Source: a virus. From it: a stretch of 9,047 nucleotides of DNA. The stretch is taken from the UHGV virus genome UHGV-0043901; one strand, 5' to 3'. The position numbers and the translations under genes are program-made. Within the stretch, counting starts at the first letter, position 1. Each line of letters starts with the position of its first letter. Below, in pieces: positions 1 through 9,047 of the stretch. Below the pieces are notes generated by a model. The model worked only from the letters and a program-made list of their open reading frames with translations. It did not search any database and was not told where the DNA came from.

Positions 1-2
1 AC

Positions 3-26
3 GGTGTAGTCAATGGTGTAGTTAAT
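3..26. repeat. Two tandem 12-mers (GGTGTAGTCAAT / GGTGTAGTTAAT) just upstream of the integrase start
   Basis: Direct tandem repeat, 11 of 12 identical, read directly from sequence at 3-14 and 15-26. Confidence 0.4.
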
Positions 27-49
27 TTTGATGACCGGAAACGCGAAAC

Positions 50-1288
50 ATGAGCAGCGCAATTCATAGACTTAGCGACACTCTTTTACGAAAATTAAGC
101 GGATCACCAACCACAAAAAACGCCTTTTTTAATGACGGTGGCAATCTTAGCGTAAGACATTCCACCAGCGGCCTGTTAACCTGGTATTTCACTTACAGGG
201 CCGGAACTGGTAGGCAGATATCACCGGAACGTCTGAGGCTGGGCAATTATCCCGATCTGAGCCTGAAAGCTGCCAGGGAAAAAGCGGCACAGTGTCGCGC
301 CTGGCTGGCTGAGGGGAAAAATCCGCGCTATGAACTTAATCATGCTGTACAGGACGCGTTAGCCCCCGTGACGGTTAAGGAAGCGCTCACTTACTGGCTT
401 GAATCGTACGCAAAGGAAAAGCGCACTGACTACGAATCACTGAAAAGCCGGATCAATAAACACATAATTAGCCAGATTGGCGCTATGCCACTGGAAAAAT
501 GCGAGCTACGCCACTGGCTGGCCTGTTTTGACCAGCTTGCTAAGCGTAATCCGGTATCAGCCGGATTTTTGCTACAGGTATGCAAACAGGCGCTTAAGTA
601 CTGCCGAAAACGACGATACGCAATCAGCAACGTTCTTGATGATATGGTTGTCGGTGATGTTGGGAAAAAAGCAGAAATAAGCGAGCGCGTACTAACAAAC
701 AAGGAGCTTGGGGAATTACTACGCGCCCTGGATGAAAAAATTTACCCACCGTACTACAGCGCCATGATTCGCCTCCTGATTGTCTTCGGATGTCGTACCA
801 CTGAGCTAAGACGCTCTGAGGTCCAGGAATGGGATTTTAAAGAAATGCTCTGGACCGTGCCGAAAGAACACAGCAAAACGAAGGTAGCAATATTCAGGCC
901 AATACCGGAAGCGATCTTGCCGTTCTTAACGAAGCTGGTGGAGCAGAACAGGCACACGGGATTATTGCTCGGAGAACTGAAAGGGCAATCATCCGTATCA
1001 GAGTACGGAAGAACGGCACACAGACGCATTAATCAAGCCCCCTGGACGTTGCACGACATCCGGCACACGTTTACAACGATGCTGAACGATTTAGGCGTGG
1101 ATCCTCATGTAGTGGAGCAGCTTACCGCGCACCAGTTGCCAGGAATGCAACGAGTCTATAATCACTCCCGTTATCTTGATGCAAAACGTGACGCTCTTAA
1201 TCTATGGGTTGAGCGTCTCGAGCTTCTCCAGAACAATGATGAAAAAATCGTTGTTATGACCCCGCGAATTTACTCCCAAAATTCTTGA
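50..1288 (+). CDS. int: Tyrosine recombinase / site-specific integrase, P4-like family (N-terminal arm-binding DUF4102-type region plus C-terminal catalytic domain)
   Basis: 412-aa ORF; N-terminus LSDTLLRKL...LSVRHSTSGLLTWYFTYR...LRLGNYPDLSLKAAREKA matches the P4-integrase N-terminal pattern; C-terminus has HDIRHTF (His-x-x-Arg-His) and a downstream Tyr in RVYNHSRY consistent with tyrosine recombinase catalytic residues. Confidence 0.9.
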   Translation: MSSAIHRLSDTLLRKLSGSPTTKNAFFNDGGNLSVRHSTSGLLTWYFTYRAGTGRQISPERLRLGNYPDLSLKAAREKAAQCRAWLAEGKNPRYELNHAVQDALAPVTVKEALTYWLESYAKEKRTDYESLKSRINKHIISQIGAMPLEKCELRHWLACFDQLAKRNPVSAGFLLQVCKQALKYCRKRRYAISNVLDDMVVGDVGKKAEISERVLTNKELGELLRALDEKIYPPYYSAMIRLLIVFGCRTTELRRSEVQEWDFKEMLWTVPKEHSKTKVAIFRPIPEAILPFLTKLVEQNRHTGLLLGELKGQSSVSEYGRTAHRRINQAPWTLHDIRHTFTTMLNDLGVDPHVVEQLTAHQLPGMQRVYNHSRYLDAKRDALNLWVERLELLQNNDEKIVVMTPRIYSQNS

Positions 1289-1336
1289 CAAATTACGGCT
1301 GTTTTTCTTCGGGAAAATAGCCGTCTTAAAAAAATC

Positions 1337-1368
1337 GTCGAAGCTCGACCAAAGTTCGTCGTTTTTTT
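1337..1368 (+). terminator. Possible weak terminator after int: short hairpin GTCGA-AGC-TCGAC followed at a distance by a T7 run
   Basis: 5-bp stem with 3-nt loop at 1337-1349; T-run at 1362-1368 is 12 nt downstream, so geometry is non-canonical. Confidence 0.2.
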
Positions 1369-1437
1369 ATTTGTCAATCATCGAAAAAATTGAAATTCAC
1401 TCTCCTGAATCCTTATTCTCTGTTTCTTGATTGTTCC

Positions 1438-1486
1438 AACACCTGATGGTTTATCTATTTGTTTTTAATGAGGTAATTCAGGTGTT
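1438..1486. promoter_or_regulatory. 9-bp inverted repeat AACACCTGA / TCAGGTGTT separated by a 31-bp AT-rich spacer in the int-alpA intergenic region
   Basis: Arms at 1438-1446 and 1478-1486 are exact reverse complements; lies in a roughly 410-bp noncoding AT-rich region (1289-1698). Confidence 0.35.
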
Positions 1487-1698
1487 ATGCCAAATGACGA
1501 CATTTTTTGTTGCGTCGCTTAAAAACTCGTGACACGATTTTAAACACTAACGAGCTTCTACGAACCTTAGCGAACAAAGCCTTTAGCATGGTTGTGTTTT
1601 TAATTTAAGAGGTGAAAAAGAATCTAAGTAATATCCGATCTCATATATCTACAGCTAAGAGAAAAGTTTATATACGTAATTTTTATGTAGGTTTTTGT

Positions 1699-1908
1699 AT
1701 GCGTGAAATAAATGAAGATCGTGTAATCCGCGAAAAAGAATGCAGAGAGCTAACAGGCGTTTGCCGCACAACTCGTTACGAGATGGAAAAGCAGGGCCGC
1801 TTCCCCTCACGTATCAGTCTCGGCGGTCGTTCTGTTGGCTGGGTTAAGTCTGAGGTTATGGAATGGGTTAAAAGCAGAAATCGTATTAATTCAGGTAAGG
1901 CAGCGTAA
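1699..1908 (+). CDS. alpA: AlpA-family phage transcriptional regulator (winged helix / MerR-like HTH)
   Basis: 69-aa product from the internal ATG at 1699; RELTGVCRTTRYEMEKQGRFPSRISLGGRSVGWVKSEVMEWV matches the AlpA signature (LTG-S-T-Y ... FP ... LGGRSV-W-SEV-EW). The ORF-track start at 1612 is a GTG with the Shine-Dalgarno abutting it, so the shorter form is preferred. Confidence 0.8.
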   Translation: MREINEDRVIREKECRELTGVCRTTRYEMEKQGRFPSRISLGGRSVGWVKSEVMEWVKSRNRINSGKAA

Positions 1909-2046
1909 AGGGGAGCATATGACACATAAAACAAAGGCGACCTGTGGCGGTCGCCAATGGGAAAACACTAAACATAAGCCCGAACATCATAGCGATTTGC
2001 TGGCTGGTGGGCAATGTGCTCAGTGTGCTGGCTTGCTGGTGGACTA

Positions 2047-2238
2047 TCAGCCTTTTGGTTCTATACCGCGCCGCTTTAGTTCTGTCCTGGCTAATTCTTT
2101 AAACCAGTTACCAAGGGTTAGACCGTCAGAAGTTGCCGCCTCATTTACTTGTTGGCGTAGCTCTTTACTGATTCTGATTTGGAAGGTTGGAGACCATCCC
2201 TCACCGCGTGGCGATTTATCGCGCTTTAATGTTGACAT
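2047..2238 (-). CDS. Arc/Mnt-like ribbon-helix-helix DNA-binding protein (putative repressor)
   Basis: 63 aa; PTFQIRISKELRQQVNEAATSDGLTLGNWFKELA aligns by eye with P22 Arc PQFNLRWPREVLDLVRKVAEENGRSVNSEIYQRV (beta-strand, helix, G-x-S/T-x-N, helix). AGGAG Shine-Dalgarno 12 nt upstream on the minus strand; a perfect inverted repeat directly abuts the start codon. Confidence 0.5.
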   Translation of the reverse strand: MSTLKRDKSPRGEGWSPTFQIRISKELRQQVNEAATSDGLTLGNWFKELARTELKRRGIEPKG

Positions 2239-2281
2239 GTACGTACGTAACTCCTATTATCATTGCTGTTACGTACGTACA
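2238..2281. promoter_or_regulatory. Operator-like perfect inverted repeat TGTACGTACGTAAC - 16 bp - GTTACGTACGTACA between divergent small genes
   Basis: Arms at 2238-2251 and 2268-2281 are exact reverse complements (14 of 14); each arm is itself built from alternating TACGTA palindromic units. Confidence 0.55.
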
Positions 2282-2370
2282 ATATCAGTAGGTACAGTAA
2301 AAAGCAAAGCCCCGCAAGTGTCGTTACCACTCGCAGGGCTTCTAACCAATAACGTAAAGGAGCTAAACGC

Positions 2371-2569
2371 TATGGCTGTAATACAGCATACCCCACACCT
2401 TGTACACACACAAACGGCCTTTGTGTGGCGTTTTCTGGCCCTGAGTGCCGGAGAATCTCAAATCATCCACGTAACCGCCTGGACGGAACGCGAAGCGCGT
2501 AGCCGTTGCCCGTCAGGTTGTGTTGCTGTATTTGCCGCTCGTATTCGTCAGGGGGTGTTCCATGCCTGA
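2371..2569 (+). CDS. Small protein, possibly Icd-like (host cell division inhibitor-like) family
   Basis: 65-aa reading from the internal ATG at 2371, preceded by AAAGGAG; motif FVWRFLAL...IHVTAWTEREARSRCPSGCVAVFAARI resembles the Icd-like small proteins common in enterobacterial islands (recalled pattern, not searched). The upstream part of the 244-aa track ORF is judged spurious. Confidence 0.4.
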
Positions 2570-2882
2570 CATGACCAATTACCAGTACCTGATTAATCCG
2601 CATTTTAAGTGTGATCATGATATTGCTAAGAAGGTTTATTCCGCTGCTGATGGGGCTACTGACAATATATCAATGGGTATTGCGTCAATTGGTAGCCTGA
2701 TGTGGCATGCGTCAGAAAATGAGGACTATGACGAAAAGGCCATGCGCATTGATATGGGTAATATCGGTTTGTTACTGGCAATGCTTGGGCAGTTTGATAT
2801 TTCGTTACGGTGCACCATTGAAAATGCCACAGATGCATTAAATGCCATAAAGAAAGCGAATACTGATTCAAATCGGGGATAA
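2562..2882 (+). CDS. Hypothetical protein (106 aa), no recognisable family
   Basis: ATG at 2562 with GGGGGTG Shine-Dalgarno, overlapping the stop of the upstream ORF; acidic, protein-like composition; same strand and tight spacing as neighbours. Confidence 0.5.
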   Translation: MPDMTNYQYLINPHFKCDHDIAKKVYSAADGATDNISMGIASIGSLMWHASENEDYDEKAMRIDMGNIGLLLAMLGQFDISLRCTIENATDALNAIKKANTDSNRG

Positions 2883-2888
2883 ATAATC

Positions 2889-3188
2889 ATGAGAACATAT
2901 TTATCTGGCTTGACTGCCAGCGGTTATGCACACCCCAAAATTATCCCCGGCGCTATTTATCTGGATAAGAACGGTAACAGAGTAACGGTAAAAGAACTGA
3001 TGTTTGACCGTGTTTATTTTATCCGTGATGGATATTCATTTCTTAGTTCGCTGAACGTGGAGATCTTTATTTGCAGATTCCGGCGGGAAATCCCGACTTC
3101 CAGAAATAACCATGTGTCATGTATGGATGTTGATAAAAAACTACAGGAACTAAAAAACATGATTGCCGCGTGGAGAGAGCAGAAATGA
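2889..3188 (+). CDS. Hypothetical protein (99 aa), translationally coupled to the primase gene
   Basis: Stop TGA at 3186-3188 overlaps the primase ATG at 3185-3187 (ATGA overlap). Confidence 0.5.
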   Translation: MRTYLSGLTASGYAHPKIIPGAIYLDKNGNRVTVKELMFDRVYFIRDGYSFLSSLNVEIFICRFRREIPTSRNNHVSCMDVDKKLQELKNMIAAWREQK

Positions 3189-5002
3189 AAAAAGCGCCAA
3201 ATTTAAAACACCAGCCACGTGACAAAATGACGGAAGTCATCATTTTTGCGGGTAGTGATGCGTGGGCACATGCGAAGCAGTGGCAGGAACAGGACGGGCG
3301 ACTGGCTGGCGACAGCGTGCCTCCTGTCTGGCTTGGAGAGCAACAACTTGCCGAACTGGACAACCTGCAAATCGTACCGGACGGACGCTATCGCGTGCGT
3401 CTCTACCAGGCGGGGTTATTGCGTCCGGGGCTTGTTAATACCATCGGGCAGAAACTGGCAGCGGCAGGTGTCAGGGATGCTGATTATTACCCTGAAGGAA
3501 TGCACAGCCAGAAACGGGAGAACTGGCGCGAATATCTGGAACGTGAACGGGCAGAGCAGGCGGAAAAGAAAAAGGTAGTTGAACTGCCTGTAAAGAAAAA
3601 AGAGCGGGTAAAAGACGATAACGCTTCATCACTGGCGCTTAACCAGATGGGAGCAAGTCAACGCGGCGAAGTTCTCCTGGCACATTATGGCGGTGAACTG
3701 GCGATTCATGCTGACTCTGACACTGTTCACTATTACAACGGCGTTGTATGGGAGCCAGTACAGGATAAAGAATTACAGCGAGCTATGGCACAGATTTTCA
3801 TTGATGCGGAGATCAGCTATTCGCAGAACGCCATTAAATCGGCGGTCGATACCATGAAGTTAAGTTTGCCTGTAATGGGGAATACAGCCCGTAACCTGAT
3901 TGGATTCAGTAACGGTGTTTTTGATACCCGGACAGGCGATTTTCGGGAGCATAACAAAAACGACTGGTTGTTAATTGCCAGTGAATTACCTTTCAGCCCA
4001 CCAGCAGAGGGGGAAACGCTGGCAACACATGCGCCGAATTTCTGGAAGTGGTTACGCCGTTCGGTGGCTGAGAATGACCGCAAGGCGGATCGCGTACTGG
4101 CTGCATTATTCATGGTGCTGGCGAACCGGTACGACTGGCAGTTATTCATTGAGGTAACAGGTCCAGGGGGAAGTGGTAAAAGCGTGATGGCGGAGATTTG
4201 CACCATGCTGGCGGGTAAGGCCAACACAGTATCGGCAAGCATGAAGGCGCTGGAAGATGCAAGGGAACGCGCGTTAGTGGTTGGCTTTTCGCTGATTATC
4301 ATGCCGGATATGACCCGCTACGCTGGTGATGGGGCAGGGATTAAGGCTATTACAGGCGGTGACAAGGTGGCAATTGACCCGAAACACAAAGCCCCCTACT
4401 CAACGCGTATTCCGGCAGTAGTGCTGGCGGTTAACAATAACGCCATGTCATTCAGTGACCGCAGCGGGGGGATCTCACGTCGTCGGGTGATATTCAATTT
4501 TTCGGAAGTTGTACCGGAGAACGAACGCGATCCAATGCTGGCGGAAAAAATAGAAGGTGAGCTGGCGGTAGTGATTCGCCATCTGCTTACACGGTTTGCT
4601 GACCAGGACGAAGCCAGACGCCTGTTATATGAGCAGCAGAAATCTGAAGAAGCACTGGCGATAAAGCGAGAGGGGGATTCGCTGGTGGACTTCTGCGGCT
4701 ATCTCATGGCGTCGGTAATGTGTGATGGTCTGTTAGTGGGTAATGCTGAAATTGTGCCATTCAGCCCACGCAGGTATCTCTATCATGCCTATCTGGCTTA
4801 TATGAGGGCACATGGGTTTGGTAAACCTGTAACACTGACGCGCTTCGGTAAAGATATGCCGGGGGCAATGGCGGAATATGGCAGGGAGTATATGAAACGG
4901 AAAACGAAGCACGGTTTTCGTTCAAACGTGACACTGACGGAGGAATCAGAAGACTGGATGCCATCATGTGTATCGGTCACTAATGACGATAGTAAAAATT
5001 AA
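3185..5002 (+). CDS. Replication initiator: P4-alpha / D5-type primase-helicase with P-loop NTPase (SF3-like helicase) domain
   Basis: About 605 aa from ATG 3185 (GGAGAG Shine-Dalgarno 7 nt upstream; the track start at 3170 is in frame). Walker A GPGGSGKS encoded at 4160-4183; downstream hydrophobic strand plus acidic residues (LIIMPDM) consistent with Walker B; lies immediately upstream of an iteron array. Confidence 0.88.
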   Translation: MKKAPNLKHQPRDKMTEVIIFAGSDAWAHAKQWQEQDGRLAGDSVPPVWLGEQQLAELDNLQIVPDGRYRVRLYQAGLLRPGLVNTIGQKLAAAGVRDADYYPEGMHSQKRENWREYLERERAEQAEKKKVVELPVKKKERVKDDNASSLALNQMGASQRGEVLLAHYGGELAIHADSDTVHYYNGVVWEPVQDKELQRAMAQIFIDAEISYSQNAIKSAVDTMKLSLPVMGNTARNLIGFSNGVFDTRTGDFREHNKNDWLLIASELPFSPPAEGETLATHAPNFWKWLRRSVAENDRKADRVLAALFMVLANRYDWQLFIEVTGPGGSGKSVMAEICTMLAGKANTVSASMKALEDARERALVVGFSLIIMPDMTRYAGDGAGIKAITGGDKVAIDPKHKAPYSTRIPAVVLAVNNNAMSFSDRSGGISRRRVIFNFSEVVPENERDPMLAEKIEGELAVVIRHLLTRFADQDEARRLLYEQQKSEEALAIKREGDSLVDFCGYLMASVMCDGLLVGNAEIVPFSPRRYLYHAYLAYMRAHGFGKPVTLTRFGKDMPGAMAEYGREYMKRKTKHGFRSNVTLTEESEDWMPSCVSVTNDDSKN

Positions 5003-5013
5003 ACTTATGGAAT

Positions 5014-5240
5014 AACTGTTCACCACTGTTCACCCTGTCATAAATATCTTTTATATCAGTATATTATAGGGTGAACAGTTATTTATGAACTGTTCACCAA
5101 ACTATTCACTGTTCACCTTTTTGATTGTTTATTGAGCTTCAAGGGTGAACAGTGGTGAATAGTTGGTGAATAGTTTTTGTGAAACTGTTCACCCCTTAAC
5201 ATTATGAATTAAAAGATAAAATATCAAAAGGTGAACAGGT
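5014..5240. repeat. Origin of replication: iteron array of 9-mer CTGTTCACC / GGTGAACAG in both orientations with AT-rich spacers
   Basis: Perfect copies on plus strand at 5016, 5026, 5090, 5109, 5185; reverse-complement copies at 5070, 5144, 5230; degenerate GGTGAATAG at 5154 and 5165; 11-bp palindromic pair GGTGAACAGTT-7bp-AACTGTTCACC at 5070-5098; interspersed AT-rich stretches (5041-5068). Confidence 0.8.
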
Positions 5241-5289
5241 GAAGGGTTAAAACGCAAAAATTTTAATTTACTGCTGTGAGATAAAGCCT

Positions 5290-5535
5290 ATGACAGCGAA
5301 GCACACAAAAAAATCACAATCGCACGCCCTTGATTTGACGGAACACTGGTTAAGGGTGTCGATAAAAATCATCGACCGCAACGCGGGGGAAGGATATGCG
5401 AAAGCACATCCCGAACTGATTAGCGCATTCATGACAACGGCAGCTGCAAACTTTGCCACGCTGACAGAACGGGAGATTGCCGAAGCGGAACAGGTGACAA
5501 CCATCAACGTTAAAACCAGTGAGGTGGAATCATGA
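5290..5535 (+). CDS. Hypothetical protein (81 aa) coupled to ssb
   Basis: Stop TGA at 5533-5535 overlaps the ssb ATG at 5532 (ATGA); weak Shine-Dalgarno, no recognisable motif. Confidence 0.4.
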   Translation: MTAKHTKKSQSHALDLTEHWLRVSIKIIDRNAGEGYAKAHPELISAFMTTAAANFATLTEREIAEAEQVTTINVKTSEVES

Positions 5536-5942
5536 CAGCACAGATAGCAGCTTACGGGCGGCTGGCAAGTGACCCGCAGTTAAAGACCACCAGCAAGGGC
5601 ACACAAATGGCTATGGCGAGCATGGCGGTCCCCCTGCCGTGCAGCCAGTCGGATGACGGTCAGGCGACGATGTGGTTATCTGTTCTGGCGTTTGGCAGAC
5701 AAGCCGACGCGCTGGCAAAGCATCACAAAGGCGAACTCCTGAGCGTGGCGGGTAACATGCAGGTGAGTCAGTGGACTGGACAGAACGGTGAAACGCGGCA
5801 GGGCTGGCAGGTTATCGCAGACAGCGTAATCAGTGCGCGAACGGTGCGACCGGGCGGGAACAGACGCAAAACCACAGGCACACAGGGTAATCAGCCACCA
5901 GCGGGAGACGATGACCCCTACGGTGATGATATTCCGTTCTGA
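5532..5942 (+). CDS. ssb: Single-stranded DNA-binding protein (OB-fold SSB) with canonical acidic C-terminal tip
   Basis: 136 aa; N-terminal IAAYGRLASDPQLKTTSKGTQMAMASMAV and conserved Trp and Lys-Gly positions fit the SSB OB fold; Gly/Gln/Pro-rich linker; C-terminus DDDPYGDDIPF ends in the DDIPF tail also seen in E. coli SSB. GAGGTGG Shine-Dalgarno. Confidence 0.8.
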   Translation: MTAQIAAYGRLASDPQLKTTSKGTQMAMASMAVPLPCSQSDDGQATMWLSVLAFGRQADALAKHHKGELLSVAGNMQVSQWTGQNGETRQGWQVIADSVISARTVRPGGNRRKTTGTQGNQPPAGDDDPYGDDIPF

Positions 5943-5950
5943 ACGCACAG

Positions 5951-5973
5951 GCCGGAGAAAATCCGGCTTTTTG
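5951..5973 (+). terminator. Rho-independent terminator (GCCGGA-GAAAA-TCCGGC plus T5)
   Basis: 6-bp GC-rich stem with 5-nt loop and TTTTT tail, 9 nt after the ssb stop. Confidence 0.7.
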
Positions 5974-5984
5974 TATCCAAAAAA

Positions 5985-6021
5985 AGCCCGATAAGTACAG
6001 GAGGAAGCTTATCGGGCTTTT
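5985..6021. terminator. Second hairpin (AGCCCGATAAG - 12 nt loop - CTTATCGGGCT) flanked by an A-run upstream and T-run downstream; possible bidirectional terminator
   Basis: 11-bp perfect stem at 5985-5995 / 6008-6018, A6 at 5979-5984 and TTTT at 6018-6021. Confidence 0.4.
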
Positions 6022-6095
6022 GCTTACGAGGTTAACAGCATGGTGACTACTGTTGCTGTAAATCATTTCATAATTTGCAACGTAACTCAATTTTA

Positions 6096-6123
6096 TTGCA
6101 CAAAATGCAATCATGATTATAAT
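6096..6123 (+). promoter_or_regulatory. Candidate sigma70-type promoter for the head-gene operon (TTGCAC - 16 nt - TATAAT), overlapped by a 14-bp perfect palindrome ATGATTATAATCAT (6113-6126)
   Basis: -35-like hexamer at 6096-6101 and consensus -10 at 6118-6123; the palindrome embeds the -10 and is a candidate operator. Confidence 0.4.
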
Positions 6124-6157
6124 CATAACTGGATGAACATACAGTTATGATTTTTTA
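6122..6157 (+). promoter_or_regulatory. AT-rich hairpin (ATCATAACT - 12 nt - AGTTATGAT) followed by a T6 run in the 5' leader of the head operon; possible attenuator / terminator
   Basis: 9-bp exact inverted repeat at 6122-6130 and 6143-6151, then TTTTTT at 6151-6156, between the putative promoter and the first Shine-Dalgarno (AAGAGGA at about 6163). Confidence 0.3.
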
Positions 6158-6179
6158 AGTCAAAGAGGAATTTCTGACT

Positions 6180-6386
6180 ATGGCAGAAGAGAAAAAAGGC
6201 GGTGTTTCGGTGTACATAAGCCCCGAAATCGTGGAGGTGCTCAAGCAGCGCCACAAAAAAAACTATGAGGCTGGCGTGGCGGCTGGACTGGATCCGCTGA
6301 TGACGCCGGAGCCGTCGATAGGTTCACTTGTGCGCTCTTATTTACTTGCGGCGCTTGGGATGCATAAAAATTATGGGGGTGAATAA
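6180..6386 (+). CDS. Small protein (68 aa), first gene of the head operon; possibly ribbon-helix-helix-like
   Basis: Strong Shine-Dalgarno AAGAGGA; stop TAA overlaps the capsid ATG (TAATG at 6384-6388); pattern VSVYISPEIVEVLKQ then helices is compatible with a ribbon-helix-helix fold, but this is weak. Confidence 0.5.
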   Translation: MAEEKKGGVSVYISPEIVEVLKQRHKKNYEAGVAAGLDPLMTPEPSIGSLVRSYLLAALGMHKNYGGE

Positions 6387-7441
6387 TGGCAGGCAAAGCA
6401 ACGGCACTTAACACTAACCAGCTTTTTGCGTACCTGAATCGCGGGGATATTGCGGAATTTAAATTCAGTCCGCTGTTTACCACGCTGTTTTTCCCGAACG
6501 TGGCGACATTCAACACCCAAAACATCATGCTGGACACCCTGGACATTGAAGAGGTTACGATGTCGGCGTTTTGTTCGCCTATGGTGGGTAGTCAGGTCCA
6601 GCGCGATAAAGGGTACGAAACCAGCACGATTAAACCTGGATACATGAAGCCGAAGCACGAAATCGATCCAACGAAAACCATCATGCGTATGGCTGGAGAA
6701 GATCCGGCACAGCTTAATGACCCAACCTATCGCCGTATGCGCCTGATTACTGGCAACATGCGCCGCCAGATAAACGCGATTAAAGCGCGCGTGGAATGGC
6801 TGGCGGTGAATGCGGTAACGACCGGAAAAAACATCATTGAGGGCGAAGGCATAGAACGCTATGAAATCGACTGGAAGATACCGGAAAAAAACATCATAGA
6901 GCAGGCCAAAGGCCGTAAATGGTCCGAGCAGGACAAAGAAACCCACGATCCAATCTATGATATCGAGCTTTATGCGGATCAAGCAGGTTGCCCCGCCAAC
7001 GTCATGATCATGGGCGCTGAGGTATGGCGAACGTTACGCAGCTTTAAAAAATTCCGCGAACTGTACGATCTTTCCCGTGGTTCAGAGTCCGCCGCCGAAC
7101 TGGCCTGTAAAAACCTGGGCGAAGTGGTGAGCTTTAAAGGCTATCTGGGCGATATTGCCCTTATCGTCTATTCCGGCAAATACACTGACAGCGACGGCAC
7201 AGAAAAATATTTCCTTGAGCCTGATTTGCTTGTCCTGGGCAACACCAACAATAAAGGGCTGGTGGCCTATGGTGCGATTATGGATCAGGACGCAGTAAGA
7301 ACGGGCGCAACGCAAAACATGTTTTACCCGAAAAACTGGATTGAGGACGGCGATCCGGCGATTGAGTACGTGCAGACGCACAGCGCACCGCAGCCGGTTC
7401 CGGCAGATATTCGCAAATTTGTTACCGTCAAAATTGGTTAA
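6386..7441 (+). CDS. Major capsid protein, lambda gpE family
   Basis: 351 aa versus 341 aa for lambda gpE, with blocks matching the recalled gpE sequence: FKFSPLFTTLFF (gpE FKFDPLFLRLFF), SPMVGSQV (SPIVSGEV), PGYMKPKHEIDP (PGYVKPKHEVNP), EDPAQLNDPTYRRMR (EDPQNLADPAYRRRR), WSEQDKETHDP (WSKRDKSTYDP), YPKNWIEDGDPA (YPKNWVTTGDPA). GGGGGTG Shine-Dalgarno. Confidence 0.9.
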   Translation: MAGKATALNTNQLFAYLNRGDIAEFKFSPLFTTLFFPNVATFNTQNIMLDTLDIEEVTMSAFCSPMVGSQVQRDKGYETSTIKPGYMKPKHEIDPTKTIMRMAGEDPAQLNDPTYRRMRLITGNMRRQINAIKARVEWLAVNAVTTGKNIIEGEGIERYEIDWKIPEKNIIEQAKGRKWSEQDKETHDPIYDIELYADQAGCPANVMIMGAEVWRTLRSFKKFRELYDLSRGSESAAELACKNLGEVVSFKGYLGDIALIVYSGKYTDSDGTEKYFLEPDLLVLGNTNNKGLVAYGAIMDQDAVRTGATQNMFYPKNWIEDGDPAIEYVQTHSAPQPVPADIRKFVTVKIG

Positions 7442-7452
7442 CGGGGGATTCT

Positions 7453-7788
7453 ATGGACACTCCATACATTGAGTTATTTGCAGGCAGTCAGCAGGTCGCC
7501 ACGACGCTGGTACATTTTGCCGCTGATGCTGGCGTTATTCAGGAATTTACCCCGCTGATGCTGGCGGACAATGGCGAGTTTAAGCCGTGGGATGGTAAGG
7601 AATCTGGCAAGGCTGTTTATCTGACCTCGTACCCTGTTGACACGTCAAAGCAGAAATCAGCACAGTGTTACAAGATGGGGATATTCAATATTGCCGCCGT
7701 TAACTGGCCTGAGAGCGTCGACACCGATGCGAAAAAATGCGCCGCCTTTGCGGGTTCTGGCGTATCCGTTCAGCCGCTGGCCCGATAA
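7453..7788 (+). CDS. Head decoration protein, lambda gpD family
   Basis: 111 aa versus 110 aa for gpD; shared TPLML, WDG, YK-G-F, WPE, D-x-KK-x-AFAG-x-x-S blocks with recalled gpD; GGGGGAT Shine-Dalgarno; immediately follows the capsid gene. Confidence 0.75.
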   Translation: MDTPYIELFAGSQQVATTLVHFAADAGVIQEFTPLMLADNGEFKPWDGKESGKAVYLTSYPVDTSKQKSAQCYKMGIFNIAAVNWPESVDTDAKKCAAFAGSGVSVQPLAR

Positions 7789-7800
7789 GCAGGGGGAACG

Positions 7801-8214
7801 ATGGCAACGAATGAAAGCATCATGACGCTACCGCTGGCGAGTAAATTTAAAGCCGAAGCGCGGGCAATGGCTGACAGAGGGTTATCAACCTACGAGGCCA
7901 TATATCAACTTAACAAACTGGAAGAGCAGGACAAGCCGCGCGCTGATGCGATTATGGCGCTTGATGAATCTGGCGACTATCAGCCGCTGTTACGTGCAAT
8001 GGCAAACGTGCCTTGTATCGATGTTGGTACGGCTAAAAGCATCCTTAGCATGACCATAGAGCAGGAACGTCTGAAGGTTGCGCCGGAACTTACCGCAGCC
8101 TTTGAAAACTTTATGGACATGCACAGCCCGCAAGCCGTATCAGCTGGCATGGCATACGATGGCAGAAACCAGGGCGATGACGGCGACATCGATCGCATAC
8201 TGAAAACCATCTGA
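7801..8214 (+). CDS. Hypothetical protein (137 aa), last gene of head module, no recognisable family
   Basis: AGGGGGAA Shine-Dalgarno 3 nt before the ATG; acidic, protein-like composition; followed 6 nt later by a strong terminator. Confidence 0.55.
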   Translation: MATNESIMTLPLASKFKAEARAMADRGLSTYEAIYQLNKLEEQDKPRADAIMALDESGDYQPLLRAMANVPCIDVGTAKSILSMTIEQERLKVAPELTAAFENFMDMHSPQAVSAGMAYDGRNQGDDGDIDRILKTI

Positions 8215-8220
8215 GACAAG

Positions 8221-8242
8221 GCCGGAGAAATCCGGCTTTTTT
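8221..8242 (+). terminator. Rho-independent terminator (GCCGGA-GAAA-TCCGGC plus T6), near-identical copy of the 5951-5973 terminator
   Basis: Same stem sequence as the terminator after ssb, loop one A shorter, T6 tail. Confidence 0.7.
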
Positions 8243-8244
8243 AC

Positions 8245-8440
8245 GGGTCCTTCCTGGAATTATGGCCCGTTACGGGGCGGCGACCTCGCGCGTTTTCGCT
8301 ATTTATGAAAATTTTCCGGGGAAAATCATGTCGGTACTTCTCGAACATAACTATTTGTTTTTTCTAATATCGAATCCGTAAAAGGTCCGACATGAAAACG
8401 CCTGAAAAAGTCATTTTCGGGCACTCTCATGTCGGCCCCT
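8245..8440 (+). other. cos site (cohesive-end packaging site): cosQ-like region, cosN (GGGCGGCGACCT at 8275-8286) and cosB with three R-like sites
   Basis: 8245-8319 is nearly identical to the recalled lambda cos region (GGGTCCTT-CC...TTACG GGGCGGCGACCT CGCG-GTTTTCGCTATTTATGAAAATTTTCCGG). Downstream R-site positions are collinear with lambda R3-I1-R2-R1, but the repeats read CATGTCGG (8327-8334, plus), CCGACATG (8387-8394, minus), CATGTCGG (8428-8435, plus) instead of lambda CGTTTCC. Distance from cosN to the terS ATG (188 nt) matches lambda (cos to Nu1, 190 nt). Confidence 0.85.
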
Positions 8441-8462
8441 GTATTTGCTATGAGACTATTTC

Positions 8463-9047
8463 ATGAAGGTTAATAAAAAGAAGCTTGCCGAAATTTTCAA
8501 CGTGGATCCGCGGACGATTGAACGCTGGCAGTCTCAGGGGCTTACTTGTGTCTCCGGAGGTGGTAAGGGCGTTGAATCTGTATTTGATACCGCCATGGCA
8601 ATTCAGTGGTATGCGCAGAGGGAAGCTGATATCGAAAACGAAAAGCTCCGGAAAGAACTGGAAGATTTGCGGGCGGCTGCAGAATCAGACTTACAACCGG
8701 GCACCATTGACTATGAGCGCTACCGGCTCACAAAAGCGCAGGCAGATGCGCAGGAGCTTAAAAACGAGCGCGAACGCGGCGACGTTATTGATACAGCGTT
8801 TTGTATATACGTGCTTTCAAAACTGGCGAGTCAGATTTCATCAATCATGGACAGCCTCCCGCTTACTATGCAAAGGAGCTTCCCACAGATGACCCCCGTC
8901 ATGCTGGATGGCCTGAAAAAAGAAGTTGTCAGAGCCTGTAACGCATGCACAAAACTTGATGAAAACATCCCGCGAATGCTGTCCGATTATCTGATGGAAA
9001 CTACCGGAAATGTGCCTGATAAGTTTCAGCCGGATAAAGACAAGTAA
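8463..9047 (+). CDS. terS: Terminase small subunit, lambda Nu1 family (N-terminal winged-HTH cosB-binding domain)
   Basis: 194 aa; collinear similarity to recalled lambda Nu1 across the whole length: [12 protein letters not shown] (MEVNKKQLADIF), [20 protein letters not shown] (EIENEKLRREVEELR), [26 protein letters not shown] ([26 protein letters not shown]), TAFC, LPL. Stop codon is the last three bases of the window. Confidence 0.88.

Follow-up and report, generated by a model that had tools for sequence, protein, structure and literature searches.

The 9,047-nucleotide stretch analysed here (the window) is contained letter for letter in source contig L002, at positions 1539-10585, and forms part of an integrated phage satellite of about 10.4 kb. 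The satellite sits at the 3' end of yljB in E. coli, flanked by yljB and clpS (the cspD-clpS interval). Alignment of the K-12 empty site to L002 showed a match up to 1421 that resumes at 11808, placing the true att junctions at L002 1408-1421 and 11808-11829. The core common to the two junctions is 14-22 bp long, and the attL core lies outside the window, 118 bp 5' of base 1. Both att copies, which the original prediction had proposed to seek beyond the window, were found, and the integrase is intact, as are all island genes. Additionally, a 15-bp direct repeat lies at L002 1550 and 11726, and the window opens with tandem GGTGTAGTYAAT repeats (3-26, + strand) that have a mirrored counterpart close to the island's right end (about 11714-11740 on L002) and are probably arm-type integrase-binding sites.

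The main genes listed below all lie on the + strand, with a single divergently oriented exception at 2047-2238. The first encodes a tyrosine integrase of 412 aa (50-1288; PF00589 Phage_integrase, 2.5e-19; PF13356 Arm-DNA-bind_3, 1.7e-16) with 77% identity to the Int of EcCICFT073, the prototype phage-inducible chromosomal island (PICI) of Gram-negative bacteria (Fillol-Salom et al. 2018, 2019). It is followed by an AlpA-family regulator (1699-1908; PF05930, 7.7e-18), 61% identical to the EcCICFT073 AlpA, which is the inducer of that island and is activated by the helper (PMC6092414). The - strand gene encodes a 63-aa ribbon-helix-helix-like protein of the Arc, HicB or YlcI type (HicB, 0.0025; Arc-like repressor, 2e-4), possibly a regulator, and relatives carry an annotated YlcI/YnfO protein where this gene sits. 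The best sigma-70-like promoter match of the window (TTGACA-17-TATTAT, 11/12; 2232-2260, +) points toward the icd-like, primase and packaging genes; this is no more than a consensus match, and promoter-like sites overall are not more numerous in the window than in shuffled sequences. Next come an Icd-like small protein of 65 aa (2372-2569; phrog_1743, 6e-23), 47% identical to its EcCICFT073 counterpart, and two small genes, orf106 and a DUF4222 protein (2562-3188; PF13973, 6e-17; phrog_15327, 1e-71).

The replication module is built around a D5-type primase-helicase (pri-rep) of 605 aa (3185-5002, +; D5_N, 1.1e-13; DUF5906, 1.7e-10; Pox_D5, 4.6e-13), which shares 48% identity with the EcCICFT073 Pri. 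Directly 3' of it lies an AT-rich iteron origin (5016-5238) with a GC content of about 0.40, where GGTGAAYAG occurs ten times in both orientations, every copy in the window falling inside this region against a chance expectation of 0.12; a functional ori has been demonstrated in the equivalent place for Gram-negative PICIs (PMC6092414). The module closes with orf81 and an SSB gene (5290-5942, +, with the SSB gene at 5532-5942; SSB, 4e-16), whose products are 87% and 82% identical to those of EcCICFT073.

A capsid-like block follows. It is preceded by orf68 (6180-6386, +; phrog_3255, 8.5e-46), 68% identical to the EcCICFT073 gene in the equivalent position, whose stop overlaps the start of a full-length gpE-type (HK97-fold) major capsid protein homologue of 351 aa (MCP; 6386-7441, +; PF03864 Phage_cap_E, 1e-51). 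The MCP is 97% identical to EcCICFT073 c1499 and 44% to lambda gpE, and the adjacent gpD-type head decoration protein homologue (Dec, 111 aa; 7453-7788, +; PF02924, 3e-17) shares 99% identity with c1500 and 36% with lambda gpD. The third gene (7801-8214, +; phrog_1999, 9.2e-64; C-terminal end of phrog_53, 3.8e-8) encodes a stand-alone 137-aa protein homologous to the scaffold (Nu3) domain found at the C-terminus of lambdoid gpC/Nu3 proteins: it shares 36% identity (E 2e-9) with residues 416-493 of a gpC-like protein (501 aa) from the CFT073 icd prophage, and phrog_1999 is also matched by residues 365-501 of that protein (1.5e-68) and by residues 117-200 of lambda Nu3 (2.7e-26). Its EcCICFT073 equivalent, the gene after c1500, is 98.5% identical. 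A terminator-like GC hairpin with a T run, GGCCGGAGAAATCCGGCTTTTTT, read directly from the sequence (8220-8243, +), ends the capsid-like operon 5' of cos; it is nearly identical to a hairpin at 5949-5969 and is conserved 5' of the EcCICFT073 cos1.

The hairpin gives way to a complete cos site (8245-8441, +) comprising cosQ, cosN and a phage-21-type cosB. cosQ (GGGTCCT, 8245-8251, +) lies 23 nt 5' of cosN, as in phage 21, and cosN (8275-8286, +) is an exact sequence match to the lambda 12-mer GGGCGGCGACCT. In cosB, the R-type repeat TCATGTCGG is found three times, against 0.07 expected, as R3 (core 8326-8334, +), the inverted R2 (core 8387-8395, -) and R1 (core 8427-8435, +), with the I1 (IHF) region listed between R3 and R2. 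R2 agrees with its annotated phage 21 counterpart at 16/16 positions and R3 at 15/16, the whole arrangement is collinear with the cos annotated in phage 21, and in both the ATG of terS is at cosN position 189. At the DNA level, cosB and the DNA-binding-domain part of terS are 88-96% identical to true lambdoid prophages, in which terL and portal genes come after terS. Among these matches is the icd-site prophage of CFT073, 37 kb from rppA, which is presumably prophage 4, the helper described in the literature.

The last gene of the window, whose stop codon ends at its final base, encodes a Nu1-type small terminase (TerS) of 194 aa (8463-9047, +; PF07471, 2.1e-73, 161/164 profile positions) with a structural match to lambda TerS (6hn7_B, 1.7e-38). 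Assignment of this protein as an Rpp was rejected, as Rpp chains were unmatched while PF07471 and the lambda TerS structure were matched. TerS is chimeric: residues 1-95 are of phage-21 type (87/95 identical to phage 21 gp1), and this DNA-binding half matches the 21-type cosB of the island, and residues 96-194 are of PICI-lineage type, with 82/86 positions identical to another PICI TerS (RM13322) compared with 33/86 for phage 21. This C-terminal half, with its oligomerisation and TerL-contact regions, belongs to a PICI-specific lineage. In the final 41 aligned residues, only 12-14 are shared with the TerS of phage 21 or lambda, so that direct binding to the helper TerL is something we infer. 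With a 21-type helper, the cosB sites of island and helper would have equal specificity, and TerS alone would not discriminate against helper DNA. The TerS-encoding islands of IHE3034 and 18098, tested in 2018, were not mobilised by resident prophages (PMC6092414).

The integrase, AlpA, primase-helicase, iterons, capsid and decoration genes, cos and Nu1-like TerS named in the original prediction are thus present and intact, at or near the places it gave. These include all five core components of the SatelliteFinder PICI definition (int, alpA, pri-rep, capsid and terS; PMC10085698) in canonical order, which together with gene-by-gene synteny with EcCICFT073 places the element in the PICI family. 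We consider it a classical Gram-negative PICI of the EcCICFT073 family of E. coli, with a probability of roughly 85%. The combination of int, capsid, cos and terS, which had been presented as an unusual fusion, is the standard layout of this class: in EcCICFT073, the MCP, Dec and following gene encode proteins 97-99% identical to those of the island, and 21 of 29 reference Gram-negative PICIs have an MCP gene (bioRxiv 10.1101/2022.07.18.500453). Three details do appear to be new, namely the chimeric TerS replacing rppA, the full phage-21-type cosB paired with it and the Nu3-like 137-aa gene.

On L002, terS is followed by one 96-aa ORF, attR and clpS, and no portal, protease, TerL, tail, lysis or immunity genes were found between terS and clpS or elsewhere in the island. 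The prediction that such genes are missing accordingly stands for all but the scaffold, which is represented by the Nu3-like ORF at 7801-8214. This right end also agrees with a helper-dependent satellite and excludes both a capsid-forming PICI and an ordinary prophage with a contiguous structural, tail and lysis gene set. A decaying lambdoid prophage remnant, in which leftover head and cos genes would lie immobile beside an unrelated integrase-primase cassette, could draw on the lambdoid descent of the capsid, decoration, scaffold, cos and terS sequences and on the prophage-like terS and cosB parts, but is very improbable: every gene is intact, the identical compact layout recurs with both att copies at the yljB-clpS site of many other E. 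coli genomes, the MCP is under purifying selection, the order E, D, Nu3-like, cos, terS departs from lambda Nu1, A, W, B, C/Nu3, D, E, and mobility has been shown by experiment for the sister island EcCICFT073 (PMC6092414). Still less credible is a P4-like satellite dependent on a P2-type helper. Int, AlpA, the Icd-like gene and the D5-type primase-helicase are common to P4, but PICIs and P4 share just AlpA, Pri and few other proteins (PMC6092414), the cos is of the lambda/21 and not the P2/P4 type, and no homologues of Psu, Delta or Sid were found among the scanned ORFs; the element is not P4-like.

The capsid-like block raises the question of whether the island supplies its own shell, as originally proposed. 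Its MCP, Nu3-like scaffold and Dec would then assemble on the helper portal with the helper protease into island-specific, possibly small heads filled through the island cos and TerS, making it a partial capsid-forming PICI. The three genes are full length and adjacent, the block is 97-99% identical to that of EcCICFT073 compared with 48-82% for the remaining island genes, and it is under purifying selection, with a dN/dS of 0.07 computed on the MCP against c1499. MCP homologues such as SaPIbov5 Ccm also redirect capsid size (cited in PMC6092414). Portal and protease, however, are not encoded in the island. By gene order, we take c1501 to be the putative scaffold-like gene of EcCICFT073. In that island, deletion of c1499 or c1500 affected neither transfer nor lambda interference, the derivative marked with c1501::tetA was still transferred at high frequency, and all packaged DNA was phage-sized with no monomer-sized band (PMC6092414). 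The deletion results leave the own-shell claim unsupported; we regard construction of such a shell as unlikely, and by analogy with the near-identical EcCICFT073 genes the block would be dispensable for transfer. Most probably its role is helper-dependent: it would alter or poison the assembly of helper capsids, or else act as a backup. The strong purifying selection acting on the MCP shows that it has a function unseen in published assays, and dispensability may hold only for the helpers tested.

A life cycle for the island can be proposed from that of its experimentally studied relative. A lambdoid helper phage would turn on alpA, Int with AlpA would excise the island, and the D5-type primase-helicase would fire the iteron origin 3' of pri to produce concatemers, which would be packaged via the island's own cos site. 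Either by itself or in mixture with helper TerS, the island TerS would assemble on the island cosB and recruit the helper large terminase to cut cosN and fill helper-made proheads. The heads would most likely be full-sized, each containing about four island copies (41.6 kb).

SaPI1 CpmB and SaPIbov5 Ccm offer an analogy, as satellite scaffold and MCP copies that could engage helper capsid assembly, although the EcCICFT073 family gave no small capsids (PMC6092414). The cf-PICIs, such as EcCIEDL933, draw their int, alpA and pri left half from a common pool with the island, and MCP and TerS genes occur in both, but cf-PICIs produce their own small capsids (bioRxiv 10.1101/2022.09.08.507074) and also carry TerL, portal, protease, HNH and head-tail connector genes, of which the island has none. 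Phage 21 and 21-type lambdoid prophages share an identical cosN and an equal cosQ offset, and phage 21 the positions, orientation and core sequence of R3, R2 and R1, whereas the island lacks a terL after terS and the remaining phage genes.

Related islands are the TerS-encoding E. coli PICIs (IHE3034, 18098 and the yljB-clpS islands of 23CRST038 and RM13322), which share the integration site, the int-alpA-pri-ssb-MCP-Dec-x-terS-orf layout and the TerS C-terminal half but differ in the N-terminal DNA-binding domain (26-27/70 identical); the RM13322 island has a DUF927 primase, an MCP 56% identical to the present one and an excisionase-like HTH gene at the position of the Nu3-like gene. EcCICFT073 shares the gene order from int through the last small ORF, the iteron ori after pri and a nearly identical cosQ-cosN region with its preceding hairpin, but is integrated next to phoQ instead of between yljB and clpS and has rpp, a second cosN copy and a PerC gene that the present island lacks. 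It combines a private cosB without R repeats with RppA (144 aa), which redirects the required helper TerS, a mechanism published for the family (PMC6092414, PMC6739421, PMC9026076). The present island instead has a 21-type cosB carrying three R sites, together with a full-length TerS of its own, and this packaging module is its distinguishing part.

The window proved to be an exact substring (bases 1539-10585) of a 202-kb contig of assembly GCA_024125605.1, which was reached through the small terminase (TerS) protein. On this contig, macB, cspD and yljB form the 5' flank, and terS is followed on its 3' side by one 96-aa ORF and then by clpS and clpA. When the contig was aligned with the unoccupied site of E. 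coli K-12, identity was 99% up to contig base 1421 and the match picked up again at 11808; the two alignments share an overlap of 14-22 bp (TAGTTATYTATCAT...), and this stretch, in the yljB 3' end, is the att core. These breakpoints and their overlap therefore delimit an island of approximately 10.4 kb, with attL 118 bp upstream of window base 1. Both att copies, which the original prediction had proposed to look for outside the window, were thus found by the K-12 comparison, and chromosomal genes stand on either side of the island.

A tRNA gene, looked for as an integration-site marker, was not found within the window. A 15-bp repeat, AATGGTGTAGTTAAT (window 12-26 and contig base 11726), was considered as the att core and rejected because both of its copies lie inside the island defined by the K-12 empty site. 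Tandem GGTGTAGTYAAT repeats occupy window positions 3-26 and recur inside the island near its right end; since the true junction is the core at the yljB 3' end, the GGTGTAGTYAAT and AATGGTGTAGTTAAT repeats are more likely to be arm-type integrase (Int) sites, and for the GGTGTAGTYAAT repeats at the island ends we regard this assignment as probable. Clusters of the motif TTGTTCG are also present at both island ends (window 1-49; contig 1422-1540 and 11690-11740) and may be bound by Int, by AlpA or by an excision factor.

ORFs were listed in six frames and assigned to families by Pfam and PHROG scans, and the gene list proposed originally was recovered in this way. The + strand carries all genes but one. 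A tyrosine integrase gene (50-1288; Phage_integrase PF00589, 2.5e-19; Arm-DNA-bind_3 PF13356, 1.7e-16) is followed by an AlpA regulator gene (1699-1908; PF05930, 7.7e-18) and by the single minus-strand gene, a small ribbon-helix-helix-like gene of 63 aa (2047-2238) with weak HicB and Arc-like matches. A near-consensus sigma-70-like promoter (TTGACA-17-TATTAT, 2232-2260) overlaps the start of this divergent gene and points toward the icd-like and primase operon, and at 2306-2342 there is a long hairpin that was marked as a terminator-like structure of the minus strand; the region containing both looks like a regulatory switch. Next come the Icd-like gene (2372-2569; phrog_1743, 6e-23), orf106 (2562-2882; phrog_15327, 1e-71), a DUF4222 gene (2889-3188; PF13973, 6e-17) and a D5-type primase-helicase gene (3185-5002; D5_N, DUF5906 and Pox_D5). 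In the AT-rich gap 3' of the primase gene, GGTGAAYAG occurs 10 times, in both orientations and always within 5016-5238 (0.12 expected by chance), and this iteron cluster is a candidate replication origin whose position after the primase-replicase fits the PICI layout. Beyond it lie orf81 (5290-5535; phrog_1231, 7.5e-49), the SSB gene (5532-5942; PF00436, 4e-16), orf68 (6180-6386; phrog_3255, 8.5e-46), the genes for a gpE-type major capsid protein (MCP, 6386-7441; PF03864, 1e-51) and a gpD-type decoration protein (Dec, 7453-7788; PF02924, 3e-17), orf137 (7801-8214; phrog_1999, 9.2e-64) and the Nu1-type terS (8463-9047; PF07471, 2.1e-73), whose stop codon ends at the final base of the window. 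Portal, protease, large terminase (TerL), tail, lysis and immunity genes are absent from the whole island, and no ORF scanned gave a Pfam or PHROG match to a head-tail adaptor or connector, TerL, portal or protease. The original prediction had seen no portal, protease, tail, lysis or immunity gene, which the downstream extension, with its one 96-aa ORF before clpS, bears out; the content of the contig beyond the window shows that the element is neither a capsid-forming PICI nor a prophage.

The island is a classical PICI of the EcCICFT073 family, of the TerS subtype. A megablast search of complete E. coli genomes located the element in several strains, where it sits at the same site with about 93% identity. 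Direct comparison with EcCICFT073, the Gram-negative PICI prototype from strain CFT073, which has been characterised by experiment, showed gene-for-gene synteny. Protein identity to the EcCICFT073 counterpart is 99% for Dec (c1500), 98.5% for orf137, 97% for MCP (c1499), 87% for orf81, 82% for SSB, 77% for Int, 71% for the final small ORF, 68% for orf68, 61% for AlpA and 48% for the primase (Pri). A regulator gene of the PerC family, sometimes with extra small ORFs, lies between ssb and orf68 in EcCICFT073 and in strain 23CRST038, whereas this island has only a 238-bp gap (5943-6179). All features of the PICI model are present, namely a co-oriented int at the left end, AlpA 3' of int, the primase-replicase with its candidate origin, an MCP-like gene and a terS homologue adjoining cos, and the island is att-flanked, lies within the PICI size range of approximately 10-15 kb and lacks other phage structural or lysis genes. 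In EcCICFT073, the corresponding genes have been described as "putative capsid protein (c1499)" and "head decoration protein (c1500)" (PMC6092414), 21 of the 29 Gram-negative reference PICIs have an MCP gene (bioRxiv 10.1101/2022.07.18.500453), and the PICI model of SatelliteFinder consists of precisely int, alpA, pri-rep, capsid and terS, other structural genes being excluded (PMC10085698). Given this published layout and the synteny with EcCICFT073, the architecture is not a new fusion: the P4/PICI backbone with a lambda-type head and cos module, which had been presented as unusual, is the standard layout of a known family. The reading of the element as a satellite stands, with nothing further downstream, while the novelty of its architecture does not. 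The class itself is ordinary, as E. coli PICIs with MCP and terS or rpp have been on record since 2018 and SatelliteFinder detects them automatically.

Compared with c1499, the MCP gene shows 94.5% nucleotide identity, with pS 0.195, pN 0.016 and dN/dS 0.07, and is under strong purifying selection. This selection argues against the island being a prophage remnant, as do its intact genes, its recurrence with both att copies and the mobility of a sister island, and we consider such an origin very improbable. MCP shares 44-45% identity with lambda gpE and with the MCP of a CFT073 prophage, and 56% with that of the E. coli RM13322 island; it represents a separate lineage.

The third gene of this block, orf137, matches phrog_1999 over its full length and, at 3.8e-8, the C-terminal end of phrog_53, annotated as "head maturation protease". 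Two phage proteins hit the same phrog_1999 profile: lambda Nu3, through its residues 117-200 (2.7e-26), and the gpC-like protease-scaffold protein encoded by the icd-site prophage of CFT073, through its residues 365-501 (1.5e-68). BLAST paired residues 49-131 of orf137 with 416-493 of the CFT073 prophage protein, which is 501 aa long (36% identity, E 2e-9). Lambda gpC itself gave no significant BLAST alignment, and the link of orf137 to lambda is therefore at the profile level only. From the PHROG profiles and this 21-type gpC homologue, which are the sole sources of the scaffold link, orf137 is a free-standing homologue of the Nu3 scaffold domain that lies at the C-terminus of lambdoid gpC/Nu3 proteins; a scaffold gene, thought originally not to be visible, is present in this reduced form. 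The alternative that orf137 is a packaging-redirection protein (Rpp) was rejected, as a PDB sequence search returned no Rpp or TerS match and Pfam remained blank even at E = 1. By gene order alone, its EcCICFT073 counterpart may be c1501, into which the published tetA marker was inserted. The block therefore comprises E-like, D-like and Nu3-like genes in an order unlike that of lambda. A near-identical GC hairpin followed by a T run, GGCCGGAGAAA(A)TCCGGCTTTTT, occurs after ssb (5949-5969) and before cosQ (8220-8243), the second copy directly following the scaffold-like gene and being conserved in EcCICFT073; the two may be terminators on either side of the capsid-like operon.

That this three-gene block is intact and conserved could suggest a satellite supplying its own shell, as had been claimed. 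We consider this improbable and the claim unsupported, since knock-outs in EcCICFT073 showed c1499 and c1500 to be dispensable, lambda, phi80 and a resident 21-type prophage package EcCICFT073 via cos into phage-sized DNA (PMC6092414, PMC6739421), and portal and protease genes are lacking. For MCP and Dec of EcCICFT073-type PICIs, the Nu3-like neighbour together with the purifying selection on MCP sharpens the hypothesis of a helper-dependent interplay in capsid assembly.

The predicted lambda-type cos is real and complete, with cosQ, cosN and cosB, the last being of phage 21 type. The exact lambda cosN 12-mer, GGGCGGCGACCT, lies at 8275-8286, and cosQ (GGGTCCT, 8245-8251) is 23 nt from cosN, an offset equal to that of the annotated phage 21 cosQ. 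On its right side, cosN is followed by a sequence collinear with the cosB annotated for phage 21 in OL657228: R3 and the inverted R2 are identical to the phage 21 sites at 15/16 and 16/16 positions, the R1 core is the same, an I1-like stretch sits between R3 and R2, and the terS ATG is at cosN position 189, the very place that it has in phage 21. The core TCATGTCGG is present three times, at 8326 (+), 8387 (-) and 8427 (+), with 0.07 expected. To the left of cosN, including the hairpin at 8220-8243, the region matches that upstream of EcCICFT073 cos1 and not any phage. EcCICFT073 has a second, inverted cosN 3' of rppA (position 15298 of the sequence compared), which has no counterpart in the window or in the contig. 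The lambda/21 type of this cos, as opposed to the P2 type, also bears on whether the element could be a P4-like satellite, with which it shares int, alpA, the icd-like gene and the D5-type primase; the sharing is limited to these genes, no Psu, Delta, Sid or Ash/epsilon family was found among the ORFs scanned, and this is the reading to which we give least credence.

The difference between this PICI and the EcCICFT073 prototype is confined to the packaging module. After cosN, EcCICFT073 carries a private cosB that lacks R repeats, together with RppA (144 aa), which heterodimerises with the helper TerS and thereby retargets it (PMC6739421, PMC9026076), whereas the same segment of this island has the 21-type cosB and a 194-aa Nu1 homologue; with this protein and three R repeats, it falls outside the Rpp subgroup, in which an rpp of 139-154 aa follows a PICI-specific, R-less cosB. 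In the PDB search, the island TerS matched the lambda TerS chain of 6hn7 (1.7e-38) and none of the Rpp chains. The entry 7lwr, a 54-residue fragment named 'Terminase, small subunit', matches TerS residues 1-54 (window 8463-8624) at E 3.3e-27, with about 50/54 residues identical.

The island TerS is chimeric. Residues 1-95, comprising the winged-helix DNA-binding domain and a long helix, agree at 87 of 95 positions with gp1 of phage 21 and with the TerS that the icd-site prophage of CFT073 encodes, and the N-terminal part shares just 26-27 of 70 residues with other PICI TerS proteins. Residues 96-181 are 82/86 identical to the TerS of the RM13322 PICI, which occupies the same site, compared with 33/86 for phage 21 and 40/86 for lambda. 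At the DNA level, cosB and the 5' part of terS are 88-96% identical to genuine lambdoid prophages, in which terS is followed by terL and portal, and the 3' part of terS matches other PICIs only. Of 5426 complete E. coli genomes, 4 contain the full-length chimeric combination, whereas 97 contain the rppA segment. TerS-encoding E. coli PICIs of IHE3034 and 18098 were listed in 2018, when resident prophages mobilised neither (PMC6092414); later studies of such PICIs were not found in the searchable literature.

For EcCICFT073, helper-phage induction, high-frequency transfer and helper interference have been shown; the helper switches on alpA, int, alpA and pri-rep are required, and a functional ori lies 3' of pri (PMC6092414, PMC6739421). 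The present island has an intact integrase, both att copies, AlpA, the primase with its iterons and a complete cos, the DNA-binding half of its TerS agrees with its own cosB type, and every other virion gene is absent. In the packaging model that we propose, the island TerS, alone or in mixed oligomers with the TerS of a 21-type helper, would bind the island R sites and carry the helper TerL to cosN, and island concatemers would enter helper heads; four island copies amount to 41.6 kb, close to the 42.9 kb of the phage 21 genome. The TerS-TerL contact would be the weakest step, as just 12-14 of the last 41 aligned TerS residues are identical to phage TerS proteins.

A further reading, which we hold to be doubtful, is that the MCP/Dec/Nu3-like block is a shell kit yielding island-specific capsids with the right 21-type helper, by assembly on the helper portal or co-assembly into helper heads, and that the chimeric TerS provides a second redirection route. 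Were it true, the EcCICFT073-type family would be an evolutionary intermediate between classical and capsid-forming PICIs, and TerS, with its phage DNA-binding half and PICI-specific TerL-contact half, would redirect packaging independently of Rpp.

Returning to the classical PICI of TerS subtype, its sister at the yljB-clpS att site, the RM13322 island, shares the C-terminal half of TerS. That island differs in the DNA-binding domain of its TerS, in a DUF927 primase, in its 56%-identical MCP and in an excisionase-like HTH gene that fills the slot of the scaffold-like gene. Modules shuffle freely in the EcCICFT073-type family. The pairing of a domain-swapped TerS and a cosB of the same 21 type offers a concrete and testable model of how TerS-type E. 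coli PICIs choose their DNA without Rpp. With a 21-type helper, the island TerS would not tell island from helper DNA; with a helper of lambda-type cosB, an island TerS that captures TerL would divert packaging in a manner similar to Rpp.

Follow-up and report, generated by a model that had tools for sequence, protein, structure and literature searches.

A candidate ribbon-helix-helix immunity switch, with a predicted antisense RNA, ahead of the replication operon of a PICI-type phage satellite

The element and its gene order

The window, the 9,047-nt stretch of viral DNA (UHGV-0043901) analysed here, is part of a PICI-type phage satellite. Satellites of this type are recognised by int, alpA, a replication module (primase, iteron ori) and then packaging genes, within about 10-15 kb. 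Across the window the gene order is int, alpA, RHH (ribbon-helix-helix), icd-like, DUF4222, primase, ori iterons, capsid and terS, an arrangement that agrees with PICIs and capsid-forming PICI-like satellites (one-direction int, alpA, primase plus iteron ori, packaging); the window ends inside the element. Profile searches identify int, AlpA and a D5-type primase, and the iterons occupy positions 5005-5240. Genes for SSB, a major head protein and a head decoration protein are also present, and a small terminase is named by PGAP in relatives. E. coli copies of the island adjoin cspD/yljB, and matches to the island flanks are found in 1295 of 5426 complete E. coli genomes.

Helper-phage induction and transfer have been documented in the literature for the islands EcCICFT073 and EcCIEDL933. 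In published work on EcCICFT073, AlpA is the activator required for induction, and a repressor goes unmentioned. The global repressor of Gram-negative PICIs has been described as "unclear" (PMC6092414), and some of these islands carry C4/isrK immunity RNAs (PMC10111431). Searches of the literature for PICI work on either an RHH repressor or an antisense RNA gave no relevant result.

The RHH gene

Downstream of alpA, on the minus strand, lies a gene of 63 codons (2047-2238) that is present in the ORF list and has homologues 65-79% identical in Edwardsiella, Salmonella, Citrobacter and Morganella. Comparison of homologues from four genera gives a clear coding signal, with synonymous codon differences exceeding non-synonymous ones (for example, 29 versus 8). 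A plus-strand ORF over the same DNA (1835-2569) is rejected by the codon-substitution test as a shadow frame of the RHH gene, which accounts for the earlier doubt whether anything but a plus-strand transcript covers 2047-2238. The gene is followed by its own intrinsic terminator (1926-1955, minus strand; stem 1955-1936, then TTTGTTTTAT), which is kept in the L001 and L002 flank, and it is monocistronic here.

The protein contains a predicted recognition strand, PTFQIRI (residues 17-23), followed by helices at residues 25-37 and 42-56. It matches PHROG 228, "Arc-like repressor", with an E value of 2e-4; no Pfam RHH family scores above threshold. In the AF2 model the helices follow an extended PTFQIRI segment (pLDDT 84-91 at residues 21-60), giving the beta-alpha-alpha topology of about 45 residues found in the RHH (Arc/MetJ/CopG) superfamily, in which alternating polar side chains of the N-terminal strand recognise the bases. 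The beta strand itself is not formed in the monomer, as expected if strands pair only in the dimer. The top Foldseek matches are all RHH proteins, with P22 Arc first (1myl, TM 0.83, rmsd 1.3 Å; also 1par and 1b28) and CopG, AmrZ, PutA and ParG after it; the E value of 0.4 for the Arc match is not statistically significant alone. Similarly, a sequence profile aligns PTFQIRI with PQFNLRW of Arc, over Arc residues 2-49, at an E value of 0.26 that is not significant alone. Neither match reaches significance individually because the protein is short. Together, the codon test, the PHROG match and a structure model that best resembles Arc bear out the minus-strand ribbon-helix-helix gene proposed in the sequence-only reading.

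Predicted operators and promoters

The start of the RHH gene coincides with one end of a perfect inverted repeat, whose arms of 14 nt at 2238-2251 (TGTACGTACGTAAC) and 2268-2281 (GTTACGTACGTACA) are 100% complementary and are separated by a spacer of 16 nt. The sequence-only reading had correctly recognised such a repeat between the RHH gene and the Icd-like ORF, and its view that the repeat is improbable by chance is upheld: when the window was shuffled 300 times with dinucleotides preserved, a perfect repeat of at least 14 nt with a spacer of at most 40 nt arose in one shuffle. However, the repeat does not lie exactly between the genes, as had been stated: it begins with the A of the RHH start codon, and 90 nt separate its end from the icd ATG.

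Within each arm there is a 10-bp palindrome, TACGTACGTA (2240-2249 and 2270-2279). Since each arm holds its own palindrome, the "inverted repeat" can be described as two palindromic sites with centres 30 bp apart; the word has no further copy anywhere in the window. These sites are candidate operators, O1 (2238-2251) and O2 (2268-2281), and together they bracket the -10 element of a near-consensus rightward promoter, P_R (2232-2260, plus strand). P_R consists of TTGACA (2232-2237), a 17-nt spacer and TATTAT (2255-2260), with a predicted start at about 2267, and matches the sigma-70 consensus at 11 of 12 positions in a promoter scan. Its -35 element is formed by the strand complementary to RHH codons 1-2 and the first base of codon 3. 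O1 lies between the -35 and -10 elements of P_R, and O2 covers the predicted starts of both divergent promoters.

The second of these, P_L (2279-2307, minus strand), is a weak candidate for the promoter of the RHH gene. It comprises TTGCTT (2307-2302), a 17-nt spacer and TATTGT (2284-2279), with a predicted start at about 2272, within O2, and the RHH Shine-Dalgarno sequence, AGGAG, is at 2255-2251. P_L was read by eye and falls under the promoter-scan threshold; in several class-A relatives a comparable TTGnnn precedes TAnnGT by 17-18 nt, a loose conservation.

The Icd-like ORF and its operon

The first gene of the rightward operon is a plus-strand ORF of 65 codons with a Shine-Dalgarno sequence, GGAG, at 2359-2362. 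Its earlier description as a small Icd-like ORF stands, with the start moved from 2371 to 2372 (2372-2569). The product belongs to the Icd family: it scores 64.3 bits against NCBIfam NF033153, "Icd-like" (cut-off 25), a pairwise comparison with phage P1 Icd gives 41% identity across 46 residues (E value 2e-7), and the motif F[VI]WRF ... TE[RE]EAR ... F.ARIRQ is conserved. A tblastn search of the protein against phages returned one satellite-like record only and missed P1 Icd, which was then compared pairwise. Inhibition of host cell division is recorded, as a record annotation, for P1 Icd only. In some database entries the open plus-strand frame across the hairpin described below is translated as an extension of Icd. 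Such an N-terminal extension is rejected, given a stop codon and a frame shift in L001.

The next ORF begins at an ATG (2562) that overlaps the icd stop codon, and the rest of the predicted controlled operon (2562-5002, plus strand) is made up of this orf (2562-2882), DUF4222 (2889-3188) and a D5/DUF5906 primase-helicase (3170-5002). P_R is the promoter predicted to drive the entire icd-to-primase operon. Since these four genes are tightly packed, the controlled unit is wider than the Icd-like gene. Thus, of the earlier suggestion that an Arc-type switch controls an Icd-like effector, the switch is favoured by anatomy, comparison and fold, but its target would be the whole operon and not icd alone.

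Relatives and cassette exchange

Species-representative genomes gave three related loci, and exact-protein look-ups and a DNA pattern scan were then used. The order int, alpA, RHH (minus strand), small first gene (plus strand) and, further on, primase is found in E. coli, Salmonella, Edwardsiella, Morganella, Klebsiella, Pasteurella and IMG/VR contigs. In some 20 related islands, ranging from E. coli to Pasteurella, the arrangement is retained, with a cassette of about 250 bp swapped for one with another RHH gene and other operators. In the window the exchangeable cassette (2048-2300) contains the RHH gene, the operators and the promoters; its left border is formed by the last RHH codons (GIEPKG) and its right border by the hairpin and the motif TCTAACCA. 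In blastn comparisons with L001, L002, L003, L015, L019 and L023, the flanks are 85-98% identical and the cassette has no similarity. Conversely, L040 and L041 have the same cassette joined to another icd type. L006 has matches to Rfam isrK (61.6 bits) and C4 (77.7 bits) in the cassette slot ahead of icd, a result that also serves as a positive control.

All of the related cassettes have a TTGACA-like -35 element and a TAnnnT -10 element. In every cassette compared, an operator lies between these elements and again at about +1, and its sequence co-varies with the recognition strand of the neighbouring RHH protein. The PTFQIRI strand is found with a GTACGTAC core in six cassettes (the full TACGTACGT in five, GTACGTACC in L037), PAFQ[IV]RI with GTGTGTACCTATT in three, PQYQMRL with GGTATATACC, and DQYQIRL with TTGTAATTACAA. 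The TACGTACGTA core recurs beside RHH homologues with the PTFQIRI strand while the spacers diverge. This covariation of paired palindromes and strand sequence is indirect evidence that the predicted repressor may bind its palindromic operators as a dimer. Comparison shows that cassettes are swapped, including for an isrK/C4 RNA module, and this exchange would give the islands different immunity types.

A predicted antisense RNA over the icd translation start

Between the cassette and icd, folding, a terminator scan and a covariance model together predict a cis-antisense RNA of about 83 nt (2297-2379, minus strand). It would consist of a first stem-loop, SL1 (2377-2344), with an anti-Shine-Dalgarno sequence in its loop, a linker (UUGGUUAGA), and a second stem-loop, SL2 (2342-2306), which together with a U-rich tail (2305-2296) is scored as an intrinsic terminator. 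The conserved TCTAACCA motif (2341-2348, plus strand) closes SL1 on the minus strand and is also the junction of cassette recombination. A candidate antisense promoter (2385-2413, minus strand) has the -10 element TATGCT (2390-2385) within icd codons 5-7 and a weak -35 element, TTGTGT (2413-2408). This layer over the icd translation start is absent from the sequence-only reading.

The predicted RNA, which would cover the icd ribosome-binding site, matches no Rfam family. A search with the whole window and a permissive search of 2225-2420 (E values up to 10) gave nothing credible, the best match being R1162 antisense RNA at an E value of 0.16, and blastn of the leader against phage genomes gave no match. 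C4, CI, isrK and sar were considered as candidates in the window and are rejected, as none has an Rfam match there (RF01695 and RF01394 included).

A covariance model of the RNA, R1, matches the minus strand only (49.6 bits, E value 4e-10). A MAFFT alignment (A3) mis-registers SL1, and the alignment was rebuilt through the covariance model. Counted on alignment A5, which is itself fitted to the model, 94% of cells are paired and 19 of 26 pairs are compensatory.

It is also conceivable that the hairpin at 2306-2342 is a mere protective terminator for minus-strand transcription, or a recombination junction, and that a discrete antisense RNA is not made. This explanation is unlikely but carries some weight, since the antisense -35 element is poor, a promoter scan finds no antisense promoter above threshold in the icd start region, and TCTAACCA is the exact site of cassette exchange. 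Furthermore, the -10 element lies in coding sequence, where it overlaps a Cys codon in phage contigs, and part of its conservation could reflect protein constraint. However, all 18 aligned loci keep its T, A and final T, and 19 of 20 scripted cases have TAnnnT at this position; the remaining one, L037, was a mis-picked start, and its true start has TACACT. This conservation persists although the encoded residues vary (QH, NH, NY, QS, NC) and the first genes are unrelated. In addition, neither C4-type icd genes nor P1 icd has the hexamer, and it is gone wherever the hairpin is gone. A terminator or a junction also accounts poorly for SL1, which lies upstream of the terminator and has compensatory changes in 10 of its 13 pairs, and for the fit of the full-length model to the antisense strand only. 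Finally, the hairpin module is present between co-directional genes in phage contigs, where there is nothing for a minus-strand insulator to do.

A proposed double lock on the replication genes

From these sequence comparisons and models we consider it somewhat probable, at roughly 60%, that the region is an Arc/Mnt-style immunity-repressor switch of a PICI-type satellite with an antisense RNA as a second lock. The RHH protein and the two palindromic sites on the main promoter probably keep the replication genes off. RHH dimers or higher oligomers are predicted to occupy both TACGTACGTA operators flanking the -10 element of P_R. Occupation would shut off P_R, leaving the icd-like gene, orf, DUF4222 and primase silent and the island quiescent. 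Since O2 lies over the P_L start, the repressor would also restrain its own production. P_R and P_L point towards one another, and their simultaneous occupancy should be impossible.

The second lock would be the antisense RNA of about 83 nt, starting within icd codons 5-7, complementary to the icd start and Shine-Dalgarno sequence and ending at 2342-2306. Its structure and conservation are seen in the alignments; its transcription, and its effect in blocking icd translation, are what we infer from them. Through translational coupling of the downstream genes, the RNA would also have a polar effect on the replication genes, in the manner of C4 RNA on P1 icd-ant. Comparison shows that the cassette of about 250 bp is exchanged by recombination for one of another specificity or for an isrK/C4 module. 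As to how the island might be induced, a speculative but probable route is AlpA-driven rightward transcription entering the RHH gene in antisense, because no plus-strand terminator follows alpA. Alternatively, a helper-phage factor might act on the RHH protein, which is possible and equally speculative.

The RHH protein could instead be an orphan or accessory antitoxin-like autoregulator (HicB or YlcI/YnfO), or form a toxin/antitoxin-like pair with Icd, and not be a master switch. Databases label its homologues "HicB family antitoxin", the L001 and L002 cassette proteins are named YlcI/YnfO in RefSeq (PGAP), and recent comparative work classes such small genes as "HicB antitoxin", "YlcI/YnfO" or "Icd", filing them as accessory or toxin/antitoxin genes (PMC13612085). 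Toxicity of the neighbouring gene is also conceivable, P1 Icd being annotated as a division inhibitor. The matches behind these names are weak, however: every HicB, DUF6290 and YlcI_YnfO score is under its curated cut-off. For HicB (PF05534) the score is 18.1 bits versus 21, with the match limited to residues 18-46, the RHH part, and the window protein lacks the HicB N-terminal domain; for YlcI/YnfO (NF041551) the score is 19.7 bits versus 30. No toxin is co-transcribed with the monocistronic RHH gene, whose neighbours are alpA and the icd-like gene; neither HicA nor another toxin family adjoins it or is found in the relatives, and the variable second genes there match no toxin family. Moreover, the operators overlap a near-consensus promoter that is directed to the replication operon, away from the RHH gene, and in sibling islands the corresponding slot is taken by an RNA immunity system. 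The toxin/antitoxin alternative offered in the sequence-only reading thus goes unsupported, and an antitoxin-like role in general is improbable.

Slightly less probable still is an action of the hairpin and the CUUCUAACCA motif on the plus-strand leader, as a boxA-like Nus site, an RNase processing site or an icd attenuator. The motif, which we take to be faintly like rrn boxA, lies in the operon 5' leader ahead of a C/A-rich stretch, and it too is found between co-directional genes in the phage contigs. Yet the plus strand folds no better than shuffled sequence (-19.9 kcal/mol, z -0.9), versus -37.5 kcal/mol and z -6.1 for the minus strand, and minus-strand stability is greater in 19 of 19 and 17 of 19 comparisons. 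Of 179 stem cells, 33 are non-standard on the plus strand (mostly A-C or C-A) and standard on the minus strand, and G-U pairs number 34 on the minus strand versus one on the plus strand. The hairpin also lacks a U-tract on the plus strand. On this strand asymmetry a plus-strand leader element, whether C4-like, an RNase P substrate or an attenuator, is rejected. Finally, that the repeat arose by chance from a low-complexity, (TACG)n-like run and has no function, its internally repetitive arms and self-complementary GTAC/TACGTA words inflating the apparent perfection, is highly improbable given the shuffles and is already contradicted by the comparative data: the core is kept beside homologous RHH genes in five other genera as the spacer diverges, and some 20 unrelated cassettes have analogous paired palindromes at matching promoter positions.

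The immunity switch may extend well beyond this island. As a tentative generalisation, which we hold as possible rather than probable, RHH/operator cassettes would be the master repressors of many Gram-negative and capsid-forming PICIs, a family of exchangeable immunity modules with at least about 15 operator specificities, alternating with isrK/C4 at one locus. They would be backed by a new and widespread RNA family, R1, that gates translation of the first gene of the replication operon and also serves unrelated phages, and helper phages or AlpA read-through would defeat the double lock. If the cassette does encode a repressor, it would explain the silence of very common islands, the operator word would give an immunity typing scheme, and there would be a direct experimental handle on island induction. 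The cassettes would also offer, ready-made by nature, short repressor-operator pairs that are orthogonal to one another, and the candidate antisense RNA a compact, testable new RNA family outside Rfam.

Comparison with known systems

RHH antitoxins (the HicB C-terminal domain, MazE, CopA, AtaR) and YlcI/YnfO share with the island protein the RHH fold and autoregulation through a palindrome, which for the island is predicted. They differ in that the island protein has neither a toxin partner nor a toxin-neutralising extension. In the Stl/Rpr systems of Gram-positive PICIs (SaPIs), as in this island, a divergent repressor gene lies beside the excision/replication promoter, and the repressor differs greatly from island to island (PMC6092414), as do the RHH cassettes. 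However, Stl proteins are large helix-turn-helix proteins of unrelated fold, compared with an RHH protein of 63 residues here. Derepression of Stl by helper-phage proteins has been shown; unlike the Stl systems, Gram-negative PICIs also need AlpA.

The P4-type CI and PICI C4-isrK RNAs occupy the same slot as the RHH cassette, between alpA or an accessory zone and the replication genes, and they keep the replication genes silent (PMC10111431), the same task proposed for the cassette. P4-type control works through RNA-mediated premature termination, whereas the island is proposed to use a protein and operators to repress transcription initiation.

In P1 immI (Oc4, c4, icd, ant), an Icd homologue (41% identity) also heads the operon, operon expression depends on icd translation, and RNA repression targets the icd ribosome-binding site, as is predicted for the island. 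P1 differs in using a trans-acting C4 RNA, in contrast to a protein repressor cassette plus a predicted cis-antisense RNA; sibling islands such as L006 resemble P1 in retaining C4 and isrK. The P1 kilA-repL region offers another parallel, where an antisense promoter (PaskilA/P53as) is annotated just within the 5' end of the gene heading a replication operon.

The immI region of P22 contains a pair of repressor proteins, Mnt and Arc, plus the sar RNA (PMC2629481), in contrast to the single repressor gene of the island. P22 has one 21-bp Arc operator and controls an antirepressor, whereas the island has two separate palindromes 30 bp apart and would control an Icd-like protein and a replication operon; P22 is a phage and this element a satellite island. 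There is no detectable sequence relationship between sar and the island RNA (no Rfam match). In P22 the promoters Pant and Pmnt overlap. The predicted layout of the island is similar, in that palindromic operators lie in a strong promoter that faces a weak promoter of the repressor gene. Like P22 immI, the island has a small, here predicted, RHH repressor, with a fold that best matches Arc, and, as sar does in the control of ant, the predicted RNA would be a short cis-antisense RNA lying over the translation start of the controlled gene.

The satellite island

The window corresponds to one end of a PICI-type phage satellite, with its genes running in one direction. A tyrosine integrase gene (50-1288) and AlpA (1699-1908; Pfam Phage_AlpA, 64.5 bits) come before the Icd-like ORF, which is followed by a small ORF, the gene for a DUF4222 protein and that for a primase-helicase of the D5/DUF5906 type (3170-5002). 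Beyond these lie ACTGTTCACC iterons in a cluster (5005-5240), next SSB, and then the genes for a major head protein (6386-7441), a head decoration protein and a small terminase. The sole minus-strand gene of this stretch is a 63-aa ribbon-helix-helix (RHH) ORF (2047-2238). Near-identical flanks adjoin cspD/yljB in E. coli, and flank matches occur in 1295 of 5426 complete E. coli genomes.

The cluster directly 3' of the primase gene holds at least 10 copies of ACTGTTCACC / GGTGAACAGT plus GTGAATAGT variants, in both orientations, and is probably an iteron-type replication origin of the island; an Rfam 'MIR1508' match is simply this repeat. Directly 3' of the SSB gene, two successive GC-rich hairpins with T-tracts (5949-6023, plus strand) look like a double terminator between the replication and packaging modules. 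An Rfam 'ncr1175' match in the SSB 3' region (E 0.098) is a terminator look-alike.

The RHH gene and its product

Codon comparisons show that the RHH ORF is a real gene. Pairwise, the minus frame has more synonymous than non-synonymous differences (29 v 8, 26 v 16 and others), while the same comparisons give the opposite pattern in the long plus-strand frame 1835-2569, which is thus a shadow ORF. Open for 244 codons and in frame with icd, it lies antisense to the entire RHH gene and also spans the intergenic region; in some database entries (for example, protein P0002) the leader is translated as an N-terminal extension of Icd. Homologues with 65-79% identity to the RHH protein are present in Edwardsiella, Salmonella, Citrobacter and Morganella, and an intrinsic terminator (1955-1936 plus TTTGTTTTAT, minus strand) comes after the gene.

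In the AlphaFold model of the protein, residues 1-17 form a disordered tail, the PTFQIRI segment is extended, and two helices span 25-37 and 42-56. The structures closest to this model are those of P22 Arc (1myl, TM 0.83, rmsd 1.3 A; also 1par, 1b28 and 1bdv), followed by CopG, AmrZ, PutA, ParG and RHH antitoxins. The family profile aligns with Arc residues 2-49, placing PTFQIRI on Arc PQFNLRW, and PHROGs returns 'Arc-like repressor' (E 2e-4); scores against HicB and YlcI/YnfO fall under the curated cut-offs. Because the protein is short, none of the Arc-type scores is individually strong, yet they are mutually consistent, and by profile and model the protein is best described as Arc-like. A toxin/antitoxin-like pairing of the RHH and Icd-like genes, the alternative offered by the sequence-only reading, is left with no toxin partner, operon structure or family membership to support it.

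Operators and promoters

The 14-nt perfect inverted repeat noticed from the sequence alone is present, with arms at 2238-2251 and 2268-2281 and a 16-nt spacer. A perfect repeat this long with a spacer of at most 40 nt arises in 1 of 300 dinucleotide-preserving shuffles of the window, and no further copies of the operator word are found elsewhere in the window. Since each arm holds a 10-bp palindrome, TACGTACGTA (2240-2249 and 2270-2279), the repeat is more aptly seen as a pair of palindromic sites, spaced by 30 bp centre to centre, the predicted operators O1 and O2; in the related locus L057, the two sites retain the palindromic core, but their flanks have a direct, not an inverted, orientation.

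The geometry of operators and promoter can be read directly from the DNA. The rightward σ70 promoter, P_R, matches 11/12 consensus positions on the plus strand (TTGACA 2232-2237, 17 nt, TATTAT 2255-2260). RHH codons 1-2 and the first base of codon 3 supply, on the opposite strand, the -35 hexamer of P_R, whose spacer is filled by O1 and whose predicted start near 2267 is covered by O2. With the RHH Shine-Dalgarno sequence (AGGAG, 2255-2251) placed between the operators, the RHH promoter must be located right of O2 and face P_R. The sequence that we infer to be this leftward promoter, as the best candidate, is weak (TTGCTT 2307-2302, 17 nt, TATTGT 2284-2279), and its predicted start is inside O2.

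Genes are packed 3' of P_R: the icd stop codon overlaps the following ATG (2562-2569), that ORF (2562-2882) is followed by DUF4222 (2889-3188), and the primase start overlaps the DUF4222 end. Thus, P_R is the promoter of a replication operon and not of icd alone. The Icd-like identity proposed earlier for the first ORF is borne out (64.3 bits against an NCBIfam Icd-like cut-off of 25; 41% identity to phage P1 Icd over 46 aligned residues), although its start is at 2372 and not 2371. Within icd codons 12-21 (2407-2427, plus strand) is a terminator-like hairpin, CACACAAA-CGGCC-TTTGTGTG, then GCGTTTTCT, which could be a translation-sensitive attenuator; it is kept in E. coli icd variants encoding HTQTAFVWRF and missing from the L002 and L028 types.

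An exchangeable cassette

About 40 related loci, collected by exact-protein look-up and from phage records and IMG/VR, share the gene order int, (accessory), alpA, small minus-strand gene, first small plus-strand gene ... primase. In a first class, the RHH gene start (MST or VST) overlies a TTGACA -35, with one operator in the -35/-10 interval and another just downstream. This class includes the window, L003, L019/L023, loci from Pasteurella (L025, Pmp8), Klebsiella (L026), Edwardsiella (L028), Salmonella (L032) and Morganella (L036), and L037, L047, L051, L052, L057 and L070. A second class, with DUF3950 / YlcI-YnfO-like proteins (L002, L005, L018, L020, L067 and others), has its repressor gene about 65 bp further left, and in it two or three palindromes surround a promoter of the same kind.

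Across cassettes the operator word tracks the RHH recognition strand. PTFQIRI accompanies the core GTACGTAC in six cassettes of different genera, five with the full TACGTACGT and L037 with GTACGTACC; the spacers of these cassettes have diverged except for the -10. PAFQ[IV]RI goes with GTGTGTACCTATT / AATAGGTACACAC (three cassettes), PMLPIRI with CATATGCCTAT, PQYQMRL with GGTATATACC / GGTAATTACC, DQYQIRL with two copies of TTGTAATTACAA, and RFSVQLRL with two copies of TGACAWTGTATACC. The conserved position and this co-variation of protein and site are the main argument that the RHH protein would bind the operators and repress P_R; conservation also contradicts a chance origin of the repeat.

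The cassette borders can be mapped by comparison. By blastn, flanks are 85-98% identical between the window and L001, L002, L003, L015, L019 and L023, with no similarity from about 2048-2068 to about 2300. The left border lies within the final RHH codons (a shared GIEPKG end) and the right border at a hairpin followed by TCTAACCA, exactly where L040 and L041 join the window's cassette to another icd type. In one E. coli island (L015), two complete tandem regulatory cassettes are found (1560-1641 and 2427-2508), neither of which shares its RHH gene, operators or antisense-RNA module with the other. A variable second minus-strand gene is present downstream of the RHH gene in many relatives (L040 753-1106, L023 1929-2183, L015/L019/L020); it encodes a SWIM zinc finger, a zf-FCS-like protein or one of several unknowns, with no match to toxin families. 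The window has no such gene.

Loci with a different Icd variant (L004, L006-L014) contain isrK and C4 antisense RNA (Rfam, 61.6 and 77.7 bits) directly upstream of icd, in the same slot. This is the arrangement of phage P1 immI (Oc4, c4, icd, ant), and the two RNAs correspond to the 'immunity RNAs' described in some Gram-negative PICIs (PMC10111431), which marks the position as an immunity slot. By Rfam neither RNA is present in the window, and thus the protein-operator cassette replaces an RNA immunity module before the same gene. The Pfam family PF10554 (Phage_ASH) matches solely the N-terminal extension (residues 1-56) of 'ash family' proteins P0039 and P0046, whose C-terminal part is Icd-like. 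Since the corresponding DNA in L006 (2360-2447) is the C4 gene, part of this family model may describe a translated non-coding RNA.

A predicted structured RNA antisense to the icd start

Between P_R and icd, the hairpin (2306-2342) and the strongly conserved TCTAACCA are kept from E. coli to Pasteurella, even beside wholly different left cassettes. A coding role was rejected, as the window's open frame is closed in L001. The minus-strand RNA (2378-2296, 83 nt) folds into two stem-loops at -37.5 kcal/mol (z -6.1, 0/200 shuffles as good), compared with -19.9 (z -0.9) for the plus strand, and the minus strand is the more stable in 19/19 related sequences. In the terminator stem, standard pairs fill 172/179 cells on the minus strand (34 G-U) and 139/179 on the plus strand (1 G-U). 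The minus-strand stem runs into a T-rich tail (TTTGCTTTTT in the window, TTTGCTTTTTTTG in Pmp8) and is called by a terminator scan. The structure therefore belongs to the minus strand; a hairpin acting purely on the plus strand is contradicted by this asymmetry.

Seven relatives were used to build a covariance model, which gives a full-length antisense-strand match in every hairpin-type locus (window, 49.6 bits at 2297-2379, E 4e-10; Pasteurella, 34.6 bits) and none in C4-type loci or P1. In the model-based alignment, which is itself fitted to the covariance model, pairs fill 94.2% of cells (80.4% on average after shuffling, 35-46% in slid controls), and 19/26 pairs have both-side changes, including 10/13 of the 5' stem-loop. 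This strand-specific, co-varying structure is accompanied, upstream on its own strand, by a conserved antisense -10, TAnnnT (TATGCT in the window, 2385-2390, minus strand), at ORF positions 14-19 in plus-strand numbering, or 8-13 where the ORF is shorter by two codons. All 18 of 18 aligned loci keep the T, A and final T of this hexamer; a scripted survey finds it in 19/20 distinct first genes, the exception being L037, where the start was mis-picked and the true start shows TACACT there. The hexamer is kept despite differing encoded residues (QH, NH, EH, QS, NY, NR, NC) and is absent from C4-type icd genes and P1 icd.

The 5' stem-loop exposes an anti-Shine-Dalgarno CUCC in its loop, and the RNA would match both the icd start codon and its Shine-Dalgarno sequence with full complementarity. 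From structure, terminator and complementarity, a cis-antisense RNA of ~83 nt over the icd translation start is predicted. The most serious residual doubt concerns its candidate promoter: the -35 is weak, and the -10 falls within a coding sequence.

In unrelated IMG/VR phage contigs (L044, L045, L064, L056, L048, L054), this module of hairpin, TCTAACCA, Shine-Dalgarno and ATGGCT is found between co-directional genes, before unrelated small Cys-rich proteins (MADENCSSC...). The covariance model scores 33-42 bits there on the antisense strand, and the antisense -10 is TACAAT or TATAAT in all but L054. This location argues against a mere insulator for the repressor gene. The stretch UUGGUUAGA (complement of TCTAACCAA; 2341-2349), almost invariant from E. 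coli to Pasteurella and in the unrelated phages, closes the 5' stem-loop with the anti-start-codon and also marks the recombination junction; its plus strand faintly resembles boxA.

Proposed mechanism and known systems

In the proposed switch, the RHH protein, bound at its operators, would repress P_R and autoregulate, and the antisense RNA, if transcribed, would block icd translation, with a polar effect on primase through translational coupling. How induction might occur is speculative. AlpA is the sole regulator experimentally established in related islands; the hairpin after alpA has no plus-strand T-tract, and so AlpA-driven transcription would enter the RHH gene and might induce by running antisense through it. 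Alternatively, a helper-phage anti-repressor might act.

RHH repressors that act on palindromic operators are textbook elements, and so are antisense RNAs that cover a ribosome-binding site (P22 immI, P1). As far as the searchable literature and Rfam show, what is new is the RHH/operator set as an exchangeable immunity cassette of Gram-negative PICI-type satellites, replacing C4/isrK, together with a conserved antisense RNA family. The logic of the predicted RNA is analogous to that of P22 sar (PMC2629481) and to that of P1 kilA, which has an annotated internal antisense promoter.

Follow-up and report, generated by a model that had tools for sequence, protein, structure and literature searches.

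A probable replication origin of P4-type iterons downstream of rep in an Escherichia coli phage-inducible chromosomal island

Replication origins of related satellites and plasmids

Phage P4, a P2-dependent satellite, carries two clusters of type 1 repeats called ori1 and crr that lie 4.7 kb apart; crr is annotated as the 'cis required region for replication' (4291-4590) and the gene for the initiator alpha ends at 4636. The C-terminal domain of alpha reportedly binds the type 1 iterons of both ori and crr, as is said to have been found by Ziegelin, Lanka and co-workers (1993, 1995) and by Yeo et al. (2002). Theta plasmids such as pSC101, R6K, RK2 and P1 possess a dedicated RepA-type initiator that acts with the host DnaA, DnaB and DnaC proteins, and theta-plasmid iterons are typically direct repeats of about 17-22 bp. 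P4 alpha joins a primase, an SF3 helicase and a C-terminal winged helix (PMC2777425). In the phage-inducible chromosomal islands (PICIs) of Gram-negative bacteria, origins consist of sets of iterons flanking AT-rich DNA (PMC6092414, Fillol-Salom et al. 2018). The functionally tested allele is that of EcCICFT073, where a temperature-sensitive plasmid persists if it carries rep together with the DNA 3' of it, and where deletion of rep or ori impairs replication of this plasmid, which is lost or much reduced (PMC6092414). In the same study, the kinship between the PICI Pri-Rep proteins and P4 alpha is regarded as only distant (PMC6092414). In the SaPIs, 6-12 iterons with an AT-rich centre are found right after rep, and the Rep proteins bind and melt DNA in an ATP-independent manner, with probably two self-loaded hexamers (PMC9371898).

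The locus described here is part of a 9047-bp stretch of DNA (the window, meaning the whole stretch that was analysed), which by its gene content is a PICI of the EcCICFT073 type. Its gene order, int-alpA-...-DUF4222-rep-array-orf-SSB-capsid, is that of EcCICFT073: genes for a tyrosine integrase (50-1288), an AlpA-type regulator, an Icd-like protein, a DUF4222 protein (2889-3188) and Rep precede a repeat array, and an 81-residue protein, a single-stranded DNA-binding protein (SSB), a lambda-E-type capsid protein and a D-type decoration protein are encoded after it. The array occupies a gap of 287 bp between rep and the next co-oriented genes. It thus resembles the origins of Gram-negative PICIs in being located directly 3' of rep in an int-alpA-...-rep island transcribed one way, and in its sets of iterons that flank AT-rich DNA. 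The SSB gene is placed likewise after the origin in EcCICFT073 and other islands, and its product is probably an accessory replication factor. Unlike P4, the window element is a lambda-cos island. Positions 8275-8286 are an exact lambda cosN (GGGCGGCGACCT), followed by a Nu1-type small terminase gene at 8463-9047 (Pfam Phage_Nu1, E=2e-73) that is truncated by the window end; the two represent either the island's own cos and TerS-like gene or an abutting lambdoid prophage. No other part of the window holds as many of its least stable 25-mers as the intergenic region between int and alpA (1288-1700, 32-37% G+C), presumably the regulatory region of the island.

DNA similar to the window occurs in thousands of E. 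coli genomes, and among 5,426 complete genomes, 670 carry the 351-bp segment that contains the array; the high identity of these 670 E. coli copies is partly a matter of recent spread rather than selection. In E. coli IAI39 (12001-12351 of locus L003) the array is intact and 99% identical to that of the window, although the annotation lists the adjacent rep as a pseudogene that has an internal stop, and the island adjoins a degraded lambdoid prophage and a TIR-domain gene. The origin region is not among the annotated features under the genome matches or in the island records examined.

The region 5016-5246 is very probably the vegetative replication origin of this E. coli-type PICI, served by the P4-alpha-like Rep protein encoded at 3185-5002. 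The preliminary description of this DNA had already proposed an initiator-binding iteron origin for the gene that ends at 5002, and the proposal is supported because the array is homologous to the annotated origin of P4 and Rep possesses an origin-binding domain of the P4 alpha type, because rep and the region 3' of it replicate a plasmid in EcCICFT073, and because different genera retain the array, whose sequence changes along with the DNA-binding wing of the protein.

The repeat array and its likeness to phage P4 ori1

The features of the locus are as follows (coordinates are those of the window).

3185-5002, plus strand: rep, P4-alpha-like SF3 helicase with a predicted C-terminal origin-binding domain (Pfam D5_N, DUF5906, Pox_D5; identity with P4 alpha)
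4673-4963, plus strand: predicted origin-binding winged-helix domain, residues 502-598 of the 610-aa ORF (phmmer match to PDB 1KA8, E=3.1e-24)
5016-5024, plus strand: iteron 1, CTGTTCACC, outer doublet of the left arm
5026-5034, plus strand: iteron 2, CTGTTCACC, outer doublet of the left arm
5035-5069, no strand: left AT-rich spacer, 80% AT, candidate unwinding element (from its stability and from a length kept in relatives)
5070-5078, minus strand: iteron 3, inverted single of the left arm, half of the palindromic pair with iteron 4
5090-5098, plus strand: iteron 4, CTGTTCACC, inner triplet of the left arm
5102-5110, plus strand: iteron 5, degenerate CTATTCACT with 2 mismatches, inner triplet of the left arm
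5109-5117, plus strand: iteron 6, CTGTTCACC, inner triplet of the left arm
5118-5143, no strand: central spacer, 73% AT, holding the dyad axis at about 5131.5
5144-5152, minus strand: iteron 7, inner triplet of the right arm
5154-5162, minus strand: iteron 8, CTATTCACC with 1 mismatch, inner triplet of the right arm
5165-5173, minus strand: iteron 9, CTATTCACC with 1 mismatch, inner triplet of the right arm
5185-5193, plus strand: iteron 10, inverted single of the right arm, with the conserved flank CCCTTAAC that is also kept in P4 ori1
5194-5229, no strand: right AT-rich spacer, 83% AT, candidate unwinding element (-23.4 kcal/mol per 25 bp)
5230-5238, minus strand: iteron 11, outer doublet of the right arm
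5238-5246, minus strand: iteron 12, degenerate CCCTTCACC with 2 mismatches, outer doublet of the right arm
5532-5942, plus strand: island SSB, single-stranded DNA-binding protein (Pfam SSB, E=4e-16; TIGR00621)

The array begins 14 nt 3' of the stop codon of rep. The window was scanned for CTGTTCACC at thresholds of ≤1 and ≤2 mismatches, with 200 dinucleotide-preserving shuffles of the window as the null. At ≤1 mismatch the 9047-bp window contains 15 matches, 10 of them in 5016-5238, compared with a mean of 1.63 and a largest value of 6 in the shuffles (15 was reached in 0 of 200); at ≤2 mismatches two degenerate copies are added, giving 12 array sites. Counted by the core TGTTCACC, the region 5016-5246 comprises eight exact and four near copies in both orientations. 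These counts bear out the earlier statement that about ten copies of a 9-mer in both orientations are interspersed with AT-rich DNA, the region having about 34% G+C. The tandem triplet at 5144-5173 and the palindromic pair at 5070-5098 reported there were likewise recovered: the former consists of the minus-strand sites 5144, 5154 and 5165, whose starts are spaced by 10 and 11 bp, close to one turn of the helix, and the latter reads GGTGAACAG-11 nt-CTGTTCACC, 20 bp from centre to centre. Inside rep, a pair of oppositely oriented iterons with one mismatch each is also present (3692-3700, minus strand; 3723-3731, plus strand); an internal-origin analogue at these sites was considered and rejected, their count being no higher than chance for the window.

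A feature absent from the preliminary description is the mirror symmetry of the complete array around an axis near 5131.5, each left site having a right partner within 1 bp. From left to right it consists of two direct sites, a spacer of 35 bp, one inverted and three direct sites and a centre of 26 bp, followed by the mirror arrangement with a spacer of 36 bp. The two spacers between doublets and inverted singles contain the least stable DNA within the array (-22.7 kcal/mol per 25 bp for the left one and the value listed above for the right one, against a window mean of -33.7, sd 3.1), and the central spacer shows mild instability only. The mixed orientation and the palindromic pair had been taken as a sign that the initiator binds as a dimer; the repeats, mostly direct and one helical turn apart, fit several binding domains of a helicase ring equally well. 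There is no DnaA box and no IHF consensus inside the array, and no Rfam family matches anywhere in the window.

A blastn search of 4950-5300 against phage records returned a match at the P4 'origin of DNA replication' that spans four 'ori type 1 repeat' features. The P4 'ori type 1 repeat', as annotated in X51522, is TGTTCACC, the core of the window 9-mer. When the left arm is reverse-complemented, it lines up at every site with the right arm and with P4 ori1 (9300-9422), and all three share the order of a triplet, an inverted single with the flank CCCTTAAC, an AT-rich spacer and a doublet; the array is therefore built from the P4 ori1 unit, present twice in inverted orientation. In this unit three direct TGTTCACC sites about one helical turn apart are followed by an inverted site 20 bp on, an AT-rich spacer of 35-36 bp and two direct sites. 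P4 and the window thus have in common an identical 8-bp core in both orientations, six ori1 sites of equal order, orientation and spacing around an AT-rich spacer, and an initiator with a winged helix of the alpha type. Whereas P4 has its two distant clusters, the window exhibits one compact cluster of two inverted ori1-like units, with no bipartite origin and no distant crr. Additionally, no homologue of the P4 ORF106 product (a DUF5375 protein, which we take to be the copy-number regulator Cnr) is encoded by the gene just upstream of rep, that of the DUF4222 protein. A full-text literature search for TGTTCACC returned only unrelated primer lists.

EcCICFT073 resembles the window in gene order, in the origin directly 3' of rep and in the origin layout, although its Rep is only 48% identical to the window Rep and its iteron is CTGTCTACC, not TGTTCACC. 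A closer relative is EcCIRM13514, an island included in PMC6092414, with a Rep that is 87% identical and the same TGTTCACC array. The SaPIs share AT-rich DNA between oppositely oriented iteron sets as well as a helicase initiator with a C-terminal winged helix (PMC9371898), but their iterons are of 5-6 bp and their primase is a separate or differently fused domain. In theta plasmids, repeated initiator sites are also found beside AT-rich DNA; the window differs from them in its 8-9 bp sites in both orientations, in lacking a DnaA-box or IHF consensus in the array, and in an initiator that is itself an SF3 helicase, so that the array does not correspond to an iteron origin of the RepA/pi/TrfA type.

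The Rep protein and the pairing of wing and iteron in relatives

The rep ORF (610 aa) opens at a GTG at 3170, and translation probably starts at the ATG at 3185 because the homologues begin MKxAPNLK; the gene coordinates 3185-5002 given earlier are therefore retained, the end at 5002 being as stated. Residues 150-600 of Rep share 51% identity with residues 320-771 of P4 alpha, covering the SF3 helicase and the C-terminal domain that both proteins have in common. This degree of identity, together with the iteron shared with P4, differs from the distant relation proposed in PMC6092414. The C-terminal 97 residues of Rep match PDB 1KA8, the origin-binding winged helix of P4 alpha, in a phmmer search. 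The gene had been called a primase-helicase gene, of which the helicase part stands and the primase part is not supported: Pfam assigns P4 alpha a zinc ribbon (30-66) and a Toprim domain (210-299), and Rep is without the zinc ribbon and without a recognisable Toprim motif in the same comparison. Since both are absent and the NCBI name 'primase' stems from a model that covers the helicase part, the label appears doubtful for Rep. In a profile comparison between the N-termini of Rep and P4 alpha, only one short match of 35 columns was obtained, which is not significant (probability 1%), and the idea that the Rep N-terminus is a Toprim remnant gained no support; the MAFFT alignment of this region is unreliable.

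A scan with one genome per species yielded 80 loci encoding relatives, in genera that include Escherichia, Klebsiella, Raoultella, Pectobacterium, Serratia, Xenorhabdus and Photorhabdus. Most of them harbor a single cluster of about 215 bp, made of a repeated 7-8-mer and starting 14-90 nt after the stop codon, and a few show a weak repeat family or none after the gene. Three loci from Pantoea and an uncultured Enterobacterales genome (L082, L084 and L085) encode P4-length alpha homologues and have no detectable cluster in the 350 bp 3' of the gene; their origin may lie elsewhere or consist of very degenerate sites. The long Xenorhabdus and Photorhabdus proteins, of P4 alpha length (about 800 aa), are followed by a single cluster, and zinc-ribbon and Toprim motifs are visible in L043 and L017. 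When about 5 kb either side of the gene was inspected, a second, distant cluster was observed only in P4 (L001; ori1, 4.7 kb upstream) as against the related loci L002-L085, and the split between ori1 and crr therefore looks like the exception.

Within the array, the iteron columns are 81% conserved compared with 58% for the rest in 13 diverged TGTTCACC-type loci (Mann-Whitney p=7e-12, for columns that are not independent of one another). The length of the left AT-rich spacer is kept in relatives and an A/T-rich stretch 3' of the last iteron is conserved, while the central spacer differs among them in sequence and length. Both degenerate positions of the window are occupied by other versions in the relatives: that of iteron 5 is a better match (GTGTTCAC or GTATTCAC), and that of iteron 12 is GGTGAACA in relatives and in P4. 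In a related island (9193-9230 of L005) the right inner set has four direct sites, not three; the number of iterons therefore varies by insertion of units beside the central spacer.

The iteron itself is of several types among the loci (TGTTCACC, TGTCTACC, CTGTCCGC, CTCTCCACC, ACTATACAC, GGTGTTCAT and GGTATACAC), and the type co-varies with the beta-hairpin wing of Rep, the segment EYMKRKTKHGFRSNVTL encoded at 4880-4930 of the window. The window wing reads KRKTKHGFRSN and its counterpart in L009 is CTKGPDKGRVITN. A 17-residue wing of the form K(R/K)xTKxGxRSNxxL goes with (G/A)TTCACC in nearly every protein that has it, four proteins with a 22-residue wing that contains GPDKGR are paired with GTCTACC, and other forms of the wing go with other repeats. 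The changes in the wing, including the 5-residue GPDKGR insertion, occur exactly where the iteron passes from TGTTCACC to TGTCTACC or to another type (L009, L014, L017, L022, L019 and L021). In L009, L014 and L017 the helicase core is 89-92% identical to that of the window and the binding domain 63-67%, and the iteron is switched. The pairing provides good indirect evidence that the C-terminal domain of Rep reads the repeats; the independent switches are few, roughly five or six.

Alternative roles, predicted mechanism and meaning for satellites

The location of the array is the reason for the main rival explanation, in which Rep would bind the repeats but replication would start elsewhere, the array being a cis-acting helper or copy-control element like crr that works by titration or handcuffing. 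The array sits right after the initiator gene, which is exactly the position of crr in P4, and crr is a helper site, not a start site, made of the same type 1 repeats. However, no second iteron cluster that could serve as the start site is found in the 9-kb window or in the approximately 5 kb around the related genes, P4 excepted; both arms are colinear with ori1; and deletion of the equivalent region of EcCICFT073 significantly reduced replication. We consider such a helper-only role improbable. Less probable again is that the array is an operator, used by Rep or by some other protein of the island to control the orf81-SSB-capsid operon, with no part in replication. Its placement between rep and the downstream genes would suit an operator, as would the conserved A/T-rich stretch after the last iteron, but no consensus for a sigma-70 promoter or a terminator is present in 4800-5600, an operator would not require twelve sites arranged in dyad symmetry with two AT-rich cores, and this reading has to contend with the homology to an origin defined in P4 and with the functional precedent in EcCICFT073. 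A double function, in replication and in transcription, is conceivable.

Short repeated protein-binding sites are also typical of cosB or pac and of the arms of att, and a packaging or arm-type recombination site was weighed in the same way. The cosN and the Nu1-type gene beside it are nevertheless 3 kb from the iterons, the integrase gene lies at the other end of the window, about 3.7 kb from the array, and the repeat is the binding site of P4 alpha rather than that of a terminase or an integrase; this explanation has the least chance of the three, and a very slight one.

With 5016-5246 read as the origin, a mechanism can be drawn by analogy with P4, EcCICFT073 and the SaPIs. Induction by a helper phage and excision of the island would precede the firing of the origin. 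The C-terminal winged-helix domains of Rep would then occupy the sites that flank the AT-rich spacers, the spacers would melt after Rep binding, and SF3 helicase rings would load themselves, probably one on each arm and in opposite directions. The host polymerase and the island SSB would copy the excised circle by bidirectional theta replication. Priming, the weakest step of this scheme, may depend on the host primase, because Rep has neither the zinc ribbon of P4 alpha nor recognisable Toprim motifs.

This kind of origin has already been described and the general picture of such origins is unchanged; what may be new is that the P4 ori1 unit is duplicated in inverted orientation, that wing and iteron are paired, and that the recognition code is shared with P4. 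A broader reading joins these points: a code of TGTTCACC and the 17-residue wing common to this PICI allele and P4-like satellites, cross-talk between their origins, specificity reset by the wing, a compact origin in place of looping, and priming by the host. Taken as a whole it is tentative and rather unlikely to hold in every part. If it were true, islands with lambdoid helpers and P2-dependent satellites could fire, titrate or block each other's origins in a shared cell, and small changes in the wing would reset specificity, as with the 5-residue GPDKGR insertion that would lead to recognition of TGTCTACC. The compact origin of two inverted ori1 units would replace the looping between ori1 and crr in P4, and Rep, having a primase-like fold minus the canonical catalytic motifs, would rely on host priming.

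At the level of the locus, the origin of a very common E. coli island would now be mapped, and the replicon of this island is a close relative of the classic P4 replicon, a relation called distant in the description of 2018. For annotation, it suggests the rule of looking for an iteron cluster within about 300 bp after a gene of the P4 alpha type. The pairs of wing and iteron may constitute a simple, testable specificity code for self-loading helicases, and the shared iterons predict cross-talk or incompatibility between satellites.

Follow-up and report, generated by a model that had tools for sequence, protein, structure and literature searches.

A predicted LexA operator at the promoter of the capsid operon in an EcCICFT073-type phage-inducible chromosomal island

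Which signal switches on the head genes of a phage satellite is the question raised by a short, palindrome-rich leader in the window, that is, the whole stretch of 9,047 nucleotides analysed here (UHGV virus genome UHGV-0043901). A preliminary description of this DNA had proposed a late promoter whose read-through needs antitermination or the release of a repressor, with helper late-gene activation setting the time of capsid and TerS expression. On its gene content, assigned by Pfam and PHROG scans (Table 1), the window is a Gram-negative phage-inducible chromosomal island (PICI) of the EcCICFT073 type: the element has an int gene, an alpA-like gene, a primase/replicase, a lambda-type cos site, a terS-like rpp gene, genes that all run in one direction and a size in the range of ~10–15 kb. 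On a near-identical E. coli chromosome the element measures ~11 kb and sits between fragments of tqsA; in CFT073 the same late module adjoins phoQ.

The region 6060–6180 is the leader of an operon that comprises orf68 and the genes of the capsid E-like, gpD-like and 137-aa proteins, which bears out the earlier placement of this leader ahead of the satellite's head genes. The stop codon of orf68 overlaps the ATG of the capsid gene, and the PHROG scan shows a match to phrog_1999 within the capsid/gpD-like/137-aa block (6386–8214). A terminator-like hairpin at 8221–8245, absent from the list returned by the terminator scan for the window, probably ends the capsid operon. The cos region beyond it contains a cosN-like string, TTACGGGGCGGCGACCTCGCG, which we take to be a match to lambda cosN. 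Because the terS-like rpp gene lies behind both the terminator and the cos site (8221–8320), it may not belong to the capsid operon.

The leader features were read directly from the sequence, in agreement with an inverted-repeat tool, and the promoter, palindrome, hairpin, T-run and Shine–Dalgarno sequence of the preliminary description were all recovered at the same coordinates. The −35 hexamer matches at three of six bases, and the promoter is therefore missing from the list of a stock scan; with a relaxed weight matrix it ranks 6th among the promoter-like sites of the window and 1st on the + strand in 5980–6160. Taken by itself, the promoter is statistically unremarkable. The −10 hexamer is invariant bar one TGTAAT variant in sequence sets anchored outside the hexamer, and reads TAAAAT in a divergent locus, L215. 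Sigma-70 transcripts usually start 6–8 nt downstream of the −10 element, and standard sigma-70 geometry would place the transcription start at ~6129–6132. A minus-strand promoter flagged by the scans (TTGACT-16-TATGTT, 6163 to 6136) was put down to chance, most relatives having TCGACT and GATGTT at these places.

Several symmetrical elements crowd this promoter. The conserved portion of the −10 palindrome is a 12-bp core, TGATTATAATCA, the outer pair being A..T in 25, C..G in 13, A..G in 15 and C..T in 4 of 61 sequences, 58 of them related. Two distantly related loci, L130 (with the label Salmonella enterica subsp. diarizonae) and L134, have the palindrome in perfect form, and L215 retains its arms. 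The −35 dyad reads GTTGC-N7-GCAAC in L130, with both outer positions changed together, and GTTGC..GCAAT in L215. Further upstream, the AT-rich block contains the palindrome TTGCAA (6075–6080, from the repeat tool); it is near-invariant among E. coli haplotypes and is kept as AAATCATTTCATAATTTACAAC in L130 and L134. Finally, the hairpin of the preliminary description has a 9-bp stem in which TCATAACTG (6123–6131) pairs with CAGTTATGA (6142–6150), and the tool widens its arms to 6121–6135 and 6138–6152 (15 nt, 93% complementary). The base of this hairpin, AATCA/TGATT, is conserved. The TGATT/AATCA motif is present three times, at 6114, 6121 and 6148, and the copy at 6148, just before the T-run, is kept in L130 and L134 despite a 1-nt indel shift.

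Table 1. Features of the capsid-operon leader and of the window as a whole.
Feature	Position	Strand	Evidence or remark
Tyrosine integrase	50–1288		Pfam/PHROG
AlpA/excisionase-like protein	about 1612–1908		Pfam/PHROG
DUF4222	2889–3188		Pfam/PHROG
D5-type primase-helicase	3170–5002		Pfam/PHROG
SSB (ssb)	5532–5942		Pfam/PHROG
Intrinsic terminator 1, GGCCGGAG..AATCCGGC then T5	5949–5972	+	directly 3′ of ssb; terminator scan
Intrinsic terminator 2, A7, stem GCCCGATAAG/CTTATCGGGC, T4	5980–6023		bidirectional in appearance
Conserved AT-rich block AAATCATTTCATAATTTGCAAC	6060–6081	+	about −70 to −50 from predicted start
Dyad ATTGCA-N5-TGCAAT over −35, candidate operator	6095–6111		inverted-repeat tool
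−35 hexamer TTGCAC	6096–6101	+	TTG conserved; variants have TTGCRY, L130 and L134 TTGCGA
Palindrome ATGATTATAATCAT, perfect, 14 bp	6113–6126		centred on −10
−10 hexamer TATAAT	6118–6123	+	16 nt beyond −35
Extended inverted repeat (hairpin of the preliminary description)	6121–6152	+	upper stem is the SOS box
Predicted LexA operator AACTGGATGAACATACAGTT, CTG-N10-CAG, AT-rich centre	6127–6146		heterology index and conservation
T6 run in 5′ leader	6151–6156	+	conserved as T5 to T7
Shine–Dalgarno AAGAGGA of first gene	6163–6169	+	invariant core; ATG at 6180
orf68, first gene of operon, 68-aa protein	6180–6386	+	phrog_3255
Lambda gpE-like major capsid homologue	6386–7441	+	Pfam Phage_cap_E, 1e-51
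gpD-like decoration protein	7453–7788	+	Pfam HDPD, 3e-17
137-aa protein	7801–8214	+	
Terminator-like hairpin GGCCGGAGAAATCCGGC, then T6	8221–8245	+	read from sequence
Lambda-type cos site	about 8240–8320		just past terminator-like hairpin
terS-like protein (rpp)	8463 onward		Pfam/PHROG

The hairpin and T6 run had been taken for a leader terminator, read through with the help of an antiterminator such as the Q protein of the helper, as at lambda pR′–tR′. The inverted repeat followed by T6 is indeed real and conserved, the helper phages of EcCICFT073-type PICIs are lambdoid and encode Q proteins (PMC6092414), and quuD adjoins the island in CFT073. However, the 5′ arm of the hairpin (6121/6123–6135) overlaps the −10 hexamer (6118–6123), and because this arm starts within the hexamer, upstream of the predicted start at ~6130, the RNA made from this promoter cannot form the hairpin; the RNA beginning at 6130 has no stable fold (−0.7 kcal/mol, z = +0.8). 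The full hairpin folds well as RNA (−12.2 kcal/mol, z = −4.5; mostly −11 to −18 kcal/mol in relatives), which requires transcription starting upstream of 6121, and an alternative promoter that would put the hairpin inside the leader was sought in 5980–6160, where none better was found. Moreover, the stem is AU-rich, and about half of the haplotypes have a mismatch in it beside the T-run. A sensitive blastn search with 6040–6200 matched none of 50,697 phage records and thus showed no similarity to phage late regions; as no phage record shares the leader, there is no sign that it mimics a late promoter of the helper. In L215, the 3′ half of the hairpin is lost while promoter, T-run and Shine–Dalgarno sequence are retained, and since the T-run persists there without the hairpin it is not tied to it. 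Q-type antitermination was rejected on the overlap of hairpin and −10 hexamer together with the missing phage similarity, which leaves helper-controlled read-through of this leader extremely improbable. Of the two mechanisms first offered, antitermination is thus not supported; release of a repressor is very probably needed.

This site is the core of the same inverted repeat. The sequence AACTGGATGAACATACAGTT is built like an SOS box, in which an imperfect palindrome of 20 bp has CTG and CAG 10 bp apart around an AT-rich centre, and we consider it probable (roughly 70%) that 6127–6146 is an operator for the host LexA protein and that the promoter is accordingly repressed by LexA and derepressed in the SOS response. 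A heterology-index matrix for scoring was rebuilt from 18 E. coli LexA boxes documented in PMC3009722 (Table 4), and absolute index values are therefore approximate. The index of the site is 6.56 on the + strand and 5.95 on the − strand; the same matrix gives 5.2 for recA, 6.5 for ruvA, 6.6 for uvrB and 8.3–9.3 for polB, dinG, dinB and ftsK. Genuine LexA boxes span 0.6–12.8 in leave-one-out scoring, a range that includes 6127–6146, and the runner-up LexA-like site in the 9-kb window has an index of 14.9. An index of 6.6 or lower arises at 5e-8 to 6.5e-7 per random position, equivalent to ~0.001–0.01 expected sites in the window on both strands. In E. coli K-12, sites that bind LexA cluster in a low-index peak near 7.3, and the background peaks near 22 (PMC12527982).

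The resemblance extends to individual bases and to position. The box is identical to that of recA at 16 of 20 bases and has the same arms, CTGGAT..ATCCAG, as the ruvA box. One departure counts against it: the left half-site has G in place of the usual T at its fourth base (CTGG), a trait shared by ruvA, cho and dinG. A substitution of the window's own, C6141A, introduces a mid-stem mismatch that weakens the hairpin, while it turns the right half-site into the consensus ATACAG and improves the LexA score. The box starts 4 nt past TATAAT and extends from about −3 to +17 relative to the predicted start; in tightly LexA-dependent SOS genes, LexA boxes typically overlap the transcription start (PMC8072944).

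The leader is widespread and constrained. A 501-bp query around it matches 617 of 5,426 complete E. coli genomes (~11%), among them CFT073 and many O157:H7 genomes, and a related query also matched Nissle 1917 and ATCC 25922. Nucleotide diversity, taken over 81 distinct haplotypes for which a downstream motif served as anchor, is 0.065 in 6062–6179, compared with 0.199 in the spacer 6024–6061 beside it and 0.135–0.204 for third codon positions in the two genes that follow. The leader block as a whole is under constraint and is clearly non-random. The SOS box itself is present in 85 of 87 loci anchored solely on the capsid gene. Related metagenome contigs were anchored on a motif upstream of the box, and each of the 29 that extend far enough has it. 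Kinship among the E. coli relatives is close, which makes invariance of the box limited evidence, and cross-lineage support comes from two loci. The E. coli variants have CTG-N10-CAG with a best-strand index of 5.2–9.2, the exceptions among relatives being one 1-nt insertion and one deletion; in the CFT073 leader the box reads AACTGGATGAACATCCAGTT. Unrelated chance matches in the scan of metagenome contigs had an index of 12.9 or worse.

The two distant loci, L130 and L134, have flanks unrelated to those of the window and a first open reading frame merely 53–55% identical, and they keep TTGCGA-16-TATAAT, ATGATTATAATCAT and CTGGAT-N4-ATCCAG in register. Their box, GACTGGATGAAAATCCAGTA, has an index of 6.7 and is the best site within these 8-kb loci. 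The divergent L215 has no right half of the SOS box. Among one-genome-per-species contigs, a capsid query found no relative and a search by DNA pattern gave chance matches in unrelated taxa only; capsid-based searches of viral contigs for distant relatives returned almost exclusively the same E. coli family. Rfam gave no match at gathering scores, the weak sub-threshold matches being driven by the second upstream terminator.

The hairpin and T-run might also, beside or instead of a LexA operator, be a third intrinsic terminator, which would stop transcription entering from the early and replication genes further upstream and insulate the late operon. If transcribed from upstream, all main haplotypes and L130 would form a hairpin of −11 to −18 kcal/mol followed by U5–U7; L130 and L134 keep the stem base AAUCA/UGAUU despite a 1-nt indel that displaces the 3′ arm, and in a few haplotypes a change on one side of the lower stem is compensated on the other, as in TCAGGA..TCCTGA. 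On the other hand, the lower-stem pair 6126/6147 is G.A in 26, G-C in 2, U.G in 5 and U-A in 24 of the 61 sequences (58 related), which leaves the G.A mismatch uncompensated in 26 of 61, and the upper stem offers no informative variation among the sequences compared. The AU-rich stem base is unfavourable for termination, the hairpin was not listed by the stock scan, and two much stronger terminators already lie 100–180 nt upstream. A terminator would also leave unexplained that the core of the stem is CTG-N10-CAG, a coincidence with a probability of ~1 in 64 or less given the hairpin. A terminating role is thus conceivable and, on balance, unlikely.

The two stronger terminators separate the leader from ssb. 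The first, present in relatives, has an RNA fold of −14.2 kcal/mol (z = −3.7). The second folds at −22.1 kcal/mol (z = −6.1), with stem arms that are invariant and a loop that varies across relatives; the conserved late module has its 5′ limit here, and BLAST homology of diverged islands starts at the same point. Two terminators upstream and homology that begins at the second indicate that the late module is an insulated transcription unit.

The predicted LexA operator and this insulation can be combined into a scheme of regulation. The sigma-70 promoter (TTGCAC, 16 nt, TATAAT) would initiate at ~6130, and in undamaged cells a LexA dimer bound to 6127–6146, across the start site, would block initiation, while the two tandem terminators would halt transcription running on from the early and replication genes, which AlpA drives. 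DNA damage would activate RecA and induce self-cleavage of LexA, and the capsid operon would be derepressed; the same signal would induce a lambdoid helper prophage, so that the two events would coincide. LexA binding, the start of transcription and repression at the capsid promoter are predictions drawn here from DNA sequence. On this evidence the timing signal of the operon is most likely the host SOS response, through LexA cleavage, rather than the helper late-gene activation suggested previously.

Some features go beyond what a LexA site describes, namely the AATCA/TGATT extension past the 20-bp box, the T-run and the dyads over −35 and −10. These dyads, the TGATT repeats and the AAATCATTTCATAATTTGCAAC block hint at a further regulator, or at a secondary function of the hairpin in terminating upstream read-through. 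Alternatively, the palindromes would be operators of a regulator encoded by the PICI or its helper, such as the 68-aa product, AlpA or PerC, and the likeness to a LexA box would be coincidental. Three dyads do crowd the promoter (ATTGC-N7-GCAAT at −35, TGATTATAATCA at −10 and AATCA-N22-TGATT), the −35 dyad of L130 has changed on both sides, and a gene of the PerC family lies immediately upstream in many relatives, including CFT073. However, perC is absent from the window's own element, in which the leader is nevertheless kept, and the leader and the alpA promoter region have no motif in common: a search for a shared AlpA operator gave one shared 8-mer, fewer than in shuffled sequences. In the 68-aa protein no DNA-binding fold could be recognised: its AlphaFold2 model (pLDDT 72) has two helices and no significant fold match, and its candidacy as a ribbon-helix-helix autoregulator was dropped, the two helices notwithstanding. 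With a LexA score far beyond chance, a coincidental resemblance is very unlikely.

Sites for other known factors were considered and discarded. An FNR site (TTGAT-N4-ATCAA) is approached by ATGAT-TATA-ATCAT at 8 of 10 bases, a similarity for which ~4 chance matches are expected in the window by our own estimate. The TTGCA motifs have, judged by eye, the wrong spacing or orientation for a sigma-54 promoter (TGGCAC-N5-TTGCA) or a lambda CII site (TTGC-N6-TTGC), and a Fur box in GATAATCATTTC has, again by eye, the wrong spacing. A multi-input switch is a further possibility, with LexA at +1, one or two further factors on the compensated −35 dyad and the 12-bp −10 palindrome, and the LexA-binding palindrome itself acting, as RNA, to terminate read-through from the AlpA-driven early operon, such that the promoter would fire only with both SOS and helper signals; we regard this arrangement as quite unlikely.

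A LexA operator at the capsid promoter, if true, would provide Gram-negative PICIs with a second, host-derived input beside helper-dependent activation through AlpA. In these elements AlpA is the helper-dependent activator and alpA is reported to be unresponsive to SOS (PMC6092414). In the literature on Gram-negative PICIs that was searched, control of the capsid operon is not described and LexA is mentioned only in citing the SaPI paper; the main texts of papers gave nothing usable on late-gene expression of c1498–c1500 or Sakai Sp7 after mitomycin C. The publications on EcCICFT073 deal with AlpA-dependent induction and with Rpp (PMC6092414, PMC6739421), and the predicted operator is directly testable in that established system. 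Deletion of the capsid or decoration gene is reported to have had no phenotype (PMC6092414), and SOS in the absence of a helper is a condition under which a phenotype of the capsid-operon genes could be sought. The prediction also bears on the effect of SOS-inducing antibiotics on satellite gene expression.

The window shares with EcCICFT073 (PMC6092414, PMC6739421) the gene order int, alpA, DUF4222, primase, ssb, orf68, capsid, decoration, 137-aa, cos and rpp, and differs from it in having a D5-type primase and no perC. The layout of the leader resembles that of the lambda pR′/qut/tR′ region: the helpers are lambdoid, and head genes come after a strong −10 and an inverted repeat that lies close to the promoter and is trailed by T residues. 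Unlike in lambda, where the terminator tR′ lies roughly 190 nt downstream and not at +1, the hairpin of the satellite overlaps the −10 hexamer and lies outside the predicted transcript, and no Q-binding or pause element was found. The predicted operator resembles the chromosomal SOS operators of ruvAB (CGCTGGATATCTATCCAGCA), cho and recA (TACTGTATGAGCATACAGTA), with which it has in common the 20-bp architecture, a comparable index and a position over the promoter and predicted start; unlike these, it is part of a mobile satellite, precedes homologues of virion proteins and is embedded in a longer palindrome, with a T-run after it and two dyads flanking it.

SOS-controlled satellite operons are known from staphylococcal satellites, and no report was found of one in E. 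coli satellites. The nearest functional precedent is operon I of the SaPIs, which encodes capsid remodelling, packaging and terS functions and is LexA-regulated (Ubeda 2007, as cited in PMC3152322). The two systems differ in that LexA control is experimentally demonstrated in the SaPIs and predicted here, and in the host phylum and LexA motif, a Gram-positive motif in SaPIs and the E. coli CTG-N10-CAG in the present element. Their genes also differ, cpmA, cpmB and terS in the former and a lambda E-like capsid gene, a gpD-like gene and two others in the latter, where the terS-like rpp may lie outside the operon. As in SaPI operon I, a morphogenesis- or packaging-type operon of a satellite would be placed under host LexA while the early genes answer to a helper-specific signal, and SOS induction of the helper prophage would coincide with derepression of the satellite operon. 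If the prediction holds, the E. coli element would have arrived at a SaPI-like two-signal logic by way of unrelated genes and another LexA motif.

The late leader, the promoter and operator region ahead of the head genes, varies among the relatives at its predicted LexA operator (SOS box, window 6127-6146) and the hairpin enclosing it. In the divergent relative L215 (1180-1300), box and hairpin have CTTTTTGTTGTGTTTG in place of their right half, and the leader keeps the -35 element, the -10 element (as TAAAAT), the arms of the palindrome, the T-run and the Shine-Dalgarno sequence. The L215 leader may be a natural operator-less variant. In some haplotypes (for example L131 3948-3967), the four central positions shared by box and hairpin (window 6135-6138) read GTTC instead of GAAC, the exact reverse complement, which resembles a loop flipped between inverted arms.

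The surroundings of the leader also differ among the loci. A gene for a PerC-family regulator lies directly upstream of terminator 1 (5949-5972) and the late leader in many relatives, including that of E. coli CFT073, and in the window this place is held by ssb, not by a PerC-family gene. Between ssb and the late leader, L003 and L005 carry an extra terminator-plus-cos-like copy (ACGGGGCGGGAGGCGCGG); no second such copy is present in this interval of the window or of CFT073. The window has a near-copy of terminator 1, the hairpin GGCCGGAGAAATCCGGC with its T6, beside its lambda-type cos site, directly downstream of which lies the terS-like gene.

Features of the window and of related loci
Feature	Locus	Position	Remark
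Hairpin GGCCGGAGAAATCCGGC then T6	window	within 8221-8320	
Lambda-type cos site, cosN-like string TTACGGGGCGGCGACCTCGCG	window	8221-8320	3' of hairpin GGCCGGAGAAATCCGGC
PerC-family gene	L002	6357-6629	
PerC-family gene	L004	6731-7003	
PerC-family gene	L131	3487-3759	
PerC-family gene	L222 (CFT073)	1-208	
Promoter-like site TTGACT-16-TATGTT	window	6163 to 6136	minus strand

It is the minus strand that gives terminator 2 (5980-6023) its better T-run (T7). On this strand, window 5979-6077 matches two anti-sRNA families of Rfam weakly and below threshold, AgvB (18 bits versus a gathering score of 56) and AgrB (19 bits versus 40), and the promoter-like site is decayed in most relatives.

Within the operon, translational coupling of the 68-aa ORF and the capsid gene is suggested by sequence, because their stop and start codons overlap (TAATG, window 6383-6388). 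Over residues 45-119, the 137-aa protein (window 7801-8214) is similar to the C-terminus of head maturation protease families (phrog_53, E = 3.8e-8), and it may represent a scaffold-like remnant. For the 244-aa ORF (window 1835-2569), which starts with TTG, the last 60-90 residues have matches among PHROG families that carry the annotation transcriptional repressor; in relatives, this region is annotated as encoding Icd-like proteins. In CFT073, whose EcCICFT073 is the model Gram-negative PICI, a lambdoid prophage with a quuD antiterminator gene is integrated at icd (L222 12371-49001), about 10 kb from the island.

Follow-up and report, generated by a model that had tools for sequence, protein, structure and literature searches.

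The window, that is, the complete 9047-bp stretch of DNA analysed here (UHGV virus genome UHGV-0043901), is, judging from its gene content, most of an E. coli cos-type phage-inducible chromosomal island (PICI) of the EcCICFT073 type (Table 1). It shares the gene order of EcCICFT073 and carries the succession that characterizes this type of cos PICI, namely int, alpA, a primase/replication gene, an accessory block, cos, and a gene for either Rpp or the small terminase (TerS). Its size, compared to ~10 kb for such elements, and the lack of lysis and tail genes, as judged from domain matches, are likewise those of a PICI of this type. Related islands in E. coli chromosomes cover 86-93% of the window at ~92-94% identity (megablast), and one of them is sited between cspD/yljB and clpS. 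The island has neither a portal nor a protease gene, and an ORF and domain scan of the window found no S49 peptidase anywhere. EcCICFT073 lies in the roxA/phoQ region and contains a PerC-family regulator gene, whereas the island in the window is of the cspD/clpS site type and lacks this gene. Both EcCICFT073 and the closest E. coli island have the PerC gene between SSB and the head block; it is absent from the window at 5942-6180, compared to 29960-30208 in locus L008 and 10209-10481 in locus L001. Two near-identical terminator hairpins, AGGCCGGAGAAAATCCGGCTT and AAGGCCGGAGAAATCCGGCTTT, are located at 5949-5969 and 8218-8239, the former ending the replication block after SSB and the latter ending the head block.

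Table 1. Features of the island in the window and of the 137-aa protein encoded by the last gene of its head block.
Feature	Position	Strand	Remarks
Tyrosine integrase	50-1288		Domain match
Small HTH/AlpA-like ORF			After the integrase
DUF4222 protein			Between the HTH/AlpA-like ORF and the primase
D5-type primase	3170-5002		Domain match
phrog_1231 protein			After the primase, before SSB
SSB			After the phrog_1231 protein, before the 68-aa ORF
68-aa ORF (phrog_3255)	6180-6386	+	c1498 orthologue; first gene of the head block; overlaps the start of the capsid gene
Lambda-E-type major capsid protein, 351 aa	6386-7441	+	Pfam Phage_cap_E; would be the client of the putative scaffold
Lambda-D-type head decoration protein, 111 aa	7453-7788	+	Pfam HDPD
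Shine-Dalgarno sequence AGGGGGA	7791-7797	+	Read from the sequence
137-aa ORF	7801-8214	+	c1501 orthologue; acidic, predicted all-helical, stand-alone Nu3-like scaffolding-domain protein
Intrinsic-terminator-like hairpin	8218-8243	+	9-bp stem, GAAA loop, U run; ends the head block
cosQ-cosN, lambda type	8244-8319	+	12-nt cohesive-end sequence GGGCGGCGACCT at 8275-8286
Full-length Nu1-type small terminase (TerS), 194 aa	8463-9047	+	Occupies the position of RppA in EcCICFT073
137-aa protein: putative degenerate first repeat unit	Residues 1-46
137-aa protein: clear Nu3 repeat unit	Residues 47-90
137-aa protein: FENFMDMHSPQAV motif (FExFMxxHSPxAV)	Residues 96-112
137-aa protein: disordered acidic linker	Residues 109-126
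137-aa protein: conserved C-terminal helix (IDRILKTI)	Residues 128-137

The last gene of the head block starts with an ATG located 3 nt downstream of its Shine-Dalgarno sequence and encodes an acidic protein (pI 4.58; 22 D+E vs. 14 K+R). Just past the stop codon, the hairpin AAGGCCGGA-GAAA-UCCGGCUUU is followed by a U run; the 43-nt hairpin region has a folding energy of -16.9 kcal/mol (z -2.4), and the hairpin was not among the calls of a simple terminator scan. The head block is tightly packed, with an overlap (ATGA) between the 68-aa ORF and the capsid gene and gaps of 11-12 nt between the other genes, and lambda-type cosQ/cosN lies directly 3' of the 137-aa gene and its hairpin. An initial annotation of this DNA, made from the sequence alone, had described an acidic 137-aa ORF with a Shine-Dalgarno sequence and a terminator in the last slot of the head block before the packaging site, and all of these features are borne out. 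The ORF is a real gene under purifying selection. It is intact, with 137 codons, in 79 of 80 IMG/VR copies, which comprise 41 distinct nucleotide alleles on 80 contigs; the pooled pN/pS of these copies is 0.30, and the median pairwise dN/dS is 0.27 (738 pairs), whereas the capsid and decoration genes have values of 0.135 and 0.10, respectively. One rare decayed copy (L022) has an internal stop in this gene together with a truncated capsid gene, and in the genome JNE151685 (NZ_AP027258.1; H56/H92) the capsid and decoration genes are kept and the 137-aa gene is reduced to its last 59 nt. The 68-aa ORF at the other end of the block has no Pfam match and no similarity to lambda W despite its equal length; its alleles in the sister loci fall into two main classes, with ~100% and ~68-69% identity, and one locus has 80%.

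The 137-aa gene is the counterpart of c1501, a 414-bp gene that E. coli CFT073 carries in EcCICFT073 behind those for the capsid and decoration proteins. Its product agrees with that of c1501 (WP_000224596.1) at 135 of 137 residues, and the published primers with which c1501 was cloned into pBAD18 have exact matches in the window on either side of the ORF, at 7747-7767 and 8217-8237; the reverse primer (PMC6739421) falls on the 3' hairpin. The neighbours (c1498, c1499 encoding the capsid protein, and c1500 encoding the decoration protein), the terminator, and cos are the same as well, making this the same gene in a sister island. Databases list the protein as 'hypothetical protein' or, for some NCBI alleles, 'phage head-tail connector protein', and a word-indexed protein search retrieved near-identical E. 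coli proteins only. The element, the gene, and the absence of a phenotype are thus already in the literature, in which our search found no published function for c1501 and no paper connecting PICIs with Nu3 or this gene with a scaffold. We suspected that the 'c1501::tetA' marker had broken the head block in all published EcCICFT073 work, but mapping of the recombineering primers ruled this out, since tetA was placed just after the c1501 stop codon, leaving the ORF intact. In a later EcCICFT073 derivative, the marker is located in c1504-c1507.

By sequence comparison, the 137-aa protein is clearly homologous to the lambda-like Nu3 scaffolding domain, of which it is a shortened, stand-alone relative. 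In phages, this domain has two forms, being the C-terminal third of gpC (the S49 head protease) and, made on its own, the protein Nu3. The homologous span comprises residues 47-131 and corresponds to the C-terminal (Nu3) part of a 501-aa S49 head protease of lambdoid phages. In profile searches, residues 45-119 match positions 494-567 of 583, the C-terminal end, of PHROG 53 'head maturation protease' (E 3.8e-8), and the family of the protein itself, phrog_1999, carries a function-unknown label. A tblastn search against 50,697 phage records gave a single match, which falls within the final 80 codons of a C/Nu3 gene (501 aa) in phage PhiR12_2_star. With BLASTP, the 137-aa protein is 37% identical over 83 residues to positions 416-493 of the 501 residues of this gpC (E 3e-10) and 36% identical to its counterpart in the CFT073 icd prophage (E 2e-9), and the pairwise comparisons with 501-aa gpC proteins altogether range from 36% to 37% identity with E 1e-8 to 3e-10. 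EcCICFT073 has prophages of the CFT073 icd type as its natural helpers (PMC10111431). Alignment of the protein family to nine Nu3 regions with hhalign yielded a probability of 96.9% (E 1.5e-10). An exhaustive phmmer search of 1.84 billion representatives returned 10 matches, the informative ones being P0040, discussed below, and P0041, a 195-aa protein corresponding to the Nu3-sized C-terminal part of S49 peptidases such as the 501-aa gpC.

Among the head proteins of lambda and the helper, gpC is the sole match, and no similarity was found to W, D, FI, or FII of either phage, in line with the initial annotation, which had recognized no similarity to lambda FI, FII, or W. The annotation had also seen no resemblance to Nu3. 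This is correct for the Nu3 of lambda itself, against which BLAST gave nothing, but fails at the family level in the PHROG 53, tblastn, BLASTP, and hhalign comparisons; lambda Nu3, marginal by phmmer (E 0.02, 13-protein set), is too diverged for BLAST, which explains the earlier verdict. Pfam and NCBIfam scans of the 137-aa protein gave no match even at E 10, the Nu3 regions of lambda gpC and helper gpC are likewise without any Pfam model, and a scan of genome contigs for the protein gave no matches. The assignment corrects the database names 'hypothetical protein' and 'head-tail connector' and flags a scaffolding domain that neither a Pfam family nor a solved structure yet covers.

The Nu3 region of the 501-aa gpC contains three ~40-residue units (R-I-M-x-L-x-E-A-x-G-R-E...P-G-M-T...A-x-x-I-L), after which follow F-E-x-F-M-x-x-H-S-P-x-A-V, an acidic segment, and a short hydrophobic terminus. 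Lambda Nu3 has one repeat unit, and its tail lacks the FExFMxxHSP motif, which is common to the 137-aa protein and the 501-aa type. In a global alignment, the 137-aa protein matches the last two units and the tail of the 501-aa gpC, up to both C-termini. It is devoid of the protease and of the first Nu3 repeat. Two copies of the ~40-residue helical unit, IM.L...(R)A(M/L)A..P....A..IL, are kept, of which one is clear and the other degenerate. The match of residues 49-83 to the repeat unit is significant (HMM, E 9e-6; hhalign, E 2e-7) and that of residues 4-42 is weak (E ~0.01). The two units are in register at a 44-residue period (I7/I51, M8/M52, L10/L54, and RAMA at 21-24/65-68), which is suggestive of a second, N-terminal repeat unit. 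Three natural variants of 93 aa (P0025, P0028, and P0030) have lost exactly 44 residues, the length of one repeat, in frame between the RAMA motifs; their existence speaks for an internal duplication and shows that shorter forms are in circulation.

An AF2 model calculated with a 16-sequence alignment (pLDDT 77) predicts a helical domain at residues 3-107, in which 10-residue blocks mostly exceed 85, disorder at 109-126, and a last helix formed by residues 128-136; from the sequence of the protein alone, the pLDDT was 43. The model has no structural neighbours among solved or predicted viral structures, because no Nu3 structure is available for comparison, and when PDB sequences were searched with profiles of the 137-aa protein family and of the Nu3 family, all matches (FliG, designed repeat proteins) were due to chance or composition. 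Of the profile and structure searches that the initial annotation had proposed, the former thus led to the C-terminal domain of gpC/Nu3 and the latter to no neighbour. Taken as a whole, the Nu3/gpC proteins (PHROG 53; the 501-aa form of CFT073 icd-like, PhiR12, and Gifsy-type phages) share with the 137-aa protein the repeat unit, FExFMxxHSPxAV, the acidic linker, the hydrophobic terminal helix, the pI (4.58 vs. 4.53-4.57 for Nu3), the all-helical prediction, and a location beside D-type and E-type genes. They differ in size and repeat number (~200 aa with three repeats in the 501-aa form vs. 137 aa with one clear and one degenerate repeat; ~36% identity) and in gene order, which is C/Nu3-D-E in the phages and E-D-Nu3-like in the island. 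Moreover, phage Nu3 is nested in frame within the protease gene, whereas the 137-aa ORF is free-standing with its own Shine-Dalgarno sequence, not in frame inside the 3' part of a protease gene C, and is carried by a satellite that has neither portal nor protease.

The head block formed by c1498, the E-like and D-like genes, and the 137-aa gene is collinear in 80 of 80 IMG/VR loci, with fixed spacing wherever full-length matches permit measuring. In the same 80 loci, integrases share 21-96% and primases 37-99% identity, and the TerS/Rpp modules vary as well. Among 5426 complete E. coli genomes, the E and D segment is present in 598 and the 137-aa gene in 593 (~11%). As is typical for Nu3, the 137-aa gene thus lies in a head cluster together with E-type capsid and D-type decoration genes. 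The island capsid protein shares 44% of its residues with lambda E and 47% with the E of the helper type, and none of the phages in the collection exceeds the latter value. Since no phage capsid is more than 47% identical, the block represents an old, satellite-specific lineage that has been maintained rather than a recent capture. The same block in a more distant island contains P0040, a 41%-identical homologue of the 137-aa protein; as the capsid and decoration proteins of that island are 84% and 83% identical to those of the window, the 137-aa protein evolves much faster than its neighbours. The parts kept in P0040 are the N-terminal end, the core of the repeat, and IDRILKTI, the final eight residues. 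Scaffolding proteins usually combine rapid evolution with conservation of the end that binds the coat.

The packaging functions of the island lie downstream of the head block. Positions 8244-8274 align to the right end of lambda (cosQ region, ...GTTACG), and 8275-8319 equal the left end at 44 of 45 bases, including the cohesive-end sequence. The region at ~8320-8460, where lambda has cosB, is diverged, which fits an island-specific TerS/cosB pair. EcCICFT073 has RppA (144 aa) after cos, whereas the window has a full-length Nu1-type TerS, which shares only the HTH with RppA. This TerS has 56% identity to lambda Nu1 in a 180-residue alignment and 68% identity to the TerS of the CFT073 helper prophage (~90% across the first 110 residues). 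In the 80 sister loci, the slot after cos is occupied by a TerS 47-61% identical to that of the window, by RppA, or by neither; thus, the packaging module is swapped independently of the head block. One of these loci (L080) has a TerL fragment, 78% identical to the N-terminus of the helper TerL, directly after TerS (4348-4614), which suggests that occasional islands have a longer captured late region. On the basis of these sequence comparisons, packaging specificity belongs to the TerS gene and not to the 137-aa gene, whose product gave no HTH or Nu1 match in Pfam or PHROG. We therefore rejected packaging redirection by the 137-aa protein, a role that the initial annotation had considered: the Nu1 domain is encoded by the next gene, and transfer persists when c1498-c1501 are replaced (PMC10530653, PMC10460865).

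Given the homology to the Nu3 domain and the strict linkage to the E-like capsid and D-like decoration genes, which both support a scaffold, one of the options named by the initial annotation, we lean towards an internal scaffold for the island's own capsid protein, a role for which we infer both binding and scaffolding activity. Nu3 binds E and itself and is required for prohead assembly (PMC3224144). By analogy, the 137-aa protein would be co-expressed with the E-like capsid and D-like decoration proteins of the island during late growth of the helper, its conserved C-terminal helix would bind the inner face of the island capsid protein, and self-association of its helical domain would chaperone the assembly of a shell around the helper portal, after which it would be cleared by the helper protease or by exit. 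Since the island has no portal or protease, any such shell would need those of the helper, and these parts may not fit the island capsid protein, which is only ~45% identical to that of the helper.

Published genetics of EcCICFT073, in which the block showed no phenotype, count against this scaffold role. Deletion of c1499 (capsid) or c1500 (decoration) left transfer and lambda interference unchanged, and with lambda as helper the packaged EcCICFT073 DNA was of phage size throughout (PMC6092414), which lends no positive support to the suggestion of a size-determination protein. When the post-origin genes were cloned singly, including c1501 in pBAD18 (pJP2216), only c1503 (RppA) blocked lambda (PMC6739421). 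The initial annotation had seen in the ORF a candidate for helper interference and had proposed a plaque assay with the ORF alone; this published experiment speaks against such a role, as lambda plaques were unreduced by c1501 on its own. Transduction by phage 80 also persisted when c1498-c1501 were swapped for cas9 or melA (PMC10530653, PMC10460865). All these tests used lambda and phage 80 as helpers and transfer and plaques as the only readouts, leaving room for a role with other helpers or in the composition of the particles.

With suitable natural helpers, the c1498-E-D-Nu3-like block might even be a working shell cassette that builds an own decorated capsid, scaffolded by the 137-aa protein, on the helper portal, but we regard this extension as rather improbable. 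If true, the helper would supply only the portal, the protease, the large terminase, the head-completion proteins, and the tails; the island would represent, within the lambda type, an intermediate form, since classical PICIs steal capsids whole and cf-PICIs take nothing but tails; and the missing phenotype would be explained by helper capsids that make those of the island redundant in the laboratory. The capsid genes of Gram-negative PICIs have been a puzzle since 2018, because their deletion has no phenotype. New relative to the papers searched is the recognition of the 137-aa protein as a putative Nu3-type scaffold, which would turn the block into a coat-decoration-scaffold set, so that these islands would hold the lambda-type shell trio and not a stray capsid gene. 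This offers a tangible starting point for explaining why capsid genes are retained by Gram-negative PICIs, without demonstrating a new mechanism. As engineered EcCICFT073 vectors routinely drop c1498-c1501, it is also of practical value to know what is removed with them.

The foremost alternative is that the protein is a decoy that mimics the capsid-binding end of the helper Nu3/gpC, binds the capsid protein of the helper or of a competitor phage, and perturbs prohead assembly, protease loading, or capsid size, similar to SaPI CpmB. Its closest relatives are indeed the C-terminal ends of the 501-aa gpC of the natural helper type of EcCICFT073, the gpC proteins of helper prophages that physically carry such islands are also close, the first Nu3 repeat is missing as it might be in a dominant-negative fragment, and faster evolution than that of the neighbouring genes is compatible with an arms race. 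Yet the identity to the helper Nu3 is only ~36%, with IDRILKTI in place of DVKMLMAMP in the terminal helix, and this helix is invariant alongside the island's own capsid protein, to whose gene a decoy would need no strict linkage. Expression of c1501 from pBAD18 did not reduce lambda plaques, and deletion of c1503 alone restored plaques (PMC6739421); packaging into small capsids was not seen with the lambda helper (PMC6092414). These tests used lambda, whose Nu3 tail lacks the FExFMxxHSP motif, which tempers the negative outcome for plaques, but overall we consider a decoy unlikely.

A functionless remnant, that is, a truncated Nu3 fragment without a role left from a decaying lambdoid head operon that was captured by an ancestral island, appears more doubtful still. 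Such a remnant would account for the lack of a phenotype in any published test, for the truncation relative to Nu3, and for the occasional decayed copies, such as that with an internal stop, the 93-aa deletion variants, and the genome with only the last 59 nt. It is difficult to reconcile with 79 of 80 copies being intact and of equal length, with the dN/dS of 0.27 over 738 pairs, and with the persistence of an unchanged block across islands that have exchanged their other modules and in the island with the 41%-identical homologue; the absence of phage capsids above 47% identity, moreover, marks the block as old and maintained. Finally, a head-tail connector, head-completion protein, or FI-like packaging chaperone, as might be surmised from the name of several NCBI alleles ('phage head-tail connector protein'), the size and acidity resembling lambda FI, and the location after the capsid and decoration genes, is very improbable, and identity with FI, FII, W, or a connector was rejected, as no connector, adaptor, or FI family of Pfam, NCBIfam, or PHROG was matched, W, FI, and FII of lambda and the helper showed no similarity, and significant matches were confined to the gpC/Nu3 domain; the name 'connector' probably echoes 'head-tail preconnector', an old label of gpC/Nu3.

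Returning to the internal scaffold as the preferred reading, several satellite systems offer a comparison. CpmB of SaPI1, which together with CpmA is an alternative internal scaffold, is likewise a small helical satellite protein whose C-terminal end is related to the helper scaffold, and like CpmB the 137-aa protein is a candidate to act inside procapsids. The two have no sequence relationship, however, and CpmB acts on the capsid protein of the helper to form small capsids, whereas the island in the window supplies a capsid protein of its own, and small capsids were not observed when its sister island was packaged by lambda. Homologues of helper capsid proteins are also found on other cos or Gram-negative satellites, as exemplified by Ccm of SaPIbov5 and those of PmCI172. 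These redirect capsid size, and no dedicated scaffold gene has been described for them, while the capsid gene in the window is accompanied by decoration and putative scaffold genes and has no known size change associated with it. The cf-PICIs (e.g. EcCIEDL933) encode their own head-shell proteins, too, but as a complete HK97-type set (TerS, TerL, portal, protease, capsid, and connectors), whereas the island in the window has only shell, decoration, and putative scaffold proteins plus TerS, all of the lambda type.

The same head block also occurs on three larger IMG/VR contigs (L070, L083, and L084; 21-54 kb), on which the island lies inside a lambdoid prophage, with residues 270-518 of the helper portal protein, followed by gpC, E, and FII, encoded downstream of the island. 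By their gene arrangement, these are helper-embedded PICIs inserted into the portal gene. The helper gpC on one of the contigs (L084) is 96% identical to the 501-aa type of CFT073.

Follow-up and report, generated by a model that had tools for sequence, protein, structure and literature searches.

A phage-21-type cosB next to a chimeric small terminase in a Gram-negative PICI at cspD/clpS

Gram-negative PICIs are recognized by a size of 10-20 kb, an integrase gene at one end, a unidirectional alpA plus pri/rep module and attachment sites of their own (PMC6092414, PMC10111431). EcCICFT073 combines a lambda-like cosQ and cosN with an unrelated cosB that has neither R repeats nor an IHF site, and it encodes Rpp, a winged-HTH protein of 135-153 aa that has no tail for binding TerL and is active solely in heterodimers with the helper TerS (PMC6739421; PMC9026076). 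The same island encodes homologues of the capsid (c1499) and decoration (c1500) proteins (PMC6092414; PMC10111431), and it is reported to be packaged as four or five units (PMC10111431; PMC6092414). The E. coli PICIs IHE3034 and 18098 encode a TerS, and their transfer after prophage induction reached at most 110 per ml (Fillol-Salom 2018, PMC6092414). These two are the sole TerS-encoding Gram-negative PICIs tested so far. To our knowledge, Rpp is the mechanism of the characterised Gram-negative PICI, and we know of no helper or mechanism for the TerS-encoding ones.

Two principles are described for SaPIs, in which pac SaPIs supply their own TerS for the helper TerL and islands of the SaPIbov5 type carry the cos of the helper (PMC6092414). 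Among cos phages, lambda-, 21- and N15-specific terminases cross-package at just ~1e-3 to 1e-4 (PMC4669245). The hybrid lambda-21 hy51 carries cosB-21 and a TerS gene whose 5′ half comes from gene 1 and whose 3′ half comes from Nu1, which combines 21 specificity with the lambda TerL (PMC4669245; PMC9026076); the TerS tails of lambda and 21 share 39% identity and are not interchangeable (PMC9026076). Our search of freely accessible papers found none on a PICI that carries either a 21-type cosB or a TerS of chimeric make-up. Here we describe an island in which a 21-type cosB and TerS DNA-binding half adjoin a TerS tail of the PICI lineage.

A PICI between cspD and clpS

The window, i.e., the whole 9,047-bp stretch of DNA that was analysed (UHGV-0043901), is identical to positions 1539-10585 of a 202-kb contig (L012) of assembly GCA_024125605.1 and begins within attL. 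The features outside the cos region that place it are the following, in window coordinates.

3-26 (+): attL core GGTGTAGTCAATGGTGTAGTTAAT, part of direct repeat D1 in L012 (1508-1564 and 11684-11740)
50-1288 (+): PICI tyrosine integrase (PF00589, PF13356)
6386-7441 (+): PICI-lineage lambda gpE-like major capsid protein (PF03864, E = 1e-51)
7453-7788 (+): gpD-like head decoration protein (PF02924, E = 3e-17)
7801-8214 (+): 137-aa protein (phrog_1999, E = 9e-64; phrog_53 positions 494-567/583, E = 4e-8)

A second copy, attR, follows 10,176 bp downstream of attL, beyond the end of the window and just before clpS. Between the two att sites the island encodes int, AlpA, DUF4222, a D5-type primase-helicase, SSB, the E-like capsid protein, the gpD-like protein and the 137-aa protein, followed by cos, TerS and a 96-aa ORF. 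The best phage match of the capsid protein reaches 46% (Gifsy-1, PhiR12). The 137-aa protein weakly resembles the C-terminal (Nu3/scaffold-like) end of the lambdoid head maturation protease and gave no match in Pfam or PDB. Genes for TerL, portal, tail and lysis proteins are absent from the island. Its size, int, alpA/pri module and own att sites, together with the lack of lysis genes, tail genes and a complete head set, identify the window as part of a 10.2-kb Gram-negative PICI of the EcCICFT073 type, a satellite of lambdoid phages inserted at cspD/clpS. Relatives with the same layout occupy the cspD/clpS and phoQ/icd sites of many E. coli genomes, and the island sequence itself is present in several independent samples.

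In Nu1-family phages a cognate TerL gene follows TerS; in this island none does, nor was a TerL gene found 3′ of the PICI-type TerS in any of 80 related IMG/VR loci, where the usual neighbours of TerS are the capsid gene of the island on its 5′ side and the small ORF on its 3′ side. Because TerL is encoded neither in the island nor after the PICI-type TerS, it must come from the helper. The initial annotation had recognized a mobile element without a TerL of its own, as the gene content bears out. It had gone on to propose that the cosB of the island is unreadable by the helper TerS and that the island, by means of its own TerS, draws the helper TerL off the helper genome; this would be a cos-phage counterpart of the SaPI TerS strategy. 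That the island encodes TerS and leaves TerL to others agrees with this proposal; against it, a search of the island proteins for an inhibitor of the helper TerS, i.e., an analogue of Rpp or Ppi, found none. For the reasons given in the next two sections, we consider the proposal in its general form unlikely.

The cos site and its phage-21-type cosB

The cos region of the island is made up of the following elements, with offsets (bp) counted from the nick.

8218-8242 (+): terminator-like hairpin, GGCCGGA-GAAA-UCCGGC and then U6 (folding energy −14.5 kcal/mol, z = −2.35), directly abutting cosQ
8245-8251 (+): cosQ GGGTCCT, 7/7 versus lambda, 21 and the M9 prophage; this position is annotated as cosQ in OL657228
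8273-8288 (+): cosN core, 16 bp, 16/16 versus lambda, phage 21 and the M9 prophage
8275-8286: 12-nt cohesive end GGGCGGCGACCT, within the cosN core
8324-8339 (+): R3 box AATCATGTCGGTACTT (core CATGTCGG, 8327-8334), 15/16 versus R3 as annotated in phage 21, which has the same offset (bp 50-65)
8348-8360 (−): I1 IHF site AAACAAATAGTTA, 12/13 versus phage 21 I1, bp 74-86
8382-8397 (−): R2 box, inverted, plus-strand reading AAGGTCCGACATGAAA (core 8387-8394), 16/16 versus the annotated phage 21 R2
8425-8441 (+): R1 box TCTCATGTCGGCCCCTG (core 8428-8435), 14/17 versus the annotated phage 21 R1 and 17/17 versus the M9 prophage

A symmetric cosN with a 12-nt end and a cosQ heptamer at lambda-like spacing mark this as a lambdoid cos site, and a search across the island for a second one found none, the cosN at 8273-8288 being a single copy. 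The initial annotation had located a cos site with lambda-identical cosQ and cosN here, in agreement with the 7/7 and 16/16 matches. Its description of about 75 bp as almost base-for-base lambda was overstated, given 68 identical positions of 79 across 8241-8319, with 44/45 in the left 45 bp and just 24/34 in the segment from cosQ to the nick. Nor is the conservation of cosN peculiar to the island, since cosN is common to lambda, 21, phi80-type and PICI cos sites.

A near-copy of the cosQ-side hairpin is located 3′ of the SSB gene (window 5949-5972). A consensus scan for a sigma-70-like promoter upstream of terS found none; the same scan also missed the hairpin at 8218-8242.

Across the 9,047 bp of the window the motif CATGTCGG has exactly three copies, each of them inside cosB, compared with approximately 0.30 occurrences expected by chance; three were reached in 1 of 200 shuffles. 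Relative to the nick, these copies are found at bp 53 (+), 113 (−) and 154 (+), with the lambda CGTTTCC counterparts at 53, 113 and 155 in matching orientations and the phage 21 sites at 53, 112 and 153, which confirms the earlier reading of three R-sites at the R3, R2 and R1 positions in plus, minus, plus order. The I1-like AAACAAATAGTTA has one mismatch to the IHF consensus WATCAANNNNTTR and, at bp 74-86, occupies the same place as in lambda and 21. With the phage 21 annotations in GenBank M81255 and OL657228 as the reference for the R3, I1, R2 and R1 boxes, the order R3-I1-R2-R1, the inverted R2 and the CATGTCGG core together identify a cosB of the 21 type. The specificity of cosB is therefore non-lambda, as had been noted, and since the R boxes are the annotated boxes of phage 21 it is not newly re-specified, contrary to what had been supposed.

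The same cosB circulates in ordinary prophages. It is identical at 143/143 positions to that of the resident lambdoid prophage of E. coli M9, and the identity to this 21-type prophage extends over 188/188 positions of window 8275-8462. The longer segment 8269-8764 is 99.4% identical to prophages of five mouse isolates, E. coli M6, M9, M11, M15 and M19, and 88.7% identical to phage 21 itself (E = 2e-180, blastn against phage genomes). The M9 prophage has an ordinary lambda-like late operon in which both the TerS tail and TerL are of the 21 type. Among 5,426 complete E. coli genomes, at least 821 carry the 21-type cosB together with the 5′ half of TerS at a coverage of at least 80%, in prophages in the contexts inspected. 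Because of the match to the phage 21 annotation, the identity to M9 and the frequency among complete genomes, the R sites are those of a common lambdoid specificity. The initial annotation had itself allowed for ordinary 21-type R-sites of a common lambdoid phage as the finding that would speak against redirection, and this is largely what the 821 genomes present. The feature that it flagged is textbook phage-21 packaging specificity and, as stated there, adds nothing new.

These results bear directly on the proposed diversion of helper packaging. A cosB identical to that of common circulating 21-type prophages is not private, and near-100% identity implies recent co-residence with a 21-type phage, against which the island would not discriminate. 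What survives is a conditional version. The 21-, lambda- and N15-specific terminases discriminate ~1e3- to 1e4-fold (PMC4669245), so cosB-21 would be private in the company of a lambda- or N15-specific helper. Diversion is thus possible only for helpers that are not 21-specific, and only if the PICI tail of TerS binds their TerL.

A second explanation is pure cos mimicry. If the island mimics the cos of its helper in the manner of SaPIbov5, the swap would fit a 21-specific phage whose full terminase (TerS-21 plus TerL-21) packages the island, and the island TerS would be a dispensable passenger. The 143/143 identity of cosB to a prophage that has both a 21-type TerS tail and a 21-type TerL speaks for such mimicry. 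A relative (L007) that keeps cosQ, cosN and an N15-like cosB and is devoid of a TerS or Rpp ORF fits the same pattern, and 11capE and, by initial presumption, EcCICFT073 were taken to depend on the helper's cos machinery (PMC10111431). In the present island, however, the TerS ORF is intact, the junction within it keeps both the reading frame and the pairing of site and reader, and purifying selection has kept the PICI tail conserved in hundreds of islands (see below). Dispensability of TerS in the family is hard to square with that conservation, and we regard pure mimicry as doubtful.

The mosaic TerS and the spread of its parts

The ORF at 8463-9047 encodes a full-length Phage_Nu1 protein of 194 aa (PF07471 positions 1-161/164, E = 2e-73). 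Its ATG lies at bp 189 from the nick, directly downstream of cosB and as in phage 21. The earlier pairing of cosB with a cognate Nu1-like TerS next to it stands, in that a PF07471 protein with a 21-type DNA-binding domain starts at this position. The following segments were delimited.

8269-8764 (+): phage-derived cassette comprising cosN, the 21-type cosB and TerS codons 1-101
8463-8765 (+): TerS residues 1-101, winged-HTH DNA-binding domain and long alpha-3 linker, 21-type
8766-9047 (+): TerS residues 102-194, C-terminal half of the PICI lineage, including a 13-residue tail not present in phage TerS

Over residues 1-101 the protein has the same sequence as the M9 prophage TerS (101/101 aa), and it matches phage 21 gp1 at 93/101 positions, including a recognition helix of 14 residues that is identical to that of gp1. 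At the nucleotide level, codons 1-101 differ from the M9 prophage terS by four synonymous and no non-synonymous changes. Structures matched by the N-terminus were 7lwr (E = 3e-27), whose 54-residue chain is identical to gp1 residues 1-54, 1j9i (E = 7e-22) and 6hn7_B (lambda TerS 1-98, E = 2e-38). A search of the PDB for a full-length Nu1-family structure with which to compare the TerS tail found none. Compared with lambda, identity is 55% in the DNA-binding domain, 78% in the linker, 44% in residues 102-160 and 24% in residues 161-194, and it is consequently the C-terminal half that is most diverged, not the N-terminal DNA-binding region singled out by the initial annotation.

The identity of residues 1-101 to a helper-type TerS raises the question of interference. 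This segment includes the dimer interface and the alpha-3 helix, and it coincides with the region (TerS residues 1-98) through which Rpp binds (PDB 6hn7; PMC6739421; PMC9026076). The island TerS also occupies the slot after cos where EcCICFT073 has rpp. An island TerS that acted like Rpp would form mixed dimers with the TerS of a 21-type helper, and its foreign tail would disturb assembly of the helper terminase. Such mixed dimers would, however, read the same R sites on phage and island DNA, and for this reason they would give the island no advantage. TerS has no detectable sequence similarity to Rpp, and PDB matches to Rpp were found neither for TerS nor for the 137-aa and 96-aa ORFs, which argues against redirection by an Rpp homologue. 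In contrast to Rpp, the island TerS has retained its whole tail, which exceeds that of phage TerS in length. Poisoning of this kind appears improbable.

Residues 102-194 have another origin. They match the TerS of a PICI in strain AR0077 at 89/93 positions (96%; 55/59 in residues 102-160 and 34/34 in 161-194), and they share 33% identity with phage 21, 42% with lambda and 49% with PhiR5_1, the nearest phage in the case of this window. PICI tail variants reach at most 57% identity to any phage tested, and among 50,697 phage records the best match of the PICI-type tail was 42-51%. A search of these 50,697 records and the 80 IMG/VR loci for a phage TerS with a PICI-type tail, as a lead to the helper TerL, found no helper. 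By analogy with Nu1, residues 102-194 are the predicted self-association and TerL-binding region. The tail is under purifying selection, with dN/dS among PICI variants of 0.16-0.26, values that point to a functional tail. Both this selection on a PICI-specific tail and its last residues, which are nearer to LDELIPGLLSEYIEQSG of lambda than to those of 21, favour the diversion reading. Because the tails are only 33-57% identical to phage tails and those of lambda and 21 are not interchangeable, the TerL to which the PICI tail binds is not predictable.

Comparison in 40-bp bins placed the joints. Up to 8259 the sequence is 92-100% identical to the PICI of strain 23CRST038; across 8300-8739 the bins show 98-100% identity to the M9 prophage, against 10-62% to PICIs of the N15 type; and from 8820 on the sequence is 100% identical to the PICI of strain AR0077. 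The crossovers accordingly fall in the conserved cosN segment and in conserved codons 92-101. The cos is thus a mosaic of a PICI-lineage cosQ side, the universal lambdoid cosN and a probably imported 21-type cosB, and TerS likewise is a three-part mosaic. The same joint is seen in O157 prophages, which carry a natural chimera of a 21-type head on a lambda-type tail.

The PICI-type tail is common, being present in 698 of 5,426 complete E. coli genomes (roughly 13%). Its usual partner is an N15-like head, a combination found in about 715 complete genomes and in 79/79 full-length IMG/VR cases; this head is 51% identical to N15 gp1 and goes with a cosB whose TTGTTGTTT motif resembles R3 of N15. 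The 21-type head joined to the PICI tail covers at least 80% of the query in just four complete genomes (GF60 at 88%, three at about 76%). In terms of contigs, 11 have the exact TerS protein (WP_253030596.1), 107 have the GF60 variant and no fewer than 1,000 have the N15-like form. A search of a large protein database with the 93-residue tail returned mostly partial proteins. A 21-type module that is frequent in prophages and seldom combined with the PICI tail points to transfer from prophage to island, and the transfer appears to have been recent. The reverse direction, from PICI to phage, was considered and rejected, the module being common in prophages and rare in PICIs.

The rarity of the exact chimera has a bearing on whether the locus is alive. 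This rarity, together with the poor transfer of TerS-encoding PICIs in the one published test, speaks for a defective prophage fragment or a dead recombinant without a packaging function. Set against this, every cos subsite is preserved at the correct spacing, the TerS ORF is complete, many genomes share the island architecture and att sites, and the same sequence recurs in several independent samples, so we consider a decaying remnant very improbable. The exact chimera, present on 11 contigs, could nevertheless be a neutral or short-lived by-product of recombination.

Prophages with an embedded PICI remnant give a further view of possible helpers. In one (L045), the remnant adjoins a TerL of the lambda/O157 type, as the diversion reading would have it; in the other (L047), it lies in a head operon of the 21/M9 type, and the helpers are hence not clearly lambda-type. 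With one remnant of either kind, the type of helper is not discriminated.

Packaging and comparison with known systems

The reading that we favour, and consider probable, is that of a single PICI cos with its own TerS into which a 21-type cassette of cosB and TerS residues 1-101 was swapped, i.e., a switch of specificity and not an invention. Under this reading, a cassette of ~480 bp, consisting of the R3-I1-R2-R1 cosB and the first 101 TerS codons, would have been imported from a phage-21-type prophage by homologous recombination. It would have displaced the N15-like cosB and DNA-binding domain of nearly all related PICIs, and the C-terminal 93 residues would have stayed PICI-type. Upon helper induction, the island would replicate into concatemers, the chimeric TerS would read the R boxes together with IHF, and its PICI-type tail would recruit the helper TerL, which would then nick cosN. 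Packaging would run to a downstream cosQ/cosN, probably taking in four or five units of 10.2 kb if the heads are full-size, with the capacity of lambda heads. Given a cosB identical to the one in 21-type phages, the island could also have its packaging started directly by the terminase of a 21-specific helper. The net effect would be a one-step switch from N15-like to 21-type specificity with site and reader still matched. The island does not appear to have invented any private packaging specificity of its own, and its packaging is predicted to be 21-specific and not lambda-specific.

A broader idea, which we put forward tentatively and rate at short of even, is that a satellite-only TerS module captures the helper TerL and that phage cassettes of cosB and DNA-binding domain (N15-like, 21-type and PhiR5_1-like) have repeatedly been grafted onto it at two conserved joints. 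If this were true, one event would suffice for a satellite to change its packaging specificity and with it its helper range and competitive standing, and cos packaging could be hijacked by a second route that does not depend on Rpp.

The element is new within the class of Gram-negative PICIs, its cosB specificity is already known, and the chimeric TerS is modestly novel. The locus offers a clean natural case in which cosB and the DNA-binding half of TerS would travel as an exchangeable cassette, as the laboratory hybrids of Feiss predicted, and suggests that a satellite with a TerS tail of a distinct lineage, one confined to satellites, can receive a cassette of this kind. The 21-type and N15-like heads on the same tail form a defined pair, which provides a handle on TerS-encoding PICIs, tail binding and helper competition.

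EcCICFT073 shares with the island int, alpA, pri, the capsid E and D homologues and a winged-HTH gene in the same slot after cos. It differs in encoding Rpp (Fillol-Salom 2019), where the present island has a 194-aa Nu1-family TerS and a canonical cosB with three R sites. The common TerS-encoding PICIs, with a TerS of 180 aa, are closer, having the same architecture, a tail of 74-96% aa identity, the small ORF 3′ of TerS and no TerL, but they carry an N15-like domain and a cosB of the TTGTTGTTT type; IHE3034 and 18098 are placed among them by their published description. The SaPIs belong to other bacteria, and although SaPIbov5 also has a capsid homologue, Ccm, their proteins are unrelated, packaging with the SaPI TerS is by the headful, and no blocker resembling Ppi was seen in the island.

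Phage 21 and M9-type prophages resemble the island in cosQ, cosN, the order, orientation and spacing of R3-I1-R2-R1, the CATGTCGG core, the TerS start at bp 189 and the recognition helix. They differ in having a 21-type TerS tail followed by TerL, whereas the island has a PICI-type tail, no TerL and a PICI-type flank of cosQ. The closest parallel is lambda-21 hy51, in which cosB-21 and the 5′ half of gene 1 likewise moved as a unit, with crossovers near cosN and in mid-gene. The recipient in hy51 was lambda Nu1 and the hybrid was made in the laboratory, whereas the island joins the cassette to a satellite TerS tail in a natural event; the island chimera thus appears to be the natural counterpart of hy51.

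Capsid genes and hairpins upstream of cos

The window carries these features between its SSB gene and cos:

7801-8214, 137-aa ORF with a phrog_53 match, between the decoration gene and cos
5949-5972, terminator-like hairpin 3′ of the SSB gene
8219-8242, terminator-like hairpin 3′ of the 137-aa gene, adjoining cosQ

The match of the 137-aa ORF to phrog_53, the lambdoid head maturation protease family, covers positions 494-567 of 583, at the C-terminal end of that family. The lambda counterpart of this C-terminal region is the nested scaffold Nu3. The E-like gene (shell), the D-like gene (decoration) and the 137-aa ORF (scaffold) may together make up a capsid module of the island. In the relatives AR0077 and L045, by contrast, a 127-aa AlpA-like HTH protein occupies the slot of the 137-aa ORF. 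The two hairpins are near-identical, AGGCCGGAGAAA(A)TCCGGCTTTTT, and neither was picked up by a consensus terminator scan of the window.

Relatives with an altered cos-terS segment

The E. coli STEC2018-607 island (L007, 13323-13985), a close relative, retains cosQ, cosN and an N15-R3-like cosB (GGTTGTTGTTTAAT) but has neither a TerS nor an Rpp ORF after cosB, so some members of the family depend wholly on helper terminase. The E. coli GF60 island (L018, 9440-9724), which encodes a 194-aa TerS, has the variant cohesive end GGGCGTCGACCT and PhiR5_1-like cosB boxes (CATGTCAG and CATGTCGT). Despite this cosB, its TerS has a 21-like recognition helix, and either a cosB/TerS mismatch or a wider R-site tolerance is possible.

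As a separate observation, the cos-terS segment of the E. coli JNE151685 island (L019, 9186-10957) is inverted relative to the remainder of the island: terS lies on one strand, the genes for capsid, primase and integrase on the other.

Lambdoid prophages with PICI modules or a chimeric TerS

Portal genes of lambdoid prophages hold partial PICI late modules (L045, 1-8279; also L039, L044, L047 and L084) consisting of capsid, decoration, cos, TerS and a small ORF. The L045 module is flanked by portal residues 5-155 upstream and 270-518 downstream, with a lambda/O157-type TerL (99%) directly before the interrupted portal, and the portal flanking the L047 module is of the M9/21 type (95%). These modules look like the helper-embedded PICIs described in PMC10111431, or their remnants.

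An O157 prophage (L009, 10163-10708) encodes a natural chimeric TerS, whose DNA-binding half is 21-type and whose C-terminal half is lambda-type, adjoining a lambda-type TerL. Among the matches listed for the 21-type cosB and TerS 5′ half in complete E. coli genomes, those of this type recur in O157:H7 genomes. The laboratory lambda-21 hybrids share the arrangement seen in the O157 prophage.
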